Shown here piece by piece: positions 1 to 64,000 of a stretch of 64,000 bases of DNA. Positions within the stretch are counted from its first letter, which is position 1. Each line of letters starts with the position of its first letter. The DNA lies in assembly GCA_964016885.1 (NCBI GenBank), contig OZ024765.1, positions 7,936,001 through 8,000,000 of the forward strand. The letters are read 5' to 3'. This DNA comes from Eledone cirrhosa. Taxonomy: Eukaryota. Made by a program: the position numbers and the translations under genes. The notes beneath the pieces are model-generated. The model made no database searches and was not told where the DNA came from. It saw nothing but the letters and a program-made list of their open reading frames with translations.

Positions 1-156
<156 letters not shown>

Positions 157-351
157 ACCTTTCAGTGTTCTTAACAATTTTTCTGACGTGAATAAAAAAA
201 CCAGTGAGATATTTTAATAAATGTATTGTTTTAATAGATACTCTACTTAGAGTAATCTTCATAATCTACATCTGTTTTATCAACACCATATGAAAACCTC
301 CATTGTCCCCCAACTAAACAAAGAGCTATGTCAGAGCTGCTCAGTGTTGGT

Positions 352-1150
352 TGTTTCGTTGTGAAACATGAGAAATCTTCTGTTAGTAAATCACATCTCG
401 TCGTACACGAGTGTATTCATACTGGAGAGAAACCATTCCCCTGTGAAATATGTGGCAAATGTCTTTCTACTAACTGTTATTTAACAACACAATAGAACAT
501 ACACTGCAGATAAACCATTCTATTGTGAAACATGTGGAAAATTATTTTCCACTAGCTGTAGTTTAAGATACCACAAAAGAACACACATTGCAGAAAAACC
601 TTACCATTATGAAAAATGTTCTAAATCTTTTTCCGTGAAGGCTAATTTAAGTACTCACAGAAGAACACACTCTGGTCAGAAACACTTTCATTGTGAAATA
701 TGTGGGAAAACTTTTACTTTCAAGTATAACTTAGGTAAACACAGGAGAACACATGCATGTAAATCTAAATATATTGTCTACCAAGATGTACACACTGGAG
801 GGACGACGTTAAACTGGGAATCCTGAGAAATATTTCTCATGTAAATCTAAATATATTGTCTACCAAGATGTACACACTGGAGGGAAGACTTTAAACTCGG
901 AACCTTGAGAAATATTTCTTGTGTAAATCTTGTTTAAATATTGTCTCCCAACATCTACACATTGCAGAATATTTATAGTGAGATATGTTAGAAATCATTC
1001 TCTGTTAATTCTCATTTGAGAGTAACCCTTCCACTATAATGTTTGGGAAATCCTTAATTGTGGTATATAAACTTGTTGATGAATATATACACACTGGACA
1101 AATATGTGTATATATTATTGTGAAATATATGGGGAATCATTCTGTGTGAA
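352..1150 (+). pseudogene. Decayed C2H2 zinc-finger array downstream of the first gene
   Basis: HTGEKPFPCEICGKC and HSGQKHFHCEICGKTF...H...H motifs with stops and frameshifts. An 82-bp duplicated degenerate finger unit lies at 758-922. Confidence 0.7.
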
Positions 1151-2600
1151 ATAAGTCTACACTTGCAGTCCCCACCTAAATACAGACTTGTGAGAAATAT
1201 AACTACATCAATATGAAATTTGTAACAAAATAATCACTTTTCTATGTAAATTGAAATATAATTTTATAAAGATATTAAAATTGTTTTATTGGAAATCTTG
1301 AAATTATATTTTTTGTATCAAAATCTGTTCACAATTGAAAAGATTTTATAACAAAATATTGTTTAATAAATTTATCTTTCTCTCTCTAAATAAACTTTTC
1401 AGTGTTCTTAACAATTTTTCTGACATGAATAAAACCAGCGACATATTTTAATATATTTATTGTTTTAATAGACACCCTAATTTAGAGTAAACTTCATAAT
1501 CTACATCTATTTTATCAACACCATATGTAAACCTCCATTGTTCCCCTACTAAACAAAGAACTGTTTAGTGTTGGTTGTCAGTCTGTCTAGAATAAGGGTC
1601 ACTCTGATATCAAAATCTGGATAGATGGGGCTCCTTTGTCACTTAGGTGACAACCTTTCAAGTAACCAACAACCTTTTCTTGGTGATAAAGGGGGACAAC
1701 TGTGACTTGGTAGCCAGCTTCCGGGTAAGGGCCAGGCGAGGTTTAGGGACTCACCAACGTTACTTTTTTTAACGTGAGGAGAAACATGGACATTCAGCAA
1801 CATGTAGTTGAACATTGATGCAATTGTCCATAGTCCCTGACCCTCAGCAGTGAGGGTGGGATCTCTCATCATCATCATCATCATCATGTAATGATATCAC
1901 ACAGGAAGTATTTTAAATACATTCAACGTAAACATTTCTTGGCAATTTAAAATGTTTAAAATTTCTGTCACACTTCGTTGATGTAAAAAAGTGAAATATT
2001 AGAATATTTGAGAATCCGAAAGTTATAAGAGTTACTTCTAGTTCTGATGGTGTCGTTGACTCCCTAACGTAAAGTAAGGCTAATACTTTAAATTTAAACT
2101 TAATCAAAGAAAGAAATTGATTAATTATCGATCTCATGATCTAATTGGTTACTGCTAATGTTCCAAATTCTGTTAAAAAGACATTCCAACCATGACCATC
2201 AGGTATATTTTGTATATCTAGACTAAAATAACCAATATCCAATATGTACTTCATTTAATAAGATGATGGGGGTGAAATTTGAGGAGTCATTTGACTGTTA
2301 TTTCTAGCAGGTTCAGACCCCTGTATAGCCATCCTACATGATACATATTAGTAGTTATTTTGTTATTTACCATGGGTTGGATACAATTCGAGATGTTTCT
2401 GAATGTATTAAAATATCGCAGGATATTATTTTGATATGACACCGGTATCATTTAGTAGAGGGAAATATTTTCAACGTAACCAGGCACATGTTTTCTTTTA
2501 TAATTAGCTTTAATCCAGTTATATAAACAGAGTCCCAGGATATCTAAGACAAAAAACTGTATTATAATATATTATAATTAGATAATTCTCGGAAATTACT

Positions 2601-3662
2601 ATGGAGGATGTTAAACACTTGGACATTTCTAACACAACTGCGTTTAACAATATAGATACAGTTACACAGACATACAGTGGTGAGAAACCTTTATCTAATG
2701 AAACGTTTACTGAAAAAACATCGTTACACGGAAATATTCCTGAATATTTTTGTGAGATTTGTAAAAAAACTTTCTCTTCAGCAGATGAAGTCATCACACA
2801 CACATTAACACACAAGATTGAGAAACCTTACCACTGTGAAATATGTGGGAAATATTTTGCCAGTAAGAAATATTTAACACAACACGAAAGAACACACACT
2901 GGAGAGAAACCATACCATTGTGAAATATGTGGGAAATCTTTTGTTTTTAATTCAATGCTTGTTATCCACAGACGTACACACACTGGAGAGAAACCTTTCC
3001 ACTGTGAGATATGTGGCAAATCTTTTGCCAATAATGGTCATTTAAAAATACACATAAGAACACACACTGGAGAGAAACCTTACCACTGTGAGATATGTCG
3101 CAAATCTTTTGCCCGTAAAGCTCATTTAAAAATACACATAAGAACACACACTGGAGAGAAACTTTACCACTGTGAGATGTGTAGAAAATCTTTTGCCAGT
3201 AAGAATTATTTAAAAATACACATAAGAATACACACTGGAGAGGATCTATTTTATTGTGAGATATGTGCGAAATCTTTTATAAATAATTCACAACTTGTTA
3301 TCCACAGACATACACACACTGGAGAGAAACCTTTTCACTGTCAGATATGTGGAAAATCTTTTGGTAGTAATGATAAATTAAAAATACACATAAGAACACA
3401 CACTGGAGAGGAACCTTACCACTGTGAGATATGTGACAAATCTTTTGGCAGTAATGATAATTTAAAATTGCACATAAGAACACATACTTGTGAGAAACCT
3501 TACCACTGTGAAATATGTGGCAAATCTTTTGGCCGTAATGATAATTTAAAAATACACATAAGAACACACACTGGAGAGGAACCTTACCACTGTGAGATAT
3601 GTGGCAAATCTTTTGGTAGGAGTTCTTCTTTAACAAGACACAAAAGAACACACACTGGATAA
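2601..3662 (+). CDS. C2H2 zinc-finger protein, 11 tandem fingers (353 aa)
   Basis: Intact ORF with 11 CxxC-x12-HxxxH repeats and TGEKP linkers. No KRAB, SCAN or BTB domain visible. AATAAA at 3694. Confidence 0.92.
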   Translation: MEDVKHLDISNTTAFNNIDTVTQTYSGEKPLSNETFTEKTSLHGNIPEYFCEICKKTFSSADEVITHTLTHKIEKPYHCEICGKYFASKKYLTQHERTHTGEKPYHCEICGKSFVFNSMLVIHRRTHTGEKPFHCEICGKSFANNGHLKIHIRTHTGEKPYHCEICRKSFARKAHLKIHIRTHTGEKLYHCEMCRKSFASKNYLKIHIRIHTGEDLFYCEICAKSFINNSQLVIHRHTHTGEKPFHCQICGKSFGSNDKLKIHIRTHTGEEPYHCEICDKSFGSNDNLKLHIRTHTCEKPYHCEICGKSFGRNDNLKIHIRTHTGEEPYHCEICGKSFGRSSSLTRHKRTHTG

Positions 3663-3879
3663 ACCTTTCAGTGTTCTTAATTTTTCTGACATGAATAAAA
3701 AACCAGTGAGATATTTTAATAAATGTATTGTTTTAATAGACACCCTAATTGAGAGTAATCTTATCTGTTAGACACGCAATGACTAACAACAGAATATTTT
3801 AATTCTGCGTGTCTGACATATATGCGTAGCTTGTGAATAAAAAATTCAAGGGGTTTCGCTGGCTGTGGTGATCGCTGCC

Positions 3880-4070
3880 AAACATCTTTTGTAATGTATC
3901 GTCTTATTGGCCAATTTCATCGTCTTATTGGCTAATCAACCAATGAGAGTAATTGCTGCTCATAACCATCTGTCACTTTGTTTGCACGTTTATTTATCGT
4001 TCCGCTTTCGAAACTTCCTCCAGTATTTCGTCGTTTTATCATCAAAATATTTTTCTCGTTTTGGTAAGTT
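3880..4070 (+). promoter_or_regulatory. Candidate promoter and first non-coding exon (CCAAT cluster, splice donor)
   Basis: Several ATTGG/CCAAT boxes at ~3905-3945 in a CpG-richer patch, followed by TG|GTAAGT at ~4062. It lies upstream of the duplicated ZNF 5' region. Confidence 0.35.
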
Positions 4071-4278
4071 ATATTGTTAATTTATATATGATTTTTTAAA
4101 TTTATATTAACTATTAAAAGTCTGAAAATATTTTTTATACATCTTACAATAATATTTATAAGATCATTTATAAAATAACAATTATATAATCTAATTACAT
4201 TACAACGATAATTTATTATTAATATATATCATGTTTAACTAGAGTTATTACAAGCCTTGCCTTAAAAAAATATTAAAT

Positions 4279-4716
4279 TAGACCTGAAAAATGCACAAGC
4301 TCAAAAGAACCACAGAATGTTATAATAAACCTTCAAAAGTGTGGGACTAGAGTTGTTGCTCAAAAATATTGTAATCATTATCTATCGTACACTCTGTGGC
4401 ATACTTTTATAAATAAAAAAAAGACTCATAACGAACTCAAAACGACTCAAGTGAATTTATAATATAGAATTCGGTTTAAGTGTATTTCGTATTAATCATT
4501 ACTAAACATCTAATATGAGATATTGAACATTTAGCTTAAATAATTATCATGGCGTCTTGAGTTCGTTATGAGTCTCAGTTTTTTATAAAAGGATGCCACA
4601 GAGTGTACGATAGATAATGATTACAATATTTTTGAGCAACAACTCTAGTCCCACACTTTTGAAGGTTTATTATAACATTCTGTGGTTCTTTTGAGCTTGT
4701 GCATTTTTCAGGTCTA
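4279..4716. repeat. Long inverted repeat (arms ~160 bp, spacer ~115 bp), fold-back or MITE-like
   Basis: TAGACCTGAAAAATGCACAAGCTC...ACGAACTCAA (4279-4440) is the reverse complement of 4557-4716. Confidence 0.85.
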
Positions 4717-4719
4717 GTA

Positions 4720-5372
4720 TAAAATGTTTAAAATTTCTGTCACACTTCGTTGATTTAAAAATGTGAAATATTAGAATATTTGAGAATCTGAAAGTTATAA
4801 GAGTTACTTCTAGTTCTGATGGTGTCGTTGACTCCCTAACGTAAAGTAAAGCTAATACTTTAAATTTAAACTTAATCACAGAGAGAAATTGATTAATTAT
4901 CGATCTCATTACCTAATTGGTTATTGCCAATGTTCCAGATTCTGTTAAAAAGACATTCCAACCATGACCATAGGGTATATTTTGTATATCTAGACTAAAA
5001 TAACCAATATCTAATGTGTACTTCATTTAATAAGATGATGGGGGTGACATTTGAGGAGTCATTTGACTGTTATTTCTAGCAGGTTCAGACCCCTGTAAGC
5101 CATACAACATAATACATATTAGTAGTTATTTTGATAGCTAATTTAAATTATTTTGTTATTTACCATGGGTTGGATACAATTCGAGATGTTTCTGATAGTA
5201 TTAAAATATCGCAGGATATTATTTTGATATGACACCGGTATCGTTCAGTCGAGGGAAATATTTTCAACGTAACCAGGCACATGTTTTCTTTTATAATTAG
5301 CTTTAATCCAGTTATGTTAACAGAGTCCCAGGATAATAAAGACAAGAAACTGAACTATAATATATTATAATT
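4720..5372 (+). repeat. Segmental duplicate of the region upstream of the 2601 ZNF gene
   Basis: Highly similar to ~1948-2580; both give the spurious ORF MRSIINQFLS. Confidence 0.9.
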
Positions 5373-5385
5373 ACACCTAATCTAA

Positions 5386-5772
5386 TTATTGTTTCTACTT
5401 TTTGGCACAAGGCCAGCAATTATTCCAGTGTATTACTGGTACTTTATTTTATCGACCCCGTAAGGATGAAAGGCAAAGTCAACCTCGGCGAGATTTGAAC
5501 TCAGATCGTAAAGGGACGTAACTATGCTGGAAAGCATGGTGTCTGACCCTCCACCGGTGCTGCCAATAGAAATAATTGTTTCTACTTTTGGCACAAGGCC
5601 AGCAAATACCCAGTGCATTACTGGTACTTTATTTTATCTGATTTAGATACATGATCAACAATTTTGAGCAGAGGAAAAAGTCGATTAAATCAGTTCCAGT
5701 GCATTACTGGTACTTTTATCGAATTCGTAAGGATGAAAGGAAAAGCTAACCTCGGCGAGATTTGATCTCAGA
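5386..5772 (-). mobile_element. Cluster of tRNA-derived Meta-domain-like SINE copies (one near-full, two partial)
   Basis: Reverse complement of the family consensus TGGCAGTATCGG...GAGTTCAAATCC...GCCTTTCATCCTTACGGGGTCGATAAAATAAAGTACCAG...AGTAGAAACAATT. Confidence 0.8.
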
Positions 5773-5779
5773 ACACATC

Positions 5780-7039
5780 GTATTTTTTCTTTTTTTGTTT
5801 CCCAGTGGCGATCGGTGTCTTGGCAGGTTCAACCATTCTCGGGTGGTCTACCACTTAAGGACGAACTAAGGCGTACAACATTCATGTATGAAAAATAATA
5901 ATAAGTCCATTCAGATGGAGGCCGAAAAGCCAGTGATTAGGGAAGATCGGGTGAGCTTCTCTAGCCTGCCGCAGCGAACTGTAATGGCCCACTGAAGCAA
6001 GTGGCTATCATCTCCAAGGGCTGACATCGAATCGGACCATGTCCCTCATACGAGTGCCGACTCACTGGAAACGGACTACTGTAAGATTCCGTTACCGACA
6101 ATAACCACTCGTAGGTGTTCCGGATAAGTTTACTCTGGATTACGGAACGCACGTCTTGGTGTTGACGGGAAAGCAGCTTCCTTCACAGTGAGCGTGAGAC
6201 CCCATGGACTGTCGATGAGGTCGGCCTTCCCTTTGTGGGGAAGGGTTGCCTCGAAATACCTTGTAAAAGCATGTTTTGCTCTCTCTGTCCGTGTCACTTC
6301 TCTGGCCTGTCTGGTTGGGCGGAACATTTGTTACATCGGCATGGGCGGAGAGATCGTTCCACTCATCTGGTCAGGCGGACGCATGTCAGCCAATCTACTT
6401 GCGCGGGTAGGGAACCGTTTGTTACACCTCCTTTTATTCAGATCGCTCCTCTTAGAACTAATCTGCTTTACGGTCTTTCCGGGCAGGAACGGAGCGATAC
6501 CTACGTTGACGCGACCCCGCTTTGAGGTGTTCTCCCTCTTTTTCAAGAAGGGTCGCTACCTCCTCCTCGGACCAACGGCCCCTGTCAACTCAAATGCTGG
6601 GAACTCTCGAGAGGCGGCTGCCTCACGAATCGCCTGATTTTCGCGGCGTGTTTTGCAATCCTGCGGCGATTGGCAAACGCAGGATGCTGGTGTCTTTCAT
6701 GCTGTGATCTTCCGGCGATCGTGCGAAAAGCACGGTTACATTCACTACATTTATAGCTTAGGGCCAAGGCAACGGAAGAGTCGTCCCATCTCCTGCCGTA
6801 GATCGGCCAGAGTGGACCCTGAGCAAATGAAGGTGACCTCTCTGCCTACCACATTTGGAACCTCTGAAAAGAAGTTAGCATGCTTGCGCTCGATGTGACC
6901 AGTTTGAGAGGTGCCGCCAAAAAGAGAGTGAGTGAGCAAGAGAGGTCAAGTGATGCCAGAACACTCCCTTATATACTGGCCATGGGGAAGTAACTCCAAT
7001 TAGTTTTTTCTCCCCGGGCAAGGTGGCGCTAGTCGCTAC
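5780..7039 (-). mobile_element. Internally deleted, decayed R2/NeSL-like non-LTR retrotransposon
   Basis: N-terminal finger YKCSECNRAFRTIAGRSQHERHQHPAFANRRR (6585-6767) is typical of R2-group ORFs. GC-rich block with an A-rich 3' tail near 5782-5800. No RT core visible. Confidence 0.6.
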
Positions 7040-7370
<331 letters not shown>

Positions 7371-8020
7371 ACCTTTCAGTGTTCTTAACAATTTTTCTCA
7401 AATGAATTAAAAACCAGATAGATATTTTAATAAATGTATTGTTTTAATAGACACCCTAATTTAGAGTAAACTTCATAATCTACATCTGTTTTATCAACAC
7501 CATATGTAAACCTCCATTGTCCCCCAACTAAACAAAGAGCTATCCCAGCACTGTTTAGTCTTGGTTGTCAGACTGTCTAGAATAAGGGTCACTCTGATAT
7601 CAAAACCTGGATAGATGGGGCTCCTTTGTCACTTAGGTGACAACCTTTCAAGTAATCAAGAGCTTCATCTTTGTTATGAAGGGGGACGAACTGTAGCTTG
7701 GTGGCAAGCTTCCGAGTGCTCCGATTTACGTGAAACTTGTTTTATCCCATTTCCTCCTTTCCAAGTATTTTCCCATTATGGCTGTATTACATTACAGACA
7801 ATCACTGAGCTTTAGTGGTATACATATATATATTTATAAACTTAAATCTGCTCTCCAAACAAGCAAGTCAACTCCGATCTATTTTTTTAAGTCTCTCATA
7901 GGCTTGATAATGGGGTTTTAAACCCAAAAATATTTGGCATTGTTAAATTTGCTAAGGTAAGATTCCTTTGTTATTTTGGCAATTAAATGTTCTTCCTAGT
8001 GCATTGTTTGGTTTTCATTG

Positions 8021-8148
8021 TCCCTTTACGATCTGAGTTCAAATCCCGCCGAGGTTGACTTTGCCTTTCATCCTTACGGGGTCGATAAAATAAAGTACCA
8101 GTAATGCACTGGGTAATTGCTGGCCTTGTGCCTAAAGTAGAAACAATT
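8021..8148 (+). mobile_element. Meta-domain-like SINE, 5'-truncated
   Basis: B-box GAGTTCAAATCC plus family core and tail. Confidence 0.8.
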
Positions 8149-8159
8149 ATATATATATG

Positions 8160-8550
8160 TAAAGGGCTGGAGAGAAATGAAGCAAGCATGCTCCGTAGGA
8201 TGTACAATGTCAATGTACATGAACGACCAAGCATGGATGAGTTGAGAGGGAAACTGTGTATAAGAGGGATAAACTGTAGTGTGCGGGAGATAAGACTGCG
8301 ATGGTATGGACATGTGATGCGCATGGAGGATGACCGCTGGGTAAAAAAGGGCCAAGAAATCCCGATGGAAGGAAGACGCAGTAGAGGAAGACCACGAAAA
8401 ACATGGGCAGAGGTGGTGAGAACAGACCTCAGATCACTGAAGCTCACGGAGGAGATGACAAAGGACCGTAACAAGTGGAGAGATGCTGTGCTGAATAAGA
8501 CCCGTCCCACCCTTGCAAGCAGAGAAAAGCGGACGTAAAATAATGATGAT
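8160..8550 (+). mobile_element. RTE LINE 3' fragment (subfamily B)
   Basis: RLRWYGHVMRM...GRRSRGRPRKTW...KTRPTLASREKRT* followed by an (ATG)n-like tail. Confidence 0.88.
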
Positions 8551-9067
8551 ATATATAAACATGAAGTCTACTTCATAGGATGACCTAGTGCATCAACAAC
8601 AAAATACACAGTCCATCCTGTTAGATGGTTGCGCTAGTGTCCTGTCAAAAAAGCACCCAGTACACACTGTAAAGGTGGTTGGCATTAGGAAGGGCATCCT
8701 GTTGTTGAAACCAAGCCAAAATAAAGATCTATAGGAGAATTTGAAGCACAATTTCAAGCATAGAAGAAAAAGTTGAATGGCCTAAAACAAAACTTGGTGC
8801 AAACAGTATGAGTGATAACATTAAGGAAAAAACTACCACCATCATCACCATCACCACCATCACAATTATCACCACCACTACCACCTTCATAATCATCATC
8901 ACCATCATCATAACAACCAACACCACTATCACCACCACCATCACGTTATCGCATATATTACTATCACCTGACTAAATCTGACCAATGAAATTCGTTTATT
9001 CCGATTTCCGACGTCCATTCATTGACTTGTCTGTCGTAAAACTGGGAAGTAAAAACTACGATCACCA

Positions 9068-9068
<1 letters not shown>

Positions 9069-9109
<41 letters not shown>

Positions 9110-9853
9110 TAAACAGGTGAGTGTATATATATATTTATATCGAATAGGCTATGTAGCCGGTAAACCCTAAAGAGACGCAATACACACATGTCGCTATAGT
9201 GTTTCACCAGCACCTTCCTTAATCATTCATAAATGTATGTAATAATTATTTTGTATAATGTGTCTATTTATGAATATGTATGAGTAGATGTGTGTGTGTG
9301 TGTGTGTGTGCACTTCTGTTGCCTGTATTTGTTTATATATTTACGTATATATATATACACGTATATATATATATATATATACGTATATATATATATACAC
9401 GCATATATATATATACACGTATATATATATATATATACACGTATATATATATATATATACACGTATATATATATATATACACGTATATATATATATATAC
9501 ACGTATATATATATACACGTATATATATATACACGTATATATATATACACGTATATATATATATATACACGTATATATATATATATACACGTATATATAT
9601 ATATATACACGTATATATATATATATACACGTATATATATATATATACACGTATATATATATATATACACGTATATATATATATATACACGTATATATAT
9701 ATATATACACGTATATATATATATATACACGTATATATATATATATACACGTATATATATATATATACACGTATATATATATATATACACATATATATAT
9801 ATATATACACGTATATATATATATATACACATATATATATATATATACACATA

Positions 9854-9891
<38 letters not shown>

Positions 9892-10615
9892 AACATATAT
9901 ATATAAACATATATATATATATACACGTATATATATATATATATACACATATATATATATATACACATATATATATATATACACATATATATATATATAC
10001 ACATATATATATATACACATATATATATATACACATATATATATATATATACACATATATATATATACACATATATATATATACACATATATATATATAT
10101 ATACACATATATATATACACATATATATATATATACACATATATATATACACATATATATATACACATATATATATATATACACATATATATATATATAT
10201 ACACATATATATATATACACATATATATATATATACACATATATATATATATACACACATATATATATATATACACATATATATATATATATACACATAT
10301 ATATATACACATATATATATACACATATATATATATACACATATATATATATATATACACATATATATATATACACATATATATATATACACATATATAT
10401 ATATATACACATATATATATATATACACACATATATATATATATACACATATATATATATATACACATATATATATATATACACATATATATATATACAC
10501 ATATATATATATATATACACATATATATATATATACACGTATATATATATATACACGTATATATACACGTATATATATATATATATATATATACTCATAT
10601 ATATATATATATACT
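9069..10615. repeat. Compound (TA)n / TATACAC(G) microsatellite
   Basis: Directly visible; source of the spurious Y/I ORFs. Confidence 0.95.
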
Positions 10616-10681
10616 CGTATAGTATTAAGGATACTATTTATAGTTATGTATACACTAAAACCTTTTATAGTTATATATATG

Positions 10682-11320
10682 TCCTCCCTTGCTCCGTGCA
10701 ACTCGGATTCTCTTGGGCGTCTGAAAGAGAAGCACCCCCAGATGATCAGCTACACTGGCCCGAACCACCAGAATACTTGAGACCGGTTTACATCGGTGAT
10801 TTCATCCTTCCCCACTGGGTCAGGCACAGGAATTGACGGCCTTCGTCCTCAACACCTCAAGGATGGTATCTCCTTATCAGCCGGTGAAGCTGGACTCGAG
10901 CTCTTGGAGAGTCTGACTCAGTTTGTGAATCAGTTCTCTTCTGTGAACGTTCTCCCCTTCCTCCGCCCACTGTTCTTCAGTGCGAAGCTATTTGGTCTCA
11001 CCAAGCCCAACGGGGGGACCTGCGCCCCGTTGCGGTTGGCTGCACCCTTCGCCGCCTCACTGCAAAGTTGTGTTTGCTGTTGGTCTCCGACTCACTGGCG
11101 GAGGAATTTTCCCTCATCCAGCTGGGGGTGGGTACCAGGTTGGGATGTGAGGTTGCGGTCCACGCTACCAGAGCATTTACCAACTTGCCCTCCTCATTCA
11201 TCCCCCAAGGTCATCCTCAAACTTGACCTCAGGAATGCCTTCAACTCCATCAGCCGCGACATCGTCCTCGGCTCAGTAAGAGAGAGGGTCCCACACTCTA
11301 CCACTTGCTTGGCAGGCTAT
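10682..11320 (+). mobile_element. CRE-clade-like non-LTR reverse transcriptase fragment (frameshifted)
   Basis: Motifs [67 protein letters not shown] and KLDLRNAFNSISR read across two frames. Confidence 0.8.
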
Positions 11321-11438
11321 ATGGAACATTACATTCATGTAACATTCTTTCTTTATTTTAATTTATATTCATTTTCAAGTTCCGATGAGCTGCTCTAATT
11401 TTACCTAAGTTAATTATCTTCAACTGAACCAGATCAAT

Positions 11439-11620
11439 AATTGTTTCTAGTTTAGGCACAAGGCCAGCAAATACCCAGTGCATTACTGGTACTTTGCCTT
11501 TCATCCTTACGGGGTCGATAAAACAAAGTCAACTTCGGTGGGATTTGAACTCAGATCGTAAAGGGACGTAACTATGCTGGAAAGCATGGCGTCCGACCCT
11601 CTACTGATACTGCCAATCCA
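11439..11620 (-). mobile_element. Meta-domain-like SINE (rearranged)
   Basis: Family head and tail in reverse complement, with a short internal inversion of the core. Confidence 0.75.
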
Positions 11621-11794
11621 CCAGATCAATAATGATCTATAATCATTTGATCCAGAAACATTATATGGAGTAGCGAAACAATTGTAAACGGACATTATTA
11701 ATATTATTCTCTACATTCCTTACATTAAACTAAAACTATGTTGACAAATAGTAAATTACCGTTCTTACTATATATATATATATATATATATAAT

Positions 11795-12272
11795 GGTAAT
11801 TTCCTATTTTACGTTCACAAACTCAAATAAACATTATCGCTAGTTATGTATGGAGGTCGAAAGTGAAACTGTTAAGCGGTGAATTAAGCTTAAAAGTTTC
11901 ACTTTTGAAAATTAATTTCACTTCTGACCTGGAGGTCGACCTGCTACTGCGCCAAAATATATTGTTCCGCCAGATGAAGTAATGAATAGCACTCAAATTT
12001 TGGCTGAGAAATATAATATAACCAAACTTGCAAGAGATGTAACTGTACTTGGAGCTGTATACAGTGGTGTGCACGTAGACGGCTTTTACGCAATACTTTG
12101 ATTTGTGACTCCTGTAGTGTTGAATGCTTCCTAATTAACAGAGGTGATATATCTGATGGCAAAACATGGTATTGCAGTAGATTGGTGTAATTTTTGTTGC
12201 GAGGCATGTGAGATGTGGCTTGAGCAAAACCCCCAACAAACAGGTGGGATTAATGAGGATGGAGAACCAATG
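11795..12272 (+). mobile_element. Merlin/ISXO2-like DNA transposon remnant
   Basis: From ATG 11982: CIQWCARRRLLRNTLICDSC...DISDGKTWYC, then in another frame AVDWCNFCCEACEMWLEQNPQQTGG. Candidate TIR GGTAATTTCCTATTT at 11795. Confidence 0.65.
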
Positions 12273-12750
12273 ACTTCACTCAATATTTACGCCGACAGTT
12301 TATCAATATAATCCACTAATTAAACTGACTACCTCCAGATAATAAACTGAACACCCTACCCACTAAGCCACCAGACTTCACTCAATATTTACGCCGACAG
12401 TTTATCAATATAATCCACTAATTAAACTGACTACCTCCAGATAATAAACTGAACACCCTATCCACTAAGCCACCAGACTTCACTCAATATAATCCACTAA
12501 TTAAACTGACTACCTCCAGATAATAAACTGAACACCCTATCCACTAAGCCACCAGACTTCACTCAATATAATCCACTAATTAAACTGACTACCTCCAGAT
12601 AATAAACTGAACACCCTATCCACTAAGCCACCAGACTTCACTCAATATAATCCACTAATTAAACTGACTACCTCCAGATAATAAACTGAACACCCTATCC
12701 ACTAAGCCACCAGACTTCACTCAATATTTATCACTACAGTTTATCAATAT
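12273..12750. repeat. Minisatellite, 79/102-bp unit, ~5.5 copies
   Basis: ACTTCACTCAATAT...AATCCACTAATTAAACTGACTACCTCCAGATAATAAACTGAACACCCTATCCACTAAGCCACCAG repeated. Confidence 0.92.
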
Positions 12751-13340
12751 AAAAATGTAATAAAATTTCCACTGTTAAATCTTTACATTTTAAGTCTCCT
12801 CCATATCTTATAGAGTTTCTTTATTATTTCAGAATATCAGCGGACATTGGTAGAAGAGAATTGTTTAACTAAAGGAAGATCTTATACAGAACAGATATAA
12901 CCCTGTTTATATAAATATCTGGTTGAATTACACTGATTTCCTCTAATCTGAGATTAAAAACATTTCTCTACTTCACTGCCTGGAATGTAACTTAACTAAA
13001 CACAAATATATCCCCTCTCAACAGAAGCCATACTACTGTGGTTAACCCCTCATATATAAATCTTTTCTCTACTTCACAACCTGGAATGTGTACAACATAA
13101 ATTCACATTCTCATTAAACTTGGACAAATTTACAAAAAGATTTTCCCAGCATCTTCAGATATCAACAAAGATCACAGTTGATGGAAATGTAGCTGGAGAA
13201 ATATTTGTTTGGAATATACATATATACATATATATACTCTATTACATTCCAGCCGACATGCTGAGGCCATGCTGGGGCACAAACATTAAATACAAAAACC
13301 AGAAAAATTTCTGAATATTGTGGTGAGAGAAAAACTAGTT

Positions 13341-14942
13341 ATGGAAAACAAATTGTGCAAAAAAAAGGTTAAATGCAAAAAACAGTCTAAGAGGGTTGGT
13401 TTTACTGATCATAGAAAGCAGAAAGATAAAATATACTCCTGTGACATTTGTAAAAAGTCTTTCTCTCAAAAATGTAACCTCAACACTCACAAACGTATTC
13501 ATACAGGAGAGAAACCATATCACTGTGATATCTGTGGTAAATTATTCTCTGAAAGAAACACCTTAACTAAACACAAGCGTATTCACACGGGAGAAAAGCC
13601 ATATCATTGTGATATCTGTGGTAAATCATTCTCTGAACGAAGTACATTAACTAAACACAAACGTATTCATACAGGAGAGAAACCATACCACTGTGATGTC
13701 TGTGGTAAATCATTCACTGAGAAAGGTCACCTAACCACACACAAATACATTCACACAGGAGAAAAACTATATCACTGTGATATCTGCGGTGTATCATTAT
13801 CTAGAAATTATAGCTTGACTATACATAAACGAATACATACAGGAGAGAAGCCATTTCATTGTGATATCTGTGGTAAATCATTCTCTGAAAGGAATAACTT
13901 AACTATACACAAACGCATTCATACAGGAGAGAAACCATATCACTGTGATATCTGTGGTGTATCATTCTCACAAAAGTCTATCCTAACGAAGCATAAACGT
14001 TTTCATACAGGTGACAAGCCATATCACTGTGATGTCTGTGGCAAATCGTTTTCTTCGAGAAGCAACTTAACAACTCATAACCGTATTCATACAGGAGAGA
14101 AGCCATACCACTGTGATATCTGTTTTAAATCATTTACGGTTAAAAGTCAACTAACTGTTCATAGATATATTCATACAGAGGAGAAACCTTATCACTGTGA
14201 TATCTGTGGTAAATCATTCTCTCAAAGTGGTAATTTAGCTAGCCATAGATATGTTCATACAGGAGAGAAGCCACATCACTGTGATATCTGTGATAAATCA
14301 TTTTCTGTAAGTAGTGGCTTAACTACACACAAACGTATTCATACGGGAGAGAAGCCATATCATTGCAATATCTGTGGTAGATCATTCTCTGGAAGTAGTG
14401 GCTTAACTACACACAAACGCGTTCATACAAGAGAGAAGCCATATCACTGTGATGTCTGTGGTAAATCATTTTCACAAAAATCTATATTAACTAAGCATAA
14501 ACGCTTTCATACAGGAGAGAAACCATATCACTGTGATATTTGTGGCAAATTATTCTCTGTAAGTGGTGACTTAACTTTGCACAAACGCATTCATACAGGA
14601 GAGAAACCATATCATTGTGACATCTGTGGTAGATTTTTCTCTCAAAAAAGCCACTTAACGATTCACAGACATGTACATACAGGAGACAAACCATATCACT
14701 GTGATAACTGTGGTAAATTATTCTCTGTGAGAAGTCATTTAACTAAACACCAACATATCCACACAGGAGAGAAGCCATATCACTGTGATATCTGTGGTAA
14801 GTCATTCTCTGGAAGTAGTAGCTTAACCAATCACAAGCGTACTCATACAGGAGAGAAACCATATCACTGTGATATCTGTGGTAAATCATTCTCTCAGTCA
14901 AGTAACTTAACTAAACACAAATACATACACACTGGAGAGTAA
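13341..14942 (+). CDS. C2H2 zinc-finger protein, 18 tandem fingers (~533 aa)
   Basis: Intact ORF with first ATG at 13341, a basic N-terminus and 18 [11 protein letters not shown]-type fingers. Candidate splice acceptor TTATTATTTCAG ends at 12832; AATAAA at 14962. Confidence 0.93.
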
Positions 14943-15078
14943 CAAGACATTATTTAAGCTTAATAAAATGAATATTAAAACTCTATTTTGGTAGTATTGA
15001 GTACTCTTTTCTCTTGGCTCTCAACTACACACACACACACATTCTATATATACGTGTATATATATGTGTGTGTGTGTG

Positions 15079-15416
15079 TCATCATCATTTCATTTTACGT
15101 CCACTTTTCCCTGCTTGCAAGGGTGGGACGGGAACTGATTCTGGCTTGATTTCTACAGCTGGATGCCCTTCCTAACACCAACCTCATTTACAGTGAGTGC
15201 TGGGTGCTTTTTTGCCGTGGCACCTCCACGACCACTTTGCAGTGGAATGATATGGACCCCAGTCCCTATCATCTCATTTCTACAGCTGAGTAAACTGGAA
15301 CAATGTGAAATAAAGTGTCTTGCTCAAGGAAACAACACATCACCCAGTCTGAGAATTGAACTCACAATCTTTCGATTGCAAGGCCAATGCTCTAACCACT
15401 AAGCCATGTGCCTCCA
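15079..15416 (-). mobile_element. tRNA-derived CORE-type SINE, full length
   Basis: A-box TGGCTTAGTGG, B-box GAGTTCAATTC, CORE-like TTCCTTGAGCAAGACACTTTATTTCAC, RTE-like 3' end with (ATG)n tail. Confidence 0.85.
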
Positions 15417-15801
15417 TATATACATGTGTGTATGGGTGTTGAGTGTGTGTGTGTGTGTGTGTGTACCCACTCACACTAACTGACCGTCTATAGTTCTACA
15501 GATTTGATGCGGTGTTGGTATAAGTGTATATATATTTTTTTTCTTTGACCTCGCGTCATGTGTGTGAGTGTGTGTGTGTGTACCCACTCACATTAACTTT
15601 GACCGACTGTAATTCTACAGATTTGATTGATGTCCACCATCTTTTACAGCTATTGGGAGATAGAGACTTGATAGTTTTATGACCCTAACTGAAGACGATA
15701 GCAGTCGCTGTGTTTTGACTGCTTGTTCTTCATATGAGGGACTAAACTCTCTGAGTGAACATTGATAATTTTCTCCCTCATATAAAGAATTTGAAGACAA
15801 T

Positions 15802-15888
15802 TCATTTTCACCTGATGAGATCAGTGATAATCGATCATGGCTTCACGATCGATCTATCTCTTATTGAAACATGTCGTGATTAAAATGA
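15802..15888 (+). ncRNA. Type I hammerhead ribozyme (long helix II, palindromic minimal helix III)
   Basis: TCATTTTCAC-CTGATGA-[47-nt hairpin]-GAAAC-AT-GTC-GTGATTAAAATGA. Helix I complementarity and all core nucleotides are present. Confidence 0.8.
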
Positions 15889-16065
15889 TTGGAAATTTTA
15901 CCTTGCCTTCAGATCTTTATTTTTATATATATATGTATATATATGGGTTGAGGAAGGACAGGCTGTGTGGTTACTGATAATGAGTGTTAGAAGGTAAGGA
16001 GACACAAACAAGAGATGTACCCTCTCCCTTCGTCAGCTGTTTACTACGGGTCATGGATGTTTCAC

Positions 16066-16363
16066 GCATATATCTATCTATATATATCTATCTATATCTC
16101 TATATCTATATCTATATATCTATCTATCTATATATATATATATCTCTATATCTATATCTATATATATATCTCTATATCTATATCTATCTATCTATATATC
16201 TATCTATATCTATATCTATATATCTATCTATCTATATCTATATATATATATCTATATATATATCTATATCTATATATCTATATATATATCTATATCTATA
16301 TATCTATATATATATCTATATCTATATATCTATATATATATCTATATCTATATATCTATATAT

Positions 16364-16394
<31 letters not shown>

Positions 16395-17085
16395 TCTATA
16401 TATATATATATCTATATATATATCTATATATATATCTATATATCTATATATATATATATATATATATCTATATATCTATATATCTATATATATATATATC
16501 TATATATATATCTATATATCTATATATATATATATCTATATCTATATCTATATCTATATATATATCTATATATATATCTATATATATATCTATATATATA
16601 TCTATATATATATATATATATATATATATCAATATATATATCTATATCTATATCTATATATATCTATATATATCTATCTATATATATCTATATATATATA
16701 TCTATATATATATATCTATATATATATATCTATATATATATATCTATATATATATATGTATATATATCTATATATATCTATATCTATATATATCTATATA
16801 TATCTATCTATATATATCTATCTATATATATATATCTATATATATATCTATATATATATCTATATCTATCTATATATATATATCTCTCTATATATATATA
16901 TCTCTATATATATATATATCTATATATCTATATATATCTATATATCTATATATATCTCTATATATATATATATCTATATATATCTCTATATATATATATA
17001 TCTATATATATATCTATATATATATCTATATATATATCTATATATATATCTATATATATATCTATATCTATATCTATATCTATAT

Positions 17086-17116
<31 letters not shown>

Positions 17117-17488
17117 TATATCTATATATATATATCTATATATATATCTATATATCTATATATATATCTATATATCTATATATATATCTATATATATATC
17201 TATATATCTATATATCTATATATATATCTATATATCTATATATATATCTATATATCTATATATCTATATATATATCTATATATCTATCTATATATCTATA
17301 TATATATCTATATATCTATATATATCTATATATATATCTATATCTATATATATATCTATATCTATATATCTATATCTATATCTATATCTATATCTATATA
17401 TATATCTATATATATATATATCTATATCTATATATATATCTATATATATATATATCTATATCTATATATCTATATCTATATATATATA

Positions 17489-17527
<39 letters not shown>

Positions 17528-18118
17528 ATATATCTATATATATATCTATATATATATCTATATATATATCTATATATATATCTATATATATATATATATA
17601 TATATCTATATATCTATATATATATCTATATATATATCTATATCTATATATATATCTATATATATATATATATATATCTATATATATATATATCTATATA
17701 TATATCTATATATATATATATATATATCTATATCTATATATATCTATATATATATATATATATCTATATATATATATATCTATATATATATATATCTGTA
17801 TATATATATATCTATATATATATATATCTATATCTATATATATATATCTATATATATATATATATCTCTATATATATATATATATCTCTATATATATATA
17901 TCTCTATATATATATATATATCTCTATATATATATATATATCTCTATATATATATATATATATCTATATATATATATATATCTATATATCTTTATATATA
18001 TATCTATCTCTATATATATATCTATCTCTATATATATATCTATCTCTATATATATATATCTATCTCTATATATATATCTATCTCTATATATATATATCTA
18101 TCTCTATATATATATCTA

Positions 18119-18161
<43 letters not shown>
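16066..18161. repeat. (TA)n/(TATC)n microsatellite, ~2.1 kb
   Basis: Directly visible. Confidence 0.95.
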
Positions 18162-18163
<2 letters not shown>

Positions 18164-19946
18164 TGAAGGTCACGGAAAAAGTAATAGCGCAACTAATCAG
18201 AGAGAGAATTGATCTAGATGAAATGCAGTTCGGGTTTGTGTCAGGCAAAAGTACCACAGACGCTCTTTTCATTGTACGACAACTACAGGAGAAGTACCTA
18301 GCTAAAAGTAAACCCCTATACTTAGCTTTCGTCGACTTGGAGAAAGCCTTCGACAGAGTCCCCCGTTCCATTATCTGGTGGTCTCTTAGAAAACTAGGTG
18401 TTGACGAATGGCTTGTGAGAGCTATATAAGCCATGTATAAAGAAACAGTCAGTAAGGTTAGAATTAACAACGAATATAGTGAAGAGTTTAGCGTAAAAGT
18501 TGGTGTCCATCAGGGCTCTGTTCTTAGCCCCCTACTATTTATTATTGCCCTTCAGGCTATAACAGAGGAGTTCAAGACCGGCTGCCCATGGGAACTCCTA
18601 TACGCAGATGATCTAACGCTCATAGCTGAATCAATGACCGAACTAGAGAAGAAATTCCAAACATGGAAGCACGGCCTAGAATCAAAAGGCCTTAAAATTA
18701 ACCTGGCTAAGACTAAAATTCTAGTTTGTAGGAAAGAAAATAAGGCGGCAGTCCCATCTGGGAAATGGCCATGCTCAGTGTGTAGGAAAGGCGTAGGTAG
18801 AAACTCCATTTTATGTCCCAAATGCAAAGTATGGGTGCATAAAAGATGTAGTGGGATCACAGGTAAGCTAACTAAGAACATAGATTTTACATGTGGCCGG
18901 TGCTCTGGTGCAATAAGTAGCAGCAAGTGCCCACAAAATACTAGCTCCTTCAACTGCGCAGAGGGTTCTATAGAAATAGTGGACAGCTTCCGTTACCTGG
19001 GTGACAAAATCAGCAGTGGGGGAGGGTGCTCTGAAAGTACAGTAGCTAGAGTCAGAACTGGATGGAAAAAGTTCAGAGAGCTTATACCACTATTAGCCGC
19101 TAGAGGGTTCTCCCTAAAAATGAAAGGCAGGTTATACGATGCCTGCATACGAACAGCAATGCTGCATGGCAGTGAGACCTGGGCATTGTGTGCAGAGGAT
19201 ATACGCAGACTAGAGAGGAACGAAGCTTGCATGCTCCGCTGGATGTGCAATAGTAATATACGTGAACGGCAAAGCATAAACGAACTAAGGAAAAAATTAG
19301 AAATAAGAGGGATCAGATGTTGTTTACTCGAGAGAAGGCTACGTTGGTATGGACACGTGATGCGCATGAAAGTCGATAGCTGTATAACAAAGTGCAGGGC
19401 AATAAAGATAGACGGTAGCCACGGAATAGGCAGACCTAGAAAAACCTGGGACGAGCTGATAAACTCCGACCTCACACACTTACACCTCTCCAAGACAATG
19501 TCACTGGACCGAGACCTTTGGCGGTACTCAGTAACAGAGAAAACCCGCCTTACCTAAATACATAGTAAAACCTACTACAGCCAGTAGGTATCTCTAACAA
19601 AATACACCCCGTCCCACCACGACCACCCCCACCCCATCCACACCACCCCGTTCTATGTAAAGTTATGTTGGTGCCGCGCCATCCAGGCCGAAACAAATGA
19701 GATCGTGTAGGTGTCACGACAAAAAAACACACAGTCCACGCTGTAATGTGGCCGTGTAGGCAACACGGTAAAAACCTCCCAGCCCCACACTGTAAATGTG
19801 GTTGGTGTTAGGAAGGGCATCCAGCTGTAGAAAACCTGCCAGACAGTCCTATGCGAGCAAGACAACCACTCTTGCCTCAAGTGGGAAAACCCCCGTCCAA
19901 ACCCATGCAAGCGTGGAACACGGACGCTAAACCTGATGATGATGAT
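18162..19946 (+). mobile_element. RTE LINE (subfamily A), 5'-truncated, RT pseudogene
   Basis: QFGF...[48 protein letters not shown]. One premature stop at 18427-18429; 3' UTR with (TGA)n tail. Confidence 0.93.
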
Positions 19947-20160
19947 CTATATATATATATATATATCTATATATAAAGTGGACGTAAAATGAAAAATAAA
20001 ATGAAATATATATGAAATATCTATGATCGTTGGCAAATCACTGATGAGGAACTCATTTTATAACATGTTATCCATGTGCAACCTGCAGTATTCTTCTCCC
20101 CATTTTTTCATATATATATATCTATATATATATATCTATATATATCTATATATCTATATC

Positions 20161-20605
20161 AAAGGAGCTCTTAAGAGTCAATAGCCATCGAAAATCACCG
20201 GGAAAGATGACCCCTTAGCCTTTGTCAAGGCAGAATTCTAGGAGAAGGAAAACTGATATAACACCTGCAACCCTGATGGTATCCAATGATGTTGACATGT
20301 TCTTTTTGGTAAATATCATCTTGGTTAAGAGAGTGGGACTGGCTTTGTGCAGTGCCTTTGCTCACTATAAAAGCTTCACGGCACAGGCATTGCTTTACAT
20401 CTGGAGATCTCTCTGCACTTGTCGTCACATGGTACCATGGGCCCAGCACTATGTGTCAATAATTGTCACAAGTGTAGTGTTTGTACCAGAGTTTTCAAGT
20501 CGCTGGCTGGACTAAAAAGTCACACTCGTTCAGCGCTTCGGTAGGGGTTCTCCTACATGGATATAAAGTAGTGGCCGTACTCGAAAACGAGTTGGCAGCC
20601 ACCAT
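20161..20605 (+). mobile_element. Non-autonomous RTE-derived short element (partial copy)
   Basis: Second copy at 41966-42740. The 3' part encodes a relic finger [19 protein letters not shown] like RTE C-termini. Confidence 0.55.
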
Positions 20606-20662
20606 ATCTATATCTATATATATATCTATTTATATATCTATATATATATATCTATTTATATA

Positions 20663-20707
<45 letters not shown>

Positions 20708-21004
20708 AAATATATATATATATCTAAATATATATTTATTTATGTATATATCTATCTCTATATATATATCTATCTATCTATCTATCTATATATATCATAA
20801 ATCATGTCTTTAGAATCACTAGATATAATATATACCATTTCCTCTCCCAATTAGCATAATTAACCATATAAAAAATCAATTAGACCAAGCTATAAAAATA
20901 AAGGCTCCTATGAAGAAATCTTCGACAAATAACCGAAAGCAGCCTCTTCGCAGTGGCCACGATAGAGTATTATATATTATATATATATATCTATATCTAT
21001 ATAT

Positions 21005-23068
21005 ATCATCATCATCATCATCGTTTAACGTCCATCTTCCACGCTTGCATGGGTTTGGACGGGAGTTTTCCCCACTTGAAGCAAGATTTGTTGTCCTGCT
21101 CGTATAGGACTGTCTGGCGGGTTTTCTACGGCTGGATGCCCTTCCTAACACCAACCACATTTACAGTGTGGGATGGGAGTTTTTTTGTCGTGACACCTAC
21201 ACGACCTCATTTGTTTTGGCCTGGATGTTGTGGTACCAACATAACTTTACATTGAAAGGGGTAGTGTGGATAGGGTGGGGGTAGTGGGACGGGGTGTATT
21301 TTTATTAGAGGTGCCTACTGACTGTAGTAGGTTTCACTTTGTACTTAGGTAAGGCGGGTCTTCTGTATAACTGTGTAGTGCCAAAGATCTCGGTCCAGTG
21401 ACATTGTCTTGGAGAGGTGTAATTTTTTGAGGTCGGAATTTATCAAGTCGTCCCAGGTTTTTCTGGGTCTGCCTACTCCGTGGCTACCGTCTATTTTTAT
21501 TGCCCTGCACTTTTTTATACAGCTGTCGTCTTTCATGCGCATCACGTGACCATACCAACGTAGTCTTCTCTCGAGTAAACAACATCTGATCCTTCTTATT
21601 TCTAATTTTTCCCTTAGTTCGTTTATGCTTTGCCGTTCACGTATATTACTATTACACATCTAGCGGAGCATGCAAGCTTCGTTCCTCTCCAGTCTGCGTA
21701 TATCCTCTGCACACAATGCCCAGGTCTCACTGCCATGTAACATTGCTGTTTGTATGCAGGCATCATACAGCCTGCCTTTCATTTTTAGAGAGAACCCTTT
21801 AGCGGCTAATAGTGGTATGAGCTCTCTGAACTTTTTCCATCCGGTTCTGACTCTAGCTACTGTACTTTCAGAGCACCCTCCACCACTGCTAATTTTGTCA
21901 CCCAAGTAACAGAAGGTGTCCACTATTTCTATAGAACCATCTGTGCAATGGAATGAGCTAGTATTCTGTGAGCACTTGCTGCTACTTATTTCACCAGAGC
22001 ACCGACCACATATAAAATCTATGTTCTTAGTTAGCTTACCTGTGGTCCCACTACATCTTTTATGCACCCATACTTTGCATTTGGGACATAAAATGGAGTT
22101 TCTACCTACTCCTTTCCTACACACTGAGCATGGCCATTTCCCAGATGGGACCGGTGCCCTATTTTCTTTCCTACAAACTAGAACTTTAGTCTTAGACAGG
22201 TTAATTTTAAGGCCTTTTGATTCTAGGCCATGCTTCCATGTTTGGAATTTCTTCTCTAGTTCAGCCATTGATTCAGCTATGAGCATTAGATCATCTGCGT
22301 ATAGGAGTTCCCATGGGCAGCCGATCTTGAACTCCACTGTTATAGCCTGAAGGGTAATAATAAATAGAAGGAGGCTAAGAACGGAGCTCTGATGAACACC
22401 AACTTTTACGCTAAACTCTTCACTATATTCGTTGTTAATTCTAACCTTGCTGACTGTTTCTTTATACATGGCTTGTATAGCTCTCACAAGCCATTCATCA
22501 ACACCTAGTTTTCTAAGAGCCCACCAGATAATGGAACGGGGGACTCTGTCAAAGGCTTTCTCCAAGTCGACAAAAGCTAAGTATAGGGGTTTACTGTTAG
22601 CTAGGTACTTCTCCTGTAGTTGTCGTACAATGAAAAGAGCGTCTGTGGTACTTTTGCCTGACACAAACCCGAACTGCATTTCATCTAGATCAATTCTCTC
22701 TCTGATTAGTTACGCTAATACTTTTTCTGTGACCTTCATGACCTGGTCGATTAATTTAATGCCTGCTTTTTGGCCTTAATTGACTCCTCTACCTTACTGT
22801 TCCACCACCACGTTACTCTCCTCCTGCCTATAGGCCTGCTCCAGTCACTGACTTCGTCTGCCACCATCAGCAGGTTTGCTTTCAGAATTCCCACTGTTCC
22901 TCTATATTGTACGACTAATTGCTCTTCCTTACTGTCGAAAGCATCAAGTAATATGCTTTTAAATTTATTACTGGCTGTGGGGTCCTTTAGCTTCCATATT
23001 TTTCTCCTGAGGATAGTCCTCTTCTGTTCTCGAGTACGTCTCGTCCTGACTATGAGGTCGCTAATTAT
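21005..23068 (-). mobile_element. RTE LINE (subfamily A), inverted copy with internal deletion
   Basis: RT ORFs 21660-22679 and 21345-21659 are split by one stop. The upstream TWWWN linker is joined directly to GIKLIDQVMK near 22770. Confidence 0.93.
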
Positions 23069-23071
23069 CAG

Positions 23072-23460
23072 TCTATATATACTATTGTATTTTCACAGTA
23101 AAGGCTTTACCTCACAATATCTCTCACAACATTTACATTACTCTATATATACTATTGTATTTTCACAGTAAAGGCTTTACCTCACATAATATCTCATAAC
23201 ATTTACATTACCCGATATATACTATTATATTTTCACAGTAAAGGCTTTACCTCACATAATATCTCGCATAACATTACTCGATATATACTATTGTATTAGT
23301 ATGAGCAGCCAATTACAACACAAAGACGTGAGAAAACTTTGGCCAAATACGACCGGTCTAAATACTAAAACTTCAGTATGAACGGCTGGTTACAGCCAGT
23401 TTGAATAGGAGGTTTGAGAATTCTGACCGGATATGGCTGGTTTAAATGCTAAAGGGTTAA
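23072..23460. mobile_element. TTAA (piggyBac-like) MITE, left end lost, with ~72-bp internal repeats
   Basis: Ends TAAATGCTAAAGGG-TTAA; same family as 36679-37121. Confidence 0.7.
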
Positions 23461-23739
23461 TAAAGGTCCATAAGTAGGGGAAGCCTTCAGGCTCACCCGA
23501 TGTACAACAAAAATTAAAATACAAATATATTATTATTTGTAAAAAAACAACGAAATGGTGAGTGATTTGTTTTGAAATTTTTAAAATACTTTTATAAAAC
23601 ATTGACGGACATTTACAAAATATATTTAACATTTAACATCATCGTAGTCATTTTATGTTCATTTTCCTAAACTAGCATGGGTTGGACAGGTCTTTTTAAG
23701 CATAGCTTCCCCACCATTGGCTGTGTCCCTTTCTCATCT

Positions 23740-23998
23740 CCGTGGTGTAGTGTAGTGGTATGGTGGTGGTGTGGTGGTGTAGTGGTGGTGTGGTGTAGTG
23801 GTGTGGTGGTGTAGTGGTGGTGTGGTGTAGTGGTGTGGTGGTGTAGTGGTGTGGTGGTGTAGTGGTGTGGTGGTGTGGTGGTGTAGTGGTGTAGTGGTGT
23901 GGTGGTGTAGTGGTGTGGTAGTGGTGGTGGTGGTGTGGAGTGGTGGAGTGGAGGTGTAGTGGTGTAGAGGTGTAGTGGAGTGGTGGTGTGGTGGTGTG
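23740..23998. repeat. GTG/GTA low-complexity repeat
   Basis: Directly visible. Confidence 0.9.
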
Positions 23999-24174
23999 AC
24001 CCCAGAACAAAGATGGTTGGGTCAGATTAATGAGGTCAGCTGTTCTCAATTGGGGATACAGCTGGGGGAAGGGGTTAAGGACGACTGACCCCCTCTCAGG
24101 GATATAGTGGAGAGAAGAAGGCAAAGAAATTTTTTTTCATTCCCTTTTTTAGTGGGTGTGATGGGAGTCAATTA

Positions 24175-24441
24175 AATGGACCCTACTCTCATCCCCCTCC
24201 AATGGATCCTACTCTCCTCCCCCCTCCAATGGACCCTACTCTCCTCCCCCCTCCAATGGACCCTACTCTCCTCCCCCCTCCAATGGACCCTACTCTCCTC
24301 GCCCCTCCAATGGACCCTACTCTCCTCGCCCCTCCAATGGACCCTACTCTCCCTCTCCAATGGACCCTACTCTCCCTCTCCAATGGACCCTACTCTCCTC
24401 CCCTCTCCAATGGACCCTACTCTCCCTCTCCAATGGACCCT
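24175..24441. repeat. Minisatellite, 23-28 bp unit (AATGGACCCTACTCTCCTCCCCCCTCC), ~10 copies
   Basis: Directly visible. Confidence 0.92.
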
Positions 24442-24784
24442 AAAGCATAATATTAGAAATTAAAACTATGGCAAGATTTGAACTTAGAATGTCTGTAGGC
24501 GGGACAACAAACACTGCAAGGTGTTTTATCCAACACTTATGATGTAACAACAACAACAACAACAACAACGTTGAAATAAATAAAATAATTTAAATTTACA
24601 AAAAAAAATATATATATATAAATATAGAGATTGTTTTTTAAATGTTTTTTCTTGTATTTTTTCCTTTTTTTTTTGTTTGTTTTAATTCTTAACATCCTGT
24701 AATGATTCAGCAGAAAATGTCAATTTAAATGTTTATAGTATATTTACTGCTGGACAGATAGTTGTGAATATTACTTTAATACAC

Positions 24785-24966
24785 AATTGTTTCTACATTT
24801 GGCACAAGGCCAGCCATTTCCCAGTACATTACTGGTACTTTATTTTATCGACCCCGTAAGAGTGAAAGGCAAAGTTAACCCCTGCGGGATTTGAACTCAA
24901 TCCGTAAAAGGACGTAACTGTGCAGCAAAGCATGGCGTCCAACCCTCTACTGATACTGCCAATCCA
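24785..24966 (-). mobile_element. Meta-domain-like SINE, full length
   Basis: Reverse complement of the family consensus; interrupts the first satellite unit. Confidence 0.82.
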
Positions 24967-27407
24967 GTGATGTAGTCATAGTGTTGTTTTGTACTAAATG
25001 TTTATAGTATCTTTACTGGTGGACAGATTGTTGTGAAAATTTACAGTATTACAGTAAAGACTTTAATATTTAATGTGATGTAGTCATAGTGTTGTTTTGT
25101 ACTAAATGTTTATAGTAGCTTTACTGGTGGACAGATTGTGAAAATTTACAGTATTTCAGTAAAGACTTTAATATTTAATGTGTAGTCATAGTGTTTTGTA
25201 CTAAATGTTTATAGTATCTTTACTGGTGGACTGATTGTTGTGAAAATTTACAGTAAAGACTTTAATATTTAACGTGATGTAGTCATAGTGTTGTTTTGTA
25301 CTAAATGTTTATAGTATTTTTACTAGTGGACAGATTGTTGTGAAAATTTACAGTATTACAGTAAAGATTTTAATATCTAATGTGATGTAGTCATAGTGTT
25401 GATTTGTACTAAATGTTTATAGTATCTTTACTAGTGGACAGATTGTTGTGAAAATTTACAGTATTGTAGTAAAGACTTTAATATTTAATGTGATGTAGTC
25501 ATAGTGTTGTTTTGTACTAAATGTTTATAGTATCTTTACTAGTGGACAGATTGTTGTGAAAATTTACAGTATTACAGTAAAGACTTTAATATCTAATGTG
25601 ATGTAGTCATAGTGTTGTTTTGTACTAAATGTTTATAGTATCTTTACTGGTGGACAGGTTGTTGTGAAAATTTACAGTATTTCAGTAAAGACTTTAATAT
25701 CTAATGTGATGTAGTCATAGTGTTGTTTTGTACTAAATGTTTATAGTATCTTTACTGGTGGACAGATTGTTGTGAAATTTTACAGTATTACAGTAAAGAC
25801 TAATATTTAATGTGATGTAGTCATAGTGTTGTTTTGTACTAAATGTTTATAGTATCTTTACTAGTGGACAGATTGTTGTGAAAATTTACAGTATTACAGT
25901 AAAGACTAATATTTAATGTGATGTAGTCATAGTGTTGTTTTGTACTAAATGCTTATAGTATCTTGACTGGTGGACAGATTGTTGTGAAAATTTACAGTAT
26001 TACAGTAAAGACTTTAATATTTAATGTGATGTAGTCATAGTGTTGATTTGTACTAAATGTTTATAGTATCTTTACTGGTAGACAGATTGTTGTGAATATT
26101 TACAGTATTACCGTAAAGACTTTAATATTTAATGTGATGTAGTCATAGTGTTGTTTTGTACTAAATGTTTATAGTATCTTTACTGGTGGACAGATTGTTG
26201 TGAAAATTTACAGTATTACAGTAAAGACTAATATTTAATGTGATGTAGTCATAGTGTTGTTTTGTACTAAATGTTTATAGTATCTTTACTGGTGGACAGA
26301 TTATTGTGAAAATTTACAGTAAAGACTAATATTTAATGTGATGTAGTCATAGTGTTGTTTTGTACTAAATGCTTATAGTATCTTTACTGGTGGACAGATT
26401 ATTGTGAAAATTTACAGTAAAGACTAATATTTAATGTGATGTAGTCATAGTGTTGTTTTGTACTAAATGCTTATAGTATCTTTACTGGTAGACAGATTGT
26501 TGTGAAAATTTACAGTATTACAGTAAAGACTTTAATATTTAATGTGATGTAGTCATAGTGTTGTTTTGTACTAAATGCTTATAGTATCTTGACTGGTGGA
26601 CAGATTGTTGTGAAAATTTACAGTATTACAGTAAAGACTTTAATATTTAATGTGATGTAGTCATAGTGTTGATTTGTACTAAATGTTTATAGTATCTTTA
26701 CTGGTAGACAGATTGTTGTGAATATTTACAGTATTACAGTAAAGACTTTAATATTTAATGTGATGTAGTCATAGTGTTGTTTTGTACTAAATGTTTATAG
26801 TATCTTTACTGGTGGACAGATTGTTGTGAAAATTTACAGTATTACAGTAAAGACTAATATTTAATGTGATGTAGTCATAGTGTTGTTTTGTACTAAATGT
26901 TTATAGTATCTTTACTGGTGGACAGATTATTGTGAAAATTTACAGTAAAGACTAATATTTAATGTGATGTAGTCATAGTGTTGTTTTGTACTAAATGCTT
27001 ATAGTATCTTCACTGGTGGACAGATTATTGTGAAAATTTACAGTAAAGACTAATATTTAATGTGATGTAGTCATAGTGTTGTTTTGTACTAAATGCTTAT
27101 AGTATCTTTACTGGTAGACAGATTGTTGTGAAAATTTACAGTAAAGACTAATATTTAATGTGGTGTAGTCATAGTGTTGTTTTGTACTAAATGTTTATAG
27201 TATCTTTACTGGTGGACAGATTGTTGTGAAAATTTACAGCATTACAGTAAAAACTTTAATATTTAATGTGATGTAGTCATAGTGTTGTTTTGTGCTAAAT
27301 GTTTATAGTATCTTTACTGGTGGACAGATCATTGTTAAAATTTGACAGTGTTATAGTTAAGTAAAGACTTAATATTTAATGCGATGTAGTCATAGTACTG
27401 TTTTGTA
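24967..27407. repeat. Tandem satellite, ~97-108 bp monomer, ~23 copies
   Basis: TGTGATGTAGTCATAGTGTTGTTTTGTACTAAATGTTTATAGTATCTTTACTGGTGGACAGATTG... repeated. Confidence 0.96.
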
Positions 27408-27460
27408 ATTTTCAAGAATGTGTTGCTAATGTGGTTTCATGTGGAACAGGATGTTAAGAG

Positions 27461-27764
27461 TTAATTTGAATATGTCAAGAACCCTTTTAGTCTAACTGGA
27501 ATTGGTAATTCTTTAACACAGCTGAGTATTTCTCGGTCACCTCGGATAATGAGAAGATAGTTCCGGAGATATTGGCGGCACAAGCTAGACAGCGTCCATG
27601 GAGAAGACCTCATGTTTTTCAACCAAATGTGGAACTGTGTTTGTTCGTCAGTTTTGCCGGGAAGATCAATCCAGCTCTCCTGGTTCAGGTTCCAACCGGC
27701 TTGAACCAGAAATCGGGCGGCTTCATAGCAACCGTTCCAGACAAGCCAGCAGAGGGGAGAGTTT
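27461..27764 (-). CDS. Ankyrin repeat and SOCS box protein, last coding exon (SOCS box)
   Basis: Acceptor TCTTCTTCCACAG. Reads NSPLCWLVWNGCYEAARFLVQAGWNL...SPWTLSSLCRQYLRNYL...VKELPIPVRLKGFLTYSN* (BC-box-like and LPxP motifs). Phase 2 fits the previous exon. Confidence 0.88.
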
Positions 27765-27951
27765 CTGTGGAAGAAGAGAGATGGTGAGAGCGAGAGATAG
27801 ACAGAGTGGTAGATATAAAGATAAGTATATATATATACATATGTATACCAAGACTACCTGAAGAGATGTCTTGTTTTCACTCTTCATTTTCAAATTCTTT
27901 CTTTACTCAGACCTTTTTTCTGTTTCTCCTTTTTGATCCTGTCACTATTTT

Positions 27952-27990
27952 GTACTCCTGAAGAAGGACTTAAGCCCGACACGTCAAACT
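27952..27990 (+). ncRNA. Degenerate minimal hammerhead of Penelope-LTR type
   Basis: CTGAAGAAGGACTTAAGCCCGACACGTCA; the core GAAA is mutated to GACA. Confidence 0.4.
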
Positions 27991-28062
27991 TTCTTTCCCC
28001 TTCTCCCTATAAAGCGCAAAACTAATAAGATTTTCGCATCTCTGTCTGTTGTCTCCGTGAAC

Positions 28063-28063
28063 T

Positions 28064-28126
<63 letters not shown>

Positions 28127-28180
28127 GGAGGTGAGTTTTATTGTAGCACAATAAAGCAATGCAAATATTGGATTTTATAT

Positions 28181-28214
<34 letters not shown>

Positions 28215-28623
28215 TATACATATATATACATATATTATACATATATATATATATTATACATATATATATATATATATATTATACATATATATATATATAT
28301 ATATTATACATATATATATATATATATATTATACATATATATATATATATTATACATATATATATATATATATATATTATACATATATATATATTATACA
28401 TATATATATATATTATATATATATATATATATATATTATACATATATATATATTATACATATATATATATATTATATATATATATATATATTATACATAT
28501 ATATATATATTATACATATATATATATATATATATATTATACATATATATATATATTATACATATATTATACATATATATATATATATATATATTATACA
28601 TATATATATATTATACATATATT

Positions 28624-28655
<32 letters not shown>

Positions 28656-29476
28656 CATATATATATATTATACATATATTATACATATATATATATATAT
28701 ATATTATACATATATATATATTATACATATATTATACATATATATATATATATATATATTATACATATATATATATTATACATATATATATATATTATAT
28801 ATATATATATATATTATACATATATATATATATTATATATATATATATTATATATATATATATATATTATACATATATATATATATTATATATATATATA
28901 TATATTATATATATATATATATATTATACATATATATATATATTATACATATATATATATATTATACATATATATATATTATACATATATATATATATTA
29001 TATATATATATATATATTATACATATATATATATATTATATATATATATATATATTATACATATATATATATATTATACATATATATATATATTATACAT
29101 ATATTATACATATATATATATATATATTATACATATATTATACATATATATATATATATATTATACATATATATATATATATATTATACATATATATATA
29201 TATATATTATACATATATATATATATATATATTATACATATATATATATTATACATATATATATATATATATTATACATATATATATATATATATTATAC
29301 ATATATATATATATATATTATACATATATATATATATATATTATACATATATATATATATTATACATATATATATATATTATACATATATATATATATAT
29401 ATTATACATATATATATATATTATACATATATATATATATATATTATACATATATATATATTATACATATATATAT

Positions 29477-29511
<35 letters not shown>

Positions 29512-29645
29512 CATATATTATACATATATATATATATTATATATATATAACATATATATATTATACATATATATATATAACATATATATTATATATATAT
29601 AATATATATATAACATTATATATATATATTATATATATATAACAT
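28063..29645. repeat. (TA)n / TATATTATACA microsatellite (intronic)
   Basis: Directly visible. Confidence 0.95.
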
Positions 29646-29915
29646 TAAGAAGGGCATCCAGCTGTAGAAATCAAGCCAGATCAGTTCCCGTATGAGCAAG
29701 GCATGGTCAGCCGACCAGACACTGCCCACAACAGGACAACTCGTCTAACCCATGCTAGCGTGGAAGAATGGACGCAAAACGGTGATATATAATATATTAT
29801 ATATATATATATAACATTATATATATATATAACATATATATACATAAATATAACATATATATACATAAATATAACATATATATATATATATATATAATAT
29901 ATATATATAATATAT

Positions 29916-29947
<32 letters not shown>

Positions 29948-30066
29948 CTATATATATCATCATCATCATCATCACCGTTTTGTGTCCGTTCTTCCACGCT
30001 AGCATGGGTTAGACGAGTTGTCCTGTTGTGGGCAGTGTCTGGTCGGCTGACCATGCCTTGCTCATA
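29646..30066. mobile_element. Tail-to-tail pair of RTE subfamily C 3' tails
   Basis: 29690-29788 and 29970-30066 are reverse complements around a TA spacer. Confidence 0.75.
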
Positions 30067-30070
30067 TATA

Positions 30071-30200
30071 TAATTGTTTCTACTTTAGGCACAAGGCCAG
30101 CAATTACCCAGTACATTACTGGTACTTTATTTTATCGACCCCGTAAGGATGAAAGGCAAAGTTAACCTCGACGGGATTTGAACTCAGACTGTAAAGGGAT
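30071..30200 (-). mobile_element. Meta-domain-like SINE, 5'-truncated
   Basis: Family core and tail in reverse complement. Confidence 0.8.
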
Positions 30201-30254
30201 GTATCCTGCTAAATGTCCAAGTGAATAGGAATTTATTTGGTTTAACCTTTGTAT

Positions 30255-30299
30255 GTTCTGATGAATCTAGGCCTATATCTGGATGAAACGATTGTAAGC
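30255..30299 (+). ncRNA. Type I hammerhead ribozyme (minimal)
   Basis: GTT-CTGATGA-ATCTAG(gcctatat)CTGGAT-GAAAC-gatt-GTA-AGC: intact core, 6-bp helix II, GUA cleavage triplet, short helix I. Confidence 0.7.
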
Positions 30300-30512
30300 T
30301 ATTAAATGTTTTAAACACCATTTGATTATTATTTATGTTTATATATATATATTCTGTAATGTGGCCGTGTAGGTAACACAGTAAGAAGCTCCCAGTCCAG
30401 ACTGTAAATGTGGTTGGTGTTAGGAAGGCCATTCAGCTGTAGTAAACCTACCAGATAGTCCTATACGAGCGAGACACGATAGTCCTATACGAGTTAAACG
30501 ATGATGATGATG

Positions 30513-30544
<32 letters not shown>

Positions 30545-30549
30545 GTCTT

Positions 30550-31097
30550 GGTGATCAAATTAGCAAGTGGGGAGGAGGACTCTCCAAGGCCATCGTATCT
30601 AGAATAAGGATAGGATGGAAGAAGTTTAGGGAGCTGCTTCCTCTGTTGACAAAGAAGGGTTTCTCCCTACAAATGAAAGGCTGGTTATATGATGCCTGAG
30701 TGAGAAGCGCGATGCTGCATGGTAGTGAGACATGGGCAGCAACTGCGGAGGATATGTGATGGCTGGAGAGAAATGAAGCAAGCATGCTCTGATGGAGGTG
30801 TAATGTCAATGTGCGTGAACAACCAAGCATAGATGAGTTGAGAGAGAAACTGTGTATAAGAAGGATAAATTGTAGCGTGCGGAAGAGAAGACTGTGTTGG
30901 TATGGCCATGTGATGTCCATGGAAGATGACCACTGGGTAAAGAAGTGCAAAGAAATACCAGTAGAAGGAAGACGCAATAGAGGAAGACCACCAAAATCAT
31001 GGGCGGAGATGGTGAGAGCAGACCTCAGATCGCTGAAGCTCACAGAGGAGAGGAGATGACAAAGGACCGTGACAAATAGAGAGATGCTGTGTTGAAT
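30550..31097 (+). mobile_element. RTE LINE 3' fragment (subfamily B), decayed
   Basis: GWKKFRELLPLL...RRLCWYGHV...GRPPKSW with stops. Confidence 0.85.
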
Positions 31098-31215
31098 ATA
31101 TATACACAAGCCAAAATCAGTTCCCGTATGAGCAAGACAAGGTCACCCGACCGAACATTGCCCACAACAGGACAACCAGTCTAACCCATGCTAGCATGGA
31201 AGAATGGACGTAAAA

Positions 31216-31261
<46 letters not shown>

Positions 31262-31309
31262 GCACACACACACACACATATATATACACATATATGCACA
31301 CATATATAT

Positions 31310-32032
31310 TTTGCTAGCTGCAAAAGGCTTTTTTCTCATGAAAGGCAGACTGTATGATGCGTGCATACGAACAGCAATGTTACATGGTAGTGAGACCTGG
31401 GTGCTGTGTGCAGAAGACGTGTAGATTGGAAAGAAATGAAGCTTGCATGCTCCAATGGATGTGTAATAGTAATATACGCGAACGGCAAAGCATAGACAAA
31501 CAGAGAGAAAATGGGTATAAGAGGAATCAAATGTTGTATGCAAGAGAGAAGATTACGTTGGTATGGACATGTGATGCGTATGAAGGATGACAGCTGCATA
31601 AAAAGGTGCAGAGCACTCAAAGTCGATGGAAACATTGGAGTGGGGAGACCCAGGAAGACTTGGGATGAGGTGTTAAAAGTTGACCTTACCCAATTACACC
31701 TCTCAAAGGCAATGACACACGACCGTGACCTCTGGCATCACGCAGTAATACAGAAGACCCGACCCCCGACAGGTACAAGCCGAAGCTGAAGCATATCGAT
31801 AATATGCCCCCACACCCTCGCACTGTCAAGTGGTCGTGGAGGTGCCACGGCAACAAAGCACCCAGCACTCACTGTAAATGAGGTTGGTGTTAGGAAGGGC
31901 ATCCAGCTGTAGAAATCAAGCCAGAATCAGTTCCCGTATAAGCAAGACAAGGTCAGCCGACCAGACACTGCCCACAACAGGACAACCCGTCTAACCCATG
32001 CTAGCGTGGAAGAACGGACGTAAAACGATGAT
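31310..32032 (+). mobile_element. RTE LINE 3' fragment (subfamily C) with 3' UTR
   Basis: KGRLYDACIRTAMLHGSETW...RRLRWYGHV...QKTRPPTGTSRS*, then UTR and (ATG)n tail. Confidence 0.87.
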
Positions 32033-32347
32033 ACCTCTATATACTATATATATGACACCTCTACACACTGTATCTAAATATATATATATATATATATATA
32101 TTTACACACACACACACAGCATATATATACCTCTATATTACATGTACCTCTATATACTATATATATACACCTCTATATACTGTATATATATATATATATA
32201 TATATACACCCTATATACTGTAGCTCTATATACTATATGTATATACACCCCTATATACTGTTATATATACCTCTATATATATATACACCTGTTACATATA
32301 TATACCTATATATATATACACACATCCCTATATACTGTTATATATAC

Positions 32348-32387
<40 letters not shown>

Positions 32388-32458
32388 CACTCATGGAAAC
32401 TTGCTATATCAACTAACGAACGGCCTCTTGGAATGTAACTCATTAATAAATTAGGGAC

Positions 32459-32499
<41 letters not shown>

Positions 32500-32689
32500 T
32501 CTAGCCATCAGAGGTTGACTTAGTGCTCTGACCTACATCATATCTGGCTAATTACCAAATCTTTATCAGACCTTATAATTAATTAACTAATTATTATCAT
32601 TATTATAACTTACTTTCTTTATTTCCTGAATGAACATATTTTAAAGCGAGACCACTCATGGTCAGAAATATGACGAAATATTAAATCGG

Positions 32690-33310
32690 GGTCAAATATT
32701 CCCCACACCCTAGGCCCAGAACCCATCACCCTCCCACCTCCTATTTTTCTGTGACGCCAGGGCTCTGGCTGTTCCCTTTATTTTCTGGGGTTTTAAAATA
32801 TCTAATGTAGGTCCAGAGCCCTCGGCTCAGAACGCATCACCCTCGCCAGTCCCATTTTTCTGTGACCCCAGGACCCCTGCTCCTCCCTTTATTTTCTGGG
32901 GTTTTTTTTTAAATCTGTAATGTAGGCCCTGAGCCTTAAGCTCAGAACCCATCACCATCACCTTCCCAAGTCCCATTTTTCTGTGACCCCAAGGCCATTG
33001 CTCTACTCTTCATTTTCTGTGGGGGGTTAAATATCTGTAGTTTTGTTATTTGAAATCGGGGTCAAATATTCCTTGAGCCCTCGGCTCAGAACCCATCACC
33101 CTCACCCATTTTTCTATGGGTTAATATCTGTAGTTTTGTTATTTGAAATAAAATTGTTTATGATTTTTATTTTTTTTATTTTTATAAATAAAACATTTTA
33201 TATTTGTCAAATATTCCCCACACCCTAGGGCCAGAACCCATCACCATTGAGCCCTTACACTTACCTTTATATTCTGGGGTTTTTTTAATATCTGTAGTTT
33301 TGTTGTTATT
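32690..33310. repeat. Degenerate ~110-120 bp tandem repeat
   Basis: Recurring CAGAACCCATCACC...TTTTTCTGTGACCCCAGG...TTTTCTGGGG. Confidence 0.7.
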
Positions 33311-33990
33311 TGAAATAGAATTATTTATGATATTTAAAAATATTATTTTGATTATTATTAATAAAACATTTTATATTTAAGTCAAGAAATAAAAGAAAAA
33401 GAAAAAATATTCTTCCTCTCTCTCTATCTATCACCTCCCCTCTCTCTCTATCTATCTATCACCTCCCCCTCTCTCTCTCTCACTGCCCCCTCTGTCTTCA
33501 GTCTACATCCCTCAGAGGTCAACTTTGCTTTTCATCCATTTGAGGTCAATAAAAAAGTACCAGTCATATACTGGGTTTTGATTCTTCTTCCATATCTGTC
33601 ACTTCCTTTATCCCTCTATCTCTCTCTCACTGTTTCTTTTAGTCTAAATCCCTCACAGTTCAACACTGCTTTTCATCCATTTAAGGTCAATATATATATA
33701 TACACAGTACCAGTCATGTACTGGGGTCTATTCTTCCTCTATATCTCTTTCTCACTTCCAGTCTCACACTCTCTATCCTTCTCTAGAAGAAACCTGCTGT
33801 ATTCAGACCTGGACAGGAGATGGAGTCCACCAGGTTTCATGCATCACAAACAAAATATCTTAGTACAACACCCCAACAACTCCCTCAGAAGTTACAGGAG
33901 CAAAACACCCCCCCCCCCAAAAAAAAAACGTAAGAGTTAAACAAAAGAGGTGTTAGTGGTGAGAAGCTTACTCAAGGTATTGATTCTTAC

Positions 33991-34183
33991 CTGTTGGGAC
34001 TATCATGTGATACTTTAGCTCCAGCGCCGATGAGGATCCGCAGAGAAGAGACAGGTACCTGGCCCATAACACAAGTGCATGCTGTGGAATGTAGGGGTGT
34101 GAAGCCGCGGCTGTCTTGGCAGTTGATGTAGGCACCATATTCTAGCAACCGACTGATAATCTTATCACATTCTTCACGGCTAC
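33991..34183 (-). CDS. Ankyrin repeat and SOCS box protein, internal exon
   Basis: Acceptor TTACAG, donor AG|GTAAGA, 193 nt, phase 1 to 2. Reads LLEYGAYINCQDSRGFTPLH...LRILIGAGA. Confidence 0.9.
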
Positions 34184-34247
34184 CTGTAATTAGACATTGA
34201 AACACTTACAACTTCAACAATCCTTTCTCTACCTTTTTTCTTCTTGG

Positions 34248-34637
34248 CGTGGCGTAGCGTAGAGTACTATGGTGTGGTGTGGTGTGGTGTGGTGTGGTGT
34301 GGCGTGGCGTGGCGTGGCGTGGCGTGGCGTGGCATGGCGTGGCGTGGCGTGGCGTGGCGTGGCGTAGTGTGGTGTGGTGTGGTGTAGTGTAGTGTGGTGT
34401 GGTGTAGTGTAGTGTAGTGTGGTGTAGTGTGGTGTGGTGTAGTGTGGTGTAGTATGGTGTGGTGGTGGCGTGGTGCAATGTAGTGTAGTGGTGGTGTGGT
34501 GTAGTGTAGTGGTGGTGTGGTGCGGTGTGGTGTAGTGTAGTGATGTGGTGCAATGTAGTGTAGTGGTGATGTGGTGCGGTGTAGTGTAGTGATGGTGTAG
34601 TGGTGTGGTGCAGTGTAGTGTAGTGGTGGTGTGGTGT
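34248..34637. repeat. Pentanucleotide (GGTGT/GGCGT/AGTGT)n repeat
   Basis: Directly visible. Confidence 0.92.
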
Positions 34638-34855
34638 ACACACACCCCCAAACCCCCCCACACCCACCTGTGTGTAAACGCCTTTACAGATACAAACTCC
34701 ATTGTTAACCAATGCATATTTCTAATTAAACACATCACCAGGTGGTTAATTAGTTTGGAAAATAATTAACAAGCTATAAGGATTTCTCATTAATCTAGTG
34801 TTTGGAACATAACTTAACACGGGTTCTTACATAGAATTATCATGGGAGGTTTATA

Positions 34856-34913
34856 AGTAGTAGAAGTAGTGGTTGTGGTAGTTGTAGTAGTAGTGGTGGT
34901 GGTGGTAGTAGTA

Positions 34914-34974
<61 letters not shown>

Positions 34975-35135
34975 TAGTGGTGGTGGTAGTAGTGGTAGTA
35001 GTAGTAGTAGTGGTGGCGGTGGTAGTGGTGGTGGCAGTAGTAGTAGTAGTAGTGGTGGTGGTGGTAGTAGTGGTGGTAGTAGTAGTAGTAGTAGTGGTGG
35101 TAGTAGTGGTAGTAGTAGTGGTAGTAGTAGTAGTG

Positions 35136-35171
<36 letters not shown>

Positions 35172-35192
35172 ATAGTAGTAGTAGTAGTAGTA
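34856..35192. repeat. (GTA/GTG)n trinucleotide repeat
   Basis: Directly visible; gives the spurious poly-Val ORF. Confidence 0.95.
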
Positions 35193-35394
35193 TTGTCTGA
35201 TTTGTCCCCTAAAATCTGTTATTAATCACAGAATTAAATGTCTGATGACCTCATGAAGATGTCAGTCAGCCATAGGTCATAAGACAGGTCAGGTCAGGTC
35301 ATTAATTAGGACAACTCCCAACAATAACAACACCCCCTCCCCCCTTCTCTTTTCCACCCCTTTCACCTGTTAACGAACTACCAGATTTTATCAG

Positions 35395-36272
35395 GGTTTA
35401 GGGACCTGGCTATGTTATGACATCACAGTTATGTCATAACTTTTTAACACCAACAGTCCAGTTGCTAGAAATAGCAGCTAAATTTACCTTAAAAAAGCTC
35501 TTACATTCCACTACAGGGTAAACTATTGCCACTCCCTCTCACTTCTGTCCCCTTGAGAGAACTCGAAGATTTTAGGGACCTGGCTGGTGTTATGACATCA
35601 CAGATTATGTCATAACCTTTTAACACCAAGAGTCCACTATATGGTTGCTAGAAATAGCAACTAAATTTACCTTAAAAAACCCCACACATTTCACTGCAGG
35701 ATACTCTGCAGAGTACACTATTGCCACCCCCTCTCACTTCTGACCCCTCATTCCCTTGAGAGAACTAGAAGAGTTTAGGGACCTGGCTATGCTATATCAG
35801 CTAAACTGCAGAAGGCCATTATATGGTTGCTAGAAATAGCAGCTAAATTTACCTTTAAAAACCCCTCTCCCCACTCTCCTCTACAGTGATTCCCTAAATG
35901 TATGCTACCCCCTCACTTCTGCCACCCATTCCCTTGAGAGTGCTGGAACAAAGTTTAGGGGTCTGGTTATGTTATGACATCACAGATTATGTCATGATTC
36001 AAACAGCAGGAAACCACTATATGGTTGCTAGAAATAGCTAAATTTACCTTAAACCCCACCACCACTCTACAGGGATTCCTCAGTGGATACTACACCCCCC
36101 CCCTCTTCTCCCCTCCCTTGAGAGTTCTTGGGAAGAAAGTTTAGGGTCCTGGCTGTGTTATGACATCTCAGTTAGGTCACAGGATTCAAACAGCAGAAGG
36201 CCACTAAATGGTTGCTAGAAATAGCAGTCAAATTAACCCTAACCCCACCACAACCACTACAGTGATTACCCT
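35395..36272. repeat. Degenerate ~180-bp tandem repeat, 5 copies
   Basis: TTTAGGGACCTGGCT...TTATGACATCACAG...TTGCTAGAAATAGCAGCTAAATTTACCTT starts near 35397, 35571, 35774, 35954 and 36140. Confidence 0.8.
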
Positions 36273-36315
36273 ACTTTATGCTATATAGCTGAAACTATAC
36301 ACACACACACACGTG

Positions 36316-36409
<94 letters not shown>

Positions 36410-36678
36410 TACATATATACATACACATGAACACATACATGCACAGATACACACACACATACTGAGATACATACACACTGACACATATACAAACGCACAC
36501 ACACACACAGACAAATACACATATACATGTGTAGATACACACACAGAAACTCACCCTGGCATCGACACACTGACACATAAGCAAACTGACACACACACAG
36601 ACTCAGAAAGAAACAGTCCCACAGATGGACAGACAGACAGACAGACATTAGTCAGCATCAGAATAAGTAATGAAAGAA

Positions 36679-37121
36679 TTAACCCTTTACCATTTACATT
36701 ACTCTATATATACTATTGTATTTTCACAGTAAAGGCTTTACCTCACATAATATCTCACATAACATTTACATTACTCTATATATACTATTGTATTTTCACA
36801 GTAAAGGCTTTACCTCACATAATACCTCACATAACATTTACATTACTCTATATATACTATTGTATTTTCACAGTAAAGGCTTTACCTCACATAATATCTC
36901 ACATAACATTTACATTACTCTATATATACTATTGTATTTTCACAGTAAAGGCTTTACCTCACATAATATCTCACATAACATTTACATTATATATAATTTT
37001 GATATTTATTTTGAGAACAATACCTTAACATCAGTATGAGTGGCCAGTTACAGCCAGTTTGAACAAAAAGATGTGAGAGAATTCTAGCCAGATGTGACCG
37101 GTTTAAATGCTAAAGGGTTAA
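36679..37121. mobile_element. TTAA (piggyBac-like) MITE with four 72-bp internal repeats
   Basis: TTAA|CCCTTTACCATTTA ... TAAATGCTAAAGGG|TTAA; intronic, ~50 bp from a splice donor. Confidence 0.8.
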
Positions 37122-37170
37122 TGATGAGAAAGAAAGGAAGATATAAAGACAAGAAGGAAGTTGTACTTAC

Positions 37171-38254
37171 ATCGTGCATACTGTATTTTGTGCAGCGCTG
37201 TTGTTCGGTCGTTGCTTTGTGCATTGACATTTGCACCTTGCTGCAGCAGAATGTCAACAATGACAGAACTACCGATAGCTGCAGCTTGCAGTAATGGTGT
37301 TTCTTGGTTGGGTGACATGACATGTATATTACACCCAGCTTTCACTAAAGCCAATGTAATTTCTGCTGACTTCCGCGACACAGCTAAGTGGAGAGGGTAG
37401 TCTCCCCGTCTGTTAGGTTGATTGAGATTTATTTCTTCTCTTTCTAAGAGAATCTCGACCATTGGCAGGCTTTTTAATTTGATGGCGTAGTGTAGTGGCG
37501 TTAAACCGAATTTGTCTGTGGCGTTGACGTCAGTTTGGTTGTTGATAAGAACCTGAAGGATTTCTGGTGAGTCGATTTCTATAGCCATGTGTATTGGTCT
37601 TTTATTGTCGACATCTCGTGCCTCTATGTTGGCACCCTTTTCGCAAAGGTATCTCACGACTTCCAGGTGTCCGTTTCGTATAGACTTATGTAATGGGGTC
37701 ATCCCACCTTGCAGTAACAACGTCTGCACTTCTATATTGGCGCGGCCCTCCTCCACCAATATGCTGACCACGTCTAGGTGCCCTGCACCAGCTGCGATGT
37801 GTAGGGCTCTTTCGTCGCTGTGGTTACGTGAAAGGTTCACGTGAGAGCCCTCGTGGACGAGAAAGCGAACGATGTCGGCAAAACCACAACTGCACGCCAG
37901 CAACAAGGGCGTCCGTCCTTCGGAGTCGCATCGATTCAGGACCGAGCCGTTCCTCGCAAGAATCTTCACAAGTTCGAGGTTGTCATTTATGACAGCGTGA
38001 TGTACGGCCTTTTTACCGGTCTCGTCAGCATACATGAGGGAAGGAGCTGTCCGTGAGTCAAGAATCAGTGACTCTACTGCAGCCGTGGAACCATTACGGG
38101 CCGCTAAACACACAGCTTTGTCCAGTTCTAGGCAATGGTAACAGTGGTTCTCTCGACAATATCGCAATATCGTTTCGATACGGCTGATATCATTATTATT
38201 GATGGCTTCATAAAACATATCAATAACAGCCAACATAGTGTTCCCATGTGACAT
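37171..38254 (-). CDS. Ankyrin repeat and SOCS box protein, large ankyrin exon
   Basis: About nine ANK repeats (GRTPLLLAC, ALHIAAGAGH, GMTPLH, GLTPLHYA, GDYPLHLA, QETPL). Donor AT|GTAAGT at 37171, phase 1. First ATG 38254; the frame is open back to the acceptor at 38347, so an upstream start is possible. Confidence 0.92.
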
Positions 38255-38392
38255 TGTTATCAGTTTTAGACTATCTTTATATCTATCTGGGAGGTCAGTA
38301 GAAACTCGTAGGAACACCCGGCCAAACTTTCTTAGCAGGGAAAATGACTGTCAAATGATGATAGAATATAAGTTTATATATATATATATAAG

Positions 38393-38455
38393 ATTCTGAT
38401 GAGCGATTTCAGATGTCTCTTGAGCTCGCCTGTCTTCGTGAAACCTTTGGTAAAT
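38393..38455 (+). ncRNA. Type I hammerhead ribozyme candidate
   Basis: ATT-CTGATGA-GCGA...TCGT-GAAACC-ttt-GGTA-AAT: intact core, helix III ACC/GGT, GUA triplet, short helix I. Confidence 0.6.
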
Positions 38456-38481
38456 GGAATAATCTTGTGCTGTTTATTACA

Positions 38482-38516
<35 letters not shown>

Positions 38517-38659
38517 GTATATGTTTTTGTATTATGTATATAAATATAAGTTTGTACACACACCTGTGTGTATGTATATATATGTATGTATGTATATATG
38601 TGTGTGTATATATATGTGTGTATATATATATAGTTTGTTTTATATAATATCTGTGTGTG

Positions 38660-38694
<35 letters not shown>

Positions 38695-38757
38695 TGTTAT
38701 ATATATATATCTAAAACAAAGTTTTTCAGGAATTTGGTTGTATTTTCTCCTACTGTA

Positions 38758-38814
<57 letters not shown>

Positions 38815-39359
38815 GTTTATTTTATATATGTATCAGAAAGAGAGAGCTAGTGAAATTTAAAAAATGTGATAAGAAGACCTCACACAAAGTACAAATTAGT
38901 TGACAGGGTCCAGTAATTTTGTGAAAATCTTCGAGGAAAAAATAAACTTTCTTTGCTGAAAAATCTAAAAATCTCTTTTGTTTTTCTTTTCTGTTTTACT
39001 TTGAGCTTGTTATCCAGTAGAGTGACAAGCTGGATGTGTATTGACACATTTATGTAGTGAGAGAGAGTTAGAGAGAGAGAGAGTGAATCACCAAGTCACA
39101 CTGTGTGTGTCATGTCATCTTATGGTGGTGGTGAGAAGGTGGTCTTATGGTGGTGGTGAGGAGGTGGTGTTGTGGTGGTCTCCTGGTGGTGGGTGAGACT
39201 TTCAGACAGGTGCTCAGCTCCATCAGAGATTTATCTGAAACAAACAATAACAGAATAATTAGCTTACATGTCAGGCAGTCTATGTGTGTGTGTATATATG
39301 TGTGTGTGTAAATATATATGTATGTATATATATATATATATATACATGTGTACACGTGT

Positions 39360-40570
39360 ATGGAGGGGGAATATCAGGTGTAGTGTTGGTGAATCTCAGG
39401 AAGCATGGACGTTTTAAAGGATGCAGTGTCTCGACAGCTAACAACTGATGCAGGTTGTTTGTTCCATGGAGGTTTTAAAGGAGGCAGTGTCTCGACAGCT
39501 AACAACTGATGCAGGTTGTTTGTTCCATGGAGGTTTTAAAGGAGGCAGTGTCTCGACAGCTAACAACTGATGCAGGTAGTTTGTTCCATGGAGGTTTTAA
39601 AGGATGCAGTGTCTCAACAGCTAACAACTGATGCAGGTTGTTTGTTCCATGGAGGTTTTAAAGGAGGCAGTGTCTCGACAGCTAACAACTGATGCAGGTA
39701 GTTTGTTCCATGGAGGTTTTAAAGGATGAAGTGTCTCGACAGTTAACAACTGATGCAGGTTGTTTGTTCCATGGAGGTTTTAAAGGAGGCAGTGTCTCGA
39801 CAGCTAACAACTGATGCAGGTAGTTTGTTCCATGGAGGTTTTAAAGGATGCAGTGTCTCAACAGCTAACAACTGATGCAGGTTGTTTGTTCCATGGAGGT
39901 TTTAAAGGATGCAGTGTCTCGACAGCTAACAACTGATGCAGGTAGTTTGTTCCATGGAGGTTTTAAAGAATGCAGTGTCTCGACAGCTAACAACTGATGC
40001 AGGTAGTTTGTTCCATGGAGGTTTTAAAGGATGCAGTGTCTCGACAGCTAACAACTGATGCAGGTAGTTTGTTCCATGGAGGTTTTAAAGGATGCAGTGT
40101 CTCGACAGCTAACAACTGATGCAGGTAGTTTGTTCCATGGAGGTTTTAAAGGATGCAGTGTCTCGACAGCTAACAACTGATGCAGGTTGTTTGTTCCATG
40201 GAGGTTTTAAAGGATGCAGTGTCTCAACAGCTAACAACTGATGCAGGTTGTTTGTTCCATGGAGGTTTTAAAGGAGGCAGTGTCTCGACAGCTAACAACT
40301 GATGCAGGTAGTTTGTTCCATGGAGGTTTTAAAGGATGCAGTATCTTGACAGCTAACAACTGATGCAGGTAGTTTGTGCCATGCTTCAGCAACTCTGAGC
40401 GTGAAAAAATGTTTCCGAAAGTCATGGGAGCTGTGCTGTTTTCTGACTTTGTAGGCATGTCCACGTATGTTAGACACATGGAATTCAAAAAGGTGATCAG
40501 GGTTGTTGTTGGCAAGATGGTTAATAATTTTGTGGGTGTTTACCAAGTCAGTTGCCAGACGTCAGAGCTT
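39360..40570 (-). mobile_element. CR1-type LINE 3' end with internal 61-bp tandem amplification (~16 copies, 39407-40382)
   Basis: RGHAYKVRKQHS...RKHFFTLRVAEAWHKLPASVVSC..TASFK is the CR1 C-terminal signature. An unamplified copy lies at 55805-56150. Confidence 0.85.
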
Positions 40571-40867
40571 CAATGTATCCATACCCAGGGAAGCAAGGCA
40601 TTTAGAGATGGTAGAAATATAGGAGCCTTCACATATATAACATGCTATCCCCTATACATTTCAACAGGGAGTATTATAAAGAGCAGAAGGGAGAGAAAAC
40701 AAGACAATAGCCTACTTCATACCACCACAATATATATAAGACCCACCCCCACCCCTGGGGGAGGGGATGACTTTTGTACCCATTTTCTCTTTGCGGTGTG
40801 ATGGGGGCCTAAAAAAGACTTTCTTGAGGATTTCATACGAATGAAATAGTTCTAGCCCTGTAGAAGC

Positions 40868-40908
40868 TATATATACATACATACATATATACACACACAC
40901 ATACAAAC

Positions 40909-40939
<31 letters not shown>

Positions 40940-41476
40940 AACATATATACACATACATATACAAACATATATATATATATATACACACACACAAACATAT
41001 ATACACATACATATATATACACATACATACATATATACACATACATACAAACATATATATATATACACATACAAACATATATACACATACCTATATACAC
41101 AAACATATATATATATATATACACATACATACAAACATATATATATACACACACATACAAACATATATATATACACACACATACAAACATATATATATAC
41201 ACACACATACAAACATATATATATATACACATACATACAAACATATATATATACACACACATACAAACATATATATACACATATATACACATACATACAA
41301 ACATATACACACACCACACACACACACACACACAGACATACATACATACAAACATATACACACAAACACACATACGCAAGCGCACATATATACACACAAA
41401 CACACCCCCACACACACAGACGCATATATACACACACACGTGTATATATATATATATATATATACACAAATACGTG

Positions 41477-41510
<34 letters not shown>

Positions 41511-41525
41511 TATATACACAAATAC

Positions 41526-41576
<51 letters not shown>

Positions 41577-41597
41577 AATACGTGTATATATATATAT
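40868..41597. repeat. (CA)/(TA) compound microsatellite
   Basis: Directly visible. Confidence 0.93.
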
Positions 41598-41965
41598 AAA
41601 TGAGAGTGGAGGCAGTAGAACCAGTTAGTACATTACTCACCCGAATACTCAATACTTGGGGGAGTGGAGTGAATATGAAAAATTCAGGACCCCAACGGCT
41701 GAGCTCCTGCCATTTCAACAACTTGTTCGGATCTATCAGTTAAAAAGGCAGGAGCTCAGCCGTCGAGGTCCCAAATCCTTCATATACATATATACGCACA
41801 CTCATATATACAAACATATATATACATACATACATACATACACACACATATATACATTTATATATATATGATGATGATGATGATGATACATACATATATT
41901 TACACATTTACATATATATATATACATATACATACATACACATGTATACAAACATATATACATAC

Positions 41966-42740
41966 ATGGTGGCTGCCAACTCGTTTTCGAGTACGGCCAC
42001 TACTTTATATCCATGTAGGAGAACCCCTACCGATGCGCTGAACGAGTGTGACTTTTGAGTCCAGCCAGCGACTTGAAAACTCTGGTACAAACACTACACT
42101 TGTGACAATTATTGACACATAGTGCTGGGCCCATGGTACCATGTGAGGACAAGTGCAGAGAGATCTCCAGATATAAAACAATGCCTGTGCCGTGAAGCTT
42201 TTATAGTGAGCAAAGGCACTGCACAAAGCCAGTCCCACTCTCTTAACCAAGATGATATTTACCAAAAAGAAGAACAAGTCAACATCATTGGATACCATCA
42301 GGGTTGCAGGTGTTATATCAGAGTTTTCCTTCTCCTAGAATTCTGCCTTGACAAATCTCTCCCGGTGATTTTGGATGGCCTGGATTGGCAGTATCGGTAG
42401 AGGGTCGGATGCCATGCTTTCCAGCATAGTTACGTCCCTTTACGATCTGAGTTCAAATCCTGCCGAGGTTGACTTTGCCTTTCATCCTTACGGGGTCGAT
42501 AAAATAAAGTACCAGTAATGCACTGGGTAATTGCTGGCCTTGTGCCTAAAGTAGAAACAATTAACTCTTAAGAGTTCCTTTGCCTTTTGACAGGTTTTGT
42601 TTTTAGTCCTGCAGGATGTGCAAAGTCACCCTCCTCACCAAGAAACCTTGGTGGGGTTGCCAGTTTAGTCGCCAACGACCCGACCATGAGACAGGTTGTA
42701 CTGGGATACATGTTACTAGTAGCACCAACTGGTGACCTGA
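41966..42740 (-). mobile_element. Non-autonomous RTE-derived element, longer copy, interrupted by a SINE
   Basis: Matches 20161-20605 on both sides of the SINE at 42381-42563. Confidence 0.6.
42381..42563 (+). mobile_element. Meta-domain-like tRNA-derived SINE, full length
   Basis: A-box TGGCAGTATCGG, B-box GAGTTCAAATCC, core GCCTTTCATCCTTACGGGGTCGATAAAATAAAGTACCAG. Confidence 0.87.
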
Positions 42741-42772
42741 CATATACATACATACATACACTTATATACATT

Positions 42773-42815
<43 letters not shown>

Positions 42816-43012
42816 AAAGGAGAAATTTGTAGTTTACTTGAAATTTTATATGCAGACAAATACACAAATATATATATTTATCATCATCATCATTTTACGT
42901 CTGCTTTTCCCTGCTTGCATATGTGTGTCTATATAAATACATGTGTGTGTTTATATATATACATGCGTGTGTATATATAAATATATATATAGATATATAT
43001 ATATATATACAG

Positions 43013-43066
<54 letters not shown>

Positions 43067-43071
43067 GTGTC

Positions 43072-43123
<52 letters not shown>

Positions 43124-43789
43124 CATGTGTCTGTGTATATATATAAATACATGTGTCTGTGTGTGTGTGTGTATATATATAAATACATGTCTGTGTGTGT
43201 GTATATGTATATATATACATGTGTGTGTGTGTGTGTGTGTGCATATTTAGCCCTCAGCCATAACAAAGAGGGAGGCGTGTTATATTATGAAACCCTCTGT
43301 TCTTTGTGCGTGTGTGTATATAAATATATATATATACGATATATATATATATATAACCCTGTCACAGTTCTTTGTGTGAAGTCTAAATGTATGAAATCTT
43401 GGTCATACATTGTCTCTTTACACTTGTTAACTAAACAAGTCATTATATAATATATTTACTATATATATATATATATATATACATATATACAGTAATAATA
43501 ATAAATTTAAAGACTAAAATCCAAAGAGGGCTCGATAAGGATAAATATATATCAAATATATAAGAACCCTAGAGCAAATATTTATTAAAATAACAGATTA
43601 AAGTTTAAGCAAAGAATCGCTGCTTTCACCCTTAACGGGATCTTAGTAAATACAATTATATATACATACATATATACATACATATATACATACATATATA
43701 TATATAAAAAGAGTCGGGACCCCGACGGCTGAGCTCCGGCCGTTTCGACAGCTAGATCCGAAGTTTGTTTTATATATATATATACACAT

Positions 43790-43847
<58 letters not shown>

Positions 43848-44269
43848 ATGTGGTGGTGCCCTAGCTTAGTCGCTTCTAATGTTATACATATATATATATA
43901 TATATATATTTACAAATAAAATTATATATATTGTTTTTTCTTCAAAAGAAAACATATTAAAAAGAGAAATTGAGGTTTACTTACCATAATATATATATTA
44001 TATGTGGTTGTGCCCCAGCATGGCCTCAGATTGTCCGCCAGAACACGTAATTGTGTAATATATATTATATATAATTGTACTAATGTAATATTATGTATAT
44101 ATGTAAATATATATATATGTATGTATGTATATGTTTCAATATAAACACATTTCGTGTTTATCATATATTTTAAATGTATTTAACTGCTCGGAAGAGCCCC
44201 TTTTCCTGGAGCTGAATTATTGTAAACGACTGAGAGTTTATTCTCAAAATATAATATAATATATGTAAA

Positions 44270-44317
<48 letters not shown>

Positions 44318-44344
44318 TATATATGTATGTATATATATATGTAA

Positions 44345-44376
<32 letters not shown>

Positions 44377-44581
44377 ATATGTAAATATATATATATATGT
44401 ATGTAAATATATATGTAAATATATATATATATGTATGTATATATGTAAATATATATATATATGTATGTATATATGTAAATATATATATATATGTATGTAT
44501 ATATGTAAATATATATATATGTGTATGTATGTATGTATGTATATATGTATGTATGTATGTGTGTATATAAATGAATGTATA

Positions 44582-44646
<65 letters not shown>

Positions 44647-45051
44647 ATGTATGGTGTATGTATGTATAAATATATATACAATAAGATGTGGATGAAAGGT
44701 GCGTTAATTAAAATATACAATTAACAATCTTTGGTCTTGTTTTCAATGTTATATATATATTTTAAATATATATATATCGATATGTATGTATATATATCGA
44801 TATATATGTATGTGAATATATATATATATATAAATGATATATATTTGTACTAGTCGAATATATAATATATATATATATGTTAGGTGAGTTAGGTGGGTGA
44901 GTATCTCGTTAAGTCGTTTATGGAGAAAACTGAGAAATTAACGGGTTTAAGAAACAGGCGAGAGAACTAAAGTCCGCCATCTCTTGTTTACAGTGTGGAA
45001 GTAGAGTATGGGGGAGAATACAGTAATAGATGGGGGGGAGGGGGGCACTGA

Positions 45052-45500
45052 TAGAGTGATAGAAGCGAGAGAGGGGTACACTAGCTGTGGTGAAAGAGTG
45101 ATAGAAGCGAGAGAGGGGTACAGTAGGTGTGGTGAAAGCGTGATAGAAGCGAGAGAGGGGTACAGTAGTTGTGGTGAAAGAGTGATAGAAGCGAGAGAGG
45201 AGTACAGTAGTTGTGGTGAAAGAGTGATAGAAGCGAGAGAGGGGTACAGTAGGTGTGGTGAAAGCGTGATAGAAGCGAGAGAGGGGTACAGTAGTTGTGG
45301 TGAAAGAGTGATAGAAGCGAGAGAGGAGTACAGTAGTTGTGGTGAAAGAGTGATAGAAGCGAGAGAGGGGTACAGTAGTTGTGGTGAAAGAGTGATAGAA
45401 GCGAGAGAGGGTTAGGGTAGCTGTGGTGAAAGAGTGATAGAAGCGAGAGAGGGGTACAGTAGCTGTGGTGAAAGAGTGATAGAGGTGAGGGAGGGGTACC
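45052..45500. repeat. 42-bp minisatellite, ~10 copies, decaying into related repeats to ~46120
   Basis: GTGGTGAAAGAGTGATAGAAGCGAGAGAGGGGTACAGTAGTT repeated. Confidence 0.92.
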
Positions 45501-46277
45501 AAGGACACTTGCTGTGGAGATAGAGAGGTAGATACTGTTATAGCGAGGGGTGAAGAAAGAGGAGACGGTGAAAGAGTAATAGAAGCTAGAGAGAAGCAGA
45601 GAGAAGGTGAAAGAGTAGAAACTTGAGAGGGACATCTGCCTTGGACAGAGTGAGAGAGAGAGAACGAGAGAGAGAGAGAGATAGTGAGGGTTGATCAAGA
45701 GGAGAAGCTGGTGAAATAGTAACACAAGCGAGGGAGGAGGAGAAGACACTTGTCACTGAGAGAGAGAGAGACAGTGTTATAAGAAGAGGTGGAGAAAGGG
45801 GAGTAACTGGTGAAAGAGTAGAACGCAAGAGGGGGCACCTGCCGTGGAGACAGAGTGACAGTGTTATAGAGAGGGGTGGAGAAGTTGGTGAAAGAGTGAG
45901 AGAGAGGGGCAGAGGGAGGACACTTGCTATGGATAGGGAGAGAGAGAGACATATAGTATTATAGTGAAGGGTGAAGGAAGGGGAGAAGCTAGTAGAAAGA
46001 GTAAGACAAGCGAGGGAGGAGGTACTTGTCGTGGAGAAAGAGACAAACAGTGTTATAGAGAGGGGTGGAGGAAGGGGAGGTGAAAGAGTCAGACACGTAA
46101 GAGGGGTAGGGGTAGTTGTGGCTGACAATGACACAGAAGGTGGGGAGGGGGAAGGTAAAATACGGAAGTTAGTGAAAAGAACGGAAAGGGCGTGTGAGGA
46201 GCAGTGAGAGGAAACAGACGTAGAGTTTGTGTGGGAGTGGGAGGGACACCAACAGGTGTGAATGAGTGGGGGAGAAG

Positions 46278-46279
<2 letters not shown>

Positions 46280-46341
<62 letters not shown>

Positions 46342-46483
46342 TAGATAGAGAGTGAGAAAGAGAGAGATAGATAGAGAGTGAGAAAGAGAGAGATAGATAG
46401 AGAGTGAGAAAGAGATAGATAGATAGAGGGAGAGAGAGGGAGAGAGAGAGAGAGGGAGAGAGAGAGAAAGAGAGAGATAGAGA

Positions 46484-46536
<53 letters not shown>

Positions 46537-46650
46537 AGAGAGAGAGATAGTTAGAGAGAGAGATAGTTAGAGAGAGAGAGAGAGATAGTTAGAGAGAGAG
46601 AAAGAGATATATAGAGAGAGAGATTTATATATAGAGGGAGATAGAGAGAT

Positions 46651-46685
<35 letters not shown>

Positions 46686-46772
46686 TAGTTAGAGAGAGAG
46701 ATAGTTAGAGAGAGAGAAAGAGATATATATAGAGAGAGAGATTTATATATAGAGGGAGATAGAGAGAGAGAT
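46280..46772. repeat. (GA)n/(GATA)n microsatellite
   Basis: Directly visible. Confidence 0.95.
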
Positions 46773-47177
46773 AAGATGTTGAACCCATAATGGTGGTAAC
46801 TTCTGGTGTTTTGGGGTCCCTAGACTCCCCCCTCCCACACTACTCACTGATATTGGGGGAGGGGGAGGGTGTTCTATATGAGCAAGACATGGTCACCTGA
46901 CCTGACATCGCCCACAACAGGACAATGTTGTCTAACCCATGCTAGCGTGGAGAAATTGACGTAAAACAGTGATGAAGATGATGGTGGTGGTGATGATGTT
47001 GATGGCGATGATGGTGGTGATGATGATGATGATGATGGTGGCGGTGATGGTGGTGATGATGGTGGTGATGATGACGATGACGATGATGATGATGACGATG
47101 ATGAAGAGGAGGAATTCCCCCCCCCCCTCACCTCCATAAAAACTTGAAGTGCCTTGGGACCCCACCAAGGTCTAACC

Positions 47178-48473
47178 CAGCCAGGGGCAACCTGTGGCCC
47201 GCAAAGCTCTCTCAATGGCTCTCCTAAGTCACCTAAGTGAAATCTTTCTGATATTTTTACCCCAACTTTTCAGTCGTAATTTATCTTTCTATCATTTTTA
47301 CGATCGAGGAAAACAACATGTAGGAATTCTGAGGAAACAAATCAAAGCAACCTGAGTTACCACCTTTTTTGTTGATGTGGGCACAAGAGTAAATTAGAGC
47401 TTGCGACCCACCTGATGATGAGCTGTATCTCATGTGGCCCACCTGATGATGAGCCATATCTCATGTGGCCCACCTGATGAGCTGTATCTCATGTGGCCCA
47501 CCTGATGATGAGCTGTATCTCATGTGGCCCACCTGATGATGAGCTGTATCTCATGTGGCCCACCTGATGAGCTGTATCTCATGTGGCCCACCTGATGATG
47601 AACTGTATCTCATGTGGCCCACCTGATGATGAGCTGTATCTCATGTGGCCCACCTGATGATGAGCTGTATCTCATGTGGCCCACCTGATGATGAGCTGTA
47701 TCTCATGTGGCCCACCTGATGAGCTGTATCTAATGTGGCCCACCTGATGATGAACTGTATCTCATGTGGCCCACCTGATGATGAGCTGTATCTCATGTGG
47801 CCCACCTGATGATGAGCTGTATCTCATGTGGCCCACCTGATGATGAGCTGTATCTCATGTGGCCCACCTGATGATGAGCTGTATCTCATGCGGCCCACCT
47901 GATGATGAGCTGTATCTCATGTGGCCCACCTGATGATGAGCTGTATCTCATGTGGCCCACCTGATGAGCTGTATCTCATGTGGCCCACCTGATAATGAGC
48001 TGTATCTAATGTGGCCCACCTGATGATGAGCTGTATCTCATGTGGCCCACCTGATAATGAGCTGTATCTCATGTGGCCCACCTGATGAGCTGTATCTCAT
48101 GTGGCCCACCTGATAATGAGCTGTATCTCATGTGGCCCACCTGATGATGAGCTGTATCTCATGTGGCCCACCTGATGATGAACTATATCTCATGTGGCCC
48201 ACCTGATGATGAGCTGTATCTCATGTGGCCCACCTGATGAGCTGTATCTCATGTGGCCCACCTGATGATGAGCTGTATCTCATGTGGCCCACCTGATGAT
48301 GAGCTGTATCTCATGTGGCCCACCTGATGATGAGCTGTATCTCATGTGGCCCACCTGATGATGAACTGTATCTCATGTGGCCCACCTGATGATGAACTAT
48401 ATCTCATGTGGCCCACCTGATGATGAGCTGTATCTCATGTGGCCCGCTCCTCAAAAAAGGTTGCCCATGCCTG
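47178..48473. mobile_element. hAT-Charlie-like non-autonomous transposon with internal 28/31-bp minisatellite (47407-48445)
   Basis: TIRs CAGCCAGGGGCAACC and GGTTGCCCATGCCTG (13/15). The 8-bp flanks GTCTAACC and GTCTAAAT resemble a Charlie-type TSD. TGTGGCCC subterminal motifs. Confidence 0.8.
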
Positions 48474-48867
48474 GTCTAAATACAAACCTTCACTTAGGGT
48501 TGGGCATATCACGCTGAAAGCAAGGAGGGGTAAAAGGGTCAATGTATCCTATGAACCCTGACTACAGTCTCGTCAGTCAAACCTCCACCCCACCTCGTCT
48601 CTTATCTGCCACTGTTAACTGGGGGGGGGGGTTATAGAAGAAAGGAAGACAAAAAAAAAAACGAAAAAGCTGCCTGAAGAAGATTTAAATGTAGGACATA
48701 AAAATGTGTTTACCAAAATATCATTTCTCTATGTCTGTCAGTCTGCCTGTCTATCTCTCTGTCAGTCTGTCTGTCTGTCTGTCAGTCTGCCTGTCTATCT
48801 CTCTGTCAGTCTGTCTGTCTGTCTGTCAGTTTGTCTCTCTGTCTGTCTGTCAGTCTGCCTGTCTATC

Positions 48868-48985
48868 TCTGAGTTCAAAACCCTGCCGAGGTTGACTTTG
48901 CCTTTCATCCTTACGGGGTCGATAAAACAAAGTACCAGTAATGCACTGGGTAATTGCTGGCCTTGTGCCTAAAGTAGAAACAATT
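48868..48985 (+). mobile_element. Meta-domain-like SINE, 5'-truncated
   Basis: B-box, core and tail. Confidence 0.8.
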
Positions 48986-49126
48986 ATATATATATATATA
49001 TATATATATATCCAAAATTAAGATAAATTAAATTAAATTAAATTAAGGGTGTCATGCTGGATAGACAAGCGCCATATCACCTGTAAAATATGCTCCAAGA
49101 TTCCAATGAATAGATCCGAGCATTTT

Positions 49127-49473
49127 ATCATCATCATCATCATCATCATTTTACGTCCGCTTTTCCCTGCTTGCAAGGGTGGGAAGGGAACTGATTCTGG
49201 CTTGATTTCTACAGCTGGATGCCCTTCCTAACACCAACCTCATTTACAGTGAGTGCTGGGTGCTTTTTTTTCTGTGGCACCTCCACGACCACTTTGCAGT
49301 GGAATGATAGGGACCCCAGTCCCTATCATCTCATTTCTACAGCTGAGTAAACTGGAGCAATGTGAAATAAAGTATCTTGCTCAAGGAAACAACACATCAC
49401 CCAGTCTGAGAATTGAACTCACAACCTTTCTATTGCAAGGCCAATGCTCTAACCACCAAGCCATGTGCCTCCA
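49127..49473 (-). mobile_element. CORE-type SINE, full length, inside a palindrome arm
   Basis: Matches 15079-15416. Confidence 0.85.
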
Positions 49474-49475
49474 CC

Positions 49476-50100
49476 AACTAGAAATTGATTGACACATAAA
49501 TAAACATGTTTATTTATGTGTCAATCAATTTCTAGTTGATATAAAATGCTCGGATCTATTCATTGGAATCTTGGAGCATATTTTACAGGTGATATGGCGC
49601 TTGTCTATCCAGCATGACACCCTTAATTTAATTTAATTTAATTTATCTTAATTTTGGATATATATATATAAATATGGCCCCTTAATTGTAGAGCTAACTC
49701 AGTTGAAAGGACTTGACTGCTGTTTCTAGTTGTCGATAACCCTATTCACGCCACCGGGACGAAGCTGGTATAATGTGTGTATTTTTAGTAAATACAGCAC
49801 GTGTTACTGGCCAGTCGCTGATTTGAATTTGATGCGTAAACACAGATGGCTGGTCTTCTTCCTTGTTGAAAATCTAGGATCTGGCTTCTGTCGTTTACCA
49901 ATCGATTAATTGGTGAATTATATTTCTTTAATGGAATATATACAGGGAAGATTAATCATTTTATAAGGTATCTATTTTTGAAGTTCTAGTTAACTTTATT
50001 CAGTTACCTACCTAGCTGTGTGTGCTTACACACTTTTACAAATTATCCCCTGTGATTGTTTCATATGTTTATTTATGTGTTAATCAATTTCTAGATGATA
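49476..50100. repeat. Unclassified interspersed repeat (permuted, fold-back copy; also at 62738-63395)
   Basis: 49700-50100 aligns by eye with 62926-63300, and 49535-49660 with 63293-63395. Confidence 0.75.
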
Positions 50101-50101
50101 T

Positions 50102-50761
50102 ATATATATATAGTACTTTAACACACACTAGTATATATATATATCAGTGTGTGTTAAAGTACTATATATATATATAGTACTTTAACACACACTGGTATAT
50201 ATATATATTATATATATATGGAGGCACATGGCTAAGTGGTTAGAGCATTGGCCTTGCAATCGAAAGGTTGTGAGTTCAATTCTCAGACCGGGTGATGTAT
50301 TGTTTCCTTGAGCAAGACACTTTATTTCACATTGCTCCAGTTTACTCAGCTGTAGAAATGAGATGATAGGGACTGGTGTCCCTATCATTCCACTGCAAAG
50401 TGGTCGTGGAGGTGCCACGACAAAAAAGCACCCAGCACTCACTGTAAATGAGGTTGGTGTTAGGAAGGGCATCCAGCTGTAGAAATCAAGCCAGAATCAG
50501 TTCCCATCCCACCCTTGCAAGCAGGGAAAAGTGGAAATGAAATGATGATGAAATGATACTAGTGTCTGTGTTAAAGTACTATATATATATATATATAGTA
50601 CTTTAACACACACTGGTATATATATATATACTAGTGTCTGTGTTAAAGTACTATATATATAGTACTTTATATATATATACCAGTGTGTGTTAAAGTACTA
50701 TATATATATATATAGTACTTTAACACACACTGGTATATATATATATACTAGTGTCTGTGTT

Positions 50762-50801
<40 letters not shown>

Positions 50802-51004
50802 AACACACACTGGTATATATATATATATATACTAGTGTCTGTGTTAACGTACTATATATATATATATAGTACTTTAACACACACTGGTGTATATATATAT
50901 ATATATACTAGTGTGTGTGTTAAAGTACACTATATATATATATATAGTACTTTAACACACACACTAGTATATATATATATACTAGTGTGTGTGTTAAAGT
51001 ACTA
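50102..51004. repeat. Array of alternating inverted ~22-bp units separated by (TA)n
   Basis: TAGTACTTTAACACACACTGG-(TA)n-CTAGTGTCTGTGTTAAAGTACTA repeated ~7 times; split by the SINE at 50219-50555. Confidence 0.88.
50219..50555 (+). mobile_element. CORE-type SINE, full length
   Basis: Family consensus on the plus strand. Confidence 0.85.
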
Positions 51005-51161
51005 TTGTTGTTTACAATATCAGAGGTTTCATGTTAGTCTATTTATAAGTTGTGTATGTCACATGTGCTTGAAAAACAACACCAACAACAACAACAACAC
51101 ACATTAGCTTGTGTAATCAGAACAAAAGATAGGTTTGAAAGAGGTTTCTGACATTTGAAAC

Positions 51162-52045
<884 letters not shown>

Positions 52046-52049
52046 AAAA

Positions 52050-52450
52050 GCCGACCTTACCCAATTACACCTCTCAAAGGCGATGACACACGACCATGAC
52101 CTCTGGCGTCACGCAGTAATACAGAGTACCCGACCTCCCATGGGTACAAGCTGAAGCATATAGACAATATGCCCCCACCGCAAGGTGGTCTTGGAGGTGC
52201 CACGGCAAAAAAGCACCCAGCCCACACTGTAAAGTGGACGTGTAGGCGCCACGAAAAAGCACCCAGCACTCACTGTAAATGAGGTTGGTGTTAGGAAGGG
52301 CATCCAGCTGTAGAAATCAAGCCAAATCAGTTCCTGTATGAGCAAGGCATGGTCAGCCGACCAGACACTGCCCACAACAGGACAACCCGTCTAACCCATG
52401 CTAGCATGGTAGAACGGATGTAAAACGGTGATGATGATGATGATGATGAT
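52050..52450 (+). mobile_element. RTE subfamily C 3' end
   Basis: Matches 31680-32032. Confidence 0.8.
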
Positions 52451-52453
52451 ATA

Positions 52454-52494
<41 letters not shown>

Positions 52495-52583
52495 ATATAT
52501 ATATGTGTGTGTGTGTGTATATATATATATATGTGTGTGTATACATATATATATATATATGTGTGTGTATACATATATATATG

Positions 52584-52739
52584 TGGAGGCACATGGCTTA
52601 GTGGTTAGAGCATTGGCCTTGCAATCGAATGGTTGTGAGTTCAATTCTCAGACCGGGTGATGTGTTGTTTCCTTGAGCAAGACACTTTATTTCACATTGC
52701 TCCAGTTTACTCAGCTGTAGAAATGGGATGATAGGGACT
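52584..52739 (+). mobile_element. CORE-type SINE, 5' half
   Basis: A and B boxes plus CORE-like segment. Confidence 0.8.
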
Positions 52740-52762
52740 ATATATATATATAGGAAAAAGTA

Positions 52763-52862
52763 TGACCCCAACGGCAGAGCTCAAGCCGTTTCGACGGCTA
52801 TTTCTGGACTAAATTAGAATTTTTAGCCTGGTGAATAAATAGCCGAACTTGTCAAGGGGGTA
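52763..52862 (-). ncRNA. Type I hammerhead with stable helices and mutated core
   Basis: Minus strand: ACCCC(C)-TTGACAA-G..CGGCTATTT...AAATAGCCG.C-GAAAC-GGC(ttgagctct)GCC-GTT-GGGGT. All three helices are present; core CTGACGA appears decayed. Confidence 0.6.
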
Positions 52863-53103
52863 CTTCCTTATATGGAAGATTGTAGTTGTCAAGAGGATTG
52901 GTTAAAATTTGTTGTAAACACAAATAAGTCTATCATGGCATTTGGTGGGAGGTAGGGGTGGCTGAACTTGCCTGTAGAACAATAGGGGAGAGAGTGGAGC
53001 AGTCAAGCGTTGAAAGTGATATGTATGAAGTGGAGGAGGGAGGTTATAGAATAGGCAATTTGAATGAGAGTAGGAGACAATATATATATATATATATATA
53101 TAT

Positions 53104-53569
53104 ACTGTAAATGAGGTTGGTGTTAAGAAGGGCATCCAGCTGTAGAAATCAAGCCAGTATCAGTTCCCGTTCCACCCTTGCAAACAGGGAAAAGTGGACG
53201 TAAAGTAATGATGATGATGATGATGAAATATATATATATATCATCATCATTCCATTTTATGTCCGCTTTTTCCCTGCTTGCAAGGGTGGGACGGGAACTG
53301 ATTCTGGCTTGATTTCTACAGCTGGATGCCCTTCCTAACACCAACCTCATTTACAGTGAGTGCTGGGTGCTTTTTGCCGTGGCACCTCCACGACCACTTT
53401 GCAGTGGAATGATAGGGACCCCAGTCCCTATCATCTCATTTCTACAGCTGAGTAAACTGGAACAATGTGAAATAAAGTGTCTTGCTCAAGGAAACAACAC
53501 ATCACCCGGTCTAAGAATTGAGCTCACAACCTTTCGATTGCAAGGCCAATGCTCTAACCACTAAGCCAT
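53104..53569. mobile_element. Tail-to-tail CORE-type SINE pair (partial + at 53104-53225, full - at 53241-53569)
   Basis: Family consensus in both orientations. Confidence 0.83.
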
Positions 53570-53815
53570 ATGAAGCAATATAAACTATTGATTACAACAT
53601 GGTCTTTGTGACTTTCCCTTCCATTATCTGGTAAACATATATCCCACAAGATTTATCTCCCTTGCTTACTCAGCCAAACAACAACGTTAGTAAGCTCAGT
53701 TGATGTTTTCTTTATCATCAAATCTGACAGCCATGTTTTCATCTGTCAGATAAGAAGTGAATCTTTCACTGAGTTAATTACCAGTCAATTGTATACACAG
53801 CATCTGAAATATCCC

Positions 53816-53819
53816 TGTG

Positions 53820-53878
<59 letters not shown>

Positions 53879-53942
53879 CTCTGTTTGTGTGTGTGTGTGT
53901 ATCGAAATATATATATATATGTGTCTGTCTGTGTGTCTTTGC

Positions 53943-53979
<37 letters not shown>

Positions 53980-54087
53980 TGTATGTCTGTGTATCTGTAT
54001 GTGTGTATATATATATATATGTGTGTGTGTCTTTGCGTGTATATATATATATATATATGTTTGTATGTCTGTGTATCTGTATGTGTG

Positions 54088-54118
<31 letters not shown>

Positions 54119-54173
54119 CTTTGCGTGTATATATATATATATATGTTTGTATGTCTGTGTATCTGTATGTGTG

Positions 54174-54208
<35 letters not shown>

Positions 54209-54323
54209 CTGTGTGTCTTTGCGTGTATATATATATATATATATGTTTGTATGTCTGTGTATCTGTGTGTGTATATATATATGTATATATATGTGTTTGT
54301 ATGTCTGTGTATCTGTATGTGTG

Positions 54324-54362
<39 letters not shown>

Positions 54363-54383
54363 ATGTCTGTGTGTCTTTGCGTG

Positions 54384-54420
<37 letters not shown>

Positions 54421-54521
54421 CTGTGTGTCTTTGCGTGTATATATATATATATGTTTGTATGTCTGTGTATCTGTGTGTATATATATATGAATATATATAT
54501 ATATATATGTGTGTATATGTC

Positions 54522-54552
<31 letters not shown>

Positions 54553-54613
54553 GTGTGTTTGTGTATGTCTGTGTGTGTGTATATATATATATATGTTTGT
54601 ATGTCTGTGTGTC

Positions 54614-54644
<31 letters not shown>

Positions 54645-54659
54645 GTGTGTGTGTATGTC

Positions 54660-54705
<46 letters not shown>

Positions 54706-54804
54706 TGTATGTCTGTGTATCTGTGTGTGTGTATATATATATATATATATGTGTGTATGTCTGTGTGTCTGTGTGTGTATATATATATGTTTGTATGTCT
54801 GTGT

Positions 54805-54842
<38 letters not shown>

Positions 54843-54855
54843 GTGTGTGTATGTC

Positions 54856-54927
<72 letters not shown>

Positions 54928-55015
54928 TTATATGTCTGTGTATCTGTGTGTGTATATATATATGTGTATGTCTGTGTGTGTGTGTGAGTACATGTATATA
55001 TGCATATATATATGT
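53816..55015. repeat. (TG)/(TA) compound microsatellite with GTTTGTATGTCTGTGTATCTG motif
   Basis: Directly visible. Confidence 0.93.
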
Positions 55016-55418
55016 CCCCCCCCCCCCCCACCACCACCACCAACAACAACAACAACCACTGACTACACAAACAGTCCCAGCTACCTGTCAGTATTTACAG
55101 AAACCTTATTGACAGAGGTGATGATTCTGCCTAGAAGGTCACATACAGGCTGGCTTGAGATGCTAGAAATAGCAGTAAAGTATCTCCTGAATTTTACCAC
55201 TATCTATTTACAGTCATCCCCATCATCAGCCTCATCGATTAACGTCTATCTTCCACGCTAGCATGGGTTGTTATTGCTTTGCAGCACATAGTTATGGCCC
55301 TTTACGTTCTGATATGTATTCTCCATTCCTTCCATAGACAATATGTTTCTCACCCTGGTGGTATTCTTTCCCCTATAAATGAACACCAACCTCTTTGTGT
55401 ATTTTCTCTATATACTGA

Positions 55419-55449
<31 letters not shown>

Positions 55450-55452
55450 ATA

Positions 55453-55800
55453 TACTAGCAGTGGTACCCGGCGTTGCACAGGAAAAGGTATTTTGGAATG
55501 TGGGCCGCCAACAAACCTAATTGTGGAAAAACTGCGTGTTTGCACAATATGTAAAGAAAATAAACTGATGGCTGGATAATCTTTAGGATTTTCCTCGATG
55601 AAGCCGAAAAAATACAGGTTTTCACCTAATGTGGGCCCTAGGGGATAGAAGAAAATGAATTTTTTTTATGTGCATAATATGCCTTGAAATTTCGGGAAAA
55701 TCAGCTAGACATAACACCTCAAAAAAGCCCTAAAAAGCTGAAAACATGAAGATTTTCACCTCATGCGGGCCCTAGGCCATAAAAAAAATGGATTTTCTTT
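55453..55800 (+). mobile_element. Possible Helentron/HINE-like non-autonomous fragment
   Basis: Begins ACTAGCAGTGGTACCCGGCGTTGCACAGG directly after (TA)n, resembling HINE/DINE-type termini. Internal GGGCCCTAGG repeat. Confidence 0.4.
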
Positions 55801-55804
55801 GCTC

Positions 55805-56152
55805 TCCATGTGTCTAACACACGTGGACATGCCTACAAAATCGGAAAACGGCACAGCTCCCATGACTTTCGGAAACATTATTTCATGCTCAGAGTTGCTG
55901 CAGCATGGAACAAACTGCCTGCGTCAGTTGTTAGCTGCCGAGACACTGCATCCTTTGAAACCCTCATGCTTCCCGAAATACGCCAAAACTACACTTGATG
56001 TACCCCTTCCATACACATGCACACGTGTATATCATGACTCATGCACTGTTCATTTTGCTGACGTTTGTACATTAACCTATGTACTATACATACACTGTTT
56101 GATGAGTTGTAGTGCACCTGAGCACTGTACACAATATTTCATTATTATTTAT
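55805..56152 (+). mobile_element. CR1-type LINE 3' end
   Basis: NTRGHAYKIGKRHS...RKHYFMLRVAAAWNKLPASVVSC, then 3' UTR and (ATT)n tail. A further tail fragment lies at 59425-59575. Confidence 0.82.
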
Positions 56153-56156
56153 TATT

Positions 56157-56329
56157 TATCGGTAGAGGGTCGGACGCCATGCTTTCCAGCATAGTTACGT
56201 CCCTTTACGATCTGAGTTCAAATCCCGCCGAGGTTGACTTTGCCTTTCATCCTTATGGGGTCGATAAAATAAAGAAACCAGTAATGCACTGGGTAATTGC
56301 TGGCCTCGTGCCTAAAGTAGAAACAATTA
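56157..56329 (+). mobile_element. Meta-domain-like SINE, near full length
   Basis: Family consensus. Confidence 0.85.
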
Positions 56330-56705
56330 TTATAAACACCGTAACAGGAGAAAAAATGAAAAAATAAAAGATTAAAGTTTTTTTGTGGGAAATAACTCTT
56401 CCCAAAATACTTTGTAAGAGTTGCTTCCCTTGAAAATACTTTTTTTTCCGCTTTTCGTTGCGGTATTCTTTTTTTTAGAAACACACAGACATACACTATA
56501 TACAAACACACAGACACACACACATACACCACACACACACCACATACACACACACACATACACCACACACACACACACCACACACACACACACACATATA
56601 CACCACACACAAACCACACACACACACACACACCACACACACACACACACAACGTTTAAGCAAACAGAGGACAGCCGTTCTTATATATATATAAATATAT
56701 ATATA

Positions 56706-57348
56706 TCATCATCATCATCATCATCATCATTTTACGTCCGCTTTTCCCTGCTTGCAAGGGTGGGACGGGTCCTATTCAGCACAGCATCTCTCCACTTATC
56801 ACGGTCCTTTGTCATCTCCACCGTGAGCTTCAGCGATCTGAGGTCTGTTCTCACCAACTCCGCCCATGTTTTTCGTGGTCTACCTCTACCACGTCTTCCT
56901 TCAACTGCCATTTCCTGGCACTTCTTCAACTAACGGTCATCCTCCATGCGCATCACATGTCCATACCACCTCAGTCTCCTCTCTCGCACACTACATTCTA
57001 TTCCTCTCAGACCCAGTTTCTCTCTCAACTCGTCTATGCTGGGTCGTTCACGCACATTGACATTGCACATCCAATGGAGCATGCTTGCCTCATTTCTCTC
57101 CAGCTGTCGCATATCCTCTGCAGTTGCTGCCCATGTCTCACTACCATGCAACATCGCGCTCCTCACACAGGCATCATATAACCTTCGTATGCAGGGAGAA
57201 ACCCTTCTTTGTCAGTAGAGGAAGCAACTCCCTAAACTTCTTCCAACCCGTCCTTATTCTAGATACTATGGTCTCGGAACATCCCCTCCCATGCTAATCT
57301 GATCACCTAGGTACCGGAAGCTATCAACCACTTCTATAGAACCCACCT
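56706..57348 (-). mobile_element. RTE LINE 3' fragment (subfamily B)
   Basis: MLHGSETW...RRLRWYGHV...GRPRKTW...TRPTLASREKRT* with (ATG)n tail. Confidence 0.88.
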
Positions 57349-57449
57349 GCATTAGCAAAATGTGTCTATCACTACGATTACTACTTTATCTAGGGCCCTT
57401 CTAAATTTGTAAGCTAATTCACCTCTAGGGGTTGTATCGATGAACATTA

Positions 57450-58270
57450 CACTTTAGAAGAGCCCTAGATAAACATAAACTCAATATTACGATAGTAGAA
57501 AGACCAGGTACCTCTATAAAAACACTTATTAGCAATACATACCCTTTTCAAATACCTCCCCTGTATAGATAAGAAATGTATAATCTCTAAACTAAGCCTC
57601 AATATTAACTGTAAAACTAGAAATGTAGTATATAGCATAAGATGTACTGAAGGACAATGTAGAGATAAGAATATAGTGTACATAGGTGAGACAGCTCGTA
57701 GTATAGGGGAACAGATAAATGAACACTGGCGAGAGCTTCAAGATAGAAAAGAATCATCTGTATTCCACCACCATGATAAAATAGAACATAAGGGTAAATT
57801 AGAGAACATAGAAATAAAAATAGAATCTACACACAGAAAAGACGCAATGTTTAGACAAATCACAGAGGCAATAAACATAAAAGAATTACAACCAAAATTA
57901 AATAGAAAACATGAGTGGAACAGCAACATCACAACTTAGAATTAAGGACAAAATGAAAACACACACACACATAGAACAAACAACCAACCAGTAACATGTA
58001 AATAAACAAATAAATAAACAAATATAAACACACACAGACACCCGGATGTAACACATGCGCAAACTAAGCACACAACACACACAAAAACAAGATGGCGTAG
58101 GACAGAACAAAGGAGAGGCACAAAAACAAAGAAAAGAATCCCCAGTCACTGAAGAGGTCACAGAATGTGTGACGAAAGAACTTTGACAATATATGAACAA
58201 TCGTCTGGTTGTGGAACCAACCAACCAGAAATTTATAAATTCCTAAATTTATAAATTTAATTTATAATAA
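57450..58270 (+). mobile_element. Penelope-like element 3' part: GIY-YIG endonuclease remnant and pseudo-LTR
   Basis: NINCKTRNVVYSIRC...YIGETARSIGEQINEH...RQITEAINI...PKLNRKHEW. A hammerhead follows downstream, and a short inversion (57385-57403 vs 57451-57471) marks the 5' junction. Confidence 0.85.
58145..58187 (+). ncRNA. Minimal type I hammerhead in Penelope pseudo-LTR
   Basis: GTCA-CTGAAGA-G-GTCAC(agaatgt)GTGAC-GAAAG-AA-CTT-TGAC. Confidence 0.75.
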
Positions 58271-58464
58271 ATTGGAGTGAAAGCAACTGGTGCGTGTGTT
58301 TCTTATTGGCAACATGACCCTCCCAAAGTATAACAATATCGGTTTCAACACACGTTTTCAGCTTTTTCGTGGTGCCTACACGTCCACTTTACAGTGTGGG
58401 CTGGGTGCTTTTTTGCCGTAGCACCTCCACGACCACCTTGCGGTGGGGGGGGGGGGGGGGGCAT

Positions 58465-58498
<34 letters not shown>

Positions 58499-58518
58499 CA
58501 TATATATATATATACATT

Positions 58519-58557
<39 letters not shown>

Positions 58558-58600
58558 CTATATATCAAAATGAAAATCTGAAGGCAAGGTAAAATTCCAA

Positions 58601-58689
58601 TCATTTTAATCACGACACATGTTTCAATAAGAGATAGATCGATCGTGAAGCCATGATCAATTATCACTGATCTCATCAGGTGAAAATGA
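58601..58689 (-). ncRNA. Type I hammerhead ribozyme, second copy of 15802-15888
   Basis: Reverse complement with intact core; helix III reads GAAAC-ATGT-GTC (2 nt longer). Confidence 0.8.
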
Positions 58690-59068
58690 ATTGTCTTCAA
58701 ATTCTTTATATGAGGGAGAAAATTATCAATGTTCACTCAGAGAGTTTAGTCCCTCATATGAAGAACAAGCAGTCAAAACACAGCGACTGCTATCGTCTTC
58801 AGTTAGGGTCATAAAACTATCAAGTCTCTATCTCCCAATAGCTGTAAAAGATGGTGGACATCAATCAAATCTGTAGAATTACAGTCGGTCAAAGTTAATG
58901 TGAGTGGGTACACACACACACACTCACACACATGACGCGAGGTCAAAGAAAAAAAATATATATATACATATACCAACACAGCATCAAATCTGTAGAACTA
59001 TAGACGGTCAGTTAGTGTGAGTGGGTACACACACACACACACTCAACACCCATACACACATGTATGTA

Positions 59069-59408
59069 TGGAGGCACATGGCTTAGTGGTTAGAGCATTG
59101 GCCTTGCAATCGAAAGATTGTGAGTTCAATTCTCAGACCGAGTGATGTGTTGTTTCCTTGAGCAAGACACTTTATTTCACATTGCTCCAGTTTACTCAGC
59201 TTTAGAAATGAGATGATAGGGACTGGGGTCCCTATCATTCCACTGCAAAGTGGTCGTGGAGGTGCCACGGCAAAAAAACCAACAGCACTCCCTGTAAATG
59301 AGGTTGGTGTTAGGAAGGGCATCCAGCTGTAGAAATCAAGCCAGAATCAGTTCCCGTCCCACCCTTGCAAGTAGGGAAAAGCGGAGGTAAAATGATGATG
59401 ATGATGAT
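59069..59408 (+). mobile_element. CORE-type SINE, full length
   Basis: Family consensus; shares its head-flanking sequence with 15079-15416. Confidence 0.85.
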
Positions 59409-59832
59409 ATAAGTATATATACATATCCCTCCATACACACCCAAACATGTATTTCATGACTCATACAATGTTCGCTTTCCTGACATTTGAACATTATTCT
59501 ATGTACTATACATGCACCTTTGATGAGTTGTAGTGCACCTGAGCACTGTACACAATAATTTCATTATCATTATCATATATATATGTATATATATATATAT
59601 ATATATTTATTAAAATAACAGATAAAGTTTAAGCAAAGAATCGCTGCTTTCACCCTTAACGGGATCTTCAGAATATCCCGTTAAAGGTGAAAGCAGCGAT
59701 TCTTAAACTTTATCTGTTATTTTAATAAATATTTGCTCTAGGGTTCTTATATATTTGATACATATTTATCCTTATCGATTTTAGTCTTCACATTTATTAT
59801 TTTTACTATATATATATATATATATATATATA

Positions 59833-60165
59833 TCATCATCATCATCATCATTTTACGTCCACTTTTCCCTGCTTGCAAGGGTGGGACGGGAACTGATTCT
59901 GGCTTGATTTCTACAGCTGGATGCCCTTCCTAACACCAACCTCATTTACAGTGAGTGCTGGGTGCTTTTTTGCCGTGGCACCTCCACGACCACTTTGCAG
60001 TGGAATGATAGGGACCCCAGTCTCATTTCTACAGCTGAGTAAACTGGAGCAATGTGAAATAAAGTGTCTTGCTCAAGGAAACAACACATCACCCAGTCTG
60101 AGAATTGAACTCACAACATTTCGATTGCAAGGCCAATGCTCTAACCACTAAGCCATGTGCCTCCA
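59833..60165 (-). mobile_element. CORE-type SINE, near full length
   Basis: Family consensus in reverse complement. Confidence 0.85.
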
Positions 60166-60391
60166 TTTATATGTATATATATATATATATATATAATGAA
60201 GGAAGTGTGGTAAGGAACCAGGCGGACCATAACGCACCAGAGTACTCAATACTTTGGGTAGTAGAGTAGGTAATAGGGAAAAGATTCAGGACCCCGACGG
60301 CAGAGCTCAAGCCGTTTCGTCGGCTATTTCTGGTCCAAAATAGCCATCGAAACGGCTTGAGCTCTGCCATTCGGGATCCTGAATCTTTTCC

Positions 60392-60422
<31 letters not shown>

Positions 60423-60459
60423 ATAATAATAAATGTGGAGACTAAAATTGAAAGAGGGC

Positions 60460-60507
<48 letters not shown>

Positions 60508-61156
60508 CATATAGGACATTTAGAAGAATTTTCTTTAACAAAAATCAATATGGATCTAACCCTGTCTGGTTGACCTAATATGGGTCTATCAAAAGGACAA
60601 ATTTATCTAATATTGTATATGAGAAATATCACATCTTTTTCAGGAAACCGGAATATTAAAATATCTGTGATATCCTTTTCTTAATTAGATATGCCAGTTC
60701 TTTTCGCAGAACTGAGATCAATATACAATAAATCTTCATAGATTTTCATTTATATTGAGTTTCTTTTTAGCTGCAGATAATAAAATGTGAAATATAGAAA
60801 TAAAAATGATGTATAAATAGATGATAGAAAGTGTGTATGTTTGTGTAAGTGTCTATAGTTTATGTGTATATATATATATATGTTATGTATATATATATAT
60901 ATTATATATTTATATATATATATATATATATATAACGTATAAATATGTGTGTATATATATATATATATATGTCTATAACTTATATAAACACATATATATA
61001 TATATATATATGCATATATATATATTATTAGCCATCGAATGGGCTGGAGCTCAGCCGTCGGGGTCCTACTCATTCCTATTACCCACTCTACTACCCTAAG
61101 TATTGAGTACTTTGGTGCGTTATGGTCCACCTGGTTCCTTACCACATTTCCTTCGT

Positions 61157-61576
61157 TATATTCATATATATATATTCATATATATATATATATACATATA
61201 TATACATGTATATATATATTCATATATATATATATATATGAATATATATATATATATATATATGAATATATATATATATATATATATATTCATATATATA
61301 TATACGTATATATATATACATATATATATATATATTTATACATTTCATATACATGTATATATATATTCATATATATATATTCATATATATATATACATAT
61401 ATATATATTTATACATATATATACATGTATATATATATTCATATATATATATATTCATATATATATACATATATATATATATATACATATATATATACAT
61501 ATATATATATATATATTTATATACATATATATATATATATACATATTTATATATATACATATTTATATATATACAC

Positions 61577-61609
<33 letters not shown>

Positions 61610-61614
61610 CATAC

Positions 61615-61683
<69 letters not shown>

Positions 61684-61686
61684 CAC

Positions 61687-61735
<49 letters not shown>

Positions 61736-61750
61736 CATATATATATATAC

Positions 61751-61801
<51 letters not shown>

Positions 61802-61816
61802 TATATATAAATATAT

Positions 61817-61861
<45 letters not shown>

Positions 61862-61875
61862 CATATATATATATC
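61157..61875. repeat. (TA)n/TATACA microsatellite
   Basis: Directly visible. Confidence 0.95.
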
Positions 61876-62304
61876 AAAGTTAGAACTATATTATCAATAC
61901 TCGGGAGAGAGTAGAGAGAAGAAAGAGACTTCTAGAATGTAATAGCCAGCTCTGCAGAGAAGGGAATAACTTAATACTTTATATGTTGTATATAAGAGTT
62001 TAGTGAAGAACCAGGTATTAGTGTGGTATAAACTTGTAAGAAAAAGCAGAGCATATATATATATTTATATATATATATATAAAGGTGTGAATGGAAACTC
62101 AATTTCCTTTCAACATATATATAAATGAAATATATATATATATATATCATCATCATTTTTACGTCCGCTTTTCCCTGCTCGCAAGGGTATATATATGTAT
62201 ATACCAAATCAACTTTTCAAATAGAAGTCGAAGTTGAAAGGTATGTCGAATCTATCTATTTATAAGACTGTTTATATTGTATTTTGTCTGAAGAAGGCAT
62301 AACA

Positions 62305-62396
<92 letters not shown>

Positions 62397-62549
62397 TATA
62401 TATATATCAATATATATATAAATAAATATATATACATATATATTTATATATACATATAAATAAATATATATATATTTATATTTATATAAAAAAATATATA
62501 TATATATATATTTATATAAATAAATATATATATATATATTTATATAAAA

Positions 62550-62594
<45 letters not shown>

Positions 62595-62618
62595 AATAAA
62601 TATATATCTATATCTATT

Positions 62619-62667
<49 letters not shown>

Positions 62668-62694
62668 AAAAGCGAACATAAAATGATGATGATG

Positions 62695-62737
<43 letters not shown>

Positions 62738-62739
<2 letters not shown>

Positions 62740-63395
62740 ACTAGAAATTGATTGACATATTTATATATCTAAAATAAACATATGAAACAATCACAGGGAA
62801 TAATTTGTAAAAGTGTGTAAGCACACATAGCTAGGTAGGTAACTAATTAAAGTTTAACTAGAAATTTAAAAATAGATACTTCATAAATTGATTAATCTTC
62901 CTTGTATATATTTCATTAAAGAAATTGAAAGGACTCGGCTGCTATTTCTAGTTGTCGATAACCCTTTTCACGCCACTGGGATGAAGCTGGTACGATGTGT
63001 CATTCGCAGATTTGAATTTGCTGTGTAAACGCAGATAGTTAGATCTTCTCCCTTGTTGAAAATCCGATTGGCTACTGTGGTTTACCGATCGGTTAATGGT
63101 GAAATATATTTCTTTAATGAAATATATACAAGGAAGATTAATCAATTTATAAGGTATCTATTTTTAAAGTTCTAGTTAAACTTTAATTAGTTACCTACCT
63201 AGCTATGTGTGATTACACACTTTTACAAATTATTCCCTGTGATTGTTTCATATGTTTATTTTAGATATATATATATGTCAATCAATTTCTAGTTGATATA
63301 AAATGCTCAGATCTATTTATTGGAATCTTGGAGCATATTCTACAGTGGATATGGCGCATGTCTCTCTGACATGACACCCTTAATTTAATTTTGGA
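62738..63395. repeat. Fold-back copy of the unclassified repeat seen at 49476-50100
   Basis: 62738-62925 is the reverse complement of ~63112-63298. Confidence 0.8.
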
Positions 63396-63559
63396 TATAT
63401 ATATATCATCATTCATCATCATTTCATTTTACGTCCGCTTTTTCCCTGCTTGCAAGGGTGGGACGGGAACTGATGCTGGCTTGGTTTCTACGGCTGGATG
63501 CCCTTCCTAACACCAACCTATATATGTATTTATGTATATATTATATATATAAATATATA

Positions 63560-63611
<52 letters not shown>

Positions 63612-63685
63612 GTTATTCCGGGTTGAATCGGAGGTAACCACAGTAAGTAAGGTACTCAATACATTGCAGAGTATAAAAGTTTTAA

Positions 63686-63810
63686 TATAGATGAGATTCT
63701 ACAGGACTAGAACTGTTTCATTCTTTAGAAATCATCAGGAATCAGGATTCAGGATTCCTGATGATTTCTAAAAAATGAAACAGTTCTAGTCGTGTAGAAT
63801 CTCATCTATA
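63686..63810. repeat. Fold-back with a hammerhead-like core on each arm
   Basis: CTGATGATTTCTAAA(G/A)AATGAAACAGTTCTAGTC on both strands; a degenerate relative lies at 40822-40866. Confidence 0.7.
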
Positions 63811-63966
63811 TATATATATATATATATATATTCATATATATATTTATATATATATATATAATAGAAAGAATGAGGAAGTTTCGTTTACATACTACCTACA
63901 CTATATATATATATATATATATACAATATATTAATAAATGGAAACTATATTTATAAAACCATATTC

Positions 63967-63997
<31 letters not shown>

Positions 63998-64000
63998 TAT

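What the first reader, a model, noticed from the sequence alone, without database searches (positions are those of the whole stretch)
15079..15925. SINE + structured RNA + hammerhead cassette duplicated in inverted orientation 43 kb away (58577-59408)
Seen: the ~850 bp unit, including the SINE and its junction, recurs almost identically on the other strand. The non-SINE part is non-coding and has an internal direct duplication (~15460-15510 and ~15578-15630), two hairpins (TGAAGA..AGCAGTC/GACTGCT..TCTTCA; TATGAGGGA/TCCCTCATA) and a hammerhead with an unusually long helix II. Shared sequence stops ~35 nt past the ribozyme, in TA repeats. Inference: a retrozyme-like or Penelope-dependent element that carried an upstream SINE as cargo.
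Basis: partly seen in the sequence, partly recalled or inferred. Interest (0 to 1): 0.75.

Follow-up and report, generated by a model that had tools for sequence, protein, structure and literature searches.

The report
Duplicated tail of a Penelope retrotransposon
The hammerhead-bearing piece is the cut-off tail end of a common Penelope-type jumping gene, lying beside a common short repeat, and it was likely copied once to a nearby spot by ordinary DNA recombination; it is not a new mobile cassette.

Summary
The inverted 870-bp repeat is real (96%), but it is not a mobile cassette. The non-SINE part (15426-15926) is the 5'-truncated 3' end (pseudo-LTR) of an autonomous Penelope-like retrotransposon with Hydra-clade marks. 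The genome holds at least 1,113 copies of its ribozyme. Long copies carry a telomerase-like RT plus a GIY-YIG endonuclease 1.3-1.4 kb upstream, and some show pLTR-tail-ORF-pLTR. The hammerhead is the known PLE type I kind, with a long helix II and a palindromic helix III; cleavage is untested. The SINE lies on the opposite strand, head-to-head, and shares its 3' end with a LINE. The SINE/stub junction occurs only twice in 3 Gb, both in this window, and none of 28 other family loci has it. The two stubs are sisters (8 shared rare alleles in 354 sites); the two SINEs share none in 327 (p=0.008) and are identical only over the last 72 nt of the head. Best reading: one local ectopic gene conversion, likely anchored in the SINE head, copied about 0.55 kb from copy 2 to copy 1. 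Ordinary repeat biology.

The parts
15079..15418 (-). SINE copy 1: tRNA-derived head, LINE-like 3' half, (ATG)n tail; young (1 rare substitution)
15345..15408 (-). tRNA-like head of the SINE
   Evidence: Rfam RF00005, 29.8 bits
15347..15418 (.). only SINE stretch identical in both copies; inferred left anchor of the copied tract
15426..15926 (+). 5'-truncated 3' end (3' UTR / pseudo-LTR) of a Hydra-type Penelope-like retrotransposon, copy 1
15443..15627 (+). parts of two ~110-nt tandem units of the element's 3' UTR (the 'internal duplication')
15690..15782 (+). two predicted hairpins, part of the family's pLTR; no covariation support
15802..15888 (+). type I hammerhead motif (core 15812-15818 and 15866-15875; predicted cut after C15875); helix III shortened to the palindrome ACAUGU in this copy
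15927..15943 (.). (TA)n target microsatellite
58564..59059 (-). copy 2 of the Penelope-like stub (hammerhead about 58689-58601); inferred donor
59069..59407 (+). SINE copy 2; older (7 rare substitutions); best genome match among 40 scored is 97%
13290..14942 (+). C2H2 zinc-finger ORF upstream of copy 1; AATAAA at 14962-14967 lies before the SINE
18161..19945 (+). 5'-truncated LINE (RVT_1 + PHD) whose 3' UTR and (ATG)n end align with the SINE's 3' half; likely partner class of the SINE

Best explanation
The hammerhead-bearing part is the 5'-truncated 3' end of an autonomous Penelope-like retrotransposon with Hydra-clade marks, and it stands twice in this window because one local DNA recombination event likely copied it from copy 2 to copy 1. 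Shown: family membership, high copy number, RT and GIY-YIG upstream in long copies, a junction found only in this window, sister stubs, and SINEs with no shared rare allele. Inferred: the stub entered a (TA)n site at locus 2 by the element's endonuclease-primed reverse transcription, and a LINE-mobilised SINE came to lie head-to-head with it. A break at or beside a younger SINE at locus 1 was then repaired on locus 2, 43 kb away. Repair started in the SINE head (15347-15418) and copied about 0.55 kb to the element's end. The ribozyme is a passenger here; in full elements it would process tandem precursor RNA, likely as a dimer or with protein help.
For: 2,083 candidates and 40 of 40 scored matches at 93% or more for 15640-15925. 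1,113 exact copies of a 30-mer of the ribozyme. In L031, L032 and L039 the same end lies below RT and endonuclease ORFs. 8 of 8 loci picked by the RT carry it downstream, and 3 of 8 show pLTR-tail-ORF-pLTR. The RT model (pLDDT 90.8) has telomerase RTs as its top 8 Foldseek hits. The endonuclease model matches I-TevI at Z 8.9, rmsd 2.3 A, 84 aligned, and the atlas names GIY-YIG. Junction pattern: 2 hits genome-wide with up to 2 mismatches. A stub-private 30-mer: 2 hits. 0 of 28 other loci have the SINE at the junction. The stubs are 98.9% alike and sisters at support 0.986. Shared rare alleles: 8 of 354 stub columns vs 0 of 327 SINE columns, Fisher p=0.008. Copy-2-only rare alleles: 7 of 327 in the SINE vs about 1 of 512 in the stub, p=0.007.
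Against: Raw divergence between the copies is not significantly higher in the SINE than in the stub (p=0.06 and 0.31). The 55 comparison SINEs were mostly top hits to one of the two copies, not a random draw. Both outer boundaries coincide with element ends, which a whole-unit copy would also give. Copy 1's last ~15 nt carry main-subfamily alleles (C15915, T15918) that copy 2 lacks, so a second template touched that end. Direction and mechanism rest on allele counts alone; no empty site was seen. Pfam did not recognise the RT or endonuclease pieces.
Confidence: 0.6

Rival explanations
1. Same parts, different history: the whole SINE+stub unit was duplicated once at DNA level between microsatellites, and copy 1's SINE body (and last nucleotides) were later overwritten by gene conversion from other family copies.
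For: The shared stretch ends exactly at the SINE tail and at the element's end. Thousands of SINE donors exist (3,052 candidates). Copy 1's 3' end already looks converted.
Against: It needs one or two extra events. Copy 1's SINE is about as young as the split of the stubs (1 rare allele).
Confidence: 0.25
2. RNA-mediated copy: a read-through transcript of one locus was reverse-transcribed as a unit, either by the Penelope RT (SINE as antisense cargo, the first reader's view) or by the LINE RT from the SINE tail (stub as 5' cargo).
For: Both ends are natural priming ends of a retroelement, and both sites are (TA)n-rich. A sister family at ~62% identity still has open frames of ~890 aa.
Against: A retro-copy would inherit the donor's SINE alleles; none is shared. 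Only 2 junctions exist, 43 kb apart on one contig. Copy 1 has no tandem partner or 'tail'.
Confidence: 0.08
3. Assembly artefact or collapsed haplotype.
For: The region is microsatellite-rich. Contigs of 4 public runs did not span the junction, being fragmented in repeats.
Against: The copies differ at 17 substitutions plus indels and have unrelated flanks on both sides.
Confidence: 0.04
4. An independent non-LTR retrozyme family (tandem, non-coding, circular RNA).
For: Type I hammerhead in a short non-coding repeat.
Against: No direct head-to-tail monomers in 28 loci. The 5' ends are ragged and run on into the RT/EN ORF.
Confidence: 0.03

Closest known systems
Hydra-clade Penelope-like elements, e.g. 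Hydra-1_Obim of Octopus bimaculoides (Craig et al. 2021, PMC8557442; section 11, passages and supplement passages read)
   Same: C-terminal GIY-YIG, RWK, DKT, CxCX5C linker, CxxC and CxH around the conserved E and N, a canonical hammerhead near the 3' end, (TA)n targets, inverted 5'-truncated partners, tails. By eye the printed Hydra-1_Obim protein lines up motif by motif.
   Different: A separate family. The element is ~4.3 kb rather than 'generally <3 kb', with a long insert between RT and linker, a 1.3-1.4-kb stretch from stop codon to ribozyme, and a different ribozyme sequence. Four short motifs of this family were not found in the supplement text held, which has some long runs cut.
Minimal PLE hammerheads (Cervera and de la Pena 2014, PMC4209133; parts 1-2 of 4 read)
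   Same: Type I, in the pLTR, with helix II longer than usual, a small palindromic helix III, mostly single motifs from truncated PLEs, and opposite-strand pairs 100-700 bp apart.
   Different: Helix II here is ~16 bp (7-8 bp in Schistosoma) and starts with G-U then A-U rather than a bulged base plus G10.1-C11.1.
Non-LTR retrozymes (Cervera and de la Pena 2020, PMC7229834, passages; Li et al. bioRxiv 10.64898/2026.07.22.740005, part 1 of 5)
   Same: Type I hammerhead, related to PLE pLTRs.
   Different: Retrozymes are tandem non-coding monomers with at least two ribozymes. This is a single truncated end of a coding element.
Repeat-anchored ectopic gene conversion / local duplication, as with Alu (recalled; only a search listing was seen)
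   Same: A short tract copied between nearby loci, with its ends in repeat homology or microsatellite.
   Different: The anchor here is a tRNA SINE head and the cargo a PLE stub.

Membership tests
EN+ Penelope-like element (parent family) | Telomerase-like RT in one ORF with a GIY-YIG endonuclease | tested here: met
   Top 8 Foldseek hits are TERT; I-TevI Z 8.9; 639-718-aa open stretches running from the RT towards or into the endonuclease. No fully intact copy of this family was seen among those read.
EN+ Penelope-like element (parent family) | Partial-tandem pLTRs, optional tail, inverted 5'-truncated partner | tested here: met
   pLTR-tail-ORF-pLTR in 3 of 8 loci; tail in 11 of 28 and (TA)n-type end in 17 of 28; inverted copy of the end in 10 of 28
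Hydra clade | RWK and DKT motifs in the RT | tested here: met
   RRMRWKAFHF and VHADKTNN in L055, L056, L059, L060; definition
Hydra clade | CxCX5C linker; no CCHH; CxxC and CxH beside the conserved E and N | tested here: met
   CNCRSTATC, CNLCIAE and N...CQH read by eye in L057
Hydra clade | (TA)n insertion and a canonical hammerhead | tested here: met
Hydra clade | Generally short (<3 kb) | tested here: not met
   About 4.3 kb from ORF start to end; the paper gives this as a tendency, not a rule
Hydra clade | Placement in an RT tree with reference PLEs | not tested
   Reference proteins were seen only as cut text in a supplement
Type I hammerhead ribozyme | Core CUGANGA / GAAA / NUH with helices I-III in type I order | tested here: met
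   Intact in both window copies and in 47 of 61 family copies; N7 varies U/C between subfamilies
Type I hammerhead ribozyme | Covariation of the helices | tested here: inconclusive
   96.1% of cells paired but only 1 of 50 pairs changed on both sides, equal to shuffles; the copies are too alike. The sister family has a different-sequence hammerhead at the same place in 6 of 8 loci.
Type I hammerhead ribozyme | Self-cleavage | not testable with these tools
   The core-open monomer fold is -18.8 vs -21.3 kcal/mol for the MFE, and the core is open in about 0.6% of the ensemble
Non-LTR retrozyme | Head-to-tail tandem non-coding monomers, each with a hammerhead | tested here: not met
Non-LTR retrozyme | Circular monomeric RNA | not testable with these tools
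   No raw RNA reads were available to lay
Mobile SINE+ribozyme composite | Dispersed copies sharing the junction and the SINE alleles | tested here: not met

The most novel reading that the evidence does not exclude
Copy 1 is a three-part chimera made in one insertion event. A fresh SINE cDNA and a fresh Penelope 3' end were primed on opposite strands of one (TA)n break, the SINE taking the place of the inverted partner typical of these elements. The gap was then bridged by copying the only nearby locus that matches both ends. This would show SINE/LINE and Penelope machineries sharing one break.
Probability: 0.08. Interest if true: 0.45.

Novelty: new member of a known kind. Interest (0 to 1): 0.12.

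Why it matters
Little. It adds one more Hydra-type Penelope family, with a long-helix-II hammerhead, in what is likely a cephalopod genome (inferred from Argonauta hians homologs), where this clade is already listed. It is also a small example of repeat-anchored local copying next to a zinc-finger gene. It does not show a new mobile unit.

Tried and rejected
Cargo-carrying cassette: rejected. Tandem retrozyme: rejected. A 43-kb inversion with the copies at its breakpoints: I tested whether copy 2's outer flank continues into copy 1's inner flank. It does not; both are ends of unrelated repeats, so an inversion is neither shown nor excluded. A second ribozyme at CUGARGA 15689-15695: no GAAA partner by eye, and the heptamer is broken in the older subfamily. 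Pfam and PDB sequence searches missed the RT and endonuclease. Foldseek on the endonuclease was weak, best E 1.2 to I-TevI. Expression: no RNA holder listed. Contigs of 4 runs showed only that both repeats are abundant and did not bridge the junction. Earlier-findings look-ups by sequence, near place and words returned nothing. The supplements of the other papers were not read, and those of the bioRxiv preprint are closed; they may list this family.

Full report
Observation. The repeat is real. 15079-15944(+) aligns with 59407-58546(-) at 96.0% over 869 columns. The internal repeat, both hairpins (z = -3.6) and a hammerhead core in type I order, with a predicted cut after C15875, are present. 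Rfam at gathering threshold found only a tRNA-like match at 15408-15345 on the minus strand. The SINE therefore reads away from the hammerhead strand: the two parts are head-to-head.

What the non-SINE part is. A search of the own genome with 15640-15925 gave 2,083 candidates; all 40 scored matched at 93% or more. An exact 30-mer of the ribozyme occurs 1,113 times. In 28 other loci the 5' ends are ragged. The 3' end is fixed: 17 of 28 end in (TA)n-type repeats and 11 of 28 run on into a common tail. Ten of 28 have an inverted second copy of the end within the 3.3 kb fetched. Longer copies continue upstream through a long UTR into a coding region. All 8 loci picked by that protein carry the window's piece below the ORF, at 75-81% identity for this older subfamily, and three show pLTR-tail-ORF-pLTR. 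The stop codon lies 1.3-1.4 kb above the ribozyme. Pfam and PDB sequence searches missed the protein. A confident model of its first 477 residues (pLDDT 90.8) has telomerase RTs as its top 8 matches. The C-terminal domain matches I-TevI at Z 8.9, rmsd 2.3 A over 84 residues (Foldseek only weak), and the atlas names GIY-YIG. RWK, DKT, CxCX5C, CxxC-E and N-CxH (read by eye) are the marks that Craig et al. 2021 give for the Hydra clade (section read). Their supplement lists Hydra-1_Obim from an octopus. The piece is thus the 5'-truncated 3' end of an autonomous Penelope-like element. The 'internal duplication', the hairpins and the (TA)n end are all family features.

The ribozyme. The core is intact in 47 of 61 copies. 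Five older-subfamily copies match the young majority at 94.6% over the ribozyme but 82.2% over the hairpins, which suggests constraint in the source elements. Covariation within the family is no better than shuffles (1 of 50 pairs). A sister family at about 62% protein identity has a different-sequence hammerhead about 1.2 kb below its stop in 6 of 8 loci. Long helix II, palindromic helix III, single motifs from truncated elements and opposite-strand pairs are what Cervera and de la Pena 2014 describe for PLE hammerheads, with low activity as monomers (parts 1-2 read). Frangieh et al. 2024 (PMC11167929, parts 1-2 read) found a PLE hammerhead that cuts only with protein and is not needed for insertion in vitro. 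Here the core is predicted open in about 0.6% of the monomer ensemble. Cleavage and expression are untested.

The SINE. It is a young high-copy family (1,024 and 3,052 candidates) and is usually flanked by (TA)n. Its 3' half and (ATG)n tail align with the 3' UTR of an RVT_1+PHD LINE in this window, so a LINE is its likely mobiliser.

Is the pair a unit? No. None of 28 other family loci has the SINE at the junction. The junction pattern with up to 2 mismatches hits twice in 3.0 Gb, both in this window, and so does a stub-private 30-mer. One search shows that the pattern search counts common words in full. The two stubs are sisters: 98.9% against at most 94.7% to 49 others, support 0.986, with 8 shared rare alleles in 354 columns. 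The two SINEs share 0 in 327 against 55 other copies (Fisher p = 0.008). Copy 1's SINE has 1 rare allele and copy 2's has 7, and they are identical only over 15347-15418. Against this reading: raw divergence does not differ significantly between SINE and stub (p = 0.06 and 0.31), and the comparison SINEs were mostly top hits to one of the two copies.

Mechanism. I infer that locus 2 is the old site, where SINE and stub each carry about 2% rare changes. A repair event starting in the head of a younger SINE at locus 1 would have copied about 0.55 kb from it (confidence 0.6). Whole-unit duplication followed by conversion of copy 1's SINE gives the same sequence (0.25). Both are one-off DNA events. 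An RNA-mediated copy predicts shared SINE alleles and is unlikely (0.08). One point is unexplained: copy 1's last ~15 nt carry main-subfamily alleles that copy 2 lacks. A test for an accompanying 43-kb inversion was uninformative.

Verdict. A new family of a known clade, with a known ribozyme type and an ordinary local duplication. Six hammerhead-like core matches lie in this 64-kb window alone, by a loose pattern without a chance control. Earlier scan notes on permuted hammerheads in Naiad elements concern a different topology and clade and were not tested here. Interest 0.12.

Noticed in passing
window 30258(+), 38396(+), 63758(+) and 63738(-): Four further hammerhead-core pattern matches of other sequence; the last two form a head-to-head inverted pair. 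Probably ends of other Penelope-like families.
   Followed up: no
window 15944-16063: End of another repeat family (1,083 candidates) abutting the same (TA)n from the other side, tail-to-tail with copy 1.
   Followed up: partly
window 18161-19751(+) and 22741-21155(-): Two copies of an RVT_1+PHD LINE, 93% alike, facing tail-to-tail 1.4 kb apart. Their 5' ends differ, so they are probably separate insertions.
   Followed up: partly
L143-L150 (G000): Sister Hydra-type family (~62% protein identity) with near-identical copies and open frames of ~890 aa, so probably recently active; its hammerhead has helix III AUAUAU-type and a G-U pair at the base of helix II.
   Followed up: partly
L145:862-1814(+): Three identical small hammerhead matches at 476-bp spacing, a tandem that looks like a true non-LTR retrozyme or PLE tandem; two similar matches 420 bp apart in L146.
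   Followed up: no
window 15689-15695: CUGARGA heptamer (A in 26, G in 23 of 49 copies at the free position) in front of hairpin 1, with no GAAA partner; possibly a decayed second hammerhead.
   Followed up: partly
window 37121-38350(-); 2586-3659(+) and 13290-14939(+): An ankyrin-repeat ORF and two single-ORF C2H2 zinc-finger arrays, of 11 and 18 fingers.
   Followed up: no
L038: A ~4.7-kb direct tandem duplication containing a truncated copy of the element twice.
   Followed up: no
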